Source: Neoechinorhynchus agilis (lineage: Eukaryota; Animalia; Acanthocephala). From it: DNA of 64,000 nt. Shown here in pieces: positions 1 through 64,000 of the stretch (positions within the stretch are counted from its first letter, which is position 1; the number at the start of each line of letters is the position of its first letter). The position numbers were made by a program, and so were the translations under genes. Below the pieces are notes generated by a model, which saw only the letters and a list, made by a program, of their open reading frames with translations, searched no databases and was not told the DNA's origin. The stretch spans positions 16,966,784-17,030,783 of the forward strand of contig CM121341.1 of assembly GCA_051530055.1 (NCBI GenBank), in the 5' to 3' direction.

Positions 1-1782
1 CACCCATCTTTCACATCGGTCTCACTCATTTAAATCAGATTTAATAGATTTTCTTCATAAAGTTATGGAAGTCAGCGCCAAGGCGTTCAAAAAATGTGGG
101 ACGATGATCTGAAGCCATTTTAGGCTGACCAAAATCTAGATCTTAAACGCCAAAGGTATCAATTGAATAATAATCAAATGAAAGACCGACGACTTGCTTT
201 AAACCGCTGCAGTTCGCGATAAAATTCATGACTTGATTTCAAGTCATATTATACTTTTACGATGAAAAGATACCTTAAAGTATCATTCACGAATTTTAGT
301 TAAGAATGTTTTCCAATGCACCACCTACTTAGAGCGTAAAAAAACGAAATCATGACAAGTGAAAATAACTGAATTTCCGAACTTAGAAAATTCGTCCACT
401 GGTATTCGAATCTATAACATTTTTAAAAGCGCAACGCAATTTCTGCAAAATCTCGAGAACTCCGGTGCGCTTAAAAGAGAAATCATTTTTAGACATAATA
501 ATACATATTCGCATTTTGCCATTTAGAAAAATCAAAGTTTATTTTTGTCTTTGGAATAACATTACAAATGCTAACTGTCTCTGCGTTTAATCTTCCAAAT
601 AAAAAACTACTTTTTCTTTGCAGAAAAGGATGTTTTTATTGTTGTGGATAAATCCCCAATGCTAAAACTCGTTATTTATAAAATAATCAACGAAAAGAAA
701 CAATGGGAAGTTTTGTCAATAAATCGTTTTATTTTTCGTTTTCCAAGTATAGTAGAACTACTTTTTGTTGCAAATGAATTTTACGTTCCTTACCGGTTTT
801 GTAGATTCTGTTCTACAATTTTCCATTCATTTTTCGCATTAATTTTTATTGTTAAAATTGTTAATAATGGTTACGTGGATTTAAAGGAAACACGATTTTT
901 TTGTCTTAGAGTTTATTGAACCGGTTTTAGGGATCACTGTACGAATATATTTAAACATTGTCGTATTATCTGGGTGCAATGATTGTGAAATAATCTTTGC
1001 ATCGAAAATTGAGGTTTTCTATTAATTTTTTAACAATTTAATGCAGATATATATATTGAATCAATACAATTCGAAGCTTAACTGCGGCGAAAAGAATTGT
1101 TTTTATAAATGGACAATTCTTTGCGCTAAAATTTGTCGATGCCGTCATTTTAAGTTTGAATTGGATAAAAACGCATTTAGAACAAACCACGCGCTATTTT
1201 CTAAAAATAAAAAGGAATCTGTCGATACGCGAGATACCGGATTAATTGATTGAATTTGGTTTTTTCATTCAGAATATTCGCTATGTAAGTGGGAATTAAG
1301 CTGAAGGTCACCCTCCAGCTTTTAAAGATTGAATCCATTGCTCCGATGAAGCCTCACAGCCCTAGTTCTAAACTAATCTTGCGAAATACTATTGTCAGCC
1401 GCATGATTGATCAAGTTTTGCTTTCGAAAATTTTTTTTAGCATTTTCGAGCCTCCGCCGTCTTACGGCTTAGGTTCAGGAATTTTTTAATTGTTTTATTT
1501 CCACAATCTCAAGTTCCCTTGACTCGTTGTTATTTAGGTCGCTTATCAACATCCACGAGGGATTATTGAAGAAGAATGTACACTTCGACTAATTGAGTCA
1601 GTCATTTTATCAATTCGCTTGTTTTTGCTAAGGAAAATACAAGAAACCCCGTGATTTTCCCGAAAGAAGTTTCAAATCGCGTGTATAACTGAAATATTTT
1701 CAAGGATCAAAAGAGTTTCTGACGAGTGCAGTTCTTTTTCCTAGTGCTACATTTCCTTTAAAATCTTAAATTGAGACCAAAA

Positions 1783-1890
1783 GCTGATGATCCGAGAACA
1801 GGGACATTCCTCCTTAAAACATTAGGCTGGTTGTGCAACGGGGGGGGAGCGCTGCATCCGACCTATTGACCATTACAAAATGGACGGCAA
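1783..1890 (+). mobile_element. 3' remnant of CRE-type non-LTR element (second copy ~20826-20933)
   Basis: Translates DPRTGTFLLKTLGWLCNGGSAASDLLTI, resembling the CRE C-terminal motif GDPRA..FL.QR.S.A.QRGNAAS. Similar to 38300-38370 and 52675-52740. Confidence 0.55.
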
Positions 1891-1963
1891 AACGGCGATT
1901 TAATGATTAAAATAAACGCCAATAACGCATGAAACTACATTCCCGTCATTTTGAAACATTCAG

Positions 1964-2868
1964 ATGAGCTCTTGCGTGTTCTACAAATTCCGAAGCGACC
2001 TCAATTACGAGTCCTTGACATTTGAAGGGATCTCGATGACCGTTGGAGAATTTAAGAACACTTTAATGAAAAAGATAGGAATGCTCAAGCACGCCTCCGA
2101 TTTTGAACTCGTCTTAACAGACGCGCAGACGAACGAAGGTACTTTTTGAGATTTCATCTTTAAATAATAAAAAATCACTTTTTAGTGTACAAATACGGTA
2201 ATCAGAAAATCCCGAAAAACTCTTGTATAATCCTAGCTAGAGTTCCATCTTACGGTGCCTCTCATTTGCCAATGAACTGTGAAGAAGAAAACGGACCCGG
2301 TGTTGCCGAAATCCTCGCTGCTGCCATTAAAGATCCTTATGAACTTAAACGAATCCAGGAACCACCCCCGAAAAGAGTTATTATAAAGCGACCGCGATTT
2401 GTTCCATTGGCCGGTCTTCACTTCATCAAGTGCAAAATATGTAATAAACTGATGTTGGACCCCGTGCAAACCCATTGTTGCCACGCCAACTATTGCGATT
2501 CATGTCTTGAACGATTGGAGAATTGCCCCGTTTGTGGAAAAGAGGAAATGGGACCATTTATTCCTAATCAGTTTTTAAGGCTAAAAATAAAGAATTTATA
2601 CGCGATTTTAGAAGACAAGGAAGGGAACAAACAACTGCTCAAGAAAATCGATCCAATACTGGAGAAACTGCTAGAAGATGAAAAAAGCTTTAAATGCGTC
2701 TTCAAGGCTAATCTTTCTGTTGTTCTGAATGAAATCGAAATACCTGTTGGCAAGAATCGAAAACGGTCACGACCTCCATTATTGTCAGAAGAAGAGTTCA
2801 ATGTTATTAAACGAACTAAATGTGAGTTGCAATGGAAAGTAAATGACCACTTACAGTGGATGTTGTGA
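1964..2868 (+). CDS. RBBP6: RBBP6/Mpe1-like protein (DWNN ubiquitin-like domain + RING), 2 exons
   Basis: Exon 1 MSSCVFYKFRSDLNYESLTFEG..DFELVLTDAQTNE is DWNN-like. GT-AG intron 2139-2185 restores EVYKYGNQKIPKNSCIILARVP. RING: CKICNKLMLDPVQTHCCHANYCDSC..CPVC. Confidence 0.85.
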
Positions 2869-3247
2869 TTTTCATACAATACGTCGATTATGTCGAAAAA
2901 TAAATCTATAGCTCTAGATGATTTTGCAACTTGTCAAGGACATTATAAAAAAATTAAGTGGTATTTTACATGAATATGTGATGGAAGATTAAAATCGTTT
3001 ATCTAGATATCCACAGCATTCGATTTTTAATTGAATATACTTTATTAAAGATCCCACGGTATTTTAAAAACTTGAAGTTTTTTGGTCTACGTTTTTATCT
3101 AATGAGTGGTTCGGAAAATCCCAATGGAGATATCTTCTCAATAGATTCTTATAAAATACGGATTCAATACAAGGATTATAATATTTAGACGAGAATATAT
3201 TTTGAATTTAATAATAAAATATCAAGCCCATCTCCTATGCTTCAGAT

Positions 3248-3571
3248 TTATATATCCTTATCAATATTGTCACGTTCTTCTTTTAAACGTTTGGTCTTAA
3301 ACCCGCTATGTTGATATTTGTCCAAATTAGTTTCAGGGTCCTCATACTCTAGGCTTGAACAAAAAACATCATAGACGCGCTGTTGATTAAGTCCTTTGAT
3401 GTTACCAAAGCATTGGTCAAGAAAATCGAAATCGTTTTGATTTAACATTTTTTTAAGCGGATATTTACTAAATTTCCTTATACGAACAACGGAAATATCG
3501 TTCTCATCGTCTCTAAGCGCATTCACTTTCCGAGACGGCATTGGAAGAAGACCAGAACGCTGAGCGTACAA
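3248..3571 (-). CDS. Unknown ORF (duplicate at 22291-22614)
   Basis: 107+ codon frame that stays open some way upstream. No family recognised. Confidence 0.3.
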   Translation of the reverse strand: MYAQRSGLLPMPSRKVNALRDDENDISVVRIRKFSKYPLKKMLNQNDFDFLDQCFGNIKGLNQQRVYDVFCSSLEYEDPETNLDKYQHSGFKTKRLKEERDNIDKDI

Positions 3572-4299
3572 GAGTCTTTGTCTTAGATGATCAAAACTAA
3601 ATGATAGTGCATTAGATTTCGATATCTCGTCAATACTATAACCAATTACATAATAGATTGATCAGGGAAGCTATAAGTGATCGAAAAGTATCTAGTGGCT
3701 ATCGAAAATATTTGTTTTGGGAACTAAATAAATTGTCATGAGAGATCAGGGAATTTGAATAATAATAACAATAAAACGCCCAGATATCAATTCAATGGGT
3801 TAAAATCATTTAAAAAAGTAGAAGGAATATAATTATAAATTTTTCCCACATTGTAAAAAATAGATGGACTTTCGGTCCTTATTTTACTTTGTTTTAGTCA
3901 ATTTAGAAATACTTTTGATATTTCGTAAACTTTGTATAAAATTTGCAACTGTGTAAAATATCGAAAAAATCTAGGATAATATTAAACTAAATTTTACCAT
4001 ACTTCCACTTCTATGAATTTTGCTCAAGACAAAATAAAAATATTCAGCCAAAGCGTATTTAAACAATGAAGATAAAATTGTGATTTGAATAATAAACATT
4101 ATATAGGAAACGTTAAGTGCTTCAGTGCTCTTAGCATGAACAAATCCTTCAAATTCATATCGGTTCCAATGACAAATACCTTTGAAAAGCAAAGATCTGA
4201 CCGAAAAATTCGCTTCCACTGTTCAAACTAGCTCACGAATCTTAAGATGAGCAATCATTACTTTTCTGCGAGATACCGACGCAATGATTTTTCATAAAA

Positions 4300-4728
4300 T
4301 TAAAATAGAAAATGAATCTTTAACTCTAGAATTATAGGATCATTTCCTACGACAGTTCCATCTAATAGATTTTCCAATTGGCGAGAATTGAACAAACTCG
4401 ACAGCAACGCAATGTTCACGTTAGCATACTTTTTCCACTGTTCCATCTCTTCAGCTCCTCTTGAAGGATGAATAAGCTCAAGCCAAGTTAGAGGCGGCTT
4501 TATCAAAATTTGTCGTATTTGATTAAGAGAAAGTCCACTTTGTTTCAAATGCTCGCTCATTTCAACCAACTGTCTCGGTTCACATCTTTGGCTTAATTTC
4601 GAAAAGTGATTATCCGTCAATGCAAATTGCGATTTAAGATATTCATTTTCGTTTACTGCTACATTGGTGCATTGTGCGACGAAGCGGTGTAACACTTTAT
4701 GATTTAGACATCGAATCAGGAGCGACAT
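4300..4728 (-). CDS. Probable first exon of a mitochondrial-targeted, possibly mTERF-like protein (duplicate at 23343-23771)
   Basis: Basic N-terminal presequence-like MSLLIRCLNHKVLHRF and mTERF-like LKQSGLSLNQIRQILIKPP. TTTTTTCTAG acceptor just before the ATG. Downstream exons unresolved. Confidence 0.4.
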   Translation of the reverse strand: MSLLIRCLNHKVLHRFVAQCTNVAVNENEYLKSQFALTDNHFSKLSQRCEPRQLVEMSEHLKQSGLSLNQIRQILIKPPLTWLELIHPSRGAEEMEQWKKYANVNIALLSSLFNSRQLENLLDGTVVGNDPIILELKIHFLF

Positions 4729-4781
4729 TCTAGAAAAAAAGAACAATATTTCTTGAGATTTAGTAGAGAATGCGATCGCTT

Positions 4782-5194
4782 TTATTCGTCAAACAATTGC
4801 ACAATAAAATCGATACTATCTGAGCTCGAGCTGGATGATTCATCGTGGACAATATCGATTTCAGTGCGATACTTAAGATTTTCCAATGCTCCTTTGAGCA
4901 TCCCAGCAATAAATTTCCAATGCAAAACACCGCCAATGGACATGGTTGTGCCCATTGTCCGCATTAACGAAAGTTGATCAAAGCGGATATGGAATCGGTG
5001 GTTGTCCGCCGACCAATCGAATGTTTTGACCACAGTGTTTAAGTAAAAAACAAATGCTGACTCTATAGAAGAACCCAGTTGTTCTTTGAGGTTTTTACAA
5101 TCACCGCATGGATGATGAGCTATAAAATCATGAATTATGTAGCGATCATCCGAATGTCTATCAAAAAAAGATGATCGCTAAGTGAAATGATTGC
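4782..5194 (-). pseudogene. TRAPPC3: 5'-truncated TRAPPC3/BET3-like duplicate
   Basis: C-terminal part only. The N-terminal segment present at 24238-24421 is replaced by a Penelope RT fragment. Confidence 0.75.
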
Positions 5195-6010
5195 AGCGGC
5201 TGAATGAGAAAGAGGACTTAAATATATTCGTAATGCTACCGACGGTCGCATTTCATTTTCGATATAACGACCGATGTTACAGGCAAATCCGTGGACTGTA
5301 ATGGGAAACAGCCTTGCTACCGTCTTGGAAATGCAGTACAAATTCTCGCATGTAACGCCGAGCCAAATTTATCTCCATTATGTGGATGATGTGTTGTTCA
5401 CTTGCAGCGAGGATTGTGAGGTCGACGACAATGAAAGGAGGTTGAATTCGATGGATCCTATTGAAGGGAATAAGGTGACGCGAGACAAACCGTCGGATTA
5501 TCTACCATCTCTCAATTTGTACTTCAAAGTTAATGACATCACTGATTTCAGCTGGTTTCGCAAACCATGGCGATAGACAGGGTGAACGAAATTTTCGCGG
5601 ATAATGGATATACACATAACGATATCATGCGATCCCAGCAGCGGTGTGAAAGAGGTGAAACGAAAAGATGATCGTTCACACAATCGATATGGAGGAAACC
5701 CGATTCTCAGGATACATCCACAGAAGTGCGCCTACACTTAATCGAATTCTGTCGAGAATTGGACATCATAAAGCACCGGAAGCATGCCAAGCATCGTTCA
5801 TTGAAGTGTACGCACACACCAGGGAAAATTATGGACACAAATGACCGACAATGTTCGATTTGAACGCGTAGCTTCGTGGTCTACAAGATTACCCGCGAAC
5901 GATGTTTTGCCGATGACAATTGCGGGGTCATCTACATCGGGAAAACTGAACGGCCTTTTGAATCAACGTGTGACGCCACGCCACGGATAAAGTACCACTC
6001 AGAGTACCAC
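5195..6010 (+). mobile_element. Decayed Penelope-like element (RT + GIY-YIG fragment)
   Basis: MGNSL...YVDDVLF...LNSMDP...FSWFRKPW (PLE RT). VYKIT..IYIGKTER at ~5880-5950 (GIY-YIG). Confidence 0.8.
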
Positions 6011-6627
6011 AGCTAGCCAAGAAGTAAAACTCTCCATGCGACTTAGGCTTCTGACCAAGGGCACGGAGGAACTATCTAAACATCGTTACGCCCGCCTTCA
6101 ACAATTGCACGAAAGACCCCCCACGAAGCGAGCATCAGTGAACTACACTAACGATGTAACGAATGAGATGATCCACTCGATTATGAAGACCAATGTTTGA
6201 GTTCTGTTGTACAATAATAAAGGCAAATATTTTCAAGCGTAAGGTTAGCAAAATACATTGCGCTCAATGTGATCAGGTGCAAAACAGACAAACGACGTAG
6301 GACATTTGGAGGAGAATCGTCCAACATAAATCGGCCTGTCGCCGTTTCGAACATGCATTTGTCATATCGAACCATCAGGATACTATGCAACATCGCGCAG
6401 ATTTTCATGGCATGTATTTTGTAGAAAATGGGCCAAATCTTGGAATAGGGCTTGCTGTTGAGGCCTTAACAAAACTTTTGTTTAAAACTACCCACCAGCG
6501 ACCTGTTAATAATAAATGAAAAACATTACACAACGAAGAGGTACGAGCGGGCATCCGTTCTCGAACCTCGGGAATGGCGATCCTGCGCACTCGATCTATA
6601 CAATACAAAACAATTAAAACTTTTTAG

Positions 6628-6675
6628 ATGACTGAAGAGGTGACGCTTCTTCGCGAAATATTTCACATCAATAAA
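6628..6675 (+). ncRNA. Minimal type I hammerhead ribozyme motif (PLE pLTR type)
   Basis: UGA-CUGAAGA-G-GUGA(cgcuucu)UCGC-GAAA-UAU-U-UCA, then AATAAA. Stems I and II pair; stem III is the palindrome AUAU. Confidence 0.7.
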
Positions 6676-6699
6676 ATATATTTTATCCGACCTCATAGA

Positions 6700-7860
6700 C
6701 CATTCACTACTCCTCCAGGCCTGTTCCTATTTCGGTTTAAGCTCGTGGCCGATCCACTGGCCGGCCTGTTATCTTCACAATCGCCAACAATACTTTCAGT
6801 GCCTGGCTACCTTCTCGATCACCCAATAATCCACCAAAGGCGTACTTCAAGGTGCCGCCCTGCTTCCACTTGTTTTAATATTTTCTTAAACGAACTTAAA
6901 CCCTTCTTCACTAAATCACCCCCACCTCTCCCCCCCTTAACATCTAAAGAAATCAATCATCCACATCAAAGATTTCTGCACCGACCAGAAACTTTACCTG
7001 AATTCTCTAAATGCTTCGAAATGATCCCCTCAATTTTATCCGATCTTCCAAATGGCATCCGACGAGACAACTCCCTCAGACCTATAAAATTTACCTCCTC
7101 AAACGCTTACGCCTTTAGGAGCCCCTTTGTCAGATCTCCAAATTTTACTACAGCTTTATTAAACCTTCCATCACCTACGGTTACCCGGTCTTTTGCAACC
7201 TATCCTAATCTTAAATCCGTCGTCTTGAAATGTTTCATAAAAAAGTTTCTAAAATTTGCACAGCTGACTTTCCCCCTCTCACCGAATGGATTGATACTAT
7301 TTTCATAAAACAATCAAAACGCCTCAACCCTACCACCACAATTTCTACCACATTTTATTCCTTTTTCACATGAGAACAACACTCGCAATCCCAATTAATT
7401 TCATCCTCGCTCTACCTCCGCTTCGTTTTCCATACTGTTTAGTATTCGCGGATTTCATAAACCGAAATGAACTTGAGGAAAAACCAACCTCACAAGCTCT
7501 CCTGCAAACAATAACCACTAACTTTCTCAACCCGATTGGAACCGTAATCCACTCCAAAATAAACAACTACATTCGCTCTTCTGCAAACAATAACTGCCAA
7601 CTTTCTCAACCGGACTGGAACCGTCATCCACTCCAAAGAACTACATTTAAGGCACCTGTTTAAGGATAAAACGTGTTATTGTTATAAGCCTTCACCAACT
7701 ATCCCAGCCCGACCAGAATCGTAATCCACTCCGAAATAAACAGCCACCTCGCCTTCAAGGAACCTCTACAGAACTCGAGTGTTCGCAAATTCGAGTGTTC
7801 ACGAGGATCCATAGGTAGACGGTTCCTCTTATTTGTTCAAGAATAAAACCTATTATTATC
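6700..7860 (+). mobile_element. LINE (CR1/L2-like) 3' fragment
   Basis: RT C-terminal remnants (KDFC..KL.LN.SKCFEMI; YGYPVFCNLS). The 3' block AACAACACTCGCAATCCCAATT...AAAATAAACAACTACAT is shared with the 16.3, 44.8, 48.9 and 49.3 kb copies. Confidence 0.65.
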
Positions 7861-8027
7861 ACCGCCACAATTCAAACTTTATCACCTCGAAAGATTTTCT
7901 CTCTATGATTATTAAACGCTGGGTAAGCGGCCGAAATTGAACACCTTTGATTTATTAAAATATATTTCGGCATAAGTTTTGCATCTTTCGTATCGGTAAT
8001 GGGGACTATAGCCCTATTGATCCTAAG

Positions 8028-8847
8028 ATGAATTTTCCAATGTTCATGCTGCACCGTATTGGATTTCGAATTCTATTAAAAAGTACACGACCTTCGATTA
8101 TGCATTGTGGACCTCCACCGTTCGCTTTCTACTGCACGAAAATGCTCACAAAATCCAGTATATTGACTATTCCCAACGCGCTATCTGTAGCCCGTTTGGC
8201 TATTTCACCGTATATCGGCTACCTTGTCGCTTACGATCGATTCGAGACTGCAATCGCGATCACGATTGCGGCTTCGGTTTCTGATTTTCTAGATGGATAC
8301 ATCGCAAGAAAGGGGCACTCCAGTCATGTTGGAAAAATTCTAGATCCATTAAAATGAACGATTATTGATTTAGTTCTTGTTGTATAAGTAGTCATCCGCT
8401 TCTGAGCAAGCGTTTTCGTTCACAAAAATCAACTAATTTTTCATAATGTACAAACTCAATAATCGTTCAGTAGCAGATAAGGTTCTCGTGACTTCTCTTG
8501 CCCTTGGATTTCACTCGTGCTGCCTTGGATTTGAACTAATGCCAACATGGCTAGCATCAATCATAATCGGTCGAGATATTATTCTAACAACAGGAGCCGT
8601 GGTTTTAAAGACGGCTTCAACTGAGCCACTTGACGTACAACCCAGTTTTCTTTCAAAATTCAATACCGCACTTCAGTTGTCTTATTTTTGCCTGTGCTTA
8701 TTAGCATCGCCCATCGAATCAACAAGGAGTTTTTTCATCTCTGATACGGGACACAAGATGTTTCTATGTTTTCATGGTGCTCTCTCAATAACAACAATCG
8801 GTTCTGGATTACAATACGCTTTTAAACCTGGACTTGTCCGTCGATAA
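8028..8847 (+). CDS. CRLS1: Cardiolipin synthase-like CDP-alcohol phosphatidyltransferase, 2 coding segments
   Basis: TIPNALSVARL..SDFLDGYIAR..GKILDPL + ADKVL..IIGRDII. Interrupted by 121 nt that lacks a canonical donor. Confidence 0.85.
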
Positions 8848-8910
8848 ATCGCTAGGTGAATTTTAGAATATCACGAGTGCATATTTCCATATACGTCGTA
8901 AAAACTTACA

Positions 8911-9110
8911 AACAACCTTGATAAAGGCACAAGATTGTGCCGAAATATCGGATTTAATGAAATTACTTCAATGTTTCCGCCATTAAAAACAATTGTGTGA
9001 TCTCTTAAGTATTTACAGCAAAAACAACCTTGATAAAGGCACAATATTATGTCTACGAAATATCGGACCTTATAAATTACTTCATTTTTTCCGCTATACG
9101 AAAACATGAA
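8911..9110 (+). ncRNA. Two tandem U3-A8 hammerhead motifs (family B)
   Basis: AACC-UUGAUAA-A-GGCACAA(ga)UUGUGCC-GAAA-UAU-C-GG at 8914-8951. A second copy with weakened stem II starts 112 nt later. Confidence 0.65.
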
Positions 9111-9143
9111 TATCGATAAAAAAATCCTTCAAGTTAGTCAAAG

Positions 9144-9324
9144 TATTATTTTGGTGACAATAATCCCGGTAATAGCATATTTGATTTTGATTTATTGGAA
9201 ATATTTCGCGAGGCGACCTCGCCTCATCAACAATGACTTGATGAGGCGAGGTCACCTCGCGAAATATGTTCAATAAATCAAAATCAAATGTGCTATTACC
9301 GGGATTATTATAACCAAAATAATA
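9144..9324. mobile_element. Head-to-head hammerhead palindrome (family D)
   Basis: ~85-bp inverted arms around a 7-nt spacer. Each arm reads UUGAUGA-G-GCGAGG(ucn)CCUCGC-GAAA-UAU, then AATAAA. Confidence 0.75.
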
Positions 9325-9540
9325 AAACATGAAAAATTCAATCTTTAAAAAATGGTTATAATTATTTTAAATATTCGGAAGTTCAGAATAACAATTTTTC
9401 GATCATATGCGGTTCTACTGCATAGAAAAGATTCGTGATTTCGTCACGATCGATCGGTGCTTTTCTATATCCTAAAAAGCGAAAAAAATTGCTTAAAGTA
9501 TTATTTAGATGTTTTCATGGACAAAAATTTTTTACTATAA

Positions 9541-9660
9541 AGACGTTTCGAACCTAGATAAAGGCACAATATTATTCCGAAATATCGGATTTAATAAAAT
9601 TACTTCAACGTTTCCACCATAAACAAACATGAGTAATTAATCGTCAAACATTTTCTTATA
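9541..9660 (+). repeat. Family A hammerhead fragment (minus) fused to a decayed family B copy (plus)
   Basis: AAAGACGTTTCGAACC matches 13173-13185 and 15171-15186, then AGATAAAGGCACAATATTATTCCGAAATATCGG. Confidence 0.55.
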
Positions 9661-9915
9661 ATGTTTATTTCAATTTTCTTAATGATTGTTCATTAAATAA
9701 CGCATGAGATTCGTTGAGATGAAGCTTTGTTTTGTAACATTGGTGATCCATCGAGACAAACAAAATATTTGGGGAGGATTTTGCGCTTGGTCAGGCTCTT
9801 AGAACGCGCTTTCTTTAAAAATATTAGCATTATAAAACACATTTCTGTAATAGTTAGAAGATTGTTTGTTTCCATAGTTTCCGAAATCTTGAAAAATATA
9901 AATAAAAACCAACAA

Positions 9916-10959
9916 ATGATAGATGATTCTCCCAACTATAAAAGATTTAAGAGCTTTAACGAGTTTTACGATTATTCTCTGCTGCATTTTCACCAAAGCT
10001 TCGCCAATCCTTCTCCATCTACTCAATTCGAAAACAGTCAAATCGTTCTTCAGTCGACAATTGGAAGAGGTTCCTTTGGAGTAGTTGTCGTTGGCGTTAG
10101 AAACGGACAAACCTGTGCAGTTAAGATATTTTATAAACGTAATTTAATCGATGAAAAATTGGTTGGTCGTACAATTTACGAAAAATCTATATTGAGCAGC
10201 CTTAGTCATCCAAATGTTATTGATTTTCTGGGTTCTTATAAAGACAATGGGCATTTGTATATTGTGATGAAATTTATTAACACAGGTGATTTATACGAAC
10301 ATTTAAAAAAAAGGCAGAGATTTATTGAAGATGAGAGCAGATTGATTGGGTCTCAAATTATACTCGCATTCGATTATCTTCATGGCATAAATGTCGTCCA
10401 CCGCGATATAAAAGCTGAGAATATCTTGGTTGAGGAAAACGGATATGTGAAATTAACTGATTTTGGATTTGCGAAATATTTGAGAAACAAGGCAGTGACT
10501 CTCTGTGGAACGCCCGATTATATGGCACCAGAGGTGGTTGAACGAACCGGATACACAACCAGTGGTGATTTGTGGGCACTTGGTGTTCTAATGTACGAAC
10601 TGAATGCTGGGTTTACACCGTTTGCAGCATCCGATTCTATCGAGATTATGATAAAGGCTGCACGGGGAGTATTTCAGGTTCCTGAACATTTTTCCTACGA
10701 ACTTAAGGATCTCGTGAAAGGCCTTTTAATCGTAAAGCCGAAAAAGAGACTTGGTTGTGGTTATGGTGGACTCGATTCTATTAAAACCCATAATTTTTTT
10801 AAAGAAGTCGACTGGTGGGCGCTGTTTCGACAGGATCTTCAGATGATCTATCGACCCAGCGAGTACAGTTCAGGAGATCGAATAAATTCCACTGAACCAG
10901 TCATTGTTTTGAACAATCAAAAAATTGATTCATATGCCTCCGATTTTGAAAGTTTCTAA
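9916..10959 (+). CDS. PKA catalytic-subunit-like AGC kinase, intronless
   Basis: IGRGSFG, AVK, HRDIKAEN, DFGFAK, TLCGTPDYMAPE, DLWALGVLMYE. First plausible ATG at 9916. Confidence 0.9.
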   Translation: MIDDSPNYKRFKSFNEFYDYSLLHFHQSFANPSPSTQFENSQIVLQSTIGRGSFGVVVVGVRNGQTCAVKIFYKRNLIDEKLVGRTIYEKSILSSLSHPNVIDFLGSYKDNGHLYIVMKFINTGDLYEHLKKRQRFIEDESRLIGSQIILAFDYLHGINVVHRDIKAENILVEENGYVKLTDFGFAKYLRNKAVTLCGTPDYMAPEVVERTGYTTSGDLWALGVLMYELNAGFTPFAASDSIEIMIKAARGVFQVPEHFSYELKDLVKGLLIVKPKKRLGCGYGGLDSIKTHNFFKEVDWWALFRQDLQMIYRPSEYSSGDRINSTEPVIVLNNQKIDSYASDFESF

Positions 10960-11426
10960 TGAAAGTAAAAAATGCATTTCTTAAGGAAATAATATTGGAA
11001 GCTCTTTGATCACTTTTTTAGACCATCGTGTTTACTTTTTCAAATGTTGTTTCAGAAACAAACATTCTTAAATCCCCTTGCGGCTGCAAAAAATATGGAA
11101 TCTACAGTCACTTTTAAACAATGATATTCTGAAACTCACACCGATGTAATAATACAATCTGACTGGTTGTCGAAATGACTATTTTAAATTGGCAGTTAGG
11201 ACGTTCTATAATATTAATGGTTGTATACAATCTTGTTTTCATGAATAGATTGCTAGATTAAGGGACGTACATTACCATGAATTCTAAATTGTTTTTGCTA
11301 AATCCGTACAGCTAAAACACTGATTAAATGAAATTTAGCCGACCTTTTAAAGATGGTTTTGATAACCCAGCGTTTCTTTATTACACGCATGACGCTACTC
11401 CTTCATAAAGTCTTTTAATTCTAGTT

Positions 11427-12493
11427 TTAATGAATCCGGTTGAAGCAACATGTCCGTATTTTGATCTTTTCTGAAGCACTGACAAACTTTAGAGCAAATC
11501 TCTTATTTATCTCATAAACCCTTCGTCGATAAGATGAGTTTGCGAGCGACAATGAATGAAACCACAGAGCTATTGAGAGGTTCGCTAGATAGGTAAACGC
11601 GGTCCTTAGCAGGCTTAAGCGATTTAAATAGTTAGAGTTTAGACTTGCATCGTAAATGAGAATTTTGACCGTTAAGAGGGGAAGCGTACACGAGAATCCG
11701 ATCAGACCACTATACATTGGGAACATTATTGGTTGTATTTTAGTTGGCAGCACTGACGACCAATGTTCTGATTGGTGGGAGTTTCGATAAATGATCAGTC
11801 GATAAAGGAAAGTCGTGCCAGATAGAACGAACGTAAGGAAGCACGTTGAAGTGAATATGGTAGCGATGAATAAGTCGTAAGGCAATTTAAGTGATTTCCA
11901 TCGCCATTCAAGTTTATAAAGACTCATTGTCTCCGAATTTATTGTAAGATTGTAAGGAACAATCTTAAGGATTCTTGCAATCTAATAAGATTTTTCGTAT
12001 GTCCAGAATAGATTGCACGATCCCTATAGCTTTGAAAGACGTAAAGATTAAAAGCGGAGCATAGAGCACAAATTCCACAGCACATCCATTTTGATATTCT
12101 TACAGAAGACGCCCGATTTGCCCCTTTAAAAGTAACCCAGAGCCTAATAGTGGCGAGGGAAAACGACAGGAGTCCACTTGCACAAAATGTGCTCTGATCG
12201 ATGAAAATGGCAATGAACGCCAACCATGCCAAAGAAAGTGAACCAATGCGAATCACGTCAGAAAGGAGAACAAGAAGGGCGCTGTTCAACAGGAATATGG
12301 ATGTCACGGCCGCAAGGCATCTCATATAGATGGCGAAGTAGAGGGCACGAAACCGCTTGTTTCCATGAATAACAAACGTTACAATGTTACCGTAAAGACC
12401 AAACAGAATTGCTATTGGATAAAAGACGAGGATTATCGTTTGAAATACGCTTAATTTATGCGAAGCGAATTGGCTTATCAAAGTAGCAGACAT
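11427..12493 (-). CDS. Rhodopsin-family-like 7TM receptor split by an apparent 1-nt frameshift
   Basis: TM1 FGLYGNIVTF and further hydrophobic segments. ORFs 11939-12493 and 11427-11927 overlap in different frames at ~11940-11985. Confidence 0.6.
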
Positions 12494-13171
12494 TTTGAAG
12501 CTTGTCGAGTCTTGTGCAATCGTCGCTACCGTACTCCAAAAGAAAAACTATTTAGACGAGTTAAAAGTTGTTAAACTGTCTCAAACTTTAACCCAAACCT
12601 TTTAACCATCAGCGATTTCCGTTACATGCCATATAAATTATTTCTTGGAAATATTGCTCCTTGCGTAAAAGTCTTTCATTTCGAGAAAAAACTGCACGGC
12701 TATTTAATCCTTTTACCACCAAAAAATTAGGATTAAATAACAAAATATTCGCACAATAAGACCTTTGAAAGTCTTAAGTGTTATTAAAATGCTTAAGAAC
12801 TTGGTACGGAAATCAGTTTTGAGCGGTTGACAGGAAACATTAGAAGCTAAAGAGACAAGATTGATTCCGGAAAGCAATTATAATAATTGGAAATTTCACA
12901 GACGTGTAACGTCCGCTAAACGCTATATATTCTGAGAAAAGCCATTCGTTGAGAATTTCTAGTTTTTTTTGCAAAAATTTGAAATTTTTAAGGCCAAAGT
13001 GAAGCAATAATAGTATCGATATTTAACCCATCTGTTTAATAATTGAATACTTAATAATTCTTTTTTGTGGTTTTAAATTATGAATTTTGATAACCAATGT
13101 CGCCTATAACTGAGAAAACAGTTGATATTTTAAGCTGATCAAAAACTACATAAAAATAAATTTGTTTTTAT

Positions 13172-13740
13172 TAAAGACGTTTCGATCTACATCGGGTTCA
13201 TCATCAGTTCTAAAAAATGAGAGATGAAGTGGTTCTTTTTTACATTGGCGGGTTAGATGTTAGGGGAAAGTATGTAACTTCGTCGATTCATCATGTCCGG
13301 TTTCTATTCGCTTTAAGTCAAAATTTGATCATAAATGATCGCGTTCGACGCTACCGCCCTCGGCATCTTGGACAGTTTATGTTCGGCCAATCTCGCCTTT
13401 ATATTCTGACCTGCTTTTCCGATGTAATTGCTGTTCCATTAGCTACAATAAACGGTATCTCCTAGTATTTCCCGGAAATGAGATTCCTTATCGTCGTGGA
13501 GGATCCAAAACAAAATTGGCATTTTATTGGCAGACCGCTGCTATTAATGTTCGGTACGCCAATTCGCAATTCCATTCGATGCTTCGAAAACGAGCTCCAG
13601 CGGTTAAAACTTATTTTCAGAAAGTCCAGATGTCCAGGAAATTCTGTTACTATAGCGCGTCCGAACGAAACGGCTGTGGGCACGAATGGAATGAACCTCT
13701 TGAATAAAATCTTCTCTACAGGGTGAAGGCCAAAGCTACA
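13172..13740 (-). mobile_element. Decayed Penelope-like 3' fragment with terminal family A hammerhead
   Basis: Minus strand reads YIGKAGQNIKARLAEHK (GIY-YIG). Downstream at 13210-13172: GAA-CUGAUGA-U-GAACC(cgaugu)AGAUC-GAAA-CGU-C-UUU-AATAAA. Confidence 0.75.
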
Positions 13741-14242
13741 AATTTAAGAAATTATCCCGTTGCCTCAAATATCGATAATCTAAAAATATGCTTAAGCGCA
13801 CCTATTTTTTGTATTTGCTAACGAAATTTGGTAAATCATCATTTGTACTTGCAATCTATTGATAAATTTATGATCAACGTTAGAAAGGTCACAACTTTCA
13901 AAATTATCAAGTTCGTCTAAGTAAAAATAGCATATATAGTTCTGTAACTTATTATGTTTTCTAACCTCTCTCTACTCGCCAATGTTTCGAAGAATCAAAT
14001 TTAGATTGTCTAATGGACAATGTGCATTGTGATAAGGATCATTGGGCTTTCAGTCCTAAACTATTATTATCGATATCGCTTGAGTCAAAATAAAAATTAA
14101 AAATTCAATGCACGACTAGTTCATATTAAGACGTCCGAACGTATCCAACGGTTTGGAAAAGAAGGCTCAGAGGGCCGCGAAGATAGAAGTTTGGAACTTA
14201 CCGACAAGATTAATAAAAATCTTCTTATCTCACAAAACTATA

Positions 14243-14932
14243 TCAATGCGATTCAGAAAGGTTTTTGCGGTTTTTGAGTTGTTCTTTGATCCTAGATTTA
14301 TAGAAAGCTACAACTTCCAATGGATACTTCATAGCAGCCGTTGTTGAATCCACGATCACAATATTTCCATCTTCTTCTCTCACGGCATATTGATTGCGAT
14401 CATCTTCGTGACTAATACCAAGTACTTCAATAATATGCTTATTGGAGTTCCGGTCTTGAATTGCCAAATCTTTACTCGGTGTTTCCTGAACTTGTATATT
14501 TAATGCGCTTAAAGAAGAACTTGTGATTCGTCTTTTTTGATTGCTTCTCAACGACCGCCTCACATTTGCACTTTTACAGATTGGAGCAATAGGAGATATT
14601 TTTTTCCTATTCGTAGTGCGTTTCGCTTCGAATTGATTAATAAGTTCTTCACAATTGCAGTTTTCAGAAGGCTCCCAAGTACTCTCATTCTTCGGATATC
14701 CTTTCCATTTCAACAAATACATCACTCGTCCAGACTTGATACGCTTGTCCAAAACACTTTCAACGACATAATGCCCACTAATTTCACTGCTGCACGAACT
14801 TTTGGCAGTTATTGGATCTGATGTGCCAATGTATTTTCGATTATCATCACGAGGTTGATTATTCTTCGTTGAAGAATTTTGCGATTCGTCGTAATGAACG
14901 ATACGTTTCGATCGTCTATTTGGCATCTTCAA
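14243..14932 (-). CDS. HP1/CBX-like chromo + chromoshadow protein, intronless
   Basis: [38 protein letters not shown]-terminal [17 protein letters not shown] is chromoshadow-like. Confidence 0.85.
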
Positions 14933-15163
14933 AGAGCTAGTAAAAATATTTGATCGTTTTTAAAATAATTCTAACTGATGTTCGATTTAACTGCGTTTAA
15001 AAATCATCGAAAATATGCTTTAATAATGATGTAAAAATTAAAATTGCTATTTTTGTGGATTTAAAATTTCGGATTTAAAAATATAGCCGTAGAGATGTCG
15101 ATATGTGAGGTACCGGGGAATGTGATTGGAATTATTGTTTAGGTTTACACCCGGTAAATGATT

Positions 15164-15280
15164 ATTTATTAAAGACGCTTCGAACCTCGTCGGGTTCATC
15201 AACAGTTTGTTTGTTAGTAAGCGTCTATTACTAGCAAACTGATGATGAAACCGACGAGGTTCGAAGCGTCTTTAATAAAT
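15164..15280. mobile_element. Hammerhead palindrome (family A)
   Basis: Inverted arms 15164-15208 and 15236-15280. Right arm reads CUGAUGA-U-GAAACC(gacga)GGUUC-GAAG-CGUC-UUU-AATAAA. Confidence 0.75.
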
Positions 15281-15395
15281 ATCCCGGATTTAAATTCACT
15301 AATTTATTTCCGATATGTCATTAGATGATTCCGACATTATTAAGGTTTGTAAGCAATTATCGGAAATAAATAAATGAACTTTAATCCGGGGTGAC
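15281..15395. mobile_element. Decayed hammerhead palindrome (family C)
   Basis: Left arm nearly identical to 29232-29296. Right arm ATCGGAAATAAATAAATGAACTTTAATCCGGG. Confidence 0.6.
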
Positions 15396-15434
15396 AGCCT
15401 GCCAAAAGAAAGCTTTATATGTGTTCTTTGGTGT

Positions 15435-15593
15435 TTATAAAAATTGAGACTGATTTATTGATCTCAATATTTCGTCCGCCTCGTCGGACTTCTTTAGCGC
15501 GTTCACAATTGAAGAAAACATACAAGCAACATGAAGAAGTCCGACGAGACGGACGAAATATTGAGATCAATAAACCAGTTTCTATTTTTATAA
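15435..15593. mobile_element. Hammerhead palindrome (family E)
   Basis: The arms give consensus CUGAAGA-A-GUCCG(acgagr)CGGAC-GAAA-UAU-U-GAGAUC-AATAAA. Each arm has one different core mutation. Confidence 0.7.
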
Positions 15594-16075
15594 ATTGAAT
15601 ACAATCCAAGATAAAATATATTTAAATCTTCTGAATGGATGATCGTTTTGACCAATTCTTGCATTTCCCTTGATGTATGGATAAAACAACGTAATAATGA
15701 ATGATATCATCCGATCATAATCTCCCGGATGAAACATGTTTTATTGAGATATTTCGTGAATAAGTGGACATACGGTCCAAGCTCTTCGGCAATGGTGATC
15801 ATCGGAAACCCGAGCCATTTTATTGAAAAGCGATCCAGAATTAGGATAAAAACATCTCCATTAAAAATATTGGAAATTGTAACGATATGGAAATCGTTGA
15901 ATTTTTTAAAAGGTTAAAAAATATAATTTCTGATAATTTTAGACAAGAAGGTAAAATCGCACAGAGTAAAAATGTACAATTAACAATGTGAACTAGCAGT
16001 TGACCAAAAAACGTCAATCTTCATCGAAAGAAACTAAAAGACCGATTTTCAATTGTTGTAATTTTTCTCAATAAA

Positions 16076-16200
16076 AACCTTGATAGAAAGATGCATGTTT
16101 ATGCCGAAATATCGAATTCAATAAATTACTTCAATTTTTCGGTCATAGGAAAAACATGAATAATTCAATCTTTAAACGATTTTCAATTATTGGTGAATTA
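16076..16200 (+). repeat. Decayed family B hammerhead/pLTR copy
   Basis: AACCTTGATAG...ATGCCGAAATATCGAATTCAATAAATTACTTCAA...CATGAATAATTCAATC. Confidence 0.6.
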
Positions 16201-16289
16201 ATTCAACTTCAGACAAGAAGGGACGTTCTTCTTTTCGACTTTATCGTCCTTCTTAATGATCTTCATTTATCAATCGTAGGCGATCCAAC

Positions 16290-17689
<1,400 letters not shown>

Positions 17690-18504
17690 CAGATTTTAAA
17701 TTTGAGGTTCAAATCGTCCGAAGTAAATTCGGTCGTAAGAAGATAAAATGTATTTAAAAGATTTATCTTCACTCACGGGAAGCCGTACTTTCTACGACTT
17801 CAATCTTCGTTTTTCAGTCTTATTTGCGCAGTTCACCTTTTGAATGAACGACGTTTCTTCAACAGAATACGATCCCGAAACAATGAAATGAGCTCATCTG
17901 AGTGCTCACGCTATTTCCGTTTTTCGCATTTTTGAAATGTTTATATTTAACTTGGAGTCGCCCGTTTTGCCACCCATATTTTTGCAAAGTTAGAGTACGG
18001 AAATTATACAATGGAATTTTTGCTGAAACTAGTTACACCAATATTCGAACCATGGTCACTGACCGTAGATGTCATTCACTCATTTGGATCAGATCTTATC
18101 GACTTTTTTCACGCCGTCATGGAGGACACGGCTGCAGCTTTTAACGACACTTGGCAGAGGTTTACGATGGCCTAATCGAAGTTCGATTTACTGATCATTT
18201 AATATTTGTTTGTGTTTAAATGTCCGTGAGATTTCGGTTCGAAAACGTAGATGATTTTACATGGAAATGATTTCACACCACGATTCGTCCAATTTTTAGT
18301 TGGCTGTAGTTGCTCCAAATAATCATTATCTTTGTTCGATTTGGACTTTAGAGCAGCGCATAATAATGATTTAACTTTAAGTGAAGCATTCTTTAAAAGC
18401 TTTATGACTGAGCAATAATTAAATACGTCTTCAGTAAAGCCAGAATGTGCTTTAGAAAATATTTATTATAAATATATTTTTAAGGTTTGCATCTGGCGTA
18501 AAAA

Positions 18505-18625
18505 TTAAAAGAATTTATTGCTTTCAATATTTCGGCACAATCTTGTGCCTGCAAACAACCTTGATAAAGGCACAATTCTATGCCGAAATATTGGAATGAA
18601 TAAATGCATTTAATTTTTAGGCCAG
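18505..18625. mobile_element. Family B hammerhead palindrome (left arm truncated in stem II)
   Basis: AATATTTCGGCACAATCTTGTGCCT on the left. AACCTTGATAAAGGCACAATTCTATGCCGAAATATTGG on the right. Confidence 0.7.
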
Positions 18626-19044
18626 GTACAAACAAATATATTTTTGTGCTTATTGACAAAACAGGCTTCCGCTTGCTTTTCCCTGCCTTTTAAACCTTCC
18701 ATTGTTTCTGAATCGATTGGAGCACCTTAAAATATTTTTAGAATTAAATGCATCAATACTTCCATAATTCACCAGATCACCTTCAAGCTGCATACAATTG
18801 AAGTTGTGAACCAAAAATAAAGGCTCCAATTTAAAATCAAAATTTCGTGTAAAATTAACCAACCCAAAGCATTATAATAAGTCAAGTGATGTAAAAGATG
18901 GATTTTAAGTACACTTTAAGCAAGTTCCATTTTTCTCTGTAATGTTTACGCAGTTCGCCTGTCAAACGAACGACAATTCCACCTTTTGAAAATAACCTGA
19001 AACGTAAAAGTAAACTCAGCTCACGTTAATATTCAAATAGGATT

Positions 19045-22000
19045 CACCCATCTTTCACATCGGTCTCACTCATTTAAATCAGATTTAATAGATTTTCTTC
19101 ATAAAGTTATGGAAGTCAGCGCCAAGGCGTTCAAAAAATGTGGGACGATGATCTGAAGCCATTTTAGGCTGACCAAAATCTAGATCTTAAACGCCAAAGG
19201 TATCAATTGAATAATAATCAAATGAAAGACCGACGACTTGCTTTAAACCGCTGCAGTTCGCGATAAAATTCATGACTTGATTTCAAGTCATATTATACTT
19301 TTACGATGAAAAGATACCTTAAAGTATCATTCACGAATTTTAGTTAAGAATGTTTTCCAATGCACCACCTACTTAGAGCGTAAAAAAACGAAATCATGAC
19401 AAGTGAAAATAACTGAATTTCCGAACTTAGAAAATTCGTCCACTGGTATTCGAATCTATAACATTTTTAAAAGCGCAACGCAATTTCTGCAAAATCTCGA
19501 GAACTCCGGTGCGCTTAAAAGAGAAATCATTTTTAGACATAATAATACATATTCGCATTTTGCCATTTAGAAAAATCAAAGTTTATTTTTGTCTTTGGAA
19601 TAACATTACAAATGCTAACTGTCTCTGCGTTTAATCTTCCAAATAAAAAACTACTTTTTCTTTGCAGAAAAGGATGTTTTTATTGTTGTGGATAAATCCC
19701 CAATGCTAAAACTCGTTATTTATAAAATAATCAACGAAAAGAAACAATGGGAAGTTTTGTCAATAAATCGTTTTATTTTTCGTTTTCCAAGTATAGTAGA
19801 ACTACTTTTTGTTGCAAATGAATTTTACGTTCCTTACCGGTTTTGTAGATTCTGTTCTACAATTTTCCATTCATTTTTCGCATTAATTTTTATTGTTAAA
19901 ATTGTTAATAATGGTTACGTGGATTTAAAGGAAACACGATTTTTTTGTCTTAGAGTTTATTGAACCGGTTTTAGGGATCACTGTACGAATATATTTAAAC
20001 ATTGTCGTATTATCTGGGTGCAATGATTGTGAAATAATCTTTGCATCGAAAATTGAGGTTTTCTATTAATTTTTTAACAATTTAATGCAGATATATATAT
20101 TGAATCAATACAATTCGAAGCTTAACTGCGGCGAAAAGAATTGTTTTTATAAATGGACAATTCTTTGCGCTAAAATTTGTCGATGCCGTCATTTTAAGTT
20201 TGAATTGGATAAAAACGCATTTAGAACAAACCACGCGCTATTTTCTAAAAATAAAAAGGAATCTGTCGATACGCGAGATACCGGATTAATTGATTGAATT
20301 TGGTTTTTTCATTCAGAATATTCGCTATGTAAGTGGGAATTAAGCTGAAGGTCACCCTCCAGCTTTTAAAGATTGAATCCATTGCTCCGATGAAGCCTCA
20401 CAGCCCTAGTTCTAAACTAATCTTGCGAAATACTATTGTCAGCCGCATGATTGATCAAGTTTTGCTTTCGAAAATTTTTTTTAGCATTTTCGAGCCTCCG
20501 CCGTCTTACGGCTTAGGTTCAGGAATTTTTTAATTGTTTTATTTCCACAATCTCAAGTTCCCTTGACTCGTTGTTATTTAGGTCGCTTATCAACATCCAC
20601 GAGGGATTATTGAAGAAGAATGTACACTTCGACTAATTGAGTCAGTCATTTTATCAATTCGCTTGTTTTTGCTAAGGAAAATACAAGAAACCCCGTGATT
20701 TTCCCGAAAGAAGTTTCAAATCGCGTGTATAACTGAAATATTTTCAAGGATCAAAAGAGTTTCTGACGAGTGCAGTTCTTTTTCCTAGTGCTACATTTCC
20801 TTTAAAATCTTAAATTGAGACCAAAAGCTGATGATCCGAGAACAGGGACATTCCTCCTTAAAACATTAGGCTGGTTGTGCAACGGGGGGGAGCGCTGCAT
20901 CCGACCTATTGACCATTACAAAATGGACGGCAAAACGGCGATTTAATGATTAAAATAAACGCCAATAACGCATGAAACTACATTCCCGTCATTTTGAAAC
21001 ATTCAGATGAGCTCTTGCGTGTTCTACAAATTCCGAAGCGACCTCAATTACGAGTCCTTGACATTTGAAGGGATCTCGATGACCGTTGGAGAATTTAAGA
21101 ACACTTTAATGAAAAAGATAGGAATGCTCAAGCACGCCTCCGATTTTGAACTCGTCTTAACAGACGCGCAGACGAACGAAGGTACTTTTTGAGATTTCAT
21201 CTTTAAATAATAAAAAATCACTTTTTAGTGTACAAATACGGTAATCAGAAAATCCCGAAAAACTCTTGTATAATCCTAGCTAGAGTTCCATCTTACGGTG
21301 CCTCTCATTTGCCAATGAACTGTGAAGAAGAAAACGGACCCGGTGTTGCCGAAATCCTCGCTGCTGCCATTAAAGATCCTTATGAACTTAAACGAATCCA
21401 GGAACCACCCCCGAAAAGAGTTATTATAAAGCGACCGCGATTTGTTCCATTGGCCGGTCTTCACTTCATCAAGTGCAAAATATGTAATAAACTGATGTTG
21501 GACCCCGTGCAAACCCATTGTTGCCACGCCAACTATTGCGATTCATGTCTTGAACGATTGGAGAATTGCCCCGTTTGTGGAAAAGAGGAAATGGGACCAT
21601 TTATTCCTAATCAGTTTTTAAGGCTAAAAATAAAGAATTTATACGCGATTTTAGAAGACAAGGAAGGGAACAAACAACTGCTCAAGAAAATCGATCCAAT
21701 ACTGGAGAAACTGCTAGAAGATGAAAAAAGCTTTAAATGCGTCTTCAAGGCTAATCTTTCTGTTGTTCTGAATGAAATCGAAATACCTGTTGGCAAGAAT
21801 CGAAAACGGTCACGACCTCCATTATTGTCAGAAGAAGAGTTCAATGTTATTAAACGAACTAAATGTGAGTTGCAATGGAAAGTAAATGACCACTTACAGT
21901 GGATGTTGTGATTTTCATACAATACGTCGATTATGTCGAAAAATAAATCTATAGCTCTAGATGATTTTGCAACTTGTCAAGGACATTATAAAAAAATTAA

Positions 22001-24237
22001 GTGGTATTTTACATGAATATGTGATGGAAGATTAAAATCGTTTATCTAGATATCCACAGCATTCGATTTTTAATTGAATATACTTTATTAAAGATCCCAC
22101 GGTATTTTAAAAACTTGAAGTTTTTTGGTCTACGTTTTTATCTAATGAGTGGTTCGGAAAATCCCAATGGAGATATCTTCTCAATAGATTCTTATAAAAT
22201 ACGGATTCAATACAAGGATTATAATATTTAGACGAGAATATATTTTGAATTTAATAATAAAATATCAAGCCCATCTCCTATGCTTCAGATTTATATATCC
22301 TTATCAATATTGTCACGTTCTTCTTTTAAACGTTTGGTCTTAAACCCGCTATGTTGATATTTGTCCAAATTAGTTTCAGGGTCCTCATACTCTAGGCTTG
22401 AACAAAAAACATCATAGACGCGCTGTTGATTAAGTCCTTTGATGTTACCAAAGCATTGGTCAAGAAAATCGAAATCGTTTTGATTTAACATTTTTTTAAG
22501 CGGATATTTACTAAATTTCCTTATACGAACAACGGAAATATCGTTCTCATCGTCTCTAAGCGCATTCACTTTCCGAGACGGCATTGGAAGAAGACCAGAA
22601 CGCTGAGCGTACAAGAGTCTTTGTCTTAGATGATCAAAACTAAATGATAGTGCATTAGATTTCGATATCTCGTCAATACTATAACCAATTACATAATAGA
22701 TTGATCAGGGAAGCTATAAGTGATCGAAAAGTATCTAGTGGCTATCGAAAATATTTGTTTTGGGAACTAAATAAATTGTCATGAGAGATCAGGGAATTTG
22801 AATAATAATAACAATAAAACGCCCAGATATCAATTCAATGGGTTAAAATCATTTAAAAAAGTAGAAGGAATATAATTATAAATTTTTCCCACATTGTAAA
22901 AAATAGATGGACTTTCGGTCCTTATTTTACTTTGTTTTAGTCAATTTAGAAATACTTTTGATATTTCGTAAACTTTGTATAAAATTTGCAACTGTGTAAA
23001 ATATCGAAAAAATCTAGGATAATATTAAACTAAATTTTACCATACTTCCACTTCTATGAATTTTGCTCAAGACAAAATAAAAATATTCAGCCAAAGCGTA
23101 TTTAAACAATGAAGATAAAATTGTGATTTGAATAATAAACATTATATAGGAAACGTTAAGTGCTTCAGTGCTCTTAGCATGAACAAATCCTTCAAATTCA
23201 TATCGGTTCCAATGACAAATACCTTTGAAAAGCAAAGATCTGACCGAAAAATTCGCTTCCACTGTTCAAACTAGCTCACGAATCTTAAGATGAGCAATCA
23301 TTACTTTTCTGCGAGATACCGACGCAATGATTTTTCATAAAATTAAAATAGAAAATGAATCTTTAACTCTAGAATTATAGGATCATTTCCTACGACAGTT
23401 CCATCTAATAGATTTTCCAATTGGCGAGAATTGAACAAACTCGACAGCAACGCAATGTTCACGTTAGCATACTTTTTCCACTGTTCCATCTCTTCAGCTC
23501 CTCTTGAAGGATGAATAAGCTCAAGCCAAGTTAGAGGCGGCTTTATCAAAATTTGTCGTATTTGATTAAGAGAAAGTCCACTTTGTTTCAAATGCTCGCT
23601 CATTTCAACCAACTGTCTCGGTTCACATCTTTGGCTTAATTTCGAAAAGTGATTATCCGTCAATGCAAATTGCGATTTAAGATATTCATTTTCGTTTACT
23701 GCTACATTGGTGCATTGTGCGACGAAGCGGTGTAACACTTTATGATTTAGACATCGAATCAGGAGCGACATTCTAGAAAAAAAGAACAATATTTCTTGAG
23801 ATTTAGTAGAGAATGCGATCGCTTTTATTCGTCAAACAATTGCACAATAAAATCGATACTATCTGAGCTCGAGCTGGATGATTCATCGTGGACAATATCG
23901 ATTTCAGTGCGATACTTAAGATTTTCCAATGCTCCTTTGAGCATCCCAGCAATAAATTTCCAATGCAAAACACCGCCAATGGACATGGTTGTGCCCATTG
24001 TCCGCATTAACGAAAGTTGATCAAAGCGGATATGGAATCGGTGGTTGTCCGCCGACCAATCGAATGTTTTGACCACAGTGTTTAAGTAAAAAACAAATGC
24101 TGACTCTATAGAAGAACCCAGTTGTTCTTTGAGGTTTTTACAATCACCGCATGGATGATGAGCTATAAAATCATGAATTATGTAGCGATCATCCGAATGT
24201 CTATCAAAAAAAGATGATCGCTAAGTGAAATGATTGC
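19045..24237. repeat. Segmental duplication copy 2
   Basis: Same ORFs as 1-5194 with identical translations in the ORF track. Confidence 0.97.
21007..21911 (+). CDS. RBBP6: RBBP6/Mpe1-like protein, duplicate copy
   Basis: Identical translation to 1964-2868. Intron 21182-21228. Confidence 0.85.
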
Positions 24238-24421
24238 CCATTCCACGGCCAATCTTCTCGAGTTTTTCGTTTACAACTTCAAAATTTCCGTCGTATTTTT
24301 TGAGGAGGTGGCTAACGAGCGATCCATACGTGAGCATAAAGAGCTCTTGACTGATTTTTGTATCATGAATCTCCTCAAATGAAACGGTTCCCACGATTTC
24401 TTTTCGGTTGGATGAATCCAT
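23825..24421 (-). CDS. TRAPPC3: TRAPPC3/BET3-like TRAPP subunit, with an in-frame TAG at 24221-24223
   Basis: ISQELFMLTYGSLVSHLLKKYD..VNEKLEKIG, IHDFIA..SAFVFYL..DWS and AGMLKGALE match BET3 motifs SELFTLTYGALV / IEDFLA / CGVLRGALE. Confidence 0.8.
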
Positions 24422-25314
24422 CTTTAAATTTAATTGGAAATAATGCCACCGGTTTAGATCACTTTTGAAAACAAGAAGCTGACGACCATTGACTCAGTTA
24501 AAATGCTCGGTTAATTAAGACGCGATCGAAATGACTTTGAATCGGCAAAATCATTAAGGATGTCATAGATCGAAATTGAGCGAAGTGTTCTCAGGACCGA
24601 AGGAAAAAATTCGATGTTTTGTGCTATAAAAATGGGCTGCAAAATATGCATTCTAATTTCCAAATTAAATGACGGCTTAAAAGAACGACTACAGACGAAA
24701 ATAACAGAATTGAAGTATTGACCCCTGAAATTTAGAAACTCATCTGGTTTTAGAAAAAGATCCCTCTATTCGTCAAGGAACGGAAATCGACCTCCTGAAC
24801 AAAGAAACGATTACGATAAAGAAATGGCTCACAAAGTCGAATATTGAACTGGAAACAAAAATACGGGTTCTTTCGTTTACCCTCTAACTCACGATGGATT
24901 TCCGGATTTGAACATTCTAAGTTCCGATCGATTGATCTTTAAGTAATACTTTAGTCGTTTATTGCAGCATTTTGACATATTCTGTCAAATTACAAACATT
25001 TTATTTGCTATGGGGATTACGGAATTTAAGCCTTAAACTTTTGAACCTTATTTAATAGCATGAAGGAGATCGAAAATGTTTGATAAATTAAACGGAAAAT
25101 CGTGATTTTTTTATGCTTTATTTCCATTTTCCGTCAAAATAGTGCACATATTGATTTAAGGAGTGAATGTTTTTATTTTAAAATGCTTAACAATCTTAAG
25201 ACTTTGAAATTTGTCTCATGATTAAAGCCACAATGTGCAGTTTGGTGTATTTTAACATTAACTGAGATCATTAATTTTTCCTGGATTATTGCATTCGGGG
25301 GAAAGATACTCACT

Positions 25315-25500
25315 CTTTTTCTTAGTTTTGCCCTCCCTGATTAATAAGTTCACTGATTCATTTCCGATATTTCACAAAGTTTGCTATTGTAAAAGTGTTC
25401 AAATGCGGATAAAACACTTTTACAATGATGACAAACCTTCTGAAATATCGAAAATAAATCAGTGAATTTATTAATCCGGGACAGCAAAACTAAGAAAAAG
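25315..25500. mobile_element. Decayed family C palindrome
   Basis: Inverted arms CTTTTTCTTAGTTTTG..TTCCGATATTTCA / TGAAATATCGAAAATAAATCAGTGAATT..CAAAACTAAGAAAAAG. Same left flank (CGGGGGAAAGATACT) as the 29.2-kb copy. Confidence 0.65.
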
Positions 25501-26980
25501 AAAGTATTTTTTTCCATTCGATCGAAAAATTTTAATTTATGTGGATACTTTATAGATGTCTTAACTCTCAAGTCATGCTGGAAAGAGTTTTTGTCGCTAA
25601 AAGATATTTTGCACTATAATTCTGCATAAGATTTCAAACTTGATTCGTTCTAATACTGATCTCGATTTATTTCAGTTTTATTAAAGAAAATGCAAATGTT
25701 ATCGACTTAAAGTGCTGATTTTAAATGTCGACTGCTTGTTTTAAAGAAAATAAATGCTTAAAATGGTCCGAGAAATTTTACATAAATGCAAATTTTCATT
25801 GGCGGTTACAGAGACCCCCAATTATTGTAAGTTTAAGAAAATCAATGGATTATCTCTCCAAGTGGTTAAACTCCTTTATCTTCTAGAACACAAAGACAAT
25901 TTTTTCGATTAGTTGTCCCAGAAACGTTAGACTAAGTAACTTTATATCATTCCGACATGAATGCTCTTTGCACCCTTCCGTGTTGTGACGGGTTTAAATA
26001 ATTGCGATTTACCAGCTATTCAAATATTGATTGTGAAGAGGAATCACAAAGAGGTTTCGTGAGTTACATGAATGCGTTGCGCCCTACTTAATAGACTTAC
26101 AAATCAAATTACTTAGAAATTTTAAACACCCTTTTTCGGAAAGTGCACGCGGACTGTAATTTTAAACAACCTTTCACAATTTATTATATTTAAAATCGTT
26201 CTTTGATGGATACTATTTAGAAACGTTATACTCTAAAGCCAAGAAGGAAATTTTGTCGCTCAGTAATGTAAAATATTGAAAATCCATAAGAAGTTCGAGG
26301 GAATTTCCCTACTCGAGTCAAGGAATTCATCTCTTTTAAGTGCGTGCAAAATATATTCGTTTCTAATGTCACCCATTTTTCGCATTGATTTTTCTACCTT
26401 CTTTGTGGACATTTTAGCACGCCGTGTGATTTACGATATAAAAGGTCTTGAGTTCCAAGAACAAGCGTTAAACGTGCAATCATAGTGAGAAACGTGTTGA
26501 TGTTCGACGTAGTAGTCAACTCATAAAACACATTGAAATTCTTCGTACTTACAAAGTATTTACTAAATTAGAATAGTCTCAGTCATTGTTGTCCGCGAAA
26601 TGGTAAACAGCCTCCATTTTACTGTGAGTAACCACGATCAGCGAAAGAGCTATGAAACTGAACTTTCGCGACTATTGGCATACTCTTTTCTTTGCACCCC
26701 GACGCCTAGACATGAGTGCATTATGTAGATTAGATTAGTTTTAGTTTAACAAGAAAACTGAAAGTCAGCTCTGCCTGAAAATCTTACACGATCTTGTTTT
26801 GTTCCAGAAGCTCAAAGTGGTTTGAGTTAAGGCGAAAATTAACCGTAAAGTTATTCGAAATTTACGTTTAGTGCCAAGTTGTTCTGGGATATTTTTTGTT
26901 TGGTGATGAGAAATAGAGATTAATTTATTGATTCCCATTCTATATTTATATTTAGTCGACCACCGTTGATAGCGAGCCTT

Positions 26981-27150
26981 CCTCAGTTATTTTGTCAAGT
27001 ACTATTCTTGAATAGAATTTACATACCGCGAAGTCTTTTATGGCGCCATCCCTGGGGATGGATTTGATTAAAATCCGAAATATTGGCGCCACAAGACTTC
27101 GCGGTATGTAAATCCAATTCAAGAATAGCACTCAGCAAAATAACTTAGGT
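26981..27150 (+). repeat. ~65-bp inverted repeat closing a single hammerhead-like core
   Basis: Arms TTCTTGAATAGAATTTACATACCGCGAAGTCTT..TGGCGCCA / TGGCGCCACAAGACTTCGCGGTATGTAAATCCAATTCAAGAA. Centre CC-CUGGGGA-U-GGAUUU(gauua)AAAUCC-GAAA-UAU-U-GG. Confidence 0.6.
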
Positions 27151-27893
27151 TGGAAAATGTATCTTCAACAAGTCATTTTTTACTCGAAGAAGATCGAAAT
27201 AAACTTTATTTTTCGAGACTGATAAGCAACACAAATTATGTGACGACGACGACTAAAAAGTATCATTTGCGGTTTTTGCATGAATTTTTGAAACTTAGAA
27301 ATCATCTCTGTTAGGGAGAGCGCATTAATACATTCTTTAAATACTTCTCAATCTTAAGAACACAATCATCCAAAAATAAATGAGGTGGATATTTCTCAAT
27401 TCCATGTTTAAATAAACGACGGGGTTGATCTATGTGAGATTCAGCGACGATATGTGGCGCTAAATAGCGTATAATTAAGTGCCACCTTCCTTCCTTAAAC
27501 AATTCACATACACGGAAACCGTTGGGAATTTGTTAACAAAAGAATATGGCGGTAGTTTAGATTACGAATTTCTTATTAGGGCTTGTGACTGTCCATTTTT
27601 CACTGTTGATCTCAACAACTACTTTGCGCCGTTTAACCACTTTTGACATATTAAATTCATACAAACCACAACCGGCTCCATCTATTAAACTTGATAGAGT
27701 TTTGGACTACACTTGGAGTTTCTCCTTTCTATGACAAACACACTATTTTAGCCGTGCACTCAATAAAAAAAGACTCGCAGTATGCCGCTATATCCCCTGT
27801 ATGCGCGAGTGTTGTGGAACAATCGCTTTGTTAGCATTTAAGTTAACATTTCAAATTGTCGAGCTAGTCTAATGTTGTCAATAGAAGACAGCA

Positions 27894-30800
27894 ATGTTCT
27901 TACCACATAACAAGATCAAGCTATCAATAGTACCCGATAGACTAATAACCGGTGATCGATTCAGTCAATGGGACGAGGTAAGCTTTGACTTTTATTTTCT
28001 GAGCAAAAAATGACCGCAAAGGAAACCGGTGCTCTTGAGTTGGATTGCCTCATGCGGGTAGATGAGCACGGGTTTTTCCTATATTGGAGAACGTCTTCTC
28101 ATGTAAGTTAGACTTAAAAGAATCACTTATCTTGATCATCGACTCTGAAGGAAGTGCAGATAATCGATCTTTTAACAGTGACGGAGGTCAGATCAGGAAA
28201 GGCACCAACGGTCTGTTCTTTGCTTTGGATCGTTTTATGAAAATTTAAAATAGGATAGGAGAATTGCCCCCGATTTGATGGCTGATGCTCTTGTCTATGG
28301 AAGGACCAATATCGACAGTCGAACTATCACAGTTTGCAGTGGGCTTGATCTTGTGAATATCGCAAAATGCAATATTACAGCCAACGACATTCAGACAGCA
28401 AAGGTAATTGTTTTTTTTAAAGATTAACTCTTTTTGGCGGAAAAGGCTTGGGCTAGGGATTTGAGCAAGGTAATTAAAGATGCGAAACAAAGCAAAGATT
28501 TATGTCCAATGATGGGATTGTTGAAACAGTGAGCTCAGATTATAGTGTAACTTTCAATCATCATCATCATCATCCATTCAAGGTATACTAAATTATGTTG
28601 CCTCGCAGATTCAGCGGACAAAATTCAAGCTAAACAGTAAGACTTGCAAATAGTTGGATGACTTGAATTTTTAATATCTAAATGCAGAATAGTCAAAGTG
28701 TTTCAGGCTGGTAATAATGAACGCATCATTTACCAAGCGCTGAAAGAGATGAAACTTATTGTAAAAAAGGTCCGAAATGCACAAAGTTTATATACTAAAG
28801 ATTCATATTTAAGGGAATCGACAGTGTGGAACTTACTAATTTTACGTTTGAAAAGTTTTATCATCTATATCGAAGACTTTGCCCAAGAACTGATATTGAA
28901 AATCTATACAGAAGATGGTAACTGTATTATGCAGGCAACTTGTGCTGAACACGATTAATTTAGTACGAAAGGGAATGAACATTTAACTTTAAAGATGATG
29001 ATGAGATTTTTGAATGAGGTTTTAATTGTTAAAAGTTTAATGCACAAACCTATCGAACTTTATAGACTCAAAGAGACAGTCGTCTAAATGAAGTTCTTGT
29101 ACCATTTGTTAGCGAACCCAAGGTGCTCAAAGTAATTAATTCTTACGAAAGCAATAATCGACTTAGCAAGATAAGTTAGTATCTTGGATTATTATCGGGG
29201 GAAAAGATACTTTCTTTTGGTAGTTTTGCCATCCCGGATTTAAATTCACTAATTTATTTCCGATATGTCGTTAGATGATTCCGACATTATCAAGGTTATC
29301 ATTGTTAGCAGATGAAAATACCGACGAAATATCGGAAATAAATTAGTGAATTTAAATTCGGGATGGCGACACTACCAAAATAAGTAAGTATAATCATATC
29401 TATATTTAAATCTAGCAACTTAATATTCGCGATATTTCCCAGTTCTTTAAATTCGTTCACTTCTATTAACAGAAGAGTTGCTGTGTTTGCTTCGACAAGG
29501 TTAGAGCAGATCAACTGTTTGCAAATTTTACCCTTATTAATGCTATACACTGTTACAAAAAGGTTCTTGTAAAAATATTAATTTTCCAAATCATTTTGTA
29601 AATTAATAACCCTTAATTTTCGCGTTGCATATTTGCAATTTAAAAAATCCCAAACTAGAAGTGCTTGGATTTGATGGCTTTTTCCGATATGTCAGTTCAA
29701 TGGACAACGACGCTATAATAGATGAAGATTTTACAATCCATCAATCAATGGACAAACCATTAGGTCATTGATTCATATTCATCCTTAAGAGTGTGGACCA
29801 GTGGCAATAAGTCACTATTTCATTAATTCATCCCATAATACCTACTTGATCGGTAGACAACTAGGAGGAAAATCATCAGTTGAAATGTATAGACAAGTTT
29901 TATTAAGTGGATGCCGGTAAGTATCAAATGAAATCCTTAAATTTAACAAACCAGTTCAGTTGCATTGAGCTTGATTGTTGGGACGATAAAGACGAACCTG
30001 TTATAACTCATGGAAAAGCGTATTGTACAAACGTGTCGTTCCGGGTTCGCCTTCTTGTTTCTATTTTCTAAATAAAAATTATTTTTAGGATGTCATAGTC
30101 GCAATAAAAGAAACAGCGTTCGTCACGTCCAGTTATCCGGTAATACTTTCACTGGAAAATCACTGTTCAAGACCGCAACAAGTAAAGATGACCACTATTT
30201 TGACTAGTGTTTTGAAGGAATATTTGTTGGAGAAACCCATTGATGGACATCCGGTTTGTTACTTCCTTACGGACATTCTAATAAACTTTTCTTAGCTTGA
30301 AAAAGGACGGGATCTGCCACCCCCAAGCGCTTTACGTTACAAAATTCTAATCAAAAATAAAAAACTAGCACCGGAGGTGGAAGAGAGTAAGTCCTTATAA
30401 TAAAAAATTCCCCATTAAATTCTTTCACAAAGAACAATTGAAATCTTGGAACACTGGTATAATGACTGATGAACCTGAACAGACTACAGCTGACAGAAAT
30501 TCTTTGGAAGTGGAGCCATTGATGCATTCGTCGTTGGATACATGGACCCAGGACAAGGACGTTTATGACGATGATTTTGCGGAGCTGGACGCCGATGCTG
30601 GTGAGGTCAAAAGAACTACAAGTTGTGCAGCAATGATGCCTTCTAGCCATAAGCACCGGTCATCTTTCAGCCATTGAATGCACCTAGAACAAAATGATCT
30701 TTTGAACTTCTGAAAATCTTTATTGAGCATTAATTTTGATTTTTTCTACTCCCATTTCAAATTAGAATTCTCCTACTCTAATGCAAAAGAAGACCGAATG

Positions 30801-33348
30801 CGTTACACTATCCATTGAGGAGAATGAAATCCTTCAAAGGTCCTACAAATACACTGGAGCTACTCAAGATGTCCATCCACTCTTATCGATTCTTGTCAAT
30901 TATTGCCAACCGGTGAAATTCAACGGGTTTGAACTCGCTGAAGGTGATCCTTGTCTTTTAGGCTTCAAATTTACCGCGTTTCCTTGCATTTAGAGTTAGA
31001 TATGCACTATAAAATGTCATCGTTCAATGAAAACGTTGGTTATCATCATGTGAAGCACCATTCAATCGATTTTGTGAAGTAAGAATACCAAAATTGACAT
31101 AAAAATTAAAAGAATTTATCAAATCCGATATTTCGGCACAACATCGTGCCTCTATCAAGGTTAGTATTTTTGAATAAAACAAAACATTTAAACAACCTTG
31201 ATAAACGTTTACAAGATTGTGCCGAAATATCGGATTTAATAAATTCCATTACTTTTTCCGCCATAAACAAGCACCTATTGGTTTGAAAACGATATTTCAC
31301 TCAATTTGACTCGAGCGAAACTTCAGCTAAAAACTCAATTTTAAAACTAAGTCTCTCATTCTACCTTAGCTATTGTAAAGCTTTCAAAAATATTGCATTT
31401 TCATTTGACTTCAAGTATCTCAATTACGCCTTAAAACAGCTATAACAAACGTCAATTAAGTCGAATTTATCCACGTGGATCACGGGTGGATTCAAGTAAT
31501 TTCATGCCACAGGTACGCAGTAGAAAACTATTTAAAATTATAAGTAATTTTACACAAATTCTCTAGGTGTTTTGGAACGTTGGATGTCAAATGGTGGCTC
31601 TTAATTTTCAAACATCGGACGTAGCAATGCAAATAAACAATGCGAAATTCGAATATAATGGAAATTGCGGGTTAGCTAGCTTTCAATTAGAAAGGGTCTA
31701 AATTCCGCAAAAGATATATTTTAAAGCCTGATTTTATGATACGCCAAAACCGAATGTTTGATCCTTATTCAGAAAGCACAGTTGATGGAATAATCGCAGC
31801 TCATTGTTCCGTAAGGGTACGTCGCCTTGTCCCATACTATATTCTATCTGAAATTCGATAAAAGGTGATATCTGGCCAATTTTTGACCGATAAAAGGATA
31901 GGGACTTACGTTGAAGTGGATATGATTGGCCTCCCTGCTGACACAATCCGAAAGGAATTTCGAACGAAAATTGTTTTGCAAAACGGATTAAATCCATTGT
32001 ATAATGAAGATCCATTCGTGTTCAGAAAGGTATTTTTGACTAATTTTTATGATTCTAAACGTATAAACACGTTAAGATCGTTTTGCCAGACTTGGCAATG
32101 TTGAGATTTTCAGTATACGAAGAAACCGGCAGATTAATAGGACAAAGGGTTTTGCCTTTAAATTCGATTCGTGCAGGATTTCGGCATATTTCGCTGAGAA
32201 CCGAAGGAAATTCTCCGATTCTTTTATCATCGCTTTTCTGTCATATAAAACTAAAGACATACGTCCCTGAACGTTTAGACGGTTAGATCACTATTTAAAT
32301 TCCAGTGATTGATCAAGGATTGTGTTTAGGAATAGCGAATGCTCTTCATAATCCAGTCGAAATTTTTCGACAAGCGAAAAGTAAATTAGAGCAAATTAAA
32401 GAAACTCAGAACGGACGACTTCCTAATGAAACTCAGAATATTATGAACCGAAAAGATTCGTTAAGATCAGATCTTCAAATCTCCAGCTTAAAACGGTGCA
32501 AACGATATCAAAAACTATTAATCAATCAAACTAAGGATATGAACAATCTAAAAGCAAAACATCGAAGAGAACAATCGTCTACGCATTCACAGCATATGTC
32601 AGCATTGGAGAAATTACTGAAAGACTCACCAGGAAAGTTTTGCGAAAAACGTTGGAACGAGTACCTTTTTAATCTTGGCGATTTTTAGCTACTCATTGAC
32701 TGATAACGAGTTTAAAATAAAGGTGAATAAATAAATAATAAATAGTTTTGACGCAGCATTTAGATTCATCGACTTATCCAACGTCAGGAAGCTGAATGGT
32801 CTGAGATGCTTAGTCGCCAGTGTAGTGAGCTGCAACACTTGAAGAAGGAAAACGTTCAACAGCAAATAGAGACGATTCGCTTATCAATTGTGGATGTACA
32901 ATTAAAGCAAATTCGTGAATTGGAGGCTAGGCAGCAAAGGTGGGGTTTCGTGGGGAAGCGTTTTCGCCACCGTCCTTAGTTTTTCAGGGAAACACAAGAA
33001 ATGAAAGCATCTCAAGTTTCAAAAAGCATGGCTGATGCAAGGAAGATCTCGAACAATCCGAAAGTGCGTACAAAAGCGGAAAAGGAGCGCCAAATTCGCG
33101 AGATTAACAGTCACAATACAAAGCTCTTTATTACTGAACGGAAGCGACTTGCCACAAAGCATGACTACGAGATTAAAATTCTTAAATCCCTTCATCAGGA
33201 GGAAGAGCTTAATGTTCTAAATCAGACAAAAATGGTACAAGGAGTTTTAAGAATTATAGCTAATTGTTGCTTTGTATAGATTTTAAACCATATGATCAAA
33301 TACAACAATATGATGGATCTGCTACGAATTCCTTCGTCGTCGATTTAA
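27894..33348 (+). CDS. PLCB4: Phospholipase C-beta (PLCB4/norpA/egl-8-like), many short introns
   Basis: [12 protein letters not shown]; EF CPRTDIE; X-box [37 protein letters not shown]; Y-box [24 protein letters not shown]; C2 [27 protein letters not shown]; C-terminal coiled coil. Confidence 0.93.
29215..29380. mobile_element. Family C hammerhead palindrome inside a PLC intron
   Basis: Minus arm AACC-UUGAUAA-U-GUCGG..CGAC-AUAUCGG (GAA missing). Plus arm CCGAC-GAAA-UAUC-GGAAATAAA (5' core lost). Confidence 0.7.
31104..31268. mobile_element. Family B hammerhead palindrome inside a PLC intron
   Basis: CCGATATTTCGGCACAACATCGTGCCTCTATCAAGGTT ... AACCTTGATAAACGTTTACAAGATTGTGCCGAAATATCGG. Confidence 0.75.
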
Positions 33349-34129
33349 GCGCTGTTTTTTTGAGAACGTGTAAATAAACTATGTTATTAAATAAAACTTG
33401 TTTAGACTGGGATTGTCCTTATAAATGGTAAAAGAAGTGAGAAAGCTCAAATGGAGAGTGTGAGTTTTAGGGATCGTATGAGAAAAAATAAATGCAGATC
33501 TCAAGTACGGGTTTCTTATCTCGGCTACTCCAATCTCCTTGTCTTGCAGAATTATTTTGTTTTACCACACCAGTTCTTGAGACTATATTTGATCACAAAA
33601 TGTAAATTTTGTTGTCATTTTTTATTAATCTTAAATTTAATGATAACTAAATTTTGTTTTGAGAAAATAAAACGTTACCTTGGTTTAATTTTGCATTTGC
33701 CTATTTATATAAGCCTTACCAAATACACAACGATTTGTTTCGAACAATTCTGCTTGAATAAATCTCAATTTTTTCTCTTTTCGAGCAAAATTTCAAAATC
33801 GCCAATAGGAACATTTAGATCATTTCGCCAAAAAAGACTTTTTGTAAAACAATTGACTTAAGAAGCGATGCATCCGATGCAAAGATATTAAAACATTGTT
33901 TTAGTTGTTGAATATAATTTTTGTGACATAATTAGATGATAAAGGAATTTTAAATAACTTTACATCGAAAGCACCTTTAACGGACATCTATAAAGTGCAT
34001 ATGAAAAATAATCGCTTTTGAACTACCCGGCTACTTCAACCTAATAATCGTCGCAAAGAGAACTGAAGAAAATCATGCAACTTTGCTAAAAACGGTTGAA
34101 ACTAAGCATTTTCATTAAGATTTGTAACT

Positions 34130-35085
34130 AATAAATTCCGCAAAATACGCACAACATCATAAGAATGTAAATCGGTGGTGGCGGTATGTGGATGATGTGT
34201 TCATCGATACATACTGTCCACTGTATGTGCCAATGATGTGATCATCGACACATACAGTGGACAGTTAATAACGACGGTCAACGCAAGGCAGAGTAAGCAC
34301 TGCATTATTTCGTGAGCCGAACGTGCCAGTCAATGACCTACGGGGTATACAATTTTTGCAGCCACTTCTTATTTCCCAAAAGCTTTTATAATCTCATCAG
34401 AGAAAAAGATCGTGGAGGAATTGAAAGTAAGGGATATTCTCGCTTGATAATAAACTGTGGAATCAAAATATGCAATTACCGACAAGGCAACATAAATAAA
34501 TTTGCGGAGTCCGTTACCTTCGAAAGAGTGAACTTTGTCAACAATGAAACTAATAAAATGATCCACTCGACTATAAGGACGAAGATAGGAGCACGGTTAT
34601 ACAACAATAAAGGAATCACTCTCGGAAACACTGCAAAGGAAGATTTTTTAATGTCTGGTCAGCCGGTAACTTTAATCAGTATCTATGTGTGGCCTTTTTC
34701 ACGGCTGATTATTTTCCTTGGGCACGCAGCTCATCGATCTGGGTCAGGAAAAAGCGCATAAAATCACTTAATACCCTGAACCATACGGTTCTGAGTTTGT
34801 ACATCCCTCCAGATCCTCCGACCCCTTTAATTGTGCATCATCAGTGATCGTGGATTTCAACAGACATCAAAAATAAATATAACTTGATTGGTCCATAATT
34901 GAAATATCAAGAACTGGCAGAGTTTGTACATTCAGTAGTTGTGCCGAGATGGTCAGGTGGACTAATGCTCAGATCCCAGTTTGGGTAGAGTTCACGGTAT
35001 TAAGTGATTTTACGCGCTTCCCTGACCCAGAGAGGTGGGCTGTGTACCCAAAGGAAAACTATCAGCCGTGAAAAGGCCCACACTT
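34130..35085. mobile_element. Decayed Penelope-like RT fragment with internal inversions
   Basis: WWRYVDDVFI at ~34177-34206. 17-bp hairpin at ~34215-34268. 34686-34790 and 34990-35085 form a diverged inverted pair. Confidence 0.55.
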
Positions 35086-35274
35086 AAATTAAATAGGTTA
35101 AGAAAATCAAAACATAGGGTTTTCCAACGCACACGATTACGAAACATTCGCTTTTAACGAATGAATACTTTGTATGCGAAACTAAAAGACGAGAACTCAG
35201 TTGAATTACATGACTCAAACTGCAAACAAGAGCACAGCATCCCGCATGAGCATACGCCAGCATAACGCGTGTAA

Positions 35275-36232
35275 ATGTCATTGAATAATCATGAGCGGTA
35301 CGTTGGAACCATAAACTACGTTACCGGTAATCGACCGCGACCTCCTCCTGGAAAAGTGCTTCACAAACGTCAAGTTCTGATCTCAATAAGTGGAAAGCAA
35401 GTCCAAGAAATCGATGAATTTCTTGAATACGTTCCCATTTCCTTTTTATCCCGCCAAGATGGTCACATCATGTCAGTCAGTAACGATCTTAATCCGGAAT
35501 CAAGATTAGCAACTTTTTATTCATCTCCTAGACCCATTCAAGTAGCTCAATCAAAACCTGAAGAGAGACAATCTCGCCTGCAGTACTTGTATTCTAACAG
35601 TAGTTTTGCGAATAAGCCAATGGGCATGAAAAAAGAAGTCAATAAAAATTATTTCCCAGAGGAAATGATTAAACAACAAGTGGACATTAAGCCGCAGCTT
35701 TTCGAACTACCTTTGGAACAAGTGAAGCCAAAGATAAAAGGAATTCTAAAAGACACGAGTGCTCCAAGTTCTATAGCTATTCCCGCTGTAAAGAAAACTG
35801 AGCCCAGAACTGCACCGAGCTTAAAAGTAGCACCAGCAAGTCCAAAACCGGTATACTCGAGCCCCACGACCTACTCGAAACCAACCATCCTTAGATCGTG
35901 TAAGTAATCGCGTGAAACTACTTAAATACCACTCAAAATTCAAAAATAGCACCCCCAGCTCAACCAGTCTATGATTATACAAGTGTTAAATCGGAAGGGT
36001 ACGACAAAAGGTGAAATTAGAACCTATACCTAATATTGGTTGAATCTTTAGATCATCAACCGGTGCTTATAATCAATTGACGGATCACTTCTTAGACGTT
36101 TCGACCACCCCAAAGAAAGCCCCGAAACAGCTTGGACCGAAAAAACCATTACTGCCAAAAGCCGGACTTCGAGATATGCTTCATGCTGAACTTTTGAAAG
36201 TTCGTCCAAAGGCTAAACCAGCAAAGGAGTGA
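35275..36232 (+). CDS. Unknown proline/lysine-rich protein, probably 3 exons
   Basis: 210-codon first exon with GTAAGT donor at ~35900. Further GT-AG-bounded frames end in LRDMLHAELLKVRPKAKPAKE*. Confidence 0.55.
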
Positions 36233-36791
36233 AAATTTGATTTCTTTAAATAGCCAAAAATCCCACAAAACCAAAGTATATTTCATTATTTTTAATGTGA
36301 CCGTTTATAGGGTTGATTTCTTCAACTTTTTTCGAATCAACAATTAAATCAGTTCAAGTCTAGATATTAACTTCTTTTTTGCACAATTTTGATAAAATCG
36401 ATTTCTCCATAGGTCACATTTGAATGTAATACATCATTTTGAAGTCAGTCAACTTCATTTTAAACTAGGTTTTCTAAGGTACATGTCTACCCCACATAAA
36501 GTTGTCATTTCTCCCAAAATAGAGCATAGCCTCCTACGCTCGATGTAAGCATAATTCTATATCCTCCTCCCTTACATCAACTCGACGCACTCCACGCGAA
36601 CAAATATAGAAACGTCTGTCTCGTTTTTTTGTTGCATATAAGCGACTCAACTTCCCAAGAAAAAATGCACGCAAACGCTTTTTCTCTTCTTCTTCCCAAA
36701 AACGACGATTCAGAGATAACAACGTCCCGGTAAGTAAAGTGTCCGGATGATCTTTGAAAATAATTGCAATATCGATTCTTTTTGCAAAATA

Positions 36792-38046
<1,255 letters not shown>

Positions 38047-38127
38047 GTTCAAAAGTAGGTGACTTTTGAAAGAGAAGCTTTACGGAGAAATAAAGATTTT
38101 GATTTTAATTTTTGGTGATGTAAACAC

Positions 38128-38370
38128 GCTAGCAGCCAGCAACATAAAATTCGCCGCTATTAAACCAAGGGGCAGCGGCCGCCGCTGAGGACGGCAAAAA
38201 TACCAAATACAGGGACTTAGGTCGTAATAATTATCTCATTGCATTTGGCGCCGAGACATTCGGGTCGTTCAGGTGCAGGGCCTGGTCAAACAAGTCTTAG
38301 AGAATCAGACGATCTGGGGGGGACGCTGCATCCGTCCTTTCGACCGTTACACCAGGACGGCAGCTGAGTG
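38128..38370 (+). mobile_element. CRE-type 3' fragment (further short pieces at 39038-39095 minus and 54036-54070)
   Basis: GCAGCCAGCAACATAAAATTCGC..GCCGCTGAGGA shared with 52588-52612. Ends ACGCTGCATCC.TCCTTTC.ACC.TTACACCAGGACGGCAGCT. Confidence 0.65.
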
Positions 38371-39207
38371 ATCCAGAGTAGTGTGAATTATCTAATGTGC
38401 TATTAAAATTTCATTTTATTTTGCATTTGGTTAATTATAAAAGGTAAAGAATACGATTTTTTAAAATACCGGATTCCAGTCACATTTCTCAGTAATCAAT
38501 TCGTCGTTTTACTGATTCGAAAAAGCCTCTTTGCCTTTATTTTTAGAACTCATCTTTTGACGAGTCAGTCAATAGGTAACTTTAATCCTTTTTTGCTGTT
38601 TAAAAAATTTAATTTAATGAAAAAACTGACATATGAAAGAGCTTAGGATCAAAGAAGTCTTAACAGGTTTTTGAAAGCAAACAGGAATTCCTTTAAAAAA
38701 TTCAGTTGATTTTGAGGCTCTCGTTTTCGAGAGTTCTGTGATTTCATTCTATTCGAACTCATTGAAAGTAATAAAAGGTAAAAAAATCATGATCGAATTC
38801 CAAAGTGACGCACAATTAAAGGGGACGAAATACTTCTGAAGGGAAGAAACTCACTGATAAGTCCCGCATCCTGGAGGTATCTGAGAATCCGGAGGGATGT
38901 ACAAATTTATAACCGCACGGTCTTGGGCATTGAGCGAAGACCACCGGGTGTCCATTCGGCCGTGTATGGAAAAAAATCTAAAACATATCTATCAGGATGG
39001 AATAATAATAATCGCGATTTAAATTACTCATTAAAGCACTAGCTGCCGTCCTGGTGTAATGGTTGAAAGGAAGGATGCAGCGTTCGCTGATCGAATTTCT
39101 TGAGTATGTGTGATTGTTTCATTATTGTTGAAATTAGAAAAGATATTTTTTGCTCACAAAGAAACGGTTATCGGTTACTATTAGACACAAATGTTTAATT
39201 TTTTTTA

Positions 39208-42200
39208 TTAATTTTCTTTTTCTTTAGCAATGGCCTGCCGCATCAAATTAAGCGCCGATCCAGCTTCAAACCACTTAATATGAGTTTCGTTAAGGGTATG
39301 TTTCAACTTTATTGATTCTGTCGATCCATCTGCATGTTTCATTTCACATTTTAGTTTCTAAATGGAACTCTTAATGTATACAAAAGGCAAAGTGTATTGA
39401 AAAGTACTTTTCCCACTTGTAGTTGTTTCTTCAAATCGCGAAAATTTAACCTATCATCCGGCTGAATTTTATCATAATCTTTAGGATCAAAGAATGTTAA
39501 GGGAATTATGCCTTGTTTTTTCAGATTTGTTTCTAAACAAGATTTTACAAAAACCTTTGTTTTAGTCTACATTCTTTACCATGTATTCGTGCAAAACTGC
39601 GGCTAATAACAACCCGACATCCGAGGTATCGCGGTTCAAGTGCCGCATGTTCTCTAGAACTTCCTTCGCCGTAGTTCTCATCACCAATAACACACCACGG
39701 TCGATTAAATTTCTAAAAAAATAGTGTTTCAAAGGAAAAGGCATCATAAATGCGACCTTATAATAGCGAGCCGTGTCTGGTACAGTTCCATACACACCCG
39801 TCAAATGATTTTTGACGTTGTTCGTTTCGCAATTTTCTATATTTGTCGCTCCGACCAACATATTGTTGGAAATGTTGTCCAAGTGAACGGGAAACGATTA
39901 CTATGTTTCTTACCAAGACTTCAATTGTTTAAAAAACATTTTTGAAAATTTAAGGCGCAAAAAGCGTTTTCGCTTGAATACTAATCGGTATAGGGATAAA
40001 AATTAAGGCAGCTACGCCCTTTAAAGACGTGAAGAAACTAATGAATAAATCGCTCAATTTTGAGCATTGAGTTGATTTGAAAAGATACACGAGTAAAAAA
40101 ATTTCGGCAAGCGATTGTGTGCATAAAACAAAGCAATATTCTGACCAAATAAAACCGTTATTGATAAAAAAATTCAAATGTTACTCCTATTTCGGTTTAC
40201 TCGACTTAAAAAAGGTTTTGAAAAGGTCCTTTCACCGATTCCCGTCACCTAAATGACCTCTGTATTTTAACCAACGTCCGGCTGGACTTATATGATCAGT
40301 TGTACACTTTCCTTTTGTCTACATCATCGGTTTTTACCAGAATAGGTCGATAAAAACACATACAGACCTTTATCAATATCAACATATCGATAATATCTTC
40401 CCCATCCCATGGTTTAAAAGGTTCAAGTAATTGAAGTCGCGTGCTCGTACCATCGACAACAACCATGGTTGAGCTGGGATCACTAGAAGGAGGTCGATAC
40501 CCACACACGCCGCTATCAAAGCCTTGATCCGAAAAGGATTTTCCACTGGGGGCGCTTAGGCGAAACTTGCCACCGGATGCGTCCTCCAGCGTGTCCTTTA
40601 ACGGATCGAAATCTAAGTGGCCAGATAAAGCTAATGCAACCACGATTTCCGGCGACGCCACAAAGGCATGAGTGTTGCTAAAGCCATCATTTCGACCGGC
40701 AAAGTTTCGATTGTATGAGTTAACTATTGTATTCTTCTCATTTGATGATATGTCACTTCTAGACACCGTTAGTTTTTATCGAATTTTTATACGCAAACAA
40801 CAATGACCTTTTCCATTGACCAATGCATGGGCCACAAGCATTGGCCAGGACAATTGCTCCGATCTTTCTAAACGTATCAGCAATTCCATCTCGCTCAATC
40901 GTGGCTCGTATTTGCTCGGAACCAGGGGTTACCATCAATGGACACTTAACTTTTATTCCGCGTTCAAAAGCTTGTTTCGCTAGGGAAGCTGAACGCGTCA
41001 TATCTTCATATGAGCTATTCGTACAGCTACCGATCAACGCTAGAAAATTGAGCAAGGTTAAAGTTCAATTAACTGAGTTGCCTTTAGATCTCAAAAGGAC
41101 ATTTCTAACACTGAAGATATGCTTTCCTTTTTTCTCTAAGTGTTATGAACATCCCTTACACGGTTGATTATTTTCTTTGGGCACACAACTCACCGATCAG
41201 CCGTGTAAGTGATGTTCACAACATTTAGAGAAAAAGCGCAACCAGCAAGCCAGACAAAAGATAAAATAATATACCTTCCTTTTTACAATTCGTGAATACT
41301 GACCGTTACTTATATTCGTCGGCCAATCATGTTTTCTTGCAGCGTCACCAACATCCTTTCCAACTCGATGACATCTATCCGGTGAAAATGGTCCATTGAT
41401 CAAAGGTCTAAGCTACTCAAGTTTGATCAAACAAACACGCGTACATAAGACATTTGAAAGACAAACCTCCGATAAATCGATCTCATAAAAACGGTCATAC
41501 TTGCATCCTTTATCAGGTACAAGCATATCCTCAGCAACATTATCGGCTTCTTTCCCAATACTTGACCTGGATGTTTCGGTCAAATAAGTCCTCATATTTC
41601 TATTATATGGAAATATAGAAGCCGTTGCTCCGATTTCAGCCCCCATGTTACAAATGGTTGCCATTCCTTTAAATCTGGGAGTAATTAAGCGTCAGAATTT
41701 CTTAACTTACCAGTACATGATATGCTTTCGACTCCTGGTCCATGATATTCTATGACAGATCCAGTTCCACCTTTTACAGTCAGTAGTTGAGCCACTTTTA
41801 AAATTACATCTTTAGGCGCAGTCCAGCCAGATAGTTTTCCAGTCAGCCTAATACCGATGACCTGTTTAATATACGATGAACCTTAGAAGTCTAATGAAGA
41901 GAAAATATAAACCTTTGGATAAGACAACTCCCACGGCATTCCAGCCATCACGTCAACTGCATCTGCTCCACCTACGCCGACACTAAGGCTACCAAGACCC
42001 CCAGCATTCGGTGTGTGGCTATCTGTGCCAATGAGCAACATTCCCGGATAAGCATAGTTCTCAAGAACTATCTAAAAATAAATTGCAAGAAAATCGTTAA
42101 GTCGTCCCACGCACCTGATGAATAATTCCACTTCCAGGCTTCCAAAATCCAATTCCGTATTTTTGAGAAGCTGATGATAAAAAGTCGTAAATTTCCTTAT

Positions 42201-42720
42201 TCTTGTTTAGTGCATTCTCTAAATCTTTGGAACCTTCCGTCTCGGCCTCGATCAAATGATCGCAATGAACAGTCGTTGGAGTTAAAACCCGGTCGATTCC
42301 AGAGGAAATGAATTGTAAAATGGCCATCTGAGCGGTCGCATCTTGCATTGCTATTCTGTCCGGTTTTAACATTAGGTACGAAGATCCGCGTTTTAGATTT
42401 GAGATCTGAATTGGAAATAGAGGAATATTGTCCTTTCTTTAAAAAACCAAACTGACATCTTTATGATGATGTTCGTCCAAGTGAGAGAGAAGGATTTTAT
42501 CTGTTAACGTTAGAAGTTCAGACTTTTGTTTTCTCGCATTTCTCAGTCTGGTCATCATTGAATCGTAGTTTATGCATGAATATTTTTCCCAGGCGTTTGA
42601 TTGAACCTTTATTAAAGATAGTTTAATTGTCTTGATAAACAAAACTTTTAATAGATGTAATTTAAAAGGTACAATGTTTAGAAAGTACCAACTAACCCTT
42701 ATCGAATTCGATTTGCTCAT
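39208..42720 (-). CDS. ACO2: Mitochondrial aconitate hydratase, multi-exon
   Basis: [85 protein letters not shown]. Confidence 0.96.
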
Positions 42721-44789
42721 TATTTAAACGAATTCCACTGAAAGCATTGAACGAGGACTATTCTGGCAATATGAAAAATACAGTGGCTTCCATATTAATC
42801 AGAAGATAAAATTGTCCAGCTAGAAAAAACCCATTTAAGGTGTAAACAAATGTGTCAAGTGTCATTTCTGCCGCTTCTAGATTTTCGCTAAGTTTCACCT
42901 TTCCTACCAAATCCGCCTTAGACATATTGATTACTTACAGAACTTGATGACAGAAGTCGTCTGAATAAGTAAACCTATTCGCGATTGATTATATCACTTC
43001 AAAGTTCCATAACAAACCTTGAATTCCTTCAGTAGCATTTTATTCATTACAAAGACCGTCAAGAGTATTACAAGCCTCCGCAATGTGTATCTACAAGAGA
43101 CGCAAAGGTGAAATTCTAGAGACATGACATTGCCTAATTACGAGGAAAATTAAATTTTAACGACATCAACGTATGCTTTTCATCATAAGTGAACGCTTTA
43201 CAATAATCGAAGGCATAGTTGTGTATAACCCAGATTTTACGCTTTATATTGGGAATAAAAATTATAATTGAAACTTAATATTTTCTTTGATAAATAATTA
43301 GATTTGATCTCACCATTAATCGACACGCAGATCAGCACATCTATAATGGTCGATGAATTGAAATAGAACGCTTGAACTATCGTTTTAAAACGTGCAAGGA
43401 CCAACGAGGCATTCTATTTGTTAAGAGACTTGAAAGATTTGAATTCCATGGAAACTCTATTAATCTTTGTTTTAATTAGTTCACCCTCACCCTTTTCAAT
43501 TGAACACCCAATCCAATACAAAAAAAGACTTTTTAAATTGAATATTGGCTAAAAATACCATATTGATACGAGTCCGACGGCACTCAGCTAAGATATGGTT
43601 AACGGCGCATGTTCAGCCAGAGATTTCCAAATTGCACAGTAGCCGAGATAATTACCCGACTTAATAACCTTTTATAACTAAAACAATGGCCAACAAATAA
43701 AGATCGAAATTTTGTGGCACAGTGGATCTGCATATCTCAATGTATCTTCACAATTTCCTTGTTCAATGATATTAAAGAAAAATAAATCATAATGACATAC
43801 GTTGAATCGCAAGAAAATTTTAACAAAGCTATACATTCATTTGAGCCTAAGAGCCTAAGCGAAAAACCCGTAATCCAATGGGAATTCGCTCAAAAGCCCT
43901 TTTTTAGAACCATTCATTTAATTTACTAGCCTCGGCTGTCTCTTTTTCTTTAAAACAAAAAAGGCTAATTTTTAGAATAAGATAATTTAAAAACTTACAT
44001 AAAAAGTCGTATAACATCTTAGAATGATGATTTTATTTAACAACGGTAGCGATCATGGATACTAAAATTCGAAAATGCAATTAGCTTTCTTAGCAGCAGA
44101 GAATCAACAGTCTTAAAATAACCCAACGTTTATGTATACTGAAACTGAACAATCGAAAATTCTTTACTTTTAAGAGCTCACATATCCTCATAAGAGCGAA
44201 TGCGTTGATGAAAAAGCTAAGCTTTAAACCATGACATCAATTATGACTAATTAATCGATCATCTCGTAACAGCATTTGATTGCTAAAATCTCGTAGTTTC
44301 CCAACTTTCATTTCTATTAGTCACTGAGTGTTTGTCTACATGAGCCCCCGGGGTGACGTTATCGATTGTTACGCAAAAGTGTAGAGATACCAATTTTTAA
44401 TTGTTTGCCACAAAAAGGGGAGGATGGTCAACAGAATTCGAGTCGAAAAAGATTCCCAACTAAATATTTTCGAAACCATTCGAGAAACGCTCGACCAAAC
44501 GTGAGCATTGCAATAGCATTCTTTCTATATTGCACCGTAAAACGAGAAAGCATTTTAGAATCAATCATTCGAATGTATTTTTAAAAATTGATATCAACAA
44601 AACTTTTCATTTTTGAAGAAATGAAAATTTTCTCTGAGACAATAAATTGTACACATTTTTCAAGTTTAGAATCTCGTAAAATAGGCAAGGTTCTCACATC
44701 AAAATGAAATATTTAAAAGGCAAATTAAGTTGTTTACTTATTTCAAAGTACTTAAAGTTTATTTATGGGTACAATTACGAAATTGTTTG

Positions 44790-45370
44790 TAATAACACGT
44801 GTTATTTGCTAATACCCAAAGAATAGGACCCATGTACTTTGAGTCTTCATAAACACTCGAGTTCAGAGTTGTTCCATGAAGGTTGATTTTGGAGTAGATT
44901 ACGAGTCCGGGCGGGTGAGAATATCCAGTCGGGTTGGTGGTTATTGTTTGCAGGAGGGTTTGTTAGGTTGGGTCTTTCCTAAGGTTCATTTCAGGTTATT
45001 ATATCCCAGAATATTGGGCAGCATGGGAAAAGGAGCGTAGGTATAGGGAGGTGCGATGTCAAGGGGGGATGAAATGAATTGCAACTGTCATGATCGTGTG
45101 AAATCCTATAAAAGCATTTGGTAAGCGAGGGGAAACCAACTGCACAAATTTTAGAGGTTCTTGTATGAAACGTTTCAAAGCAAAGGATTTGTGATTGGGA
45201 AAGGTTGCAAAATACGGGATAATCGTAGGTGAGGGAGGATAAAATAAAGATGAAGTAAAATTTCGAGCGACCGGGCGAAGGAACTTCTAAATGACCGAGG
45301 CGTTTGAGGAGGTAGATTTTAAGGGTGTTGAGCTTGAGAGAGGGATGTGTTAGCCCGCCTAAGGTAACGC
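44790..45370 (-). mobile_element. LINE 3' fragment, same family as 6700-7860
   Basis: Minus strand YDYPVFCNLS and CTCGAGTGTT..ACGTGTTATTA end. Confidence 0.6.
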
Positions 45371-45377
45371 ATAAAAC

Positions 45378-47672
45378 AACCAATTTTTGTAGATATCTGA
45401 AGAGGTGGATTTTGTAAACGAAATATTGAGTTACATGAATACGCCTGGGGGTTTTAACCGCTCAACAAGAATATCTTTCCACCCGAATGTGATCCTGCAC
45501 GAAATTTACAAGCAGTATGGCAGTAACTGCGTTAAAGTTATTCACAAGTTGGTTAAGATGGAACAGAAGCTACATAGTTTCAAAGAAGGGTTACGATTTC
45601 TGTAAAAGTGCAGGGGTGAATCTCTCACTCACACGTGAGTACGCATCAAGTCTGTTATGATCAGATTTGAAGGATCCAAGCTGCAGCGTTACTTCGAGCA
45701 TAAACTGATTTTATTCGGAATCAGGGAGTTTAGAAGTCGGAGTTCCAAAGTTCTACGTACTACTAAAGAGCTCATAACATCTATATTTGCGGGTTTGGAT
45801 ACTTAGGATGGCATATGGCTTGATGGTTACGTCAGTGAGAGAGTGGCAAGAGTGTTGAACGAGGCTATAGAAAGGCATAGTGGGAAATTGGAACGCTTGC
45901 GACCAAGGATATCGAATCAGTCTAACTTTTTCATTAACAGGTCACAACGGACCTTATTAAACAAAAGACCTGATTTTGTAGTATGACATTGAAGGAAGGA
46001 AATTGATATCAGGTGCGGCAGCGAAATTATGTTAAAAGCATGTCCGGATTCGTTATGCACTGTTGTTGACTATGACATGACTGCCCGTGCAACCTTCGGT
46101 CACAAATTCGCCAAGAGAATAAACATGATAGTTAAAAGTGTAATGTCCACAGCCGATTCATATGTCCAAGATGGCCCGGCCTTTGCAAAGGAAATTCTGC
46201 AACAAAATTTTTGCAATACAAGTCTATTCACGGCGGATGTGGTGTCCTAGTTCACAAATATTCCTCTTGCTAGAGCGCTGGATATGACTGCAACGATCCT
46301 GGCCGAGCGTTGCACGAACCAAAATTGGATATAAAGGCATGGACCGACGTCCTGAATTGGTGCACCACGAAGACTTCTTTCAGGTTCAATGACTCCTTTT
46401 ACGATTAGAAAAGCGGTGGGTCAATGGGTTCTCCTTTAGCCCCAGTTATAGGCCATATATACATGCAAAACTGGGAGCGCGAATTCCTCAGCAAACACAC
46501 GACGATCAAAAGATGGCGTCGTTATGTGGACGACGTATTCATCATTACCGAATAAGGAGTCGACGAGGGTGCGTTGGAAACTCTGATAAACGCGGAGGAT
46601 AAGCGGATACAGTGAACTATCACTCCGGAAAGTACTGACGGTACGGTATCCTTCCTTGATGTCCTAGTGAATAGACATCACGATGGAACGGTGACTTAGT
46701 ATTTATCGAAAACCCAAGGTACCATGGTTACCACCGAAATGGACAAGCCACCGATCTACGCAGAACAAGATAAATGTGGCCCGTTCATATTTCCGTAGAG
46801 CCTTAAACATTTGTTCGTCCAACTCCATTCGGTCCAATGAAAGGAATGATATTATCAAGGTCTTGCGTTTAAGAGGATATCCTAAGTGGGCTATTGATAT
46901 GGCCAAGAAGCGTAACAGGCGACGAACCGATCAACGCAGTAACGATCTGCCAACGAATCCAACGCCTACAAAATATATCGCACATTCTTTCATTAGCGAA
47001 GAGGCTACAAACAAAATACGGCCCCTAAGAAAAGAATACCGAATGTGAGGATTATTTACAGTTTCAATTAGCGATGTTTGGGGGACGACATTGGCTGGTT
47101 TTTGCAAAAAGAAGACCGCGACGACACCTACATGCGGAGTCTACGAAATAGGCTGTCCGGAAAGCGATAAAAGTATATTGGACAGACGAAGCAAGGTCTG
47201 AGCGAACGTATCCAACAGCATAAATACGCGTGTAGGCGTTCCCATCGATCATCGGCAATATCTAACCACAAACAGACAGCTCAACACCGAGTTGACTTTG
47301 ACGGTGCTGCTATGATTATGGACAACGCTAACTTGAGCCGGAGACTCGTGTATGAATCCATAAACATTTCAGCGAACCGGACAATGGAGGGAAACAAGGG
47401 AAATTTCAGCCTCGTACTCCCAATCAACGACTTGGTGCTGTAGGAAAACCGAACATTGCACAGGGGGTTCGAGCGGACACTAACTCCCCGAATCACGGGT
47501 ACCGCAAAACCACGCTCCTGAGCCTGAGGTAACCCATCAAGTAACCAATTTTTGTAGATATCTGAAGAGGTGGATTTTGTCCACGAAATATTAAATAACG
47601 TAAATACGTCTCGGTGTTTGAACCGCTCAACAAAAATATCTTTCCACCCGAATGTGATCCTGCATGAAATTA
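45378..47672 (+). mobile_element. Near-complete decayed Penelope element with ~130-bp direct terminal repeats carrying hammerhead cores
   Basis: RT MGSPLAPVIGHIYMQ..WRRYVDDVFII; thumb RRALNICS..LRLRGYP; GIY-YIG GVYEIGC..YIGQTK..ERIQQHKY. pLTRs at 45378-45510 and 47545-47672 with CUGAAGA-G-GUGGA(uuuug)UCCAC-GAAA-UAU-U. Confidence 0.9.
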
Positions 47673-47900
47673 TCAAGAATGCAATAATCTGAAACAGTTT
47701 TTATTTCTTTTACAAATTATTGGACACTAAAAAGCACTTTGAGCGAATAAGATTACTTCAGAAATAATTAGCTTTTGATTGGCTAGTTAACCCAGCCGAA
47801 TTTTTCAATGAGTAATTTTAATAATGCTGTTTGCTTAACGACAATGGGCTGATTTTTAGTTTCACACGAAAATATCGATTTAATTCCTCTAATAATCAGA

Positions 47901-48506
47901 TCAAACTTCTGCTTGAACGAATGAATCCTCTTGTTGGCTGGGAGTGTATAGTGCAGAATGAACAAGCACGATTCCAATAGAAGCTCCAAGAATCCAAAAA
48001 ATGACAGAAGTCGCTTTGGCCAAGAAAAACAGTGGCAAGGAAAAGGCAACGACTGCTACGTATTGATAAAAAACGGGTACTTGTCGACCGAACAAGGTCA
48101 ACGGAGATTGCGAAGATGATTTTGTATTGACCATGTAGAAGCCAAGGAGCATTATAATTACGACAAGTAGGATAAGAGGACTTGTGACAATTGAGTAGAT
48201 CCCGAGAACCACAAAAATAATGAAATAGTTGGACTGAAAGTATTCCACATTGGAAAGTACTCTTCGAATGGCACGCCGAGGAGTCTTCGGAAGGCTGATT
48301 CGCGAAGTATTTAAAAACTCAAGCCAAGGACGAACAGAGTTCTTCTGACTTTGGTACCATTCACTTGGATTCATTCGTCGAAGAGAATTTAGAGACCAAC
48401 GCGACGCATTCAGTGGTGGTCCGTCCATCTCCCCGGATACCATTGGAATTGTCGTGTCATTCGGTAGCTGATCACTGTGAGATTGGACCTTTGATTCCAT
48501 TCTCAA
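47901..48506 (-). CDS. RABAC1: PRA1-family prenylated Rab acceptor
   Basis: RPWLEFL..RVLSNVEYFQSNY and FWILGAS..VLVHSALY. Confidence 0.92.
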   Translation of the reverse strand: MRMESKVQSHSDQLPNDTTIPMVSGEMDGPPLNASRWSLNSLRRMNPSEWYQSQKNSVRPWLEFLNTSRISLPKTPRRAIRRVLSNVEYFQSNYFIIFVVLGIYSIVTSPLILLVVIIMLLGFYMVNTKSSSQSPLTLFGRQVPVFYQYVAVVAFSLPLFFLAKATSVIFWILGASIGIVLVHSALYTPSQQEDSFVQAEV

Positions 48507-48859
48507 TATAGTTTCCGAATGATGGCCGGACTAAAATGAAGATTATGCCACCAGTAAAAAAATGATAGCGGGATAAACACTATTTGCAAGAATTCTTTCG
48601 CATATATCAAATGGCGTCATTGATAAGATAATGATGTACACAGGCGTGAGAAAAGATCGCTTTAAGTTTTTGTATTTTGGTTAGTGGACGGTTACGAATG
48701 CGACCGGTTAGCGTCGCCGTACTCAGGAAAGAAGATACAGCCGATCTCGGTTAATCGGATATCACATCGAAACGCGATGGTTTTCGTCATAGTGGTTGTA
48801 CTATGTATTTTGTATAAATCATCGGAGTATTAAAGAATATAAGATGCTTTATCTCCTAT

Positions 48860-49630
48860 TTACACGAGAACAACACTCGCAATCCCAATTCCTTTCATCC
48901 TCCCTGTACCTACGCTCCTTTTTCCATGCTGCCTAATATTCTGGGATATCATAAACTGAAATGAACCTGGGGAAAGACCAACCTTACAAGCTCTCATGCA
49001 AACAATAACCATTAACTTTCCCAACTCGACCGGAACCGTCATCAACTCCAAAATAAACAACTACATTCAAGGAACCTATAGACAGTTAATCTTCTTTGTT
49101 CAAGAATAAAACGTGTTACCGAAAAGGCTGAATTATTAAATAGATAAACAAACATTGCGACTTTTCAAAATGATCTCAGTAATCTAATGCAATTCTTCCA
49201 TTTTCCCAGTAACTGGGTTCAATTTGCGATTTAACGATTTCACCCCCTCAATCCATCAAGGAAATCGTCAACAAACAATCAAAACGCCTCTCAACCCTAC
49301 CACCACAATTTTTAAGACATTTTGTTCCCTTTTCAAACATCAGAACAACACTCGCAATCCCAATTCTTTTCATCCCCCATCTACCTCAGATCCTTTTTCA
49401 TACTGCTCAATCCTCTCGGATATCATAACTTGAAATGAACGCGAGGAAAGACCAACCTCACAAGCTCTTATGTAAACAATAACCATTAACTTTCTCAACC
49501 GGTCTGGAACCGTCATCCACTCCAAAATAAACAACTACATCCATTTAACCTATCAGAACTCGAGTGTTCGCGAAGAGCCATAGATATAGGTCCCTCTTAT
49601 GTTTTTCAACAAAACGTGTTGTTATTAATG
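48860..49630 (+). mobile_element. Two LINE 3'-end fragments
   Basis: GAACAACACTCGCAATCCCAATT at 48867 and 49342. Both end in AAAACGTGTT. Confidence 0.65.
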
Positions 49631-50519
49631 CCTCCCCATCTGTATACTTGTCTGTGTTGAACAATTTCTGATCCACAAGATATCGATCCTTCGTGATATA
49701 GAAAATTCTTAGGAAAATGCGGATGATAAAATTCTCTTTTGTCCATCGATTCGTCGCCCACTTTAAAACGCCTCGGATGAATCAAACGTAAGTTATAATC
49801 AGAAAACCGGCGCGATTAAGAGCGCCGAGGGCGATTATCATCTCGGTTTTCGTTCGTAATGGCGGTATATTGTAGCAAATATATTTATCTTGAGGCAAAA
49901 TTTAAAATTTGGCTTATGTTGTTGAGTGATGTTGAATATTCTAGGAAAAGTGTAAACTTAAACCCGCAACCATATGTTTGAATTATTTGGCCTCTGCAAA
50001 TGGCTGAAATTCGAATGGAAAATTTGCCGACTGACTTTAGAAGATATCTCAATCGTGCTATAAAAGCAAGGATCATTCCTGAAACGAGTTTTAAGCATTT
50101 CAATATCGATTTGTGTTCGAAAATTATTTAGTAGTTTAATTTATCACGGTCAAGATAAATATAACTTTTACATATAAAAAATTTGCTTTTTCTTGCTCTA
50201 TTGTCGAAGGGTGGAGCAAGAAAATGGTCCCGTGTGTACAAACATAAATCGTTGAATAGATAAAAATTTTCTTGTTTAGTAAACAAATTAGATTTGAAAT
50301 TTCTTACAATTAACGGAAGCGTCAATGAACATACCAAGAAATAACCGAATGAATGCTTAATACCAAAATGCGATCAAACTTTTAAGAAAATGAACGTGGA
50401 ACTTCCGTAAAAATTATAAAACGACCGATTGGGCGTAAACAAACGACATAAAAATTAAGTTTTAATTTCCAAAATTAAAATGGAAAATAGCACACAAAAA
50501 TCCATTTATTCCCATCTGA

Positions 50520-50702
50520 TCATATCGCTTTAGTTAGCCTTCCCCTTTTCACTAAATTCTTATGTTTTTTCCCAGTTGACCTTGAGTTCACCAATTTTTT
50601 TTTCCAAGTTTCCCAGTAAATGTTATCATTCAGCAATTTCAATGGATACACTGTCTTTAGTTCGATTGCGAGCAAGAAAAGTAGGAGTAAATAGAACTTC
50701 AT
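50520..50702 (-). CDS. Possible short secreted peptide ORF
   Basis: Signal-peptide-like MKFYLLLLFLLAIEL and basic sites (KKK, KK, KR). No family recognised. Confidence 0.25.
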   Translation of the reverse strand: MKFYLLLLFLLAIELKTVYPLKLLNDNIYWETWKKKLVNSRSTGKKHKNLVKRGRLTKAI

Positions 50703-50959
50703 TTACGAATCAAGACTACGCTCCTGTCTTGGTTAAATTAAACGACTTGACAAGAAATTTATGAGCAATGCACCATTCGGTCGAAATTTACTCGTCATGT
50801 CAGGTATCGGAACCGGAACCATTCCCTAACAAAACAACTGAAACCAGAAACCCCTGAAATTCAAAGTAACTACAAATTCTGTGCAATGAGTTTTGTCTAA
50901 GGCACCAAAAACCATAAAGCTACTGACGACGCTGAAGCTAGTTGCAATTAAAAGGTTGT

Positions 50960-51175
50960 TTTTATATGGCGGAAAAATTGAAGTAATTTATTAGGTCGAA
51001 TATTTCGGCAAAATATTGTGCATTTTATCAAGTTTAAGTAAGCTTTTTTCCTGTAATTTCTTCAGCAAAAACCTTGATAAAGGCATAATATTGTGACGAA
51101 ATATTGGACCTAATGAATTACTACAATTTTTTCGCCACATAAAAACATGAATAATTCAATCTTCAAACAATTAAA
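50960..51175. mobile_element. Family B hammerhead palindrome
   Basis: GGCGGAAAAATTGAAGTAATTTATT..ATATTTCGGCAAAATATTGTGCATTTTATCAAG / CCTTGATAAAGGCATAATATTGTGACGAAATATTGG..TTTTTCGCC. Confidence 0.75.
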
Positions 51176-52173
51176 CGATTTTTTTATTGTCAATAGTGAT
51201 AGAACAAATGGGAGTTTATCATAATTCACGGACAATATTTGAGTTTTTCAAAACCGTTTTCGATCAAATGGCTCTCAATGACATATCTCCGCTTGCGCTT
51301 TTTGGTTTGGCTTCAAGCATCAATCCGAAAAAGAAGAGAAGATAAACGAAGTTCATTTCCCGATGAAATTTCATTCGTTGCTATTAAAAGATAAAACTAT
51401 AAAAAGAGATTTATGAGCAACAACAGACGGTTCAAGCTGGCGAATGCGCCATTTGCCTAAAATATTTCTCGATTTATACGCCATTTTGAAGTTCCTTACC
51501 GTCATATGATGTTTCATTCTATTTTTAATCCACAATTTCACGATTAATTTGGCAAGTTAATCGAAAAACTGCCGAATCACGAGCCCATTTGTTACCTATT
51601 CCTTACAATGACTTGATGGAATGTCAACTGATTTCCAACCAATTATTTCATTTTCTATTGTCGACACATGAGCAATCCACGCGATTGAAACGATATATTT
51701 TATTTTGTATCAATATTCGGAGTTTTACCTCTTCTGGGTCCGCCAAAAACAATATAGAGATAAAGTTAGACCAATATCAATGATAAGGTTAACTTGTCCA
51801 TTTGGTTAAGCACAATAACACATCGAACTTTGTTCGTCTCCTGTGACAACCACGCTCAGTCCCACTTTTCACCTATTGCGAAAACAAAACCTTCGCAAGC
51901 GAAAGTTCCAATGTCTCTCGCTTCCTACTTCGCGGAAGTTAAAAGCTTTACTCCTTTACCTGAGGGAACCTAGAGTGGTGTTTGACCCATATAAGCCGTG
52001 TTTGGGTTCAATGCGTTACGTGCGTGGAGAGGCATCGCCCTGCATGCTTGCAGATAAGGCAAACCTTCGCTCATCAGTAAATTTTTCACCATAATGGTCA
52101 TAAACAATCATTTTGGGATGCACTTCCGGTAGCGAGAATTCATAACTCTTTAATTTCAGATTCTCGTGACCTG

Positions 52174-52745
52174 GTGAACCGAACTCGATTGGCGGCAGTT
52201 TCTACAAGAGAATCAGGTGCTTGGCTCAACGCTCTCTCTGTCGTTTCTGTGGATACCCTTCTCACATACGAGACAGTAAAGATCGCAGTGTCCCCGAGAC
52301 TTGAGGGAACCGATGTACACATCACATCGCTGCCGTTGCGGAGCGACCGTGGAACCATCGGGACGCCATGGTCTCGTCTGTCGGCAATCAGATGGAAGGT
52401 ACACTTACGACATGCCGAAGTGAACGAAATGCTCTTTGTCGCACCCTGAATACTGTGAATGCGCCCAACATCCCAGAGCCGAGCAATCTTTGCCGACTCG
52501 ATGGCCACAGACCGGATGGTGTCACAGTGTTTCCATGGTAAATGCTCGCAGCCAGCAACATAAAATTCGCAGCCGTTAAACCGGGGGGAGGGTAGTAACC
52601 GCCGCTGAGGATCGCATAAAGACCAAATACAGCGACCTGGTTCGAAATCATTATTTCGTTCCCTCTGGGGAAGAACGATCCGAGAAAAGGAGCATTCCTC
52701 CAGGATCGCTTCATCCGTCCAATTTCGAAGGTAAGTGTTACGATC
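52174..52745 (+). mobile_element. Decayed CRE-clade non-LTR retrotransposon C-terminus (CCHC knuckle + restriction-like endonuclease)
   Basis: RLAAVSTRESGAWLNAL; HRCRCG..GRHGLVC; RHAEVNE; EPSNLCRLDGHRPDGVTVFPW, read across frameshifts. Confidence 0.85.
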
Positions 52746-52749
52746 AAGT

Positions 52750-54035
52750 TGATGGATTGCCCATGAAGATTCCTCTTGATCCAGTTCTCGCCGAATTGTT
52801 CATGCGCGATTAAGAGGCCAGTTATGTTTCCAGCTTAACGTGTATTAAATTCCGGCAGAGATACGTAAATGATACTTTTAAGACGGAAAAGTTCTGGCGC
52901 ATGTTGAATTCAAAGCACAGCACAATTAAATGGACCATCGACTAGGAGAATGACAATACAATCCCTTTACGCGACAAGGAGAATAGTATGCAACCACTGT
53001 ATACAGGAAGATCGGTATATCGATGGACATTGTCCCCTTCATCACAATGGCACCAATTAAGTATAAAATGGCCAGGATTTAGTCGCTGTTTGATCGTTCC
53101 TAGAACTATTGCCCCAACAAAGATTCCCTCACTAATGAGTTAGAGTTCCTTAGGAATATGCTCGAAGGAAAGGGCTACCAATTTATATGATAAGAAGAGC
53201 TAATTGCAGGGCCCGTCGATGATGAGCTATTCACTGCAATTAACAATCTGATAAAAGGAGCTGCATCCAAAGACTTAGATTGCTGTATTGATATACCGGG
53301 AAAGCTCAACCGCTAACATTTCTGGGGAATATTGTGTAAGAGTTTTGCCCAGGAACGTTCTGAAAAGAATTCCAATGTTCACGCGATTTCAGGCCGGAAA
53401 AAAGAGATTCACCTCTCTATCAACAGACTGTATCGAGACCAACTCAGGGGAGTTGTGGATGGGTCTCTTTGCATTCCCTGGACTAATGTTCTCCGTTGGC
53501 GGTGTTTCTGGGGTCTCTGACCACAAAAATAAAAGAGCGAATAAGTTCTTTTGACGACCAGGAATGGTCAACCGTTAAGCTCCATGGTGAAGAAACAAGA
53601 TGAGCATGAAAGCAAAGGTGTGGTATACGAAATTCTCTGTAGCGAATGTAATAGTAAATCCTACGTAGGCCACACAAACAATTTGCAAAGGAGAACCAAA
53701 GAACACAAATATGCTCTGAGGAGAGGCAGCGATGCCAGTTCTGCGATATTCAACCATTTTAAGCAACAAGGCCACATCATGGATATCGACAATGCCACCA
53801 TTTTCGCGTAAAGTGAATCCAAATGAGATCGCGTTGTATTGGAGGCAATATCTATTTGCCAAGTTGAAACAGTCGAAGGAAATAAGGCGACTTCAAACCG
53901 AATTGAACCATCCCCCACGTGTAGATTTTACACCTTTATAAAGGCACAAGATTGTGCCGAAATATTGGAATCAATAAATTCTTTTAATTTTCACGCCCCT
54001 AAACAAGCATGAATTGTTCAATCTTCAAACATTCA
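52750..54035 (+). mobile_element. Decayed Penelope element ending in a family B hammerhead/pLTR
   Basis: GLPM..PL.PVLAELFM; QRYVNDT; GIY-YIG GVVYEILCSECNSKSYVGHTNNLQRRTKEHKY. Family B copy at 53932-54030. Confidence 0.85.
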
Positions 54036-54198
54036 TCCTTTCAAACATTACACCAGGACGACAGCCAATCTTTTTGTTAAAAAATAAAGAACTACCTTTT
54101 GTTAAGATTGAAATTTGGGAAAAACTGAAATTTCTATTAGCGATGCTTACCAATGAAATAGCAATTTATTTCTTGCAATAACATGGTACTTTTCTGCT

Positions 54199-55710
54199 TT
54201 AGAAATCCTGCAGCTCAATTGAAAATATCGACTGAATCGCAAAATCCGCCTCCAAGGAATCATCGTAAACTTCTTTATCGTTCTTTAACTCATCTTCAAT
54301 TTCCTCGATTGACTTCCCGTTGGTTTCGATCATTTTGAAGTAAAGAAATGTCAGAGTAGCGATTTGAAAACTTATCAAAATAAGAAAAATAAAGTTTTTG
54401 ATCGCAAAATCCATGATTGGAAACAAGAGGCGGTCAAATATTTTGAGTATATAGCTAACACAATGGCACAGGCTTAAAACAGCGTCCCGTTTGTGAAATC
54501 TAAAAGTTTCACAGGTGTAAATATTTGGCACGGGTCCAAGTCCGATATTAAAACAAACAATTGATGCAAATACGCAACATAATGCTATCCAGTCGAACGC
54601 AGCGATCTTCGTGGTGTTGTTCACGAAAATCAATAAACCAAGAAAAAATGAAAATGTGCATAGTGCATACATCGAATCAAGAAGCAAACGACGACGTCCA
54701 AACCGTTCAATGAGTAGAATCGCGAAAGAGGCTGCGGTCACTCCGGTCAATGTTAGAATCAAAGCTGATATCCAAAACCATCTTTCGACCTTAAGAGCAT
54801 CGCGAAGTTTGGTCGAGTAAGAGATAATAACGCTTATCCCACAAAGTGTTTGACTCGATATCATGACCAATGCTGTGGCTAGTTGCCAACGCACATTTTT
54901 GCACCGAATGAGTTGCAGAATGCTGGTACGCATAGTGCATTCATCATGAAGTCGTTCGTCTTCTAGCTCTCGAATCTCCACATCAACTTCGTCACTTAAA
55001 CGTAGCTTTTTGAGGCACCGCCGAGCTTTAGATTCATCTTTATCGATTATAACCGCTTCACACGGACTGTCGATCATGTATTTTGGAGTTAAAAAGATTG
55101 CGAGTATAGAAGTCAATGACCCCAATGCCATTCCGACGCTCCATGTTTCTTTACGTCCAAGAATGAACGGACTATCAATTATTTGGGCTGCTGCGATTCC
55201 GGTTGCGATGAAAACATGATGTAGACATCCAATCTTTCCTCTTAGTACTTTAGGACTTATCTCGTGTAAGTAAGGAGGAACAATGCAACTGGATAATCCA
55301 CCTTGAATTCCGTGCAAAAATCTTGCACTGTAGAAAAGCGCAACACATTTGAGATATTGAGACATCACGATCATCACTGCGGAAACAACAGAAAGTACAT
55401 TCGTCAAGTAAAATGCCCTTTTTCGATTAAAGAATTTAGTGAATCGGTAAAGGAACGATATTGCCATGGCTCCGAAGAAAGCACCGACCACAAACACAGT
55501 ATAGCGAGCATCTTTAACGACATTGTGCAAAAATATATTCCCATATTTTTTATAAGTTCCAGTGGAAGAGAGAAAAGGATCGATCAACCGAATATCTCGG
55601 CATGGTGCTCCAATTCCGAAACCGTACATGAAAGATGCCGAAGCAGTTGCCAGGATCGAGCTGGTTACTAAATTCTTTGTCCATTTTGATCGAGTTGAAT
55701 CATACGACAT
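54199..55710 (-). CDS. GLUT/SLC2A-type sugar porter (MFS), intronless
   Basis: PPYLHEISPKVLRGKIG, IERFGRRRLLL, IGLGPVP, MIETNGKSIEEI. Confidence 0.92.
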   Translation of the reverse strand: MSYDSTRSKWTKNLVTSSILATASASFMYGFGIGAPCRDIRLIDPFLSSTGTYKKYGNIFLHNVVKDARYTVFVVGAFFGAMAISFLYRFTKFFNRKRAFYLTNVLSVVSAVMIVMSQYLKCVALFYSARFLHGIQGGLSSCIVPPYLHEISPKVLRGKIGCLHHVFIATGIAAAQIIDSPFILGRKETWSVGMALGSLTSILAIFLTPKYMIDSPCEAVIIDKDESKARRCLKKLRLSDEVDVEIRELEDERLHDECTMRTSILQLIRCKNVRWQLATALVMISSQTLCGISVIISYSTKLRDALKVERWFWISALILTLTGVTAASFAILLIERFGRRRLLLDSMYALCTFSFFLGLLIFVNNTTKIAAFDWIALCCVFASIVCFNIGLGPVPNIYTCETFRFHKRDAVLSLCHCVSYILKIFDRLLFPIMDFAIKNFIFLILISFQIATLTFLYFKMIETNGKSIEEIEDELKNDKEVYDDSLEADFAIQSIFSIELQDF

Positions 55711-56100
55711 GTTTCGCTGTCGAATCTCTAGCGATTGCCTTTATATGCTTCATATAGATGTCAACGCCTCTAGGTAATGTTTTTTGATTGTTCAAACACT
55801 ATCAAAACTACAATTCAAACGCTTAAACAAAAACAAAGTAAGTTGTAACTTTTGAGTCTTAAAAAGTCTAAAATCAATAATAAAAAAGTGATCCGAAATT
55901 ATGTTGCGTTTTCCATCAACATTCGCATCGAAAATGGGTTGAAATTTGAAGAGTCATAAAAAGAGTACCAAATGATTTTCGTCAAGTGATTGTTTGCATT
56001 TCCATATTGACCTTTCAGCCGCATGATTGATCAAGTTTTATTTCTAATAGACACTTGGACTGACATATCATACGATAGAGAAATAAAAATTTCTATTTTC

Positions 56101-56298
56101 TTTGTTTCAATAGCGAAGAATTGTATCAATTAAATTTATTATATGAAAATTTTCGGCCTTTTCGTTTGCCTTCTTCAGTCACTTGCTTGTAAGTTTTAAA
56201 ATACGTGAGTAAGCAAGTGACTGAAGAAGGCAAACGAAAAGGCCGAAAATTTTCATATAATAAATTCAATTGATACAATTCTTCTCTATTGAAACAAA
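56101..56298. mobile_element. Near-perfect palindrome with two intact hammerheads (family G) and a 13-bp flanking direct repeat
   Basis: Each arm reads GUGA-CUGAAGA-A-GGC(aaacgaaaag)GCC-GAAA-AUU-U-UCAU-AT-AATAAA. AATTTCTATTTTC occurs at 56088-56100 and 56321-56333. Confidence 0.85.
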
Positions 56299-56519
56299 CT
56301 ATAATGGAGAATATCTTTATAATTTCTATTTTCATTTAAAAAGCTGGCCCAAGTGTCAATTTTCGAAATAGAAAACACAATAGTTAAGAGGCGACTAATT
56401 AATGACGTCACTTAAAATCTGAATGTTTCTTTCGTGCGTTACGCATCAGCTGTGCGTCCGTTGCACCAACATTCGTGTTCGAAAAGCACGCGCGATGCGC
56501 CTTCTCGTCGTCTGTTACG

Positions 56520-57787
56520 ATGAATACTGTCCTCTTTTCGATATTAATCACCGTTGCCCTTGTGCAGCATTCGTATCCAACGGAACTGACGTTCAATTTA
56601 CCAGCCGGGAAAAAGCAATGTTTCTATGAAGAATCAAAACGCATTGAAGTTGATGTGGCTCTTCAGTTCCAGGTCGTTGCCGGTGGACATGATGACGTAA
56701 ACGTTGAACTCTATTCTCCGTCAGGACAGTTGTTGTTCTCGGTTAAACATGAGGACTATGGTCAATATTTTAATTCTACAACTGAAACGGGAATTTACAA
56801 GCTATGCATTAGCAACGAGTTCTCCACAATGACAAGCAGGCTAGTCTACTTTAATTTTGAGATTGATGAGGAAAGTGAAGAGGATGAGCGAATCTCTGGG
56901 AATGGTGTAGGAAGGCACGCAGGACCTTTGACATTGTTCGCAGCAAAATTAAAAGGTATTCATGCAAATTTGGATAAAATCCAGGAGGCGTTGACTTTAA
57001 AGCGCTTATTACGACCAGGCTTAAAATCTAATTTTTAATACGATAGTCTTTTGAATACGAATTCAATCCAATGCTCGTCACAGTCTTGTTTAAATAAGTT
57101 CTATTCGTTTTAAATCTTCGAATATCGTTTCTACTAGCCTTGTAAAATGCTACTTAATTCGCCAACCGCATGTTCAAGCTTTGTATTTTCGAAAATGGAC
57201 GCTTGAGAGAGGGGAGGGCTATTGTAATGACAAAAAAAATTTTTTTTAGAGCTTTCGACAACTTACGGCTTCGGCATACATTTTTTAAAAGCGAATTGTT
57301 TTCTCAACTTTTTTGAATTTAATTGGACGCTTGAGAGAGAAGGTTGTTGTAATGGCAAAATGAAAAATCTTTATATTTTAGAGCTTTCGATGTCTTACGG
57401 CTTAAGCTCAGGAATCTACAAAGTGGTGTGGAGATGTAAAGTGGGTTTTAACATAGCGACATCGAAGCCCTGAGGAAAACATAAGAATTCGAAAGGTTGG
57501 AGGGTAAAGTTTCTTTTTGTCATTACAGAAGGCTTCCCTGTCAAGTGTCCATTTTCGAAAAAGAAACCTTTTTCATTTCCCGTTCCAAATTTTATTTTTA
57601 ACCTTTGAACTAAAATATAGTCCTAATACGCGCTCCACAACGCCTGTCAGAATCTCATGACCGATTCATGTTAAAGAAACTCGGCAGGAAAGTTCGGAAT
57701 TGGAGTGTTGGTCAATTGATGGTGATCGCATTGATTGGATTTGCACAGGTTATGCTTGTTAAGAGTTTCTTTTATAATCGAAGATAA
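56520..57787 (+). CDS. TMED7: p24/TMED (gamma subfamily, TMED7-like), 2 exons
   Basis: ELTFNLPAGKKQCFYE..FQVVAGGHDDV..YKLCISNEFST..VYFNF. Last exon 57621-57787: RKVRNWSVGQLMVIALIGFAQVMLVKSFFYNRR*. Confidence 0.88.
57165..57570. mobile_element. MITE-like element in the TMED intron (related pieces at 1395-1490, 20440-20530, 56019-56375)
   Basis: TTTTCGAAAATGGACGCTTGA..TGTAATGACAAAAA and its inverted copy at 57515-57565, with an internal ~135-bp duplication. GTCTTACGGCTTA.G.TCAGGAAT shared with ~1460. Confidence 0.55.
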
Positions 57788-57860
57788 CAAAATTCGTAAT
57801 GACTATACGCTTCAAATTTGTCTTTTCGTGTTTTTGCAACCTTTCAAACTAAAACTTTAG

Positions 57861-58244
57861 ATGTCGTCTCAGCGATTACGTGCCAATGATCTTCGAAAAA
57901 AGAGTCGAGATGAACTGGAGAAGCAATTGGCTGAATTGAAACAAGAACTAACGACGGTCCGTGTCTCGAAAGTCGCGGGGGCGTCTGGTTCGGTTAAAGT
58001 CGGTAGAATTCGTCAGATCCGGAAATCGATTGCTCGTGTTTTGACCATCATGAATCAAATGCAAAAGGAGAATTTGATAAAGTTGTACCAACACAAAAAA
58101 TATAAACCGATCGATTTGAGACCAAGACTTACAAGAGCTCTGCGTCGGAGACTAACTCCATATGAAGCAAAGAAGAAGACCAGGAGGACAATAAGGCGGG
58201 AAAGACTATCTCGTCGAAGAATGTATGCGCTTAAAGCCGTTTAG
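57861..58244 (+). CDS. RPL35: 60S ribosomal protein L35 (uL29)
   Basis: LRKKSRDELEKQLAELKQEL..IRKSIARVLT..KYKPIDLRP. Confidence 0.98.
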   Translation: MSSQRLRANDLRKKSRDELEKQLAELKQELTTVRVSKVAGASGSVKVGRIRQIRKSIARVLTIMNQMQKENLIKLYQHKKYKPIDLRPRLTRALRRRLTPYEAKKKTRRTIRRERLSRRRMYALKAV

Positions 58245-58920
58245 ACAAATCTTGTTCAATTAAGACCACCCTTTTGAACGTATTTGTTTCAAAACCATTT
58301 TCGTTTTAGTGAACAAATCTCCGGTTCGAAATGATGATCATATTTAAAACTATAATTAAGGTCTGAAACAATGACCATTCTGAATTTTCGCGGCGAACGA
58401 AAAAAATAGGCTAGAATAATTATTCCTCAAGAAGCCTTTTTAACTTTTCATCCTTTCCGTTGTCGTTTTTACGTAAGGAAATTAAATTTTTCAGCACCCA
58501 AAATTTTTTTTATTCGCTCCTCCAATTAAACTTCGTTTAGTCGTTTAAAGATAAAAAATGGAAGTGATGATAATGAGTTAAATTGAACATTGAAATGTGC
58601 CTAATTGGCCAAATGAACACCTCTGTTCTTATTCATTCTCAATTTTTCTTCCCGGTCACAACTGCTGATTGGTATTTGTTGAAATGATGATTCGCAATTA
58701 CGATTTGTTTTTCGCCATTTTGGTTTTTTCTATTTCGTTACTTTGTCTTGTTATCTGACCGGCATAGAAGTTCGCTGGGCCGCCTTCTCTTTCTGAGCAT
58801 TTAAATTTCTTTGTGGAATTTATTATTTTGATCATTCTAAAAATTTTCATTGATTAAAATAAAATGCATTCTTTAATCTAAGTTTTTTGCTTGAATCTCA
58901 TAATTTGTTTTATATGAAGG

Positions 58921-58999
58921 ACGGAAATGATGATCCCGAATTTAATTGAATAGTGAAATGTGCTTAAGCGGCCAAATGTGTTCCTCTCGTCTGATCCGT
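58921..58999 (+). ncRNA. Box C/D snoRNA S2, guide complementary to the 28S sarcin-ricin loop; copies at C-box 58927, 60052, 61176, 62296, 63423
   Basis: C box ATGATGA 58927-58933, D box 58991-58994, stem ACGGA/TCCGT. Guide GTTCCTCTCGT pairs 11/11 with ACGAGAGGAAC. Confidence 0.75.
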
Positions 59000-59487
59000 T
59001 TCTAGATTTTTCGTTTTTTGCTTCAAGAGTTCATTTCCAATCTATATTTTTAATTATTTCTGATACGTTCGCGGCATTTTCATAGATATTTAAATCTTAG
59101 TCCGGTTGTAGCTTTTAGAATCAATAAATTAGACATGCAATTTTAGTTCCAATGTTTTTTCATAGATTTTATTATGTTTTTAAAGTTACTGTACAAAAGT
59201 TGCACGCTTTTCAATTATTTTATTTGCTGCTTAATGGACGATGTCATTGAAACTCAATAGTTCAATGAGTTCGCTTAGCCAATCGCACTTTTTTATGCGT
59301 TCTGTTAATGCTTTCGAAAGCTCTCGTTTTTATGCTTTCGGTTAACTTAGATTTTTCTCATTTCATCTTAAAGACAAGATAATAAAATGATATTGAATTC
59401 TACTATTCCTGAAATGATTATTTAAAGCTGGAATTACTGTCTGAAAAATGACGATTTCTTTAAATCTGACCGGACATTTTGATCTAA

Positions 59488-59557
59488 GTCAAATGATGAC
59501 CATCTGACGATTCTGAACTTTCGTGACGACATGGGATTGTCTCGTTCGTCTGATGAC
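59488..59557 (+). ncRNA. Box C/D snoRNA S3, predicted 18S guide (probable human Am1383 equivalent); copies at C-box 59493, 60619, 61740, 62864, ~63990
   Basis: C ATGATGA 59493-59499, D' CTGA 59513-59516, C' GTGACGA 59523-59529, D 59550-59553, stem GTCA/TGAC. Guide GTCTCGTTCGT pairs 11/11 with 18S ACGAACGAGAC. Confidence 0.85.
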
Positions 59558-61926
59558 CTTTCTAAATTTTACTTCCTTTCCGTTGTCGTTTTTATGGAAG
59601 GAAATTAATTTTTTAGAGCACTCAAAATTTTTTTATTCGCTCCTCTAACTGAACCTCTTTTAGCCCATTAAAGATAAAGAATGGAAGTGATGATAATGAG
59701 TTAAATTGAACATTGAAATGAGCCTAATTGGCCAAATAGCACCGCTTGTCTGATTCATTCTCAGTTTTTATTCTCGGTCACAACTCCTGATTTCCATTTG
59801 TTGGAATGACGATTCGCTAGTTAGATTTGTTTTTTTGCCATTTTCGTTTTTTCTATTTCGTTACTTTGCATTGTTATCTGACCGGCGTAGATGTTCGATG
59901 GGCCGCCTTCGATTTCTAAGCAATTTAATTTTTTCATCCAATGAATTATTTTTGTTCAAGTGGAACTGTTTCATTTATAAAAATAAAATGCATTTTTTTA
60001 ATTGAAGTTTTTTGCTTGAATCTCATAATTTGTTTTATATAAAGGACGGAAATCATGATCTAGAATTTAATTGAATAGTGAAATGTGCCTAAGCGGCCAA
60101 ATGTGTTCCTCTCGTCTGATCGGTTTCTGGATTTTTCGTTTTTTGCTTCAACATTTCATTTCCAATGTATATTTTTAATTATTTCTTATACGTTCGCGGC
60201 ATTTTCATAGGTATTTAAATCTTAGTCCGGTTGTAGCTTTTAGATCCAATAAATTAGACATGCAATTTTAGTTCCAAGTTTTTTTCATAGTCTTTATTAT
60301 GTTTTTAAAGTTACTGTACAAAAGTTGCACGCTTTTCAATTATTTTATTTGCTGCTTAATGGACGATGTCATTGAAACTCAATAGTTTAATGATTTCGCT
60401 TAGCCAATCGCACTTTTTTTATGCGTTCTGTTAATGTTTTCGAAAGCTCTCGTTTTTATGCTTTCGGTTAACTTAGATTTTTCTCATTTTGTCTTAAAGA
60501 GAAGATAATAAAATTATATGGAATTGTACAATTCCTGGAATGATGATTTAAAGCTGGAATTACTGTCTGAAAAATGACGATTTCTTTAAATCTGACCGGA
60601 CATTTTGATCTAAGTCAAATGATGACCATCTGACGATTCTTAATTTTCGTGACGACATGGGATTGTCTCGTTCGTCTGATGACCTTTCTAACTTTTACTT
60701 CCTTTCCGTTGTCGTTTTTACTGAAGGAAATTAATTTTTTTAGCTATCAAACAATTTTTTATTCGCTCCTCTAACTGAACCTCTTTTAGCCCATTAAAGA
60801 TAAAAAATGGAAGTGATGATAATGAGTTAAATTGAACATTGAAATGAGCCTAATTGGCCAAATTGCACCTCTTGTCTTATTCATTCTCAATTTTTATTCT
60901 CGGTCCCAACTCCTGATTTCCATTTGTTGAAATGACGATTCGCAAGTTCGATTTGTTTTTTGCCATTTTCGTTTTTTCTATTTCGTTGCTTTGTCTTGTT
61001 ATCTCACCGGCATAGAAGTTCGCTTTACCGCCTTCTCTTTCTGAGCATTTAAAATTTTTTGAGGAATTTATTCTTTTTGTTCAATGGAAACTTTTTCATT
61101 TATTAAAATAAAATGCATTCTTCAATCTAAGTTTTTAGTTTAAATCCCATAATTTGTTTTAGATAAAGGACGGAAATGATGTTCCCGAATTTGATTGAAT
61201 AGTGAAATGTGCCTAAGCGGCCAAATGTGTTCCTCTCGTCTGATCCGTTTCTAGATTTTTCGTTTTTTGCTTCAAGAGTTCATTTCCAATCTATATTTTT
61301 AATTATTTCTTATACTTTCGCGGCATTTTGATAGATATTTAAATTTTAGTCCTGTTGTAGCGCTTAGATCCAATAAATTAGACTTGCAAGTTTAGTTCCA
61401 ATGTTTTTTTCAGTCTTTATTATGTTATTTAAGTTACTGTACAAGAGTTGGATGCTTTTCAATGATTTTATTTGCTGCTTAATTGACGATGTCATTGAAA
61501 CTCAATAGTTCAATGAGTTCGCTTAGCCAATACAATCTTTTTTATGTGTTCTGTTAATGTTTTCGAAAATTCTTGTTTTTTTCTTTCGGTTTTAAAATTT
61601 TTTCTCATTTCGTCTTAAAAAGAAGATAATAAAATGATATTGAATTCTACTATTCCTGAAATGATTATTTAAAGCTGGAATTACTGTCTGAAAAATGACG
61701 ATTTCTTTAAATCTGACCGGACATTTTGATCTAAGTCAAATGATGACCATCTGACGATTCTTAATTTTCGTGACGACATGGGATTGTCTCGTTCGTCTGA
61801 TGATCTTTCTAACTTTTACTTCCTTTCCGTTGTCGTTTTTACGGAAGGAAATTAATTTTTTTAGCTATCAAACAATTTTTTATTCGCTCCTCTAACTGAA
61901 CCTCTTTTAGCCCATTAAAGATAAAA

Positions 61927-62006
61927 AATGGAAGTGATGATAATGAGTTAAATTGAACATTGAAATGAGCCTAATTGGCCAAATTGCACCTCTTGTCTGA
62001 TTCATT
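61927..62006 (+). ncRNA. Box C/D snoRNA S1, predicted 28S guide for the yeast Gm2791 (snR48) equivalent; copies at C-box 58564, 59687, 60813, 61934, 63058
   Basis: C box GTGATGA 61934-61940, D box CTGA 61997-62000, terminal stem AATG(G)AA/TTCATT. Guide GCACCTCTTG pairs with 28S CAAGAGGUGY; D+5 is the G. Confidence 0.75.
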
Positions 62007-62738
62007 CTCAATTTTTATTCTCGGTCCCAACTCCTGATTTCCATTTGTTGAAATGACGATTCGCAAGTTCGATTTGTTTTTTGCCATTTTCGTTTTTTCT
62101 ATTTCGTTGCTTTGTCTTGTTATCTCACCGGCATAGAAGTTTGCTTTACCGCCTTCTCTTTCTGAGCATTTAAATTTTTTGAGAAATTTAATCTTTTTGT
62201 TCAATGGAAACTTTTTCATTTATTAAAATAAAATGAATTCTTCAATCTAAGTTTTTAGTTTAAATCTCATAATTTTTTTTATATAAAGGACGGAAATGAT
62301 GATCCCGAATTTTTATTGAATAGTGAAATGTGCTTAAGCGGCCAAATGTGTTCCTCTCGTCTGATCCGTTTCTAGATTTTTCGTTTTTTGCTTCAAGAGT
62401 TCATTTCCAATCTATATTTTTATTTATTTCTTATATGTTCGCGGCATTTTTATATATATTTAAATTTTAGTCCTGTTTTAGCGCTTAGATCCAATAAATT
62501 AGACATGCAAGTTTAGTTCCAATGTTTTTTCATAGTCTTTATTATGTTATTTAAGTTATTGTACAAAAGTTGGAGTATTTTCAATGATTTTGTTTGCTGC
62601 TTAATTGACGATGTCATTGAAACTCAATAGTTCAATGAGTTCGCTTAGGCAATACCACCTTTTTTATGTGTTCTGTTAATGTTTTCGAAAATTCTTGTTT
62701 TTTTTGCTTTCGGTTTTAAAATTTTTTCTCATTTCGTC

Positions 62739-62815
62739 TTGATGAGAAGCCCATAAAATGATATTGAATTCTACTATTCCTGAAATGATTATTTAAAGCT
62801 GGAATTACTGTCTGA
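62739..62815 (+). ncRNA. Box C/D snoRNA S5, predicted 18S guide for yeast Um578 (snR77) / human Um627 (SNORD65); D boxes at 59441, 60567, 61688, 62812, 63938
   Basis: Guide AGCTGGAATTACTGT pairs over 15 nt (2 G-U) with 18S GCGGUAAUUCCAGCU; D+5 is the U. C box TTGATGA is present only in the last two units; C' is ATGATTA or ATGATGA. Confidence 0.8.
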
Positions 62816-63171
62816 AAAATGACGATTTCTTTAAATCTGACCGGACATTTTGATCTAAGTCAAATGATGACCATCTGACGATTCTGAACTTTCGTGACGA
62901 CATGGGATTGTCTCGTTCGTCTGATGACTTTTCTAAATTTTACTTCCTTTCCGTTGTCGTTTTTACGGAAGGAAATTAATTTTTTAGAGCACTCAAAATT
63001 TTTTTATTCGCTCCTCTAACTGAACCTCTTTTAGCCCATTAAAGATAAAGAATGGAAGTGATGATAATGAGTTAAATTGAACATTGAAATGAGCCTAATT
63101 GGCCAAATAGCACCTCTTGTCTGATTCATTCTCAGTTTTTATTCTCGGTCACAACTCCTGATTTCCATTTG

Positions 63172-63257
63172 TTGGAATGACGATTCGCAAGTTCGATTTG
63201 TTTTTTTGCCATTTTCGTTTTTTCTATTTCGTTACTTTGTATTGTTATCTGACCGGC
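63172..63257 (+). ncRNA. Box C/D snoRNA S6, predicted 18S guide for the human Cm517 (SNORD56/U56) equivalent; copies at C-box 58684, 59806, 60932, 62053, 63177
   Basis: C box ATGACGA 63177-63183 (ATGATGA in the first unit), D box 63249-63252, stem GTTGG/CCGGC. Guide TGTATTGTTAT pairs 11/11 with 18S AUAACAAUACA; D+5 is the C. Confidence 0.75.
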
Positions 63258-64000
63258 GTAGATGTTCGATGGGCCGCCTTCGATTTCTAAGCAATTTAAT
63301 TTTTTCATCCAATGAATTCTTTTTGTTCAAGTGGAACTGTTTCATTTATAAAAATAAAATGCATTTTTTTAATTTAAGTTTTTTGCTTGAATCTCATAAT
63401 TTGTTTTATATAAAGGACGGAAATCATGATCTCGAATTTAATTGAATAGTGAAATGTGCCTAAGCGGCCAAATGTGTTCCTCTCGTCTGATCGGTTTCTG
63501 GATTTTTCGTTTTTTGCTTCAACATTTCATTTCCAATGTATATTTTTAATTATTTCTTATACGTTCGCGGCATTTTCATAGATATTTAAATCTTAGTCCG
63601 GTTGTAGCTTTTAGATCCAATAAATTAGACATGCAATTTTAGTTCCAATGTTTTTTCATAGTCTTTATTATGTTTTTAAAGTTACTGTACAAAAGTTGCA
63701 CGCTTTTCAATTATTTTATTTGCTGCTTAATTGTGCGATGTCATTGAAACTCAATAGTTCAATGAGTTCGCTTAGGCAATATCACCTTTTTTATGTGTTC
63801 TGTTAATGTTTTCGAAAATTCTTGTTTTTTTGCTTTCGGTTTTAAAATTTTTTCTCATTTCGTCTTGATGAGAAGCCAATAAAATGATATTGAATTCTAC
63901 TATTCCTGAAATGATTATTTAAAGCTGGAATTACTGTCTAAAAAATGACGATTTCTTTAAATCTGACCGGACATTTTGATCTAAGTCAAATGATGACCAT

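Follow-up and report, generated by a model that had tools for sequence, protein, structure and literature searches.

Tandem array of a five-gene box C/D snoRNA-type unit directly behind RPL35 in the acanthocephalan Neoechinorhynchus agilis

The window analyzed here, a stretch of 64,000 nucleotides of Neoechinorhynchus agilis DNA (assembly GCA_051530055.1, contig CM121341.1, positions 16,966,784 to 17,030,783, forward strand), ends within a tandem array that begins close behind the ribosomal protein gene RPL35. RNA-seq indicated that the RPL35 mRNA is trans-spliced to a spliced leader (SL) at 57861, a mode of processing used by the host organism, and that its poly(A) end lies at ~58265-58278, leaving a gap of 45-58 nt to the array start. 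A repeat search of the window from ~58320 to 64000 gave start-to-start spacings of 1,121-1,127 bp, which were taken as the unit length; the window takes in four complete units, preceded by a diverged first one and followed by the beginning of a sixth. When one unit was compared by BLAST with the window tail and the next 20 kb, 13.7 head-to-tail copies were found in the assembly, and the array ended ~9.85-9.9 kb beyond the window end, at about window-equivalent position 73855 (G000:C1 ~17040640). Retroelements adjoin this 3' end. DNA-read joints inside the array stepped back by 1107-1121, and DNA read depth was ~225-270 at the conserved parts of the unit versus ~15 in the flanks, which corresponds to 15-18 array copies. 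Spacings, BLAST, and read joints thus bore out the tandem 1.12-kb repeat described in the first-pass annotation. Its term "satellite" is overstated, the whole array measuring ~15.5 kb with about 14-18 copies.

Every unit contained five C/D-like segments of 69-86 nt, designated A to E, in + orientation throughout as had been claimed, with ~740 bp of each 1.12-kb unit being spacer. Segments A and B are separated by 12 nt only. The + strand of the array is T-rich, with an AT skew of -0.14 to -0.25 versus ~0 elsewhere. The B-C interval contains an element whose 20-nt core is invariant in 14/14 units and unique to the array; folding of the spacers gave one significant hairpin, on the opposite strand only (z=-4.4; + strand z=-0.6). 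Neither a tRNA nor a recognisable promoter was found in the unit.

Table 1 Positions of the putative snoRNA copies and neighbouring features, numbered from the first nucleotide of the window.
Feature	Position	Strand	Remarks
RPL35 (uL29), single-exon CDS	57861..58244	+	directly upstream of array
Tandem array of 1.12-kb five-snoRNA unit	58323..64000 in window, continues beyond	+	repeat search, BLAST, reads
A0, edge copy: A homologue fused to truncated B	58323..58400	+	canonical ATGATGA C box; diverged guide, 18S match lost
A	59406..59474	+	C box ATGATTA, non-canonical; D' guide 15 bp to 18S U575
A, best copy in window	60532..60600	+	canonical ATGATGA C box, better terminal stem
A	61653..61721	+	C box ATGATTA
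A	62777..62845	+	C box ATGATTA
A	63903..63971	+	C box ATGATTA; D' box CTAA
B	59487..59558	+	D' box CTGA; predicted D guide to 18S A1360, D' guide to 28S G (L015:3903)
B	60613..60684	+	D' box CTTA
B	61734..61805	+	D' box CTTA
B	62858..62929	+	D' box CTGA
Conserved hairpin and T-run after B	59573..59604; others at 58450, 60699, 61820, 62944	+	once per unit
C, edge unit	58556..58638	+	D box CTTA; diverged guide
C	59679..59760	+	E paralogue; D guide without rRNA target
C	60805..60886	+	D box CTTA
C	61926..62007	+	
C	63050..63131	+	
D, edge unit	58679..58763	+	C box ATGATGA; orphan
D	59801..59886	+	C box ATGACGA, D box CTGA
D	60927..61011	+	D box CTCA
D	62048..62132	+	D box CTCA
D	63172..63257	+	
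E	58919..59002	+	canonical boxes and stem; predicted D guide to sarcin-ricin loop
E	60044..60127	+	C box ATCATGA; stem mismatch
E	61168..61251	+	C box ATGATGT
E	62288..62372	+	canonical
E	63415..63498	+	C box ATCATGA; stem mismatch

Each of the five segments has a C-box-like variant of RTGAYGA and a 3' CTGA (in the RNA, RUGAUGA close to the 5' terminus and CUGA close to the 3' terminus), and these boxes decay from copy to copy. Canonical copies were found in 12/13 units for B, in 2/13 for A (the C box being ATGATTA in the other 11/13), and in 4/14 for E, half of whose 10 non-canonical copies also have a stem mismatch. The C box of snoRNA C is canonical in 12/14 units, and that of D is the variant ATGACGA. 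As for the D box, CUGA was present in all units for A (13/13), B (13/13), and E (14/14) and in 9/14 for both C and D, having been lost from 5/14 units in each case. A short stem joining the C and D boxes was read from the sequence as GUCA/UGAC in B, 7 bp with one bulge in C, ACGGA/UCCGU plus G-U pairs in E, and 4 bp in A where its copies are canonical (two of them). The stem of D is weak (2 GC and 2 GU); the first-pass annotation had described terminal stems in four of the five segments. For each of A, B, and E, canonical boxes together with stems are kept in at least two to twelve copies. No Rfam family matched at its gathering threshold in the whole window; the Rfam check of the unit that had been proposed yielded only sub-threshold C/D family matches, all on the + strand, and no H/ACA family match in the unit even at E<=10.

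The best copy of A (60532..60600) scored 30.7 bits against Rfam snR77 (gathering score 50), and A scored 22.9 bits against snoR77Y (gathering score 52). In the sub-threshold alignment, the guide and D' box of A have the register of snR77, and the guide follows the family consensus position by position. A has in common with snR77, SNORD65 (HBII-135), and snoR77Y, which form Rfam clan CL00057, the D' guide, the box spacing, and the predicted target, namely the U of GGUAAUUCC in the 530-loop region of 18S, whereas it differs from the curated clan in its score under the gathering threshold and in the C box AUGAUUA of most copies. The snR77-type target is yeast Um578, equivalent to human Um627 and Arabidopsis Um580/582; snR77, HBII-135, and snoR77Y, which target Um578/Um627/Um580, trace to LECA. 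Judged by its sequence, A belongs to this ancient snR77/SNORD65/snoR77Y guide type.

The guides were compared with the 18S, 5.8S, and 28S rRNAs extracted from the same genome assembly (G000), with shuffles as the null model. Antisense pairing of at least 10 bp, ending at a D or D' box with the target in the fifth-nucleotide register, was found for the guides A D', B D, B D', and E D. The A D' guide pairs over 15 bp with 18S U575 (13 Watson-Crick (WC) and 2 GU; P=0.005 or lower), and U575, at position 5 of this duplex, is the snR77/SNORD65 site. The other three form perfect, box-anchored duplexes of 11 WC bp (P=0.004-0.006 each): B D with 18S A1360, B D' with a G in 28S domain II (L015:3903), the counterpart of yeast Gm805 being 11 nt further 3', and E D with the sarcin-ricin loop, in which the nucleotide opposite the fifth guide position is the alpha-sarcin G at L016:4770 (G2661 in E. 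coli). Judged by its rRNA context, A1360 looks like the human Am1383/Arabidopsis Am1330 site. The + strand of the unit contained eight perfect rRNA complements of at least 11 nt versus 1.87 in dinucleotide shuffles of the unit (P=0.001), three of which end exactly at a CTGA or CTTA box (shuffle mean 0.02; 0/1000 shuffles reached three); the - strand contained two, neither of them box-adjacent. Position-free complementarity of the RNAs to rRNA with G-U pairs allowed was not above that of the shuffles, so that the rRNA-guide case rests on box adjacency. For C and D, the guides at the D box were no better than shuffles against the species' own rRNA (P ~0.8-0.9); the 5' half of C pairs over 13 bp with 18S 1215-1227, beside a degenerate TTGA D' box. 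B is a predicted double guide (18S via D, 28S via D'), C is a diverged paralogue of E, and D is an orphan with no significant rRNA target.

The first-pass annotation had listed five in-register rRNA targets. Three of them held against the species' own rRNA, that is, Um578/Um627 for A in the register of snR77, the human Am1383-type site for B, and the sarcin-ricin loop for E, and the matches to human Cm517 and yeast Gm2791 were not reproduced; complementary sites are present for A, B, and E and absent for the D guides of C and D. The concern voiced there was that shuffled units might match rRNA equally well; none of the 1000 shuffles gave three box-adjacent 11-mers.

Variable columns between units amounted to 4.9% in guides, 13% in boxes, and 23% in spacers, about five times fewer in guides than in spacers (P=3e-4), and nucleotide diversity was 0.038 in the snoRNAs versus 0.086 in the spacers. 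In a genome-wide search, the array was the sole location of guides A, B, and E in the assembly. In the RNA-seq data, which came from poly(A)-captured libraries, word depth in the array was 0-19, while RPL35 reached 900-3400 and an intron 15-28. Both snoRNAs and spacers were covered by RNA contigs 94-303 nt long with a depth of 2-19, a signal that DNA carry-over of a 15-copy repeat could also give. At this very low poly(A) RNA-seq coverage, neither an RNA contig spanning several snoRNAs nor an RNA-specific splice joint within the array was seen.

Taken together, the locus is probably a multi-copy box C/D snoRNA array in which a minority of intact copies works, supplied by multi-snoRNA precursors. 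In each snoRNA, this intact minority would be assembled into working snoRNPs with fibrillarin, NOP56, NOP58, and SNU13, which would 2'-O-methylate the predicted rRNA positions. The copies would be cut from long precursors derived either from an array-internal Pol II transcript or from read-through past the RPL35 poly(A) site; exonucleases would then shorten these until the cores shielded by the snoRNP remain, as happens in the clusters of yeast, plants, and euglenozoans. The units would stay alike through unequal crossing-over, which would also let box-dead copies drift.

The array might also be a decaying satellite: unequal crossing-over would have multiplied an ancestral snoRNA cluster, most or all of the array would by now have lost its function, and the uniform guides would be due to recent homogenisation and not to selection. 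Such decay would be in line with the widespread box damage (ATGATTA in 11/13 copies of A, 10/14 non-canonical copies of E, and CTGA missing in 5/14 of C and of D), with C and D guides that lack any rRNA match at the D box, with trace RNA coverage only, and with the adjoining retroelements. However, homogenisation alone does not predict guide columns ~5x less variable than the spacers of the same units; moreover, no other place in the genome supplies the deeply conserved Um578-type guide or guides B and E, and two to twelve copies at least of each of A, B, and E retain canonical boxes and stems. We consider this outcome unlikely. Slightly less likely still is an array that is functional and not polycistronic, each snoRNA or A-B pair forming its own short unit (e.g. 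Pol III or snRNA-type Pol II) that ends at T-runs. Runs of 5-7 T occur ~10-40 nt after B, C, D, and E, the array-specific 20-nt element and hairpin between B and C are strongly conserved, and no long RNA contig crosses several snoRNAs, all of which would suit separate units; but the internal T6-T7 runs of snoRNA D would stop Pol III, A and B lie just 12 nt apart, the unit has no tRNA or recognisable promoter, the conserved 20-mer is absent upstream of other loci, and RNA contigs lie over spacers as well as snoRNAs. Chance resemblance, i.e. an AT-rich satellite in which RTGAYGA and CTGA motifs and some words complementary to rRNA occur by accident, would accord with the lack of an Rfam match at gathering score and with position-free complementarity at the shuffle level, yet it is very improbable given that three perfect 11-mers stop precisely at a D or D' box (0.02 expected, 0 on the other strand), that the A guide has the snR77 register, that the C and D boxes are bordered by terminal stems, and that conservation is higher in guides than in spacers.

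The E snoRNA may possibly, though we hold this only tentatively, direct 2'-O-methylation of the G in the sarcin-ricin GAGA tetraloop (E. coli G2661, the alpha-sarcin cleavage G). To our knowledge, no methylation of this G is known in yeast or human. Ribotoxins of the alpha-sarcin type cleave using the ribose 2'-OH of this nucleotide, so that a mark there would make ribosomes resistant. If true, the mark might tune GTPase activation, and E would be a new guide born by duplication and divergence within a snoRNA array, as the C/E paralogue pair illustrates. The mammalian H95 methylation site in the literature, Gm4618, lies by count ~12 nt further 3' than the alpha-sarcin G.

As described in PMC6562600 and PMC2784804, among others, the snoRNA clusters of Euglenozoa (trypanosomatids, Euglena gracilis) are tandemly repeated and polycistronic. 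The present array resembles them in its head-to-tail units (13.7), each carrying different snoRNAs (five) in the same orientation and separated by short spacers, and in a host that uses SL trans-splicing. Unlike them, it resides in an animal and has many copies with damaged boxes; its polycistronic transcription is putative, and its unit yielded no H/ACA snoRNA, where the euglenozoan clusters mix C/D and H/ACA. Adjacent rRNA-guide C/D snoRNAs on one strand, here with a putative shared precursor, are also seen in the yeast snR72-snR78 and plant C/D clusters, which are single- or low-copy in contrast to the 14-fold tandem array. The yeast cluster includes snR77, the guide type of snoRNA A. Tandemly repeated C/D snoRNA genes occur in an animal genome in the mammalian imprinted SNORD115/116 and SNORD113/114 loci (described in PMC2766290). 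There, each repeat carries a single snoRNA, intronic in a repeated non-coding host gene, and the guides are orphan or non-rRNA ones, whereas the present unit has five snoRNAs, of which at least three have predicted rRNA guides, and the array showed no splice joints. The same genome contains a 142-bp unit repeated ~33 times with SNORD74/snoR44-type matches (L018) and a 160-bp unit with SNORD24-type matches (L017). Compared with such arrays, which have one or two snoRNAs per 142-286 bp unit, the present one is set apart by five genes per 1.12 kb, by a location immediately downstream of a ribosomal protein gene with high expression, and by the putative sarcin-ricin guide.

The individual RNAs are mostly ordinary, and it is the repeated layout that is unusual for an animal, with many copies that look damaged. 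Animal rRNA-guide snoRNA genes usually lie in host-gene introns. Syndermata, the lineage concerned, combine very small genomes with SL trans-splicing. Genes in such arrays would escape annotation through repeat masking, so that snoRNA counts for these genomes would fall far short. With its near-invariant guides and with intact copies beside box-dead ones, the array offers a natural system for the keeping and loss of multi-copy guide RNA genes. If some copies work, rRNA-guide snoRNA genes of the Syndermata lineage would reside in satellite-like tandem arrays, as in euglenozoans, and not in host-gene introns.

The spacing of direct repeats was 1,121-1,127 bp from ~58,320 to the end of the window; this 1.12-kb repeat had been missed by TRF because the period ceiling of that program was 500. 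BLAST of one unit, extended to the 20 kb of contig beyond the window, placed the end of the array at about window-equivalent 73,855 and gave 13.7 units, all in a single orientation and with 90-97% identity to the query unit. The whole-genome DNA reads (X8) contained joints stepping back ~1,110-1,121, as a tandem array predicts. Their depth was ~225-270 in the conserved parts of the unit versus ~15 in the single-copy flanks, indicating ~15-18 copies and hence no bad collapse in the assembly. The tandem repeat proposed in the first-pass annotation was borne out by the repeat spacing, BLAST, and the read joints. T-richness was marked on the plus strand of the array. The 3' end of the array abuts minus-strand retroelement remains with RT-like and gag/zinc-knuckle-like ORFs (L006:1-5000, the stretch just 3' of the array; G000:C1:17040784-17045783, where G000 is the genome assembly and C1 to C3 are its contigs).

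The layout of the unit was read from a 14-row alignment of units. Five segments, A, B, C, D, and E (69, 72, 82, 86, and ~84 nt, respectively), each carried a C-box-like motif toward its 5' end and CTGA toward its 3' end, with complementary bases flanking them. A and B were separated by 12 nt, and the remaining spacers were T-rich and 40-400 nt long. E of one unit and C of another were 78% identical over 65 nt by BLAST, indicating that they are paralogous. In the first unit, the edge copy of A (A0) had a canonical C box and a diverged guide, and was joined to a truncated B. Downstream of B, a hairpin was followed by a T-run, and the 20-nt core of the hairpin showed no variation in 14/14 units. 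This 20-mer was ruled out as a general promoter element, since genome-wide it was confined to the array. When the ~740 bp of spacer was searched for an H/ACA snoRNA or other structured RNA, the folding z-scores were ordinary except for one hairpin, and the unit spacers gave no H/ACA family match. A tRNA-snoRNA dicistron was dismissed because the unit contains no tRNA. Just 3' of B, 13 nt perfectly complementary to 18S 1805-1817 (AGGAAGUAAAAGU, near the 18S 3' end) extend into the conserved hairpin with no D or D' box adjoining; they lie at unit consensus 235-247 (window 59567-59579, and the equivalent spot in each unit).

The guides were examined against the rRNA of the same genome, in which the rDNA was found by short universal patterns and the 18S, 5.8S, and 28S were bounded with Rfam. 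As shown in the table, four guides, belonging to A, B, and E, paired in register, with the nucleotide to be methylated at the fifth position from the box. The rDNA unit was 17.9 kb, and in every unit examined the 28S was split between Rfam LSU model positions ~2343 and ~2389 by ~8.6 kb; the insert is probably an rDNA-specific non-LTR retrotransposon.

Pairings of the array guides with rRNA, and the 28S insert (D and D' guides are the antisense stretches preceding the D and D' boxes; L015 and L016 are rDNA stretches)
Feature	Pairing or content	rRNA nucleotide (fifth from box for guides)	Location
A, D' guide	15 bp (13 WC + 2 GU)	18S U575	L015:666
B, D guide	11 perfect bp	18S A1360	L015:1451
B, D' guide	11 perfect bp	28S G	L015:3903
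E, D guide	11 perfect bp to sarcin-ricin loop ACGAGAGGAAC	second G of GAGA	L016:4770
C, candidate site		18S C1216	L015:1307
28S insert	rRNA orientation; 1266-aa ORF with reverse transcriptase domain		L015:5479 to L016:4113 (G000:C2 ~253478-262112)

The score of A was reached by at most 0.5% of shuffled guides, and an anchored 11-nt Watson-Crick run occurred in 0.4-0.6% of shuffled-guide trials. The plus strand of the unit contained eight perfect rRNA complements of at least 11 nt, where dinucleotide shuffles gave 1.87 (P=0.001). Of the eight, three ended exactly at a CTGA/CTTA box, where 0.02 were expected, and three or more such complements appeared in 0/1000 shuffles; the opposite strand had two complements of at least 11 nt, neither of them box-adjacent. 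Position-free complementarity scored with G-U pairs anywhere in the RNAs was not above that of shuffles. The comparison with shuffled units, which the first-pass annotation had named among its refuting conditions, therefore separates the box-adjacent complements from chance and leaves position-free matching at the shuffle level, so that the support rests on register and not on the existence of matches. Outside the array (window 1-58000, both strands), 378 16-mers preceding CTGA included two anchored perfect rRNA complements of 11 nt and eight of 10 nt. This is about the chance rate, and further single-copy snoRNAs could be among them.

Rfam, to which the first-pass annotation had also pointed, gave no match at gathering score across the 64-kb window and only sub-threshold ones at E<=10. 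Among the latter, A aligned with snR77, and the guide, the D' box, and their spacing matched base for base. snR77 (yeast Um578), HBII-135/SNORD65 (human Um627), and snoR77Y (Arabidopsis Um580/582) form one clan dating to the last eukaryotic common ancestor. The Um578/Um627-type target that had been assigned to the array was recovered in the species' own 18S. Genome-wide (46.2-Mb assembly, <=1-2 mismatches), the A, B, and E guides were confined to the array; if Um578-type methylation, which is deeply conserved, is present in N. agilis, its guide must come from the array. The D guide target of B, ACGA[A]CGAGAC, is by our reading probably the human Am1383 / Arabidopsis Am1330 site, and to this extent the earlier assignment of a probable Am1383 target also held. 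The D' target of B is located 11 nt to the 5' side of the G matching yeast Gm805 and is presumably yeast 794; by simple offset, it is tentatively placed at the Arabidopsis Um803 position.

The predicted sarcin-ricin target was confirmed as a pairing of E, with the alpha-sarcin G at the methylation position. In the literature, mammalian Gm4618 is the only H95 methylation found, and by our own count it is ~12 nt downstream of the target G of E. Methylation of the alpha-sarcin G directed by E would be a so-far undescribed site, and this guide is the sole element of the array that could hold new biology.

Two further targets named in the first-pass annotation, and with them its claim of five matches in register, did not survive. 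At the position of Cm517, the species' own 18S reads AAUAACGAU, to which the guide of D forms only ~7 bp including one G-U pair; in the part of the 28S containing Gm2791, the best pairing by any unit guide was <=8 bp. For the D guides of both C and D, the scores fell below the shuffle mean. In C, a stretch beside a degenerate UUGA D' box is complementary over 13 bp (12 WC + 1 GU, P=0.005) to the conserved GGCUCAAUUUGACUCA loop of the 18S; we regard this as a candidate site only. Three other pairings were discounted: the D guide of A with 18S A1172 (14 bp, mismatch at position 2, P ~0.1); an 18-nt complement of D (15 WC, 2 GU, 1 mismatch) to the GGCGAAAGACUAAUCGAA region of the 28S, which has no following D' box and a position-free P of 0.33; and 15 bp between the 5' half of E and variable 18S 736-750, for which the exact sequence was present in 2/14 units and off register with a GTGA D' box.

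Column variability was computed among 12 full units. Variable columns made up 4.9% of the guides (P=3e-4 vs spacers), 13% of the boxes (P=0.04), and 23% of the spacers, and snoRNA diversity was less than half of spacer diversity. Set against these signs of function, boxes were frequently non-canonical. The C box of A was AUGAUUA in 11/13 units, and both AUGAUGA copies had the better stem. That of E was AUGAUGA in 4/14 units, AUGAUGU in three, and AUCAUGA in seven, the AUCAUGA copies having a stem mismatch. CUGA was absent in 5/14 units for C and likewise in 5/14 for D. From these alignments, the array looks like a multi-copy gene family, with a few apparently usable copies of each snoRNA and the rest drifting.

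Runs X2, X3, and X5 were recognized as RNA because the 638-nt intron of a TMED-like gene is skipped there and kept in the DNA run; they agree with published poly(A)-captured N. agilis libraries. RPL35 (57,861-58,244), directly upstream of the array, was intronless and strongly expressed in the RNA contigs, and its poly(A) site at ~58,265-58,278 places the mRNA end 45-58 nt short of the array. Word depth was 900-3,400 in RPL35, 15-28 in the intron, and 0-19 in the array (short contigs only), where poly(A)-captured libraries would miss small non-polyadenylated RNAs and a 15-copy repeat is the first signal expected from trace DNA. The layout suggests that the array may be transcribed polycistronically.

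The RPL35 ATG was preceded by a 21-nt leader, ATATTTAAAAACTTACAAGCA, at an AG acceptor (AG|ATG), which is not encoded upstream (window 57840-57861; contig depth 922). This is direct transcript evidence of spliced-leader trans-splicing. The 21-mer occurred 316 times in the genome, its reversed control not once, and some copies were 326 bp apart, resembling SL RNA genes (G000:C3:3310655-3311327). The TMED-like gene, with its one intron (56999-57636), and RPL35 lie on the same strand with 73 nt between them (window 56521-58278), and RNA contigs span the two (57637-57890); the arrangement looks operon-like. The intron (57036-57636) contains an internal duplicated segment. DNA reads there, with a strand-switch joint at 57409/57534 and loose ends at 57394, suggest that the sample is polymorphic for a small insertion, either inverted or mobile.

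Taken together, the first-pass interpretation was right in its core: the feature is a tandemly arrayed set of C/D snoRNA genes, and in-register rRNA guides are present in at least three of them; many copies are damaged. In the literature library searched, there was no account of snoRNAs from rotifers or acanthocephalans. Clusters of snoRNA genes that are tandemly repeated or polycistronic are known from euglenozoans, plants, and yeast, and tandem snoRNA arrays in animals have been described at mammalian imprinted loci. The RNAs of the present array are of known kinds, and its layout is already known outside animals. Two further tandem arrays of C/D snoRNA genes in the same genome were examined, one with a 142-bp unit in ~33 copies and snoR44/SNORD74-clan matches (E ~1e-5), and the other with a 160-bp unit and SNORD24-like matches. 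The five-gene array thus belongs to a genome-wide pattern, from which its five-gene unit and its location behind RPL35 set it apart.

Follow-up and report, generated by a model that had tools for sequence, protein, structure and literature searches.

A tandemly repeated candidate box C/D guide RNA complementary to the sarcin-ricin loop in Neoechinorhynchus agilis, with a paralog that fits helix 88

An element with the complete anatomy of a box C/D snoRNA, here called S2, carries an 11-nt guide that is perfectly complementary to the 28S rRNA's sarcin-ricin loop (SRL) in Neoechinorhynchus agilis, in a register that opposes its D+5 position to the second G of the GAGA tetraloop. Cleavage by alpha-sarcin falls after this same G (PMC6562825), and the SRL, the target of ricin-type and sarcin-type toxins alike, ranks among the best conserved elements of ribosomal RNA and those most critical for function. 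The anatomy of S2, its pairing and register, its paralogy with a neighboring RNA (S1) and its sequence constraint can all be read in the DNA of the window, by which we mean the whole stretch of 64,000 nucleotides that was analyzed, and in the remainder of the assembly. We consider it quite probable that S2 is a genuine box C/D guide gene, under constraint and directed at the SRL. Our main reading goes one step further, to a working guide that methylates the sarcin G, and we give this prediction a probability of roughly one half. Here we reason from the general rules for C/D snoRNPs, from which we infer assembly of the RNP, its methylation activity and any consequence for the ribosome: the S2 RNA would assemble with Snu13, Nop56, Nop58 and fibrillarin and pair through its 11-nt D guide with the unfolded SRL in pre-28S rRNA, and fibrillarin would then 2′-O-methylate the nucleotide opposite D+5, the second G of GAGA (G2661 in E. 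coli).

The copy of S2 flagged for study (u1) occupies positions 58919 to 59001 of the window on the forward strand. The sequence-only reading had placed a snoRNA guide there, and the sequence, the box-and-stem scan and the fold bear this out, with a C box, a D box and a terminal stem of seven pairs. From 5′ to 3′, the RNA comprises a stem strand GGACGGA (58919-58925), the C box AUGAUGA (58927-58933), an interior of 46 nt between C box and guide, the D guide GTTCCTCTCGT (58980-58990), the directly adjoining D box CUGA (CTGA in the DNA; 58991-58994) and the second stem strand TCCGTTT (58995-59001), which pairs with the first. Scan and fold agree on the composition of the stem (five Watson-Crick and two G-U pairs). 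The stem adjoins the D box, and a single unpaired nucleotide separates it from the C box, in line with a K-turn. In the thermodynamic fold the terminal stem closes the RNA and the remainder is weakly structured, which is usual for the class. The part of the interior that is common to S1 and S2 (58944-58977) is probably a degenerate D′/C′ region with a small GCC/GGC hairpin; only degenerate candidates for internal boxes are present in this core (UUGA or GUGA, UGAAAUG), and its scan against rRNA gave no complement and no D′ guide. A match of the core to the 5′ end of 28S rRNA (ATGTGCTTAAG) was dropped, as most copies read GCCTAAG. With its C and D boxes, its terminal stem, an antisense element within the 10-15 nt found abutting D or D′, and its D+5 targeting, S2 resembles the canonical C/D guides.

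Pairing was examined on the 28S rRNA of the same genome. The guide forms 11 of 11 possible Watson-Crick pairs with ACGAGAGGAAC, which confirms on the animal's own rRNA what had been proposed for both the pairing and the position of D+5. The 28S sequence reads ...AAGTACGAGAGGAAC[C/T]GCAGG... at all 14 places found, and AGTACGAGAGGAAC occurs at 14 places in the genome, all of them 28S copies or fragments, with the SRL core intact in every copy read. The flank of the SRL stem is CUUGCUAAGUACGAGAGGAACCGCAGG or CUGCAAGUACGAGAGGAACUGCAGG depending on the rDNA copy, and the 11-nt target of S2 is identical in all. In the resulting register, D+1 falls on the A preceding CG, D+3 on the first G of GAGA, D+4 on the ricin A, and D+5 (C58986) on the second G, the alpha-sarcin G. 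The D+5 rule holds for consensus D boxes (PMC5389607). The duplex is exactly 11 bp long, with the next two guide bases unpaired, and its energy of -19.2 kcal/mol is on par with that of neighboring guides of accepted type (-18.0 and -18.1 kcal/mol). Accessory pairing of S2 with the rRNA around the SRL is no better than in shuffles. This counts against efficient methylation, as does the length of 11 bp, which is near the lower limit for it; the target counts against it as well, since few ribosomal nucleotides are as sensitive in function (PMC6562825).

S2 is one component of a tandem array of snoRNA units of 1.12 kb, arranged head to tail on the forward strand from 58320 to the end of the window at 64000. 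The array begins about 60 nt past the stop codon of RPL35, downstream of this gene; it consists of 14 units, five of them within the window, and extends some 10 kb beyond the window end. Two further C/D snoRNAs of the unit serve as positive controls. X1 (59411-59480, forward strand) has a D′ guide that makes 15 pairs (13 of them Watson-Crick) with 18S rRNA at GCGGUAAUUCCAGCU and sets D′+5 on the U of GGUAA. On the yeast map this target corresponds to Um578, a site of the snR77/SNORD65 type. X1 also has a weak Rfam similarity to snoR77Y and TtnuCD7. X2 (59494-59556, forward strand) carries two guides with 11 of 11 pairs each, one for 28S rRNA (AAUCGUCAGAU) and one for 18S rRNA (ACGAACGAGAC). 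The guides of X1 and X2 thus identify the array as a cluster of rRNA-guide genes in which 11 bp is a normal guide length. At gathering thresholds Rfam has no match anywhere in the window, and at permissive settings it returns sub-threshold C/D matches only. Two minor elements of the array deserve mention. Between X2 and S1 (59574-59606), once per unit, lies an invariant run of 20 nt, TCCTTTCCGTTGTCGTTTTT, which forms one arm and the loop of the hairpin CCTTTCCGT...ACGGAAGG; its role could be that of a processing signal, or it could itself be a further small RNA. In the first array unit, a short rearranged C/D-like element of about 60 nt (58326-58389; ATGATGA...CTGA...CTGA) stands in place of X1 and X2.

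As a chance control we used the 378 CTGA sites in the 58 kb of window sequence outside the array. None of these 378 sites abuts a perfect rRNA complement of at least 11 nt; three reach 10 nt, all three without a C box, and the chance expectation per CTGA site is about 0.0014. As no control site reaches 11 nt, and as the same unit holds four other good rRNA guides, the pairing of S2 with the SRL is not a chance match. One may still ask whether the SRL is a secondary match and the true target is another RNA, such as an snRNA, an mRNA or a spacer transcript. The UGU 5′ of the guide is unpaired with the SRL flank and recurs in the rice snoRNA snoZ173 (see below), which could hint at a longer target. 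Yet the only places with the complement extended to 13 nt, CGAGAGGAACACA, are the array itself and one genomic site that is not RNA-like, and the next best sites in rRNA and its spacers need four to six G-U pairs and a mismatch. Another substrate is accordingly a very improbable explanation of the guide. Near matches to guide plus D box with one mismatch in the same genome include none with a C box.

The origin of the guide is best discussed with its paralog. The S1 copy of unit u4 lies at 61926-62046 on the forward strand; its C box GUGAUGA starts at 61934, its guide GCACCTCTTGT (61986-61996) precedes a CUGA at 61997-62000, and a second CUGA (62034-62037), 37 nt downstream, is closed by a stem of 8-10 bp. 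S1 may therefore be a longer RNA whose proximal box serves as D′ and whose guide is a D′ guide. The common core of S1 and S2, expressed as a 34-nt pattern, occurs 10 times in the window and 0 times in shuffles, in agreement with the earlier proposal that the two are paralogs; the array as a whole has 27 occurrences (14 in S2 and 13 in S1). Both RNAs are confined to this array in the 46-Mb assembly. The S1 guide is GCACCTCTTGT in most copies, GCACCGCTTGT in u2 and degenerate in u1, and the S2 guide differs from it at D+3, D+9 and D+10. The 5′ part of S1 (61940-61961 and the equivalent positions of other units) holds the second-longest invariant run of the array, the 22 nt ATAATGAGTTAAATTGAACATT, which pairs over 13 bp (one of them G-U) with 18S rRNA at UCAAUUUGACUCA and may be a second guide of S1, of the D′ type.

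An exact-match scan of the S1 guide against rRNA gave no target. With G-U pairs allowed, the guide pairs with helix 88 of 28S rRNA at GCAAGAGGUGU through nine Watson-Crick pairs and two flanking G-U pairs (-18.0 kcal/mol), and D+5 falls on the fifth base, a G. The target continues as ...UCAGAAAAGUUACCACAGGGAUAAC, and the spacing of G5, G7 and G29 in it is that of Gm2791, Gm2793 and Gm2815 in yeast; the distance from the S1 target G to the ricin A is 238 nt here versus 236 nt in yeast. In helix 88, Gm2791 and Gm2793 are guided by snR48 in yeast, and the corresponding G2792 and G2794 of Arabidopsis by SnoR1 (PMC5389607, PMC8053127, PMC5199042). S1 is like snR48 and SnoR1 in directing its guide to the helix-88 G (yeast Gm2791, Arabidopsis Gm2792), a likeness known by target fit (PMC5389607, PMC8053127); S1 has no Rfam match to a family of the snR48/SnoR1 type. 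S2 is unlike them in its three guide differences from S1 and in aiming at helix 95, not at helix 88. Cross-pairings are weak, at -11.5 kcal/mol for S1 on the SRL and -7.7 kcal/mol for S2 on helix 88. Since the site kept by S1 is an old one, conserved between yeast and Arabidopsis, the simplest view is that S2 is the derived copy. The fit of S1 to the Gm2791-equivalent G and the weak cross-pairings support the retargeting that the sequence-only reading had suggested: S2 would stem from a duplicate of a helix-88 guide of the S1 type, switched to its present target by three substitutions in the guide. The exact S1 target is present in four to five of the nine 28S copies read, and the rest have a G>U change or a divergent helix 88. 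The rDNA copies are thus heterogeneous at this helix, which reads GCAAGAGGUGU, GCAAGAUGUGU or the quite different UUAUGAUGUGCUUU.

To quantify constraint, the 14 units were aligned and parsimony changes were counted on their tree. Per column, the alignment mean is 0.46 changes, with 0.36-0.49 in the spacers, 0.30 in S1 and 0.13 in S2. A stretch of 32 nt that comprises part of the S2 core, the guide and the D box (TAAGCGGCCAAATGTGTTCCTCTCGTCTGATC) has zero changes in the 14 units; it is the only zero-change window of this length among 1106, where about 14.8 changes are expected (Poisson 4e-7). The D box CUGA and the guide are invariant in 14 of 14 copies. Comparison of the diverged edge unit u1 with u4 gives the same picture: 2 of 85 positions differ in S2, against 126 of 765 in the spacer (Fisher p = 1e-4), and in u1 the S1 copy has decayed, with box and guide lost, while S2 is perfect. 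These results are good evidence that the guide and D box of S2 are under constraint. The sequence-only reading had not noted that S2 is better conserved than any other piece of the array, nor that only a minority of its copies have a canonical C box.

The C box is AUGAUGA in u1, u4, u8 and u14, AUGAUGU in u3, u10 and u12, and AUCAUGA (G3>C) in the remaining 7 of the 14 copies, which we call variant B. Within the window, all on the forward strand, u2 (60044-60126) and u5 (63415-63497) are variant B, u3 (61168-61250) is the AUGAUGU type (variant C), and u4 (62288-62371) is canonical. The variant B change hits the G of a sheared G-A pair; the same seven copies also have C>G in the 3′ stem strand, and the resulting G-G mismatch breaks the terminal stem. 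Judged by their boxes and stems, four copies are fully canonical, three are nearly so and seven are probably impaired. Variant B forms a young clade in the unit tree, so its intact guide says little. The two changes of variant B (at the equivalents of u1 positions 58929 and 58997) are mutually complementary and would permit an alternative helix, GAAAU[G/C] with [C/G]GUUUC; they look like a compensatory pair, though the canonical K-turn geometry is destroyed.

The condition of the copies bears on a rival account, in which a snoRNA satellite has left S2 as a by-product that is neutral or in decay: a duplicate of S1 that came to match the SRL by chance, with little or no expression and no effect on the ribosome, and uniform through recent amplification and gene conversion within the array. 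Seven of the 14 copies have a C-box change that is predicted to be disabling and three more have A7>U, the array clades in the unit tree are young, and S1 and S2 are restricted to this one array, all of which this account would explain. Part of the invariance of S2 may indeed come from recent amplification or gene conversion and not from selection, as half of the copies keep the guide despite the G3>C change in the C box and the stem mismatch. The match itself fits the account poorly. With about six rRNA 11-mers within three substitutions of any guide and 4455 possible triple mutants, a drifting triple mutant would perfectly match some rRNA site about 0.1% of the time, by a back-of-the-envelope estimate. 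Moreover, no other stretch of the unit is as conserved as guide and D box, which are intact on the long branches of u1 and u14, where spacers differ by at least 16% and S1 has decayed. On balance we find a by-product of this kind somewhat unlikely.

Contigs of long-RNA-type runs from the animal gave no evidence of a mature S2 RNA of about 80 nt, which weighs on the side of such a by-product. In three RNA-type runs, RPL35 is covered at a depth of 900-2600 versus 15-60 in its surroundings; over the array the same type of run gives low-depth contigs (3-48), which could be explained by carried-over DNA of a repeat that a DNA run places at 16-40 copies. One mismatch-free contig (RNA-type run X3, 61085-61566) spans the S2 copy of u3, and here too DNA carry-over is possible. 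The best named relative of the RPL35 protein is that of Pomphorhynchus laevis (60% identity), and within 10 kb of its RPL35 locus there is no snoRNA array and no such guide. A metagenome scan for C box, guide and D box gave three matches, which were dismissed as GC-rich or lacking a stem and as about the number expected by chance. No archaeal-type sRNA with the same guide and register was found in a scan of prokaryote genomes.

A working S2, as our main reading has it, would modify a site that is bare in the available maps. The complete list of 2′-O-methylations in yeast 25S rRNA ends at Cm2959, well short of the SRL (PMC5199042), a review of plant rRNA describes the S/R loop as seemingly without 2′-O-methylation (PMC11542601), and the nearest human site named is Gm4618, guided by SNORD91, in the stem of helix 95 (PMC12288042). 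These three sources agree with the earlier statement that no conserved methylation is known at the sarcin G, and our search turned up no organism with reported ribose methylation in the SRL tetraloop. No occurrence of the guide together with its D box was found in the papers searched; the bare 11-mer occurs in about 43 papers, of which the 20 listed are, to judge by their titles, unrelated and mostly primer-type uses. Arabidopsis supplementary tables gave no such guide. S2 would hence be an RNA of a well-known kind with an unprecedented target. SNORD91 resembles it as a box C/D guide that acts on helix 95 (PMC12288042) and differs in the place of its target, as Gm4618, by our own count, lies in the 3′ strand of the stem, outside GAGA and about 12 nt downstream of the sarcin G.

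The closest sequence likeness is a plant family in Rfam that the sequence-only reading had not mentioned. The consensus D guide of snoZ173 from rice (RF00313), ...CCACCUGUGUUCCUCUCGAUCUGA / ...CUGUGUUCCUCUCGAUCUGA, includes the same 13 nt as the S2 guide region, UGUGUUCCUCUCG, which gives it complementarity to the SRL along CGAGAGGAAC. With scores of 19.9 bits (u1) and 19.6 bits (u4) against a gathering threshold of 70, S2 does not belong to this family. The two also differ in register: snoZ173 has one extra base before CUGA, which would place D+5 on the ricin A and not on the sarcin G, and two positions next to its D box are unpaired with the SRL. To judge from snoZ173, C/D guides complementary to the SRL would not be wholly unheard of; a report of the modification itself was not found.

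A third relative, TtnuCD32 of Tetrahymena, suggests a different role. This C/D snoRNA has, like S2, a long complementarity to the SRL region (15/16 nt at the base of the stem-loop); its predicted site showed no methylation, links of the RNA to 5.8S processing and a 26S fragment are described, and a chaperone role has been proposed for it (PMC6315972). It is a caution against assuming methylation in S2, and a model for an expressed S2 snoRNP that binds the SRL of pre-rRNA with little or no methylation, in the role of a chaperone for folding or assembly, or of a timer for helix 95; the constraint on the guide would fit such a role equally. In TtnuCD32, however, the complementarity includes box D (PMC6315972), whereas in S2 the guide directly adjoins a consensus D box and has the standard register, and the general rule is that a substrate bound at D+5 gets methylated. 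S2 also lacks the extended or accessory pairing typical of processing snoRNAs. A chaperone without methylation thus appears quite improbable to us.

If, as the main reading predicts, S2 methylates the sarcin G, several consequences would follow. The SRL tetraloop would gain its first known modification, the translational GTPase center would have to tolerate 2′-O-methylation of the sarcin G, and a new rRNA modification could arise from a duplicated guide by three point changes. The methyl group would also remove the 2′-OH that ribotoxins of the sarcin class use as nucleophile. Constitutive methylation of the sarcin G through a recruited helix-88 guide might then make the ribosomes intrinsically immune to ribotoxins of the alpha-sarcin, restrictocin and hirsutellin type; we regard this as an unlikely outcome, which if true would be the first snoRNA-based toxin resistance and possibly a new way of resisting ribotoxins. 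The principle has been demonstrated for bacterial Hen1 repair, where a methylated 2′-OH cannot attack the phosphate and methylation at the cleavage site by Pnkp-Hen1 or Pnkp1-Rnl-Hen1 gives immunity to the same ribotoxin (PMC4411300). Unlike the predicted action of S2, the Hen1 systems are protein-only and act by repair after damage on tRNA-type substrates, not by pre-emptive, snoRNA-guided modification of rRNA.

Two further observations were made along the way. Directly before the RPL35 start codon (window position 57861), the contigs from RNA-type runs carry 21 nt that are absent from the genome (ATATTTAAAAACTTACAAGCA), and contigs join position 56998 to 57637 without GT..AG ends; these two features may stem from trans-splicing of a spliced leader to an operon-like TMED7-RPL35 pair. 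In the rDNA (contigs C1, C2, C4 and C14), many 28S copies are 3′ fragments that start at position 1889/1890 or about 2390 of the Rfam LSU model, and in the one full rDNA unit read, 8.6 kb are inserted between model positions 2343 and 2389. Fragments and an insertion of this kind are typical of the insertion sites of rDNA-specific retrotransposons.
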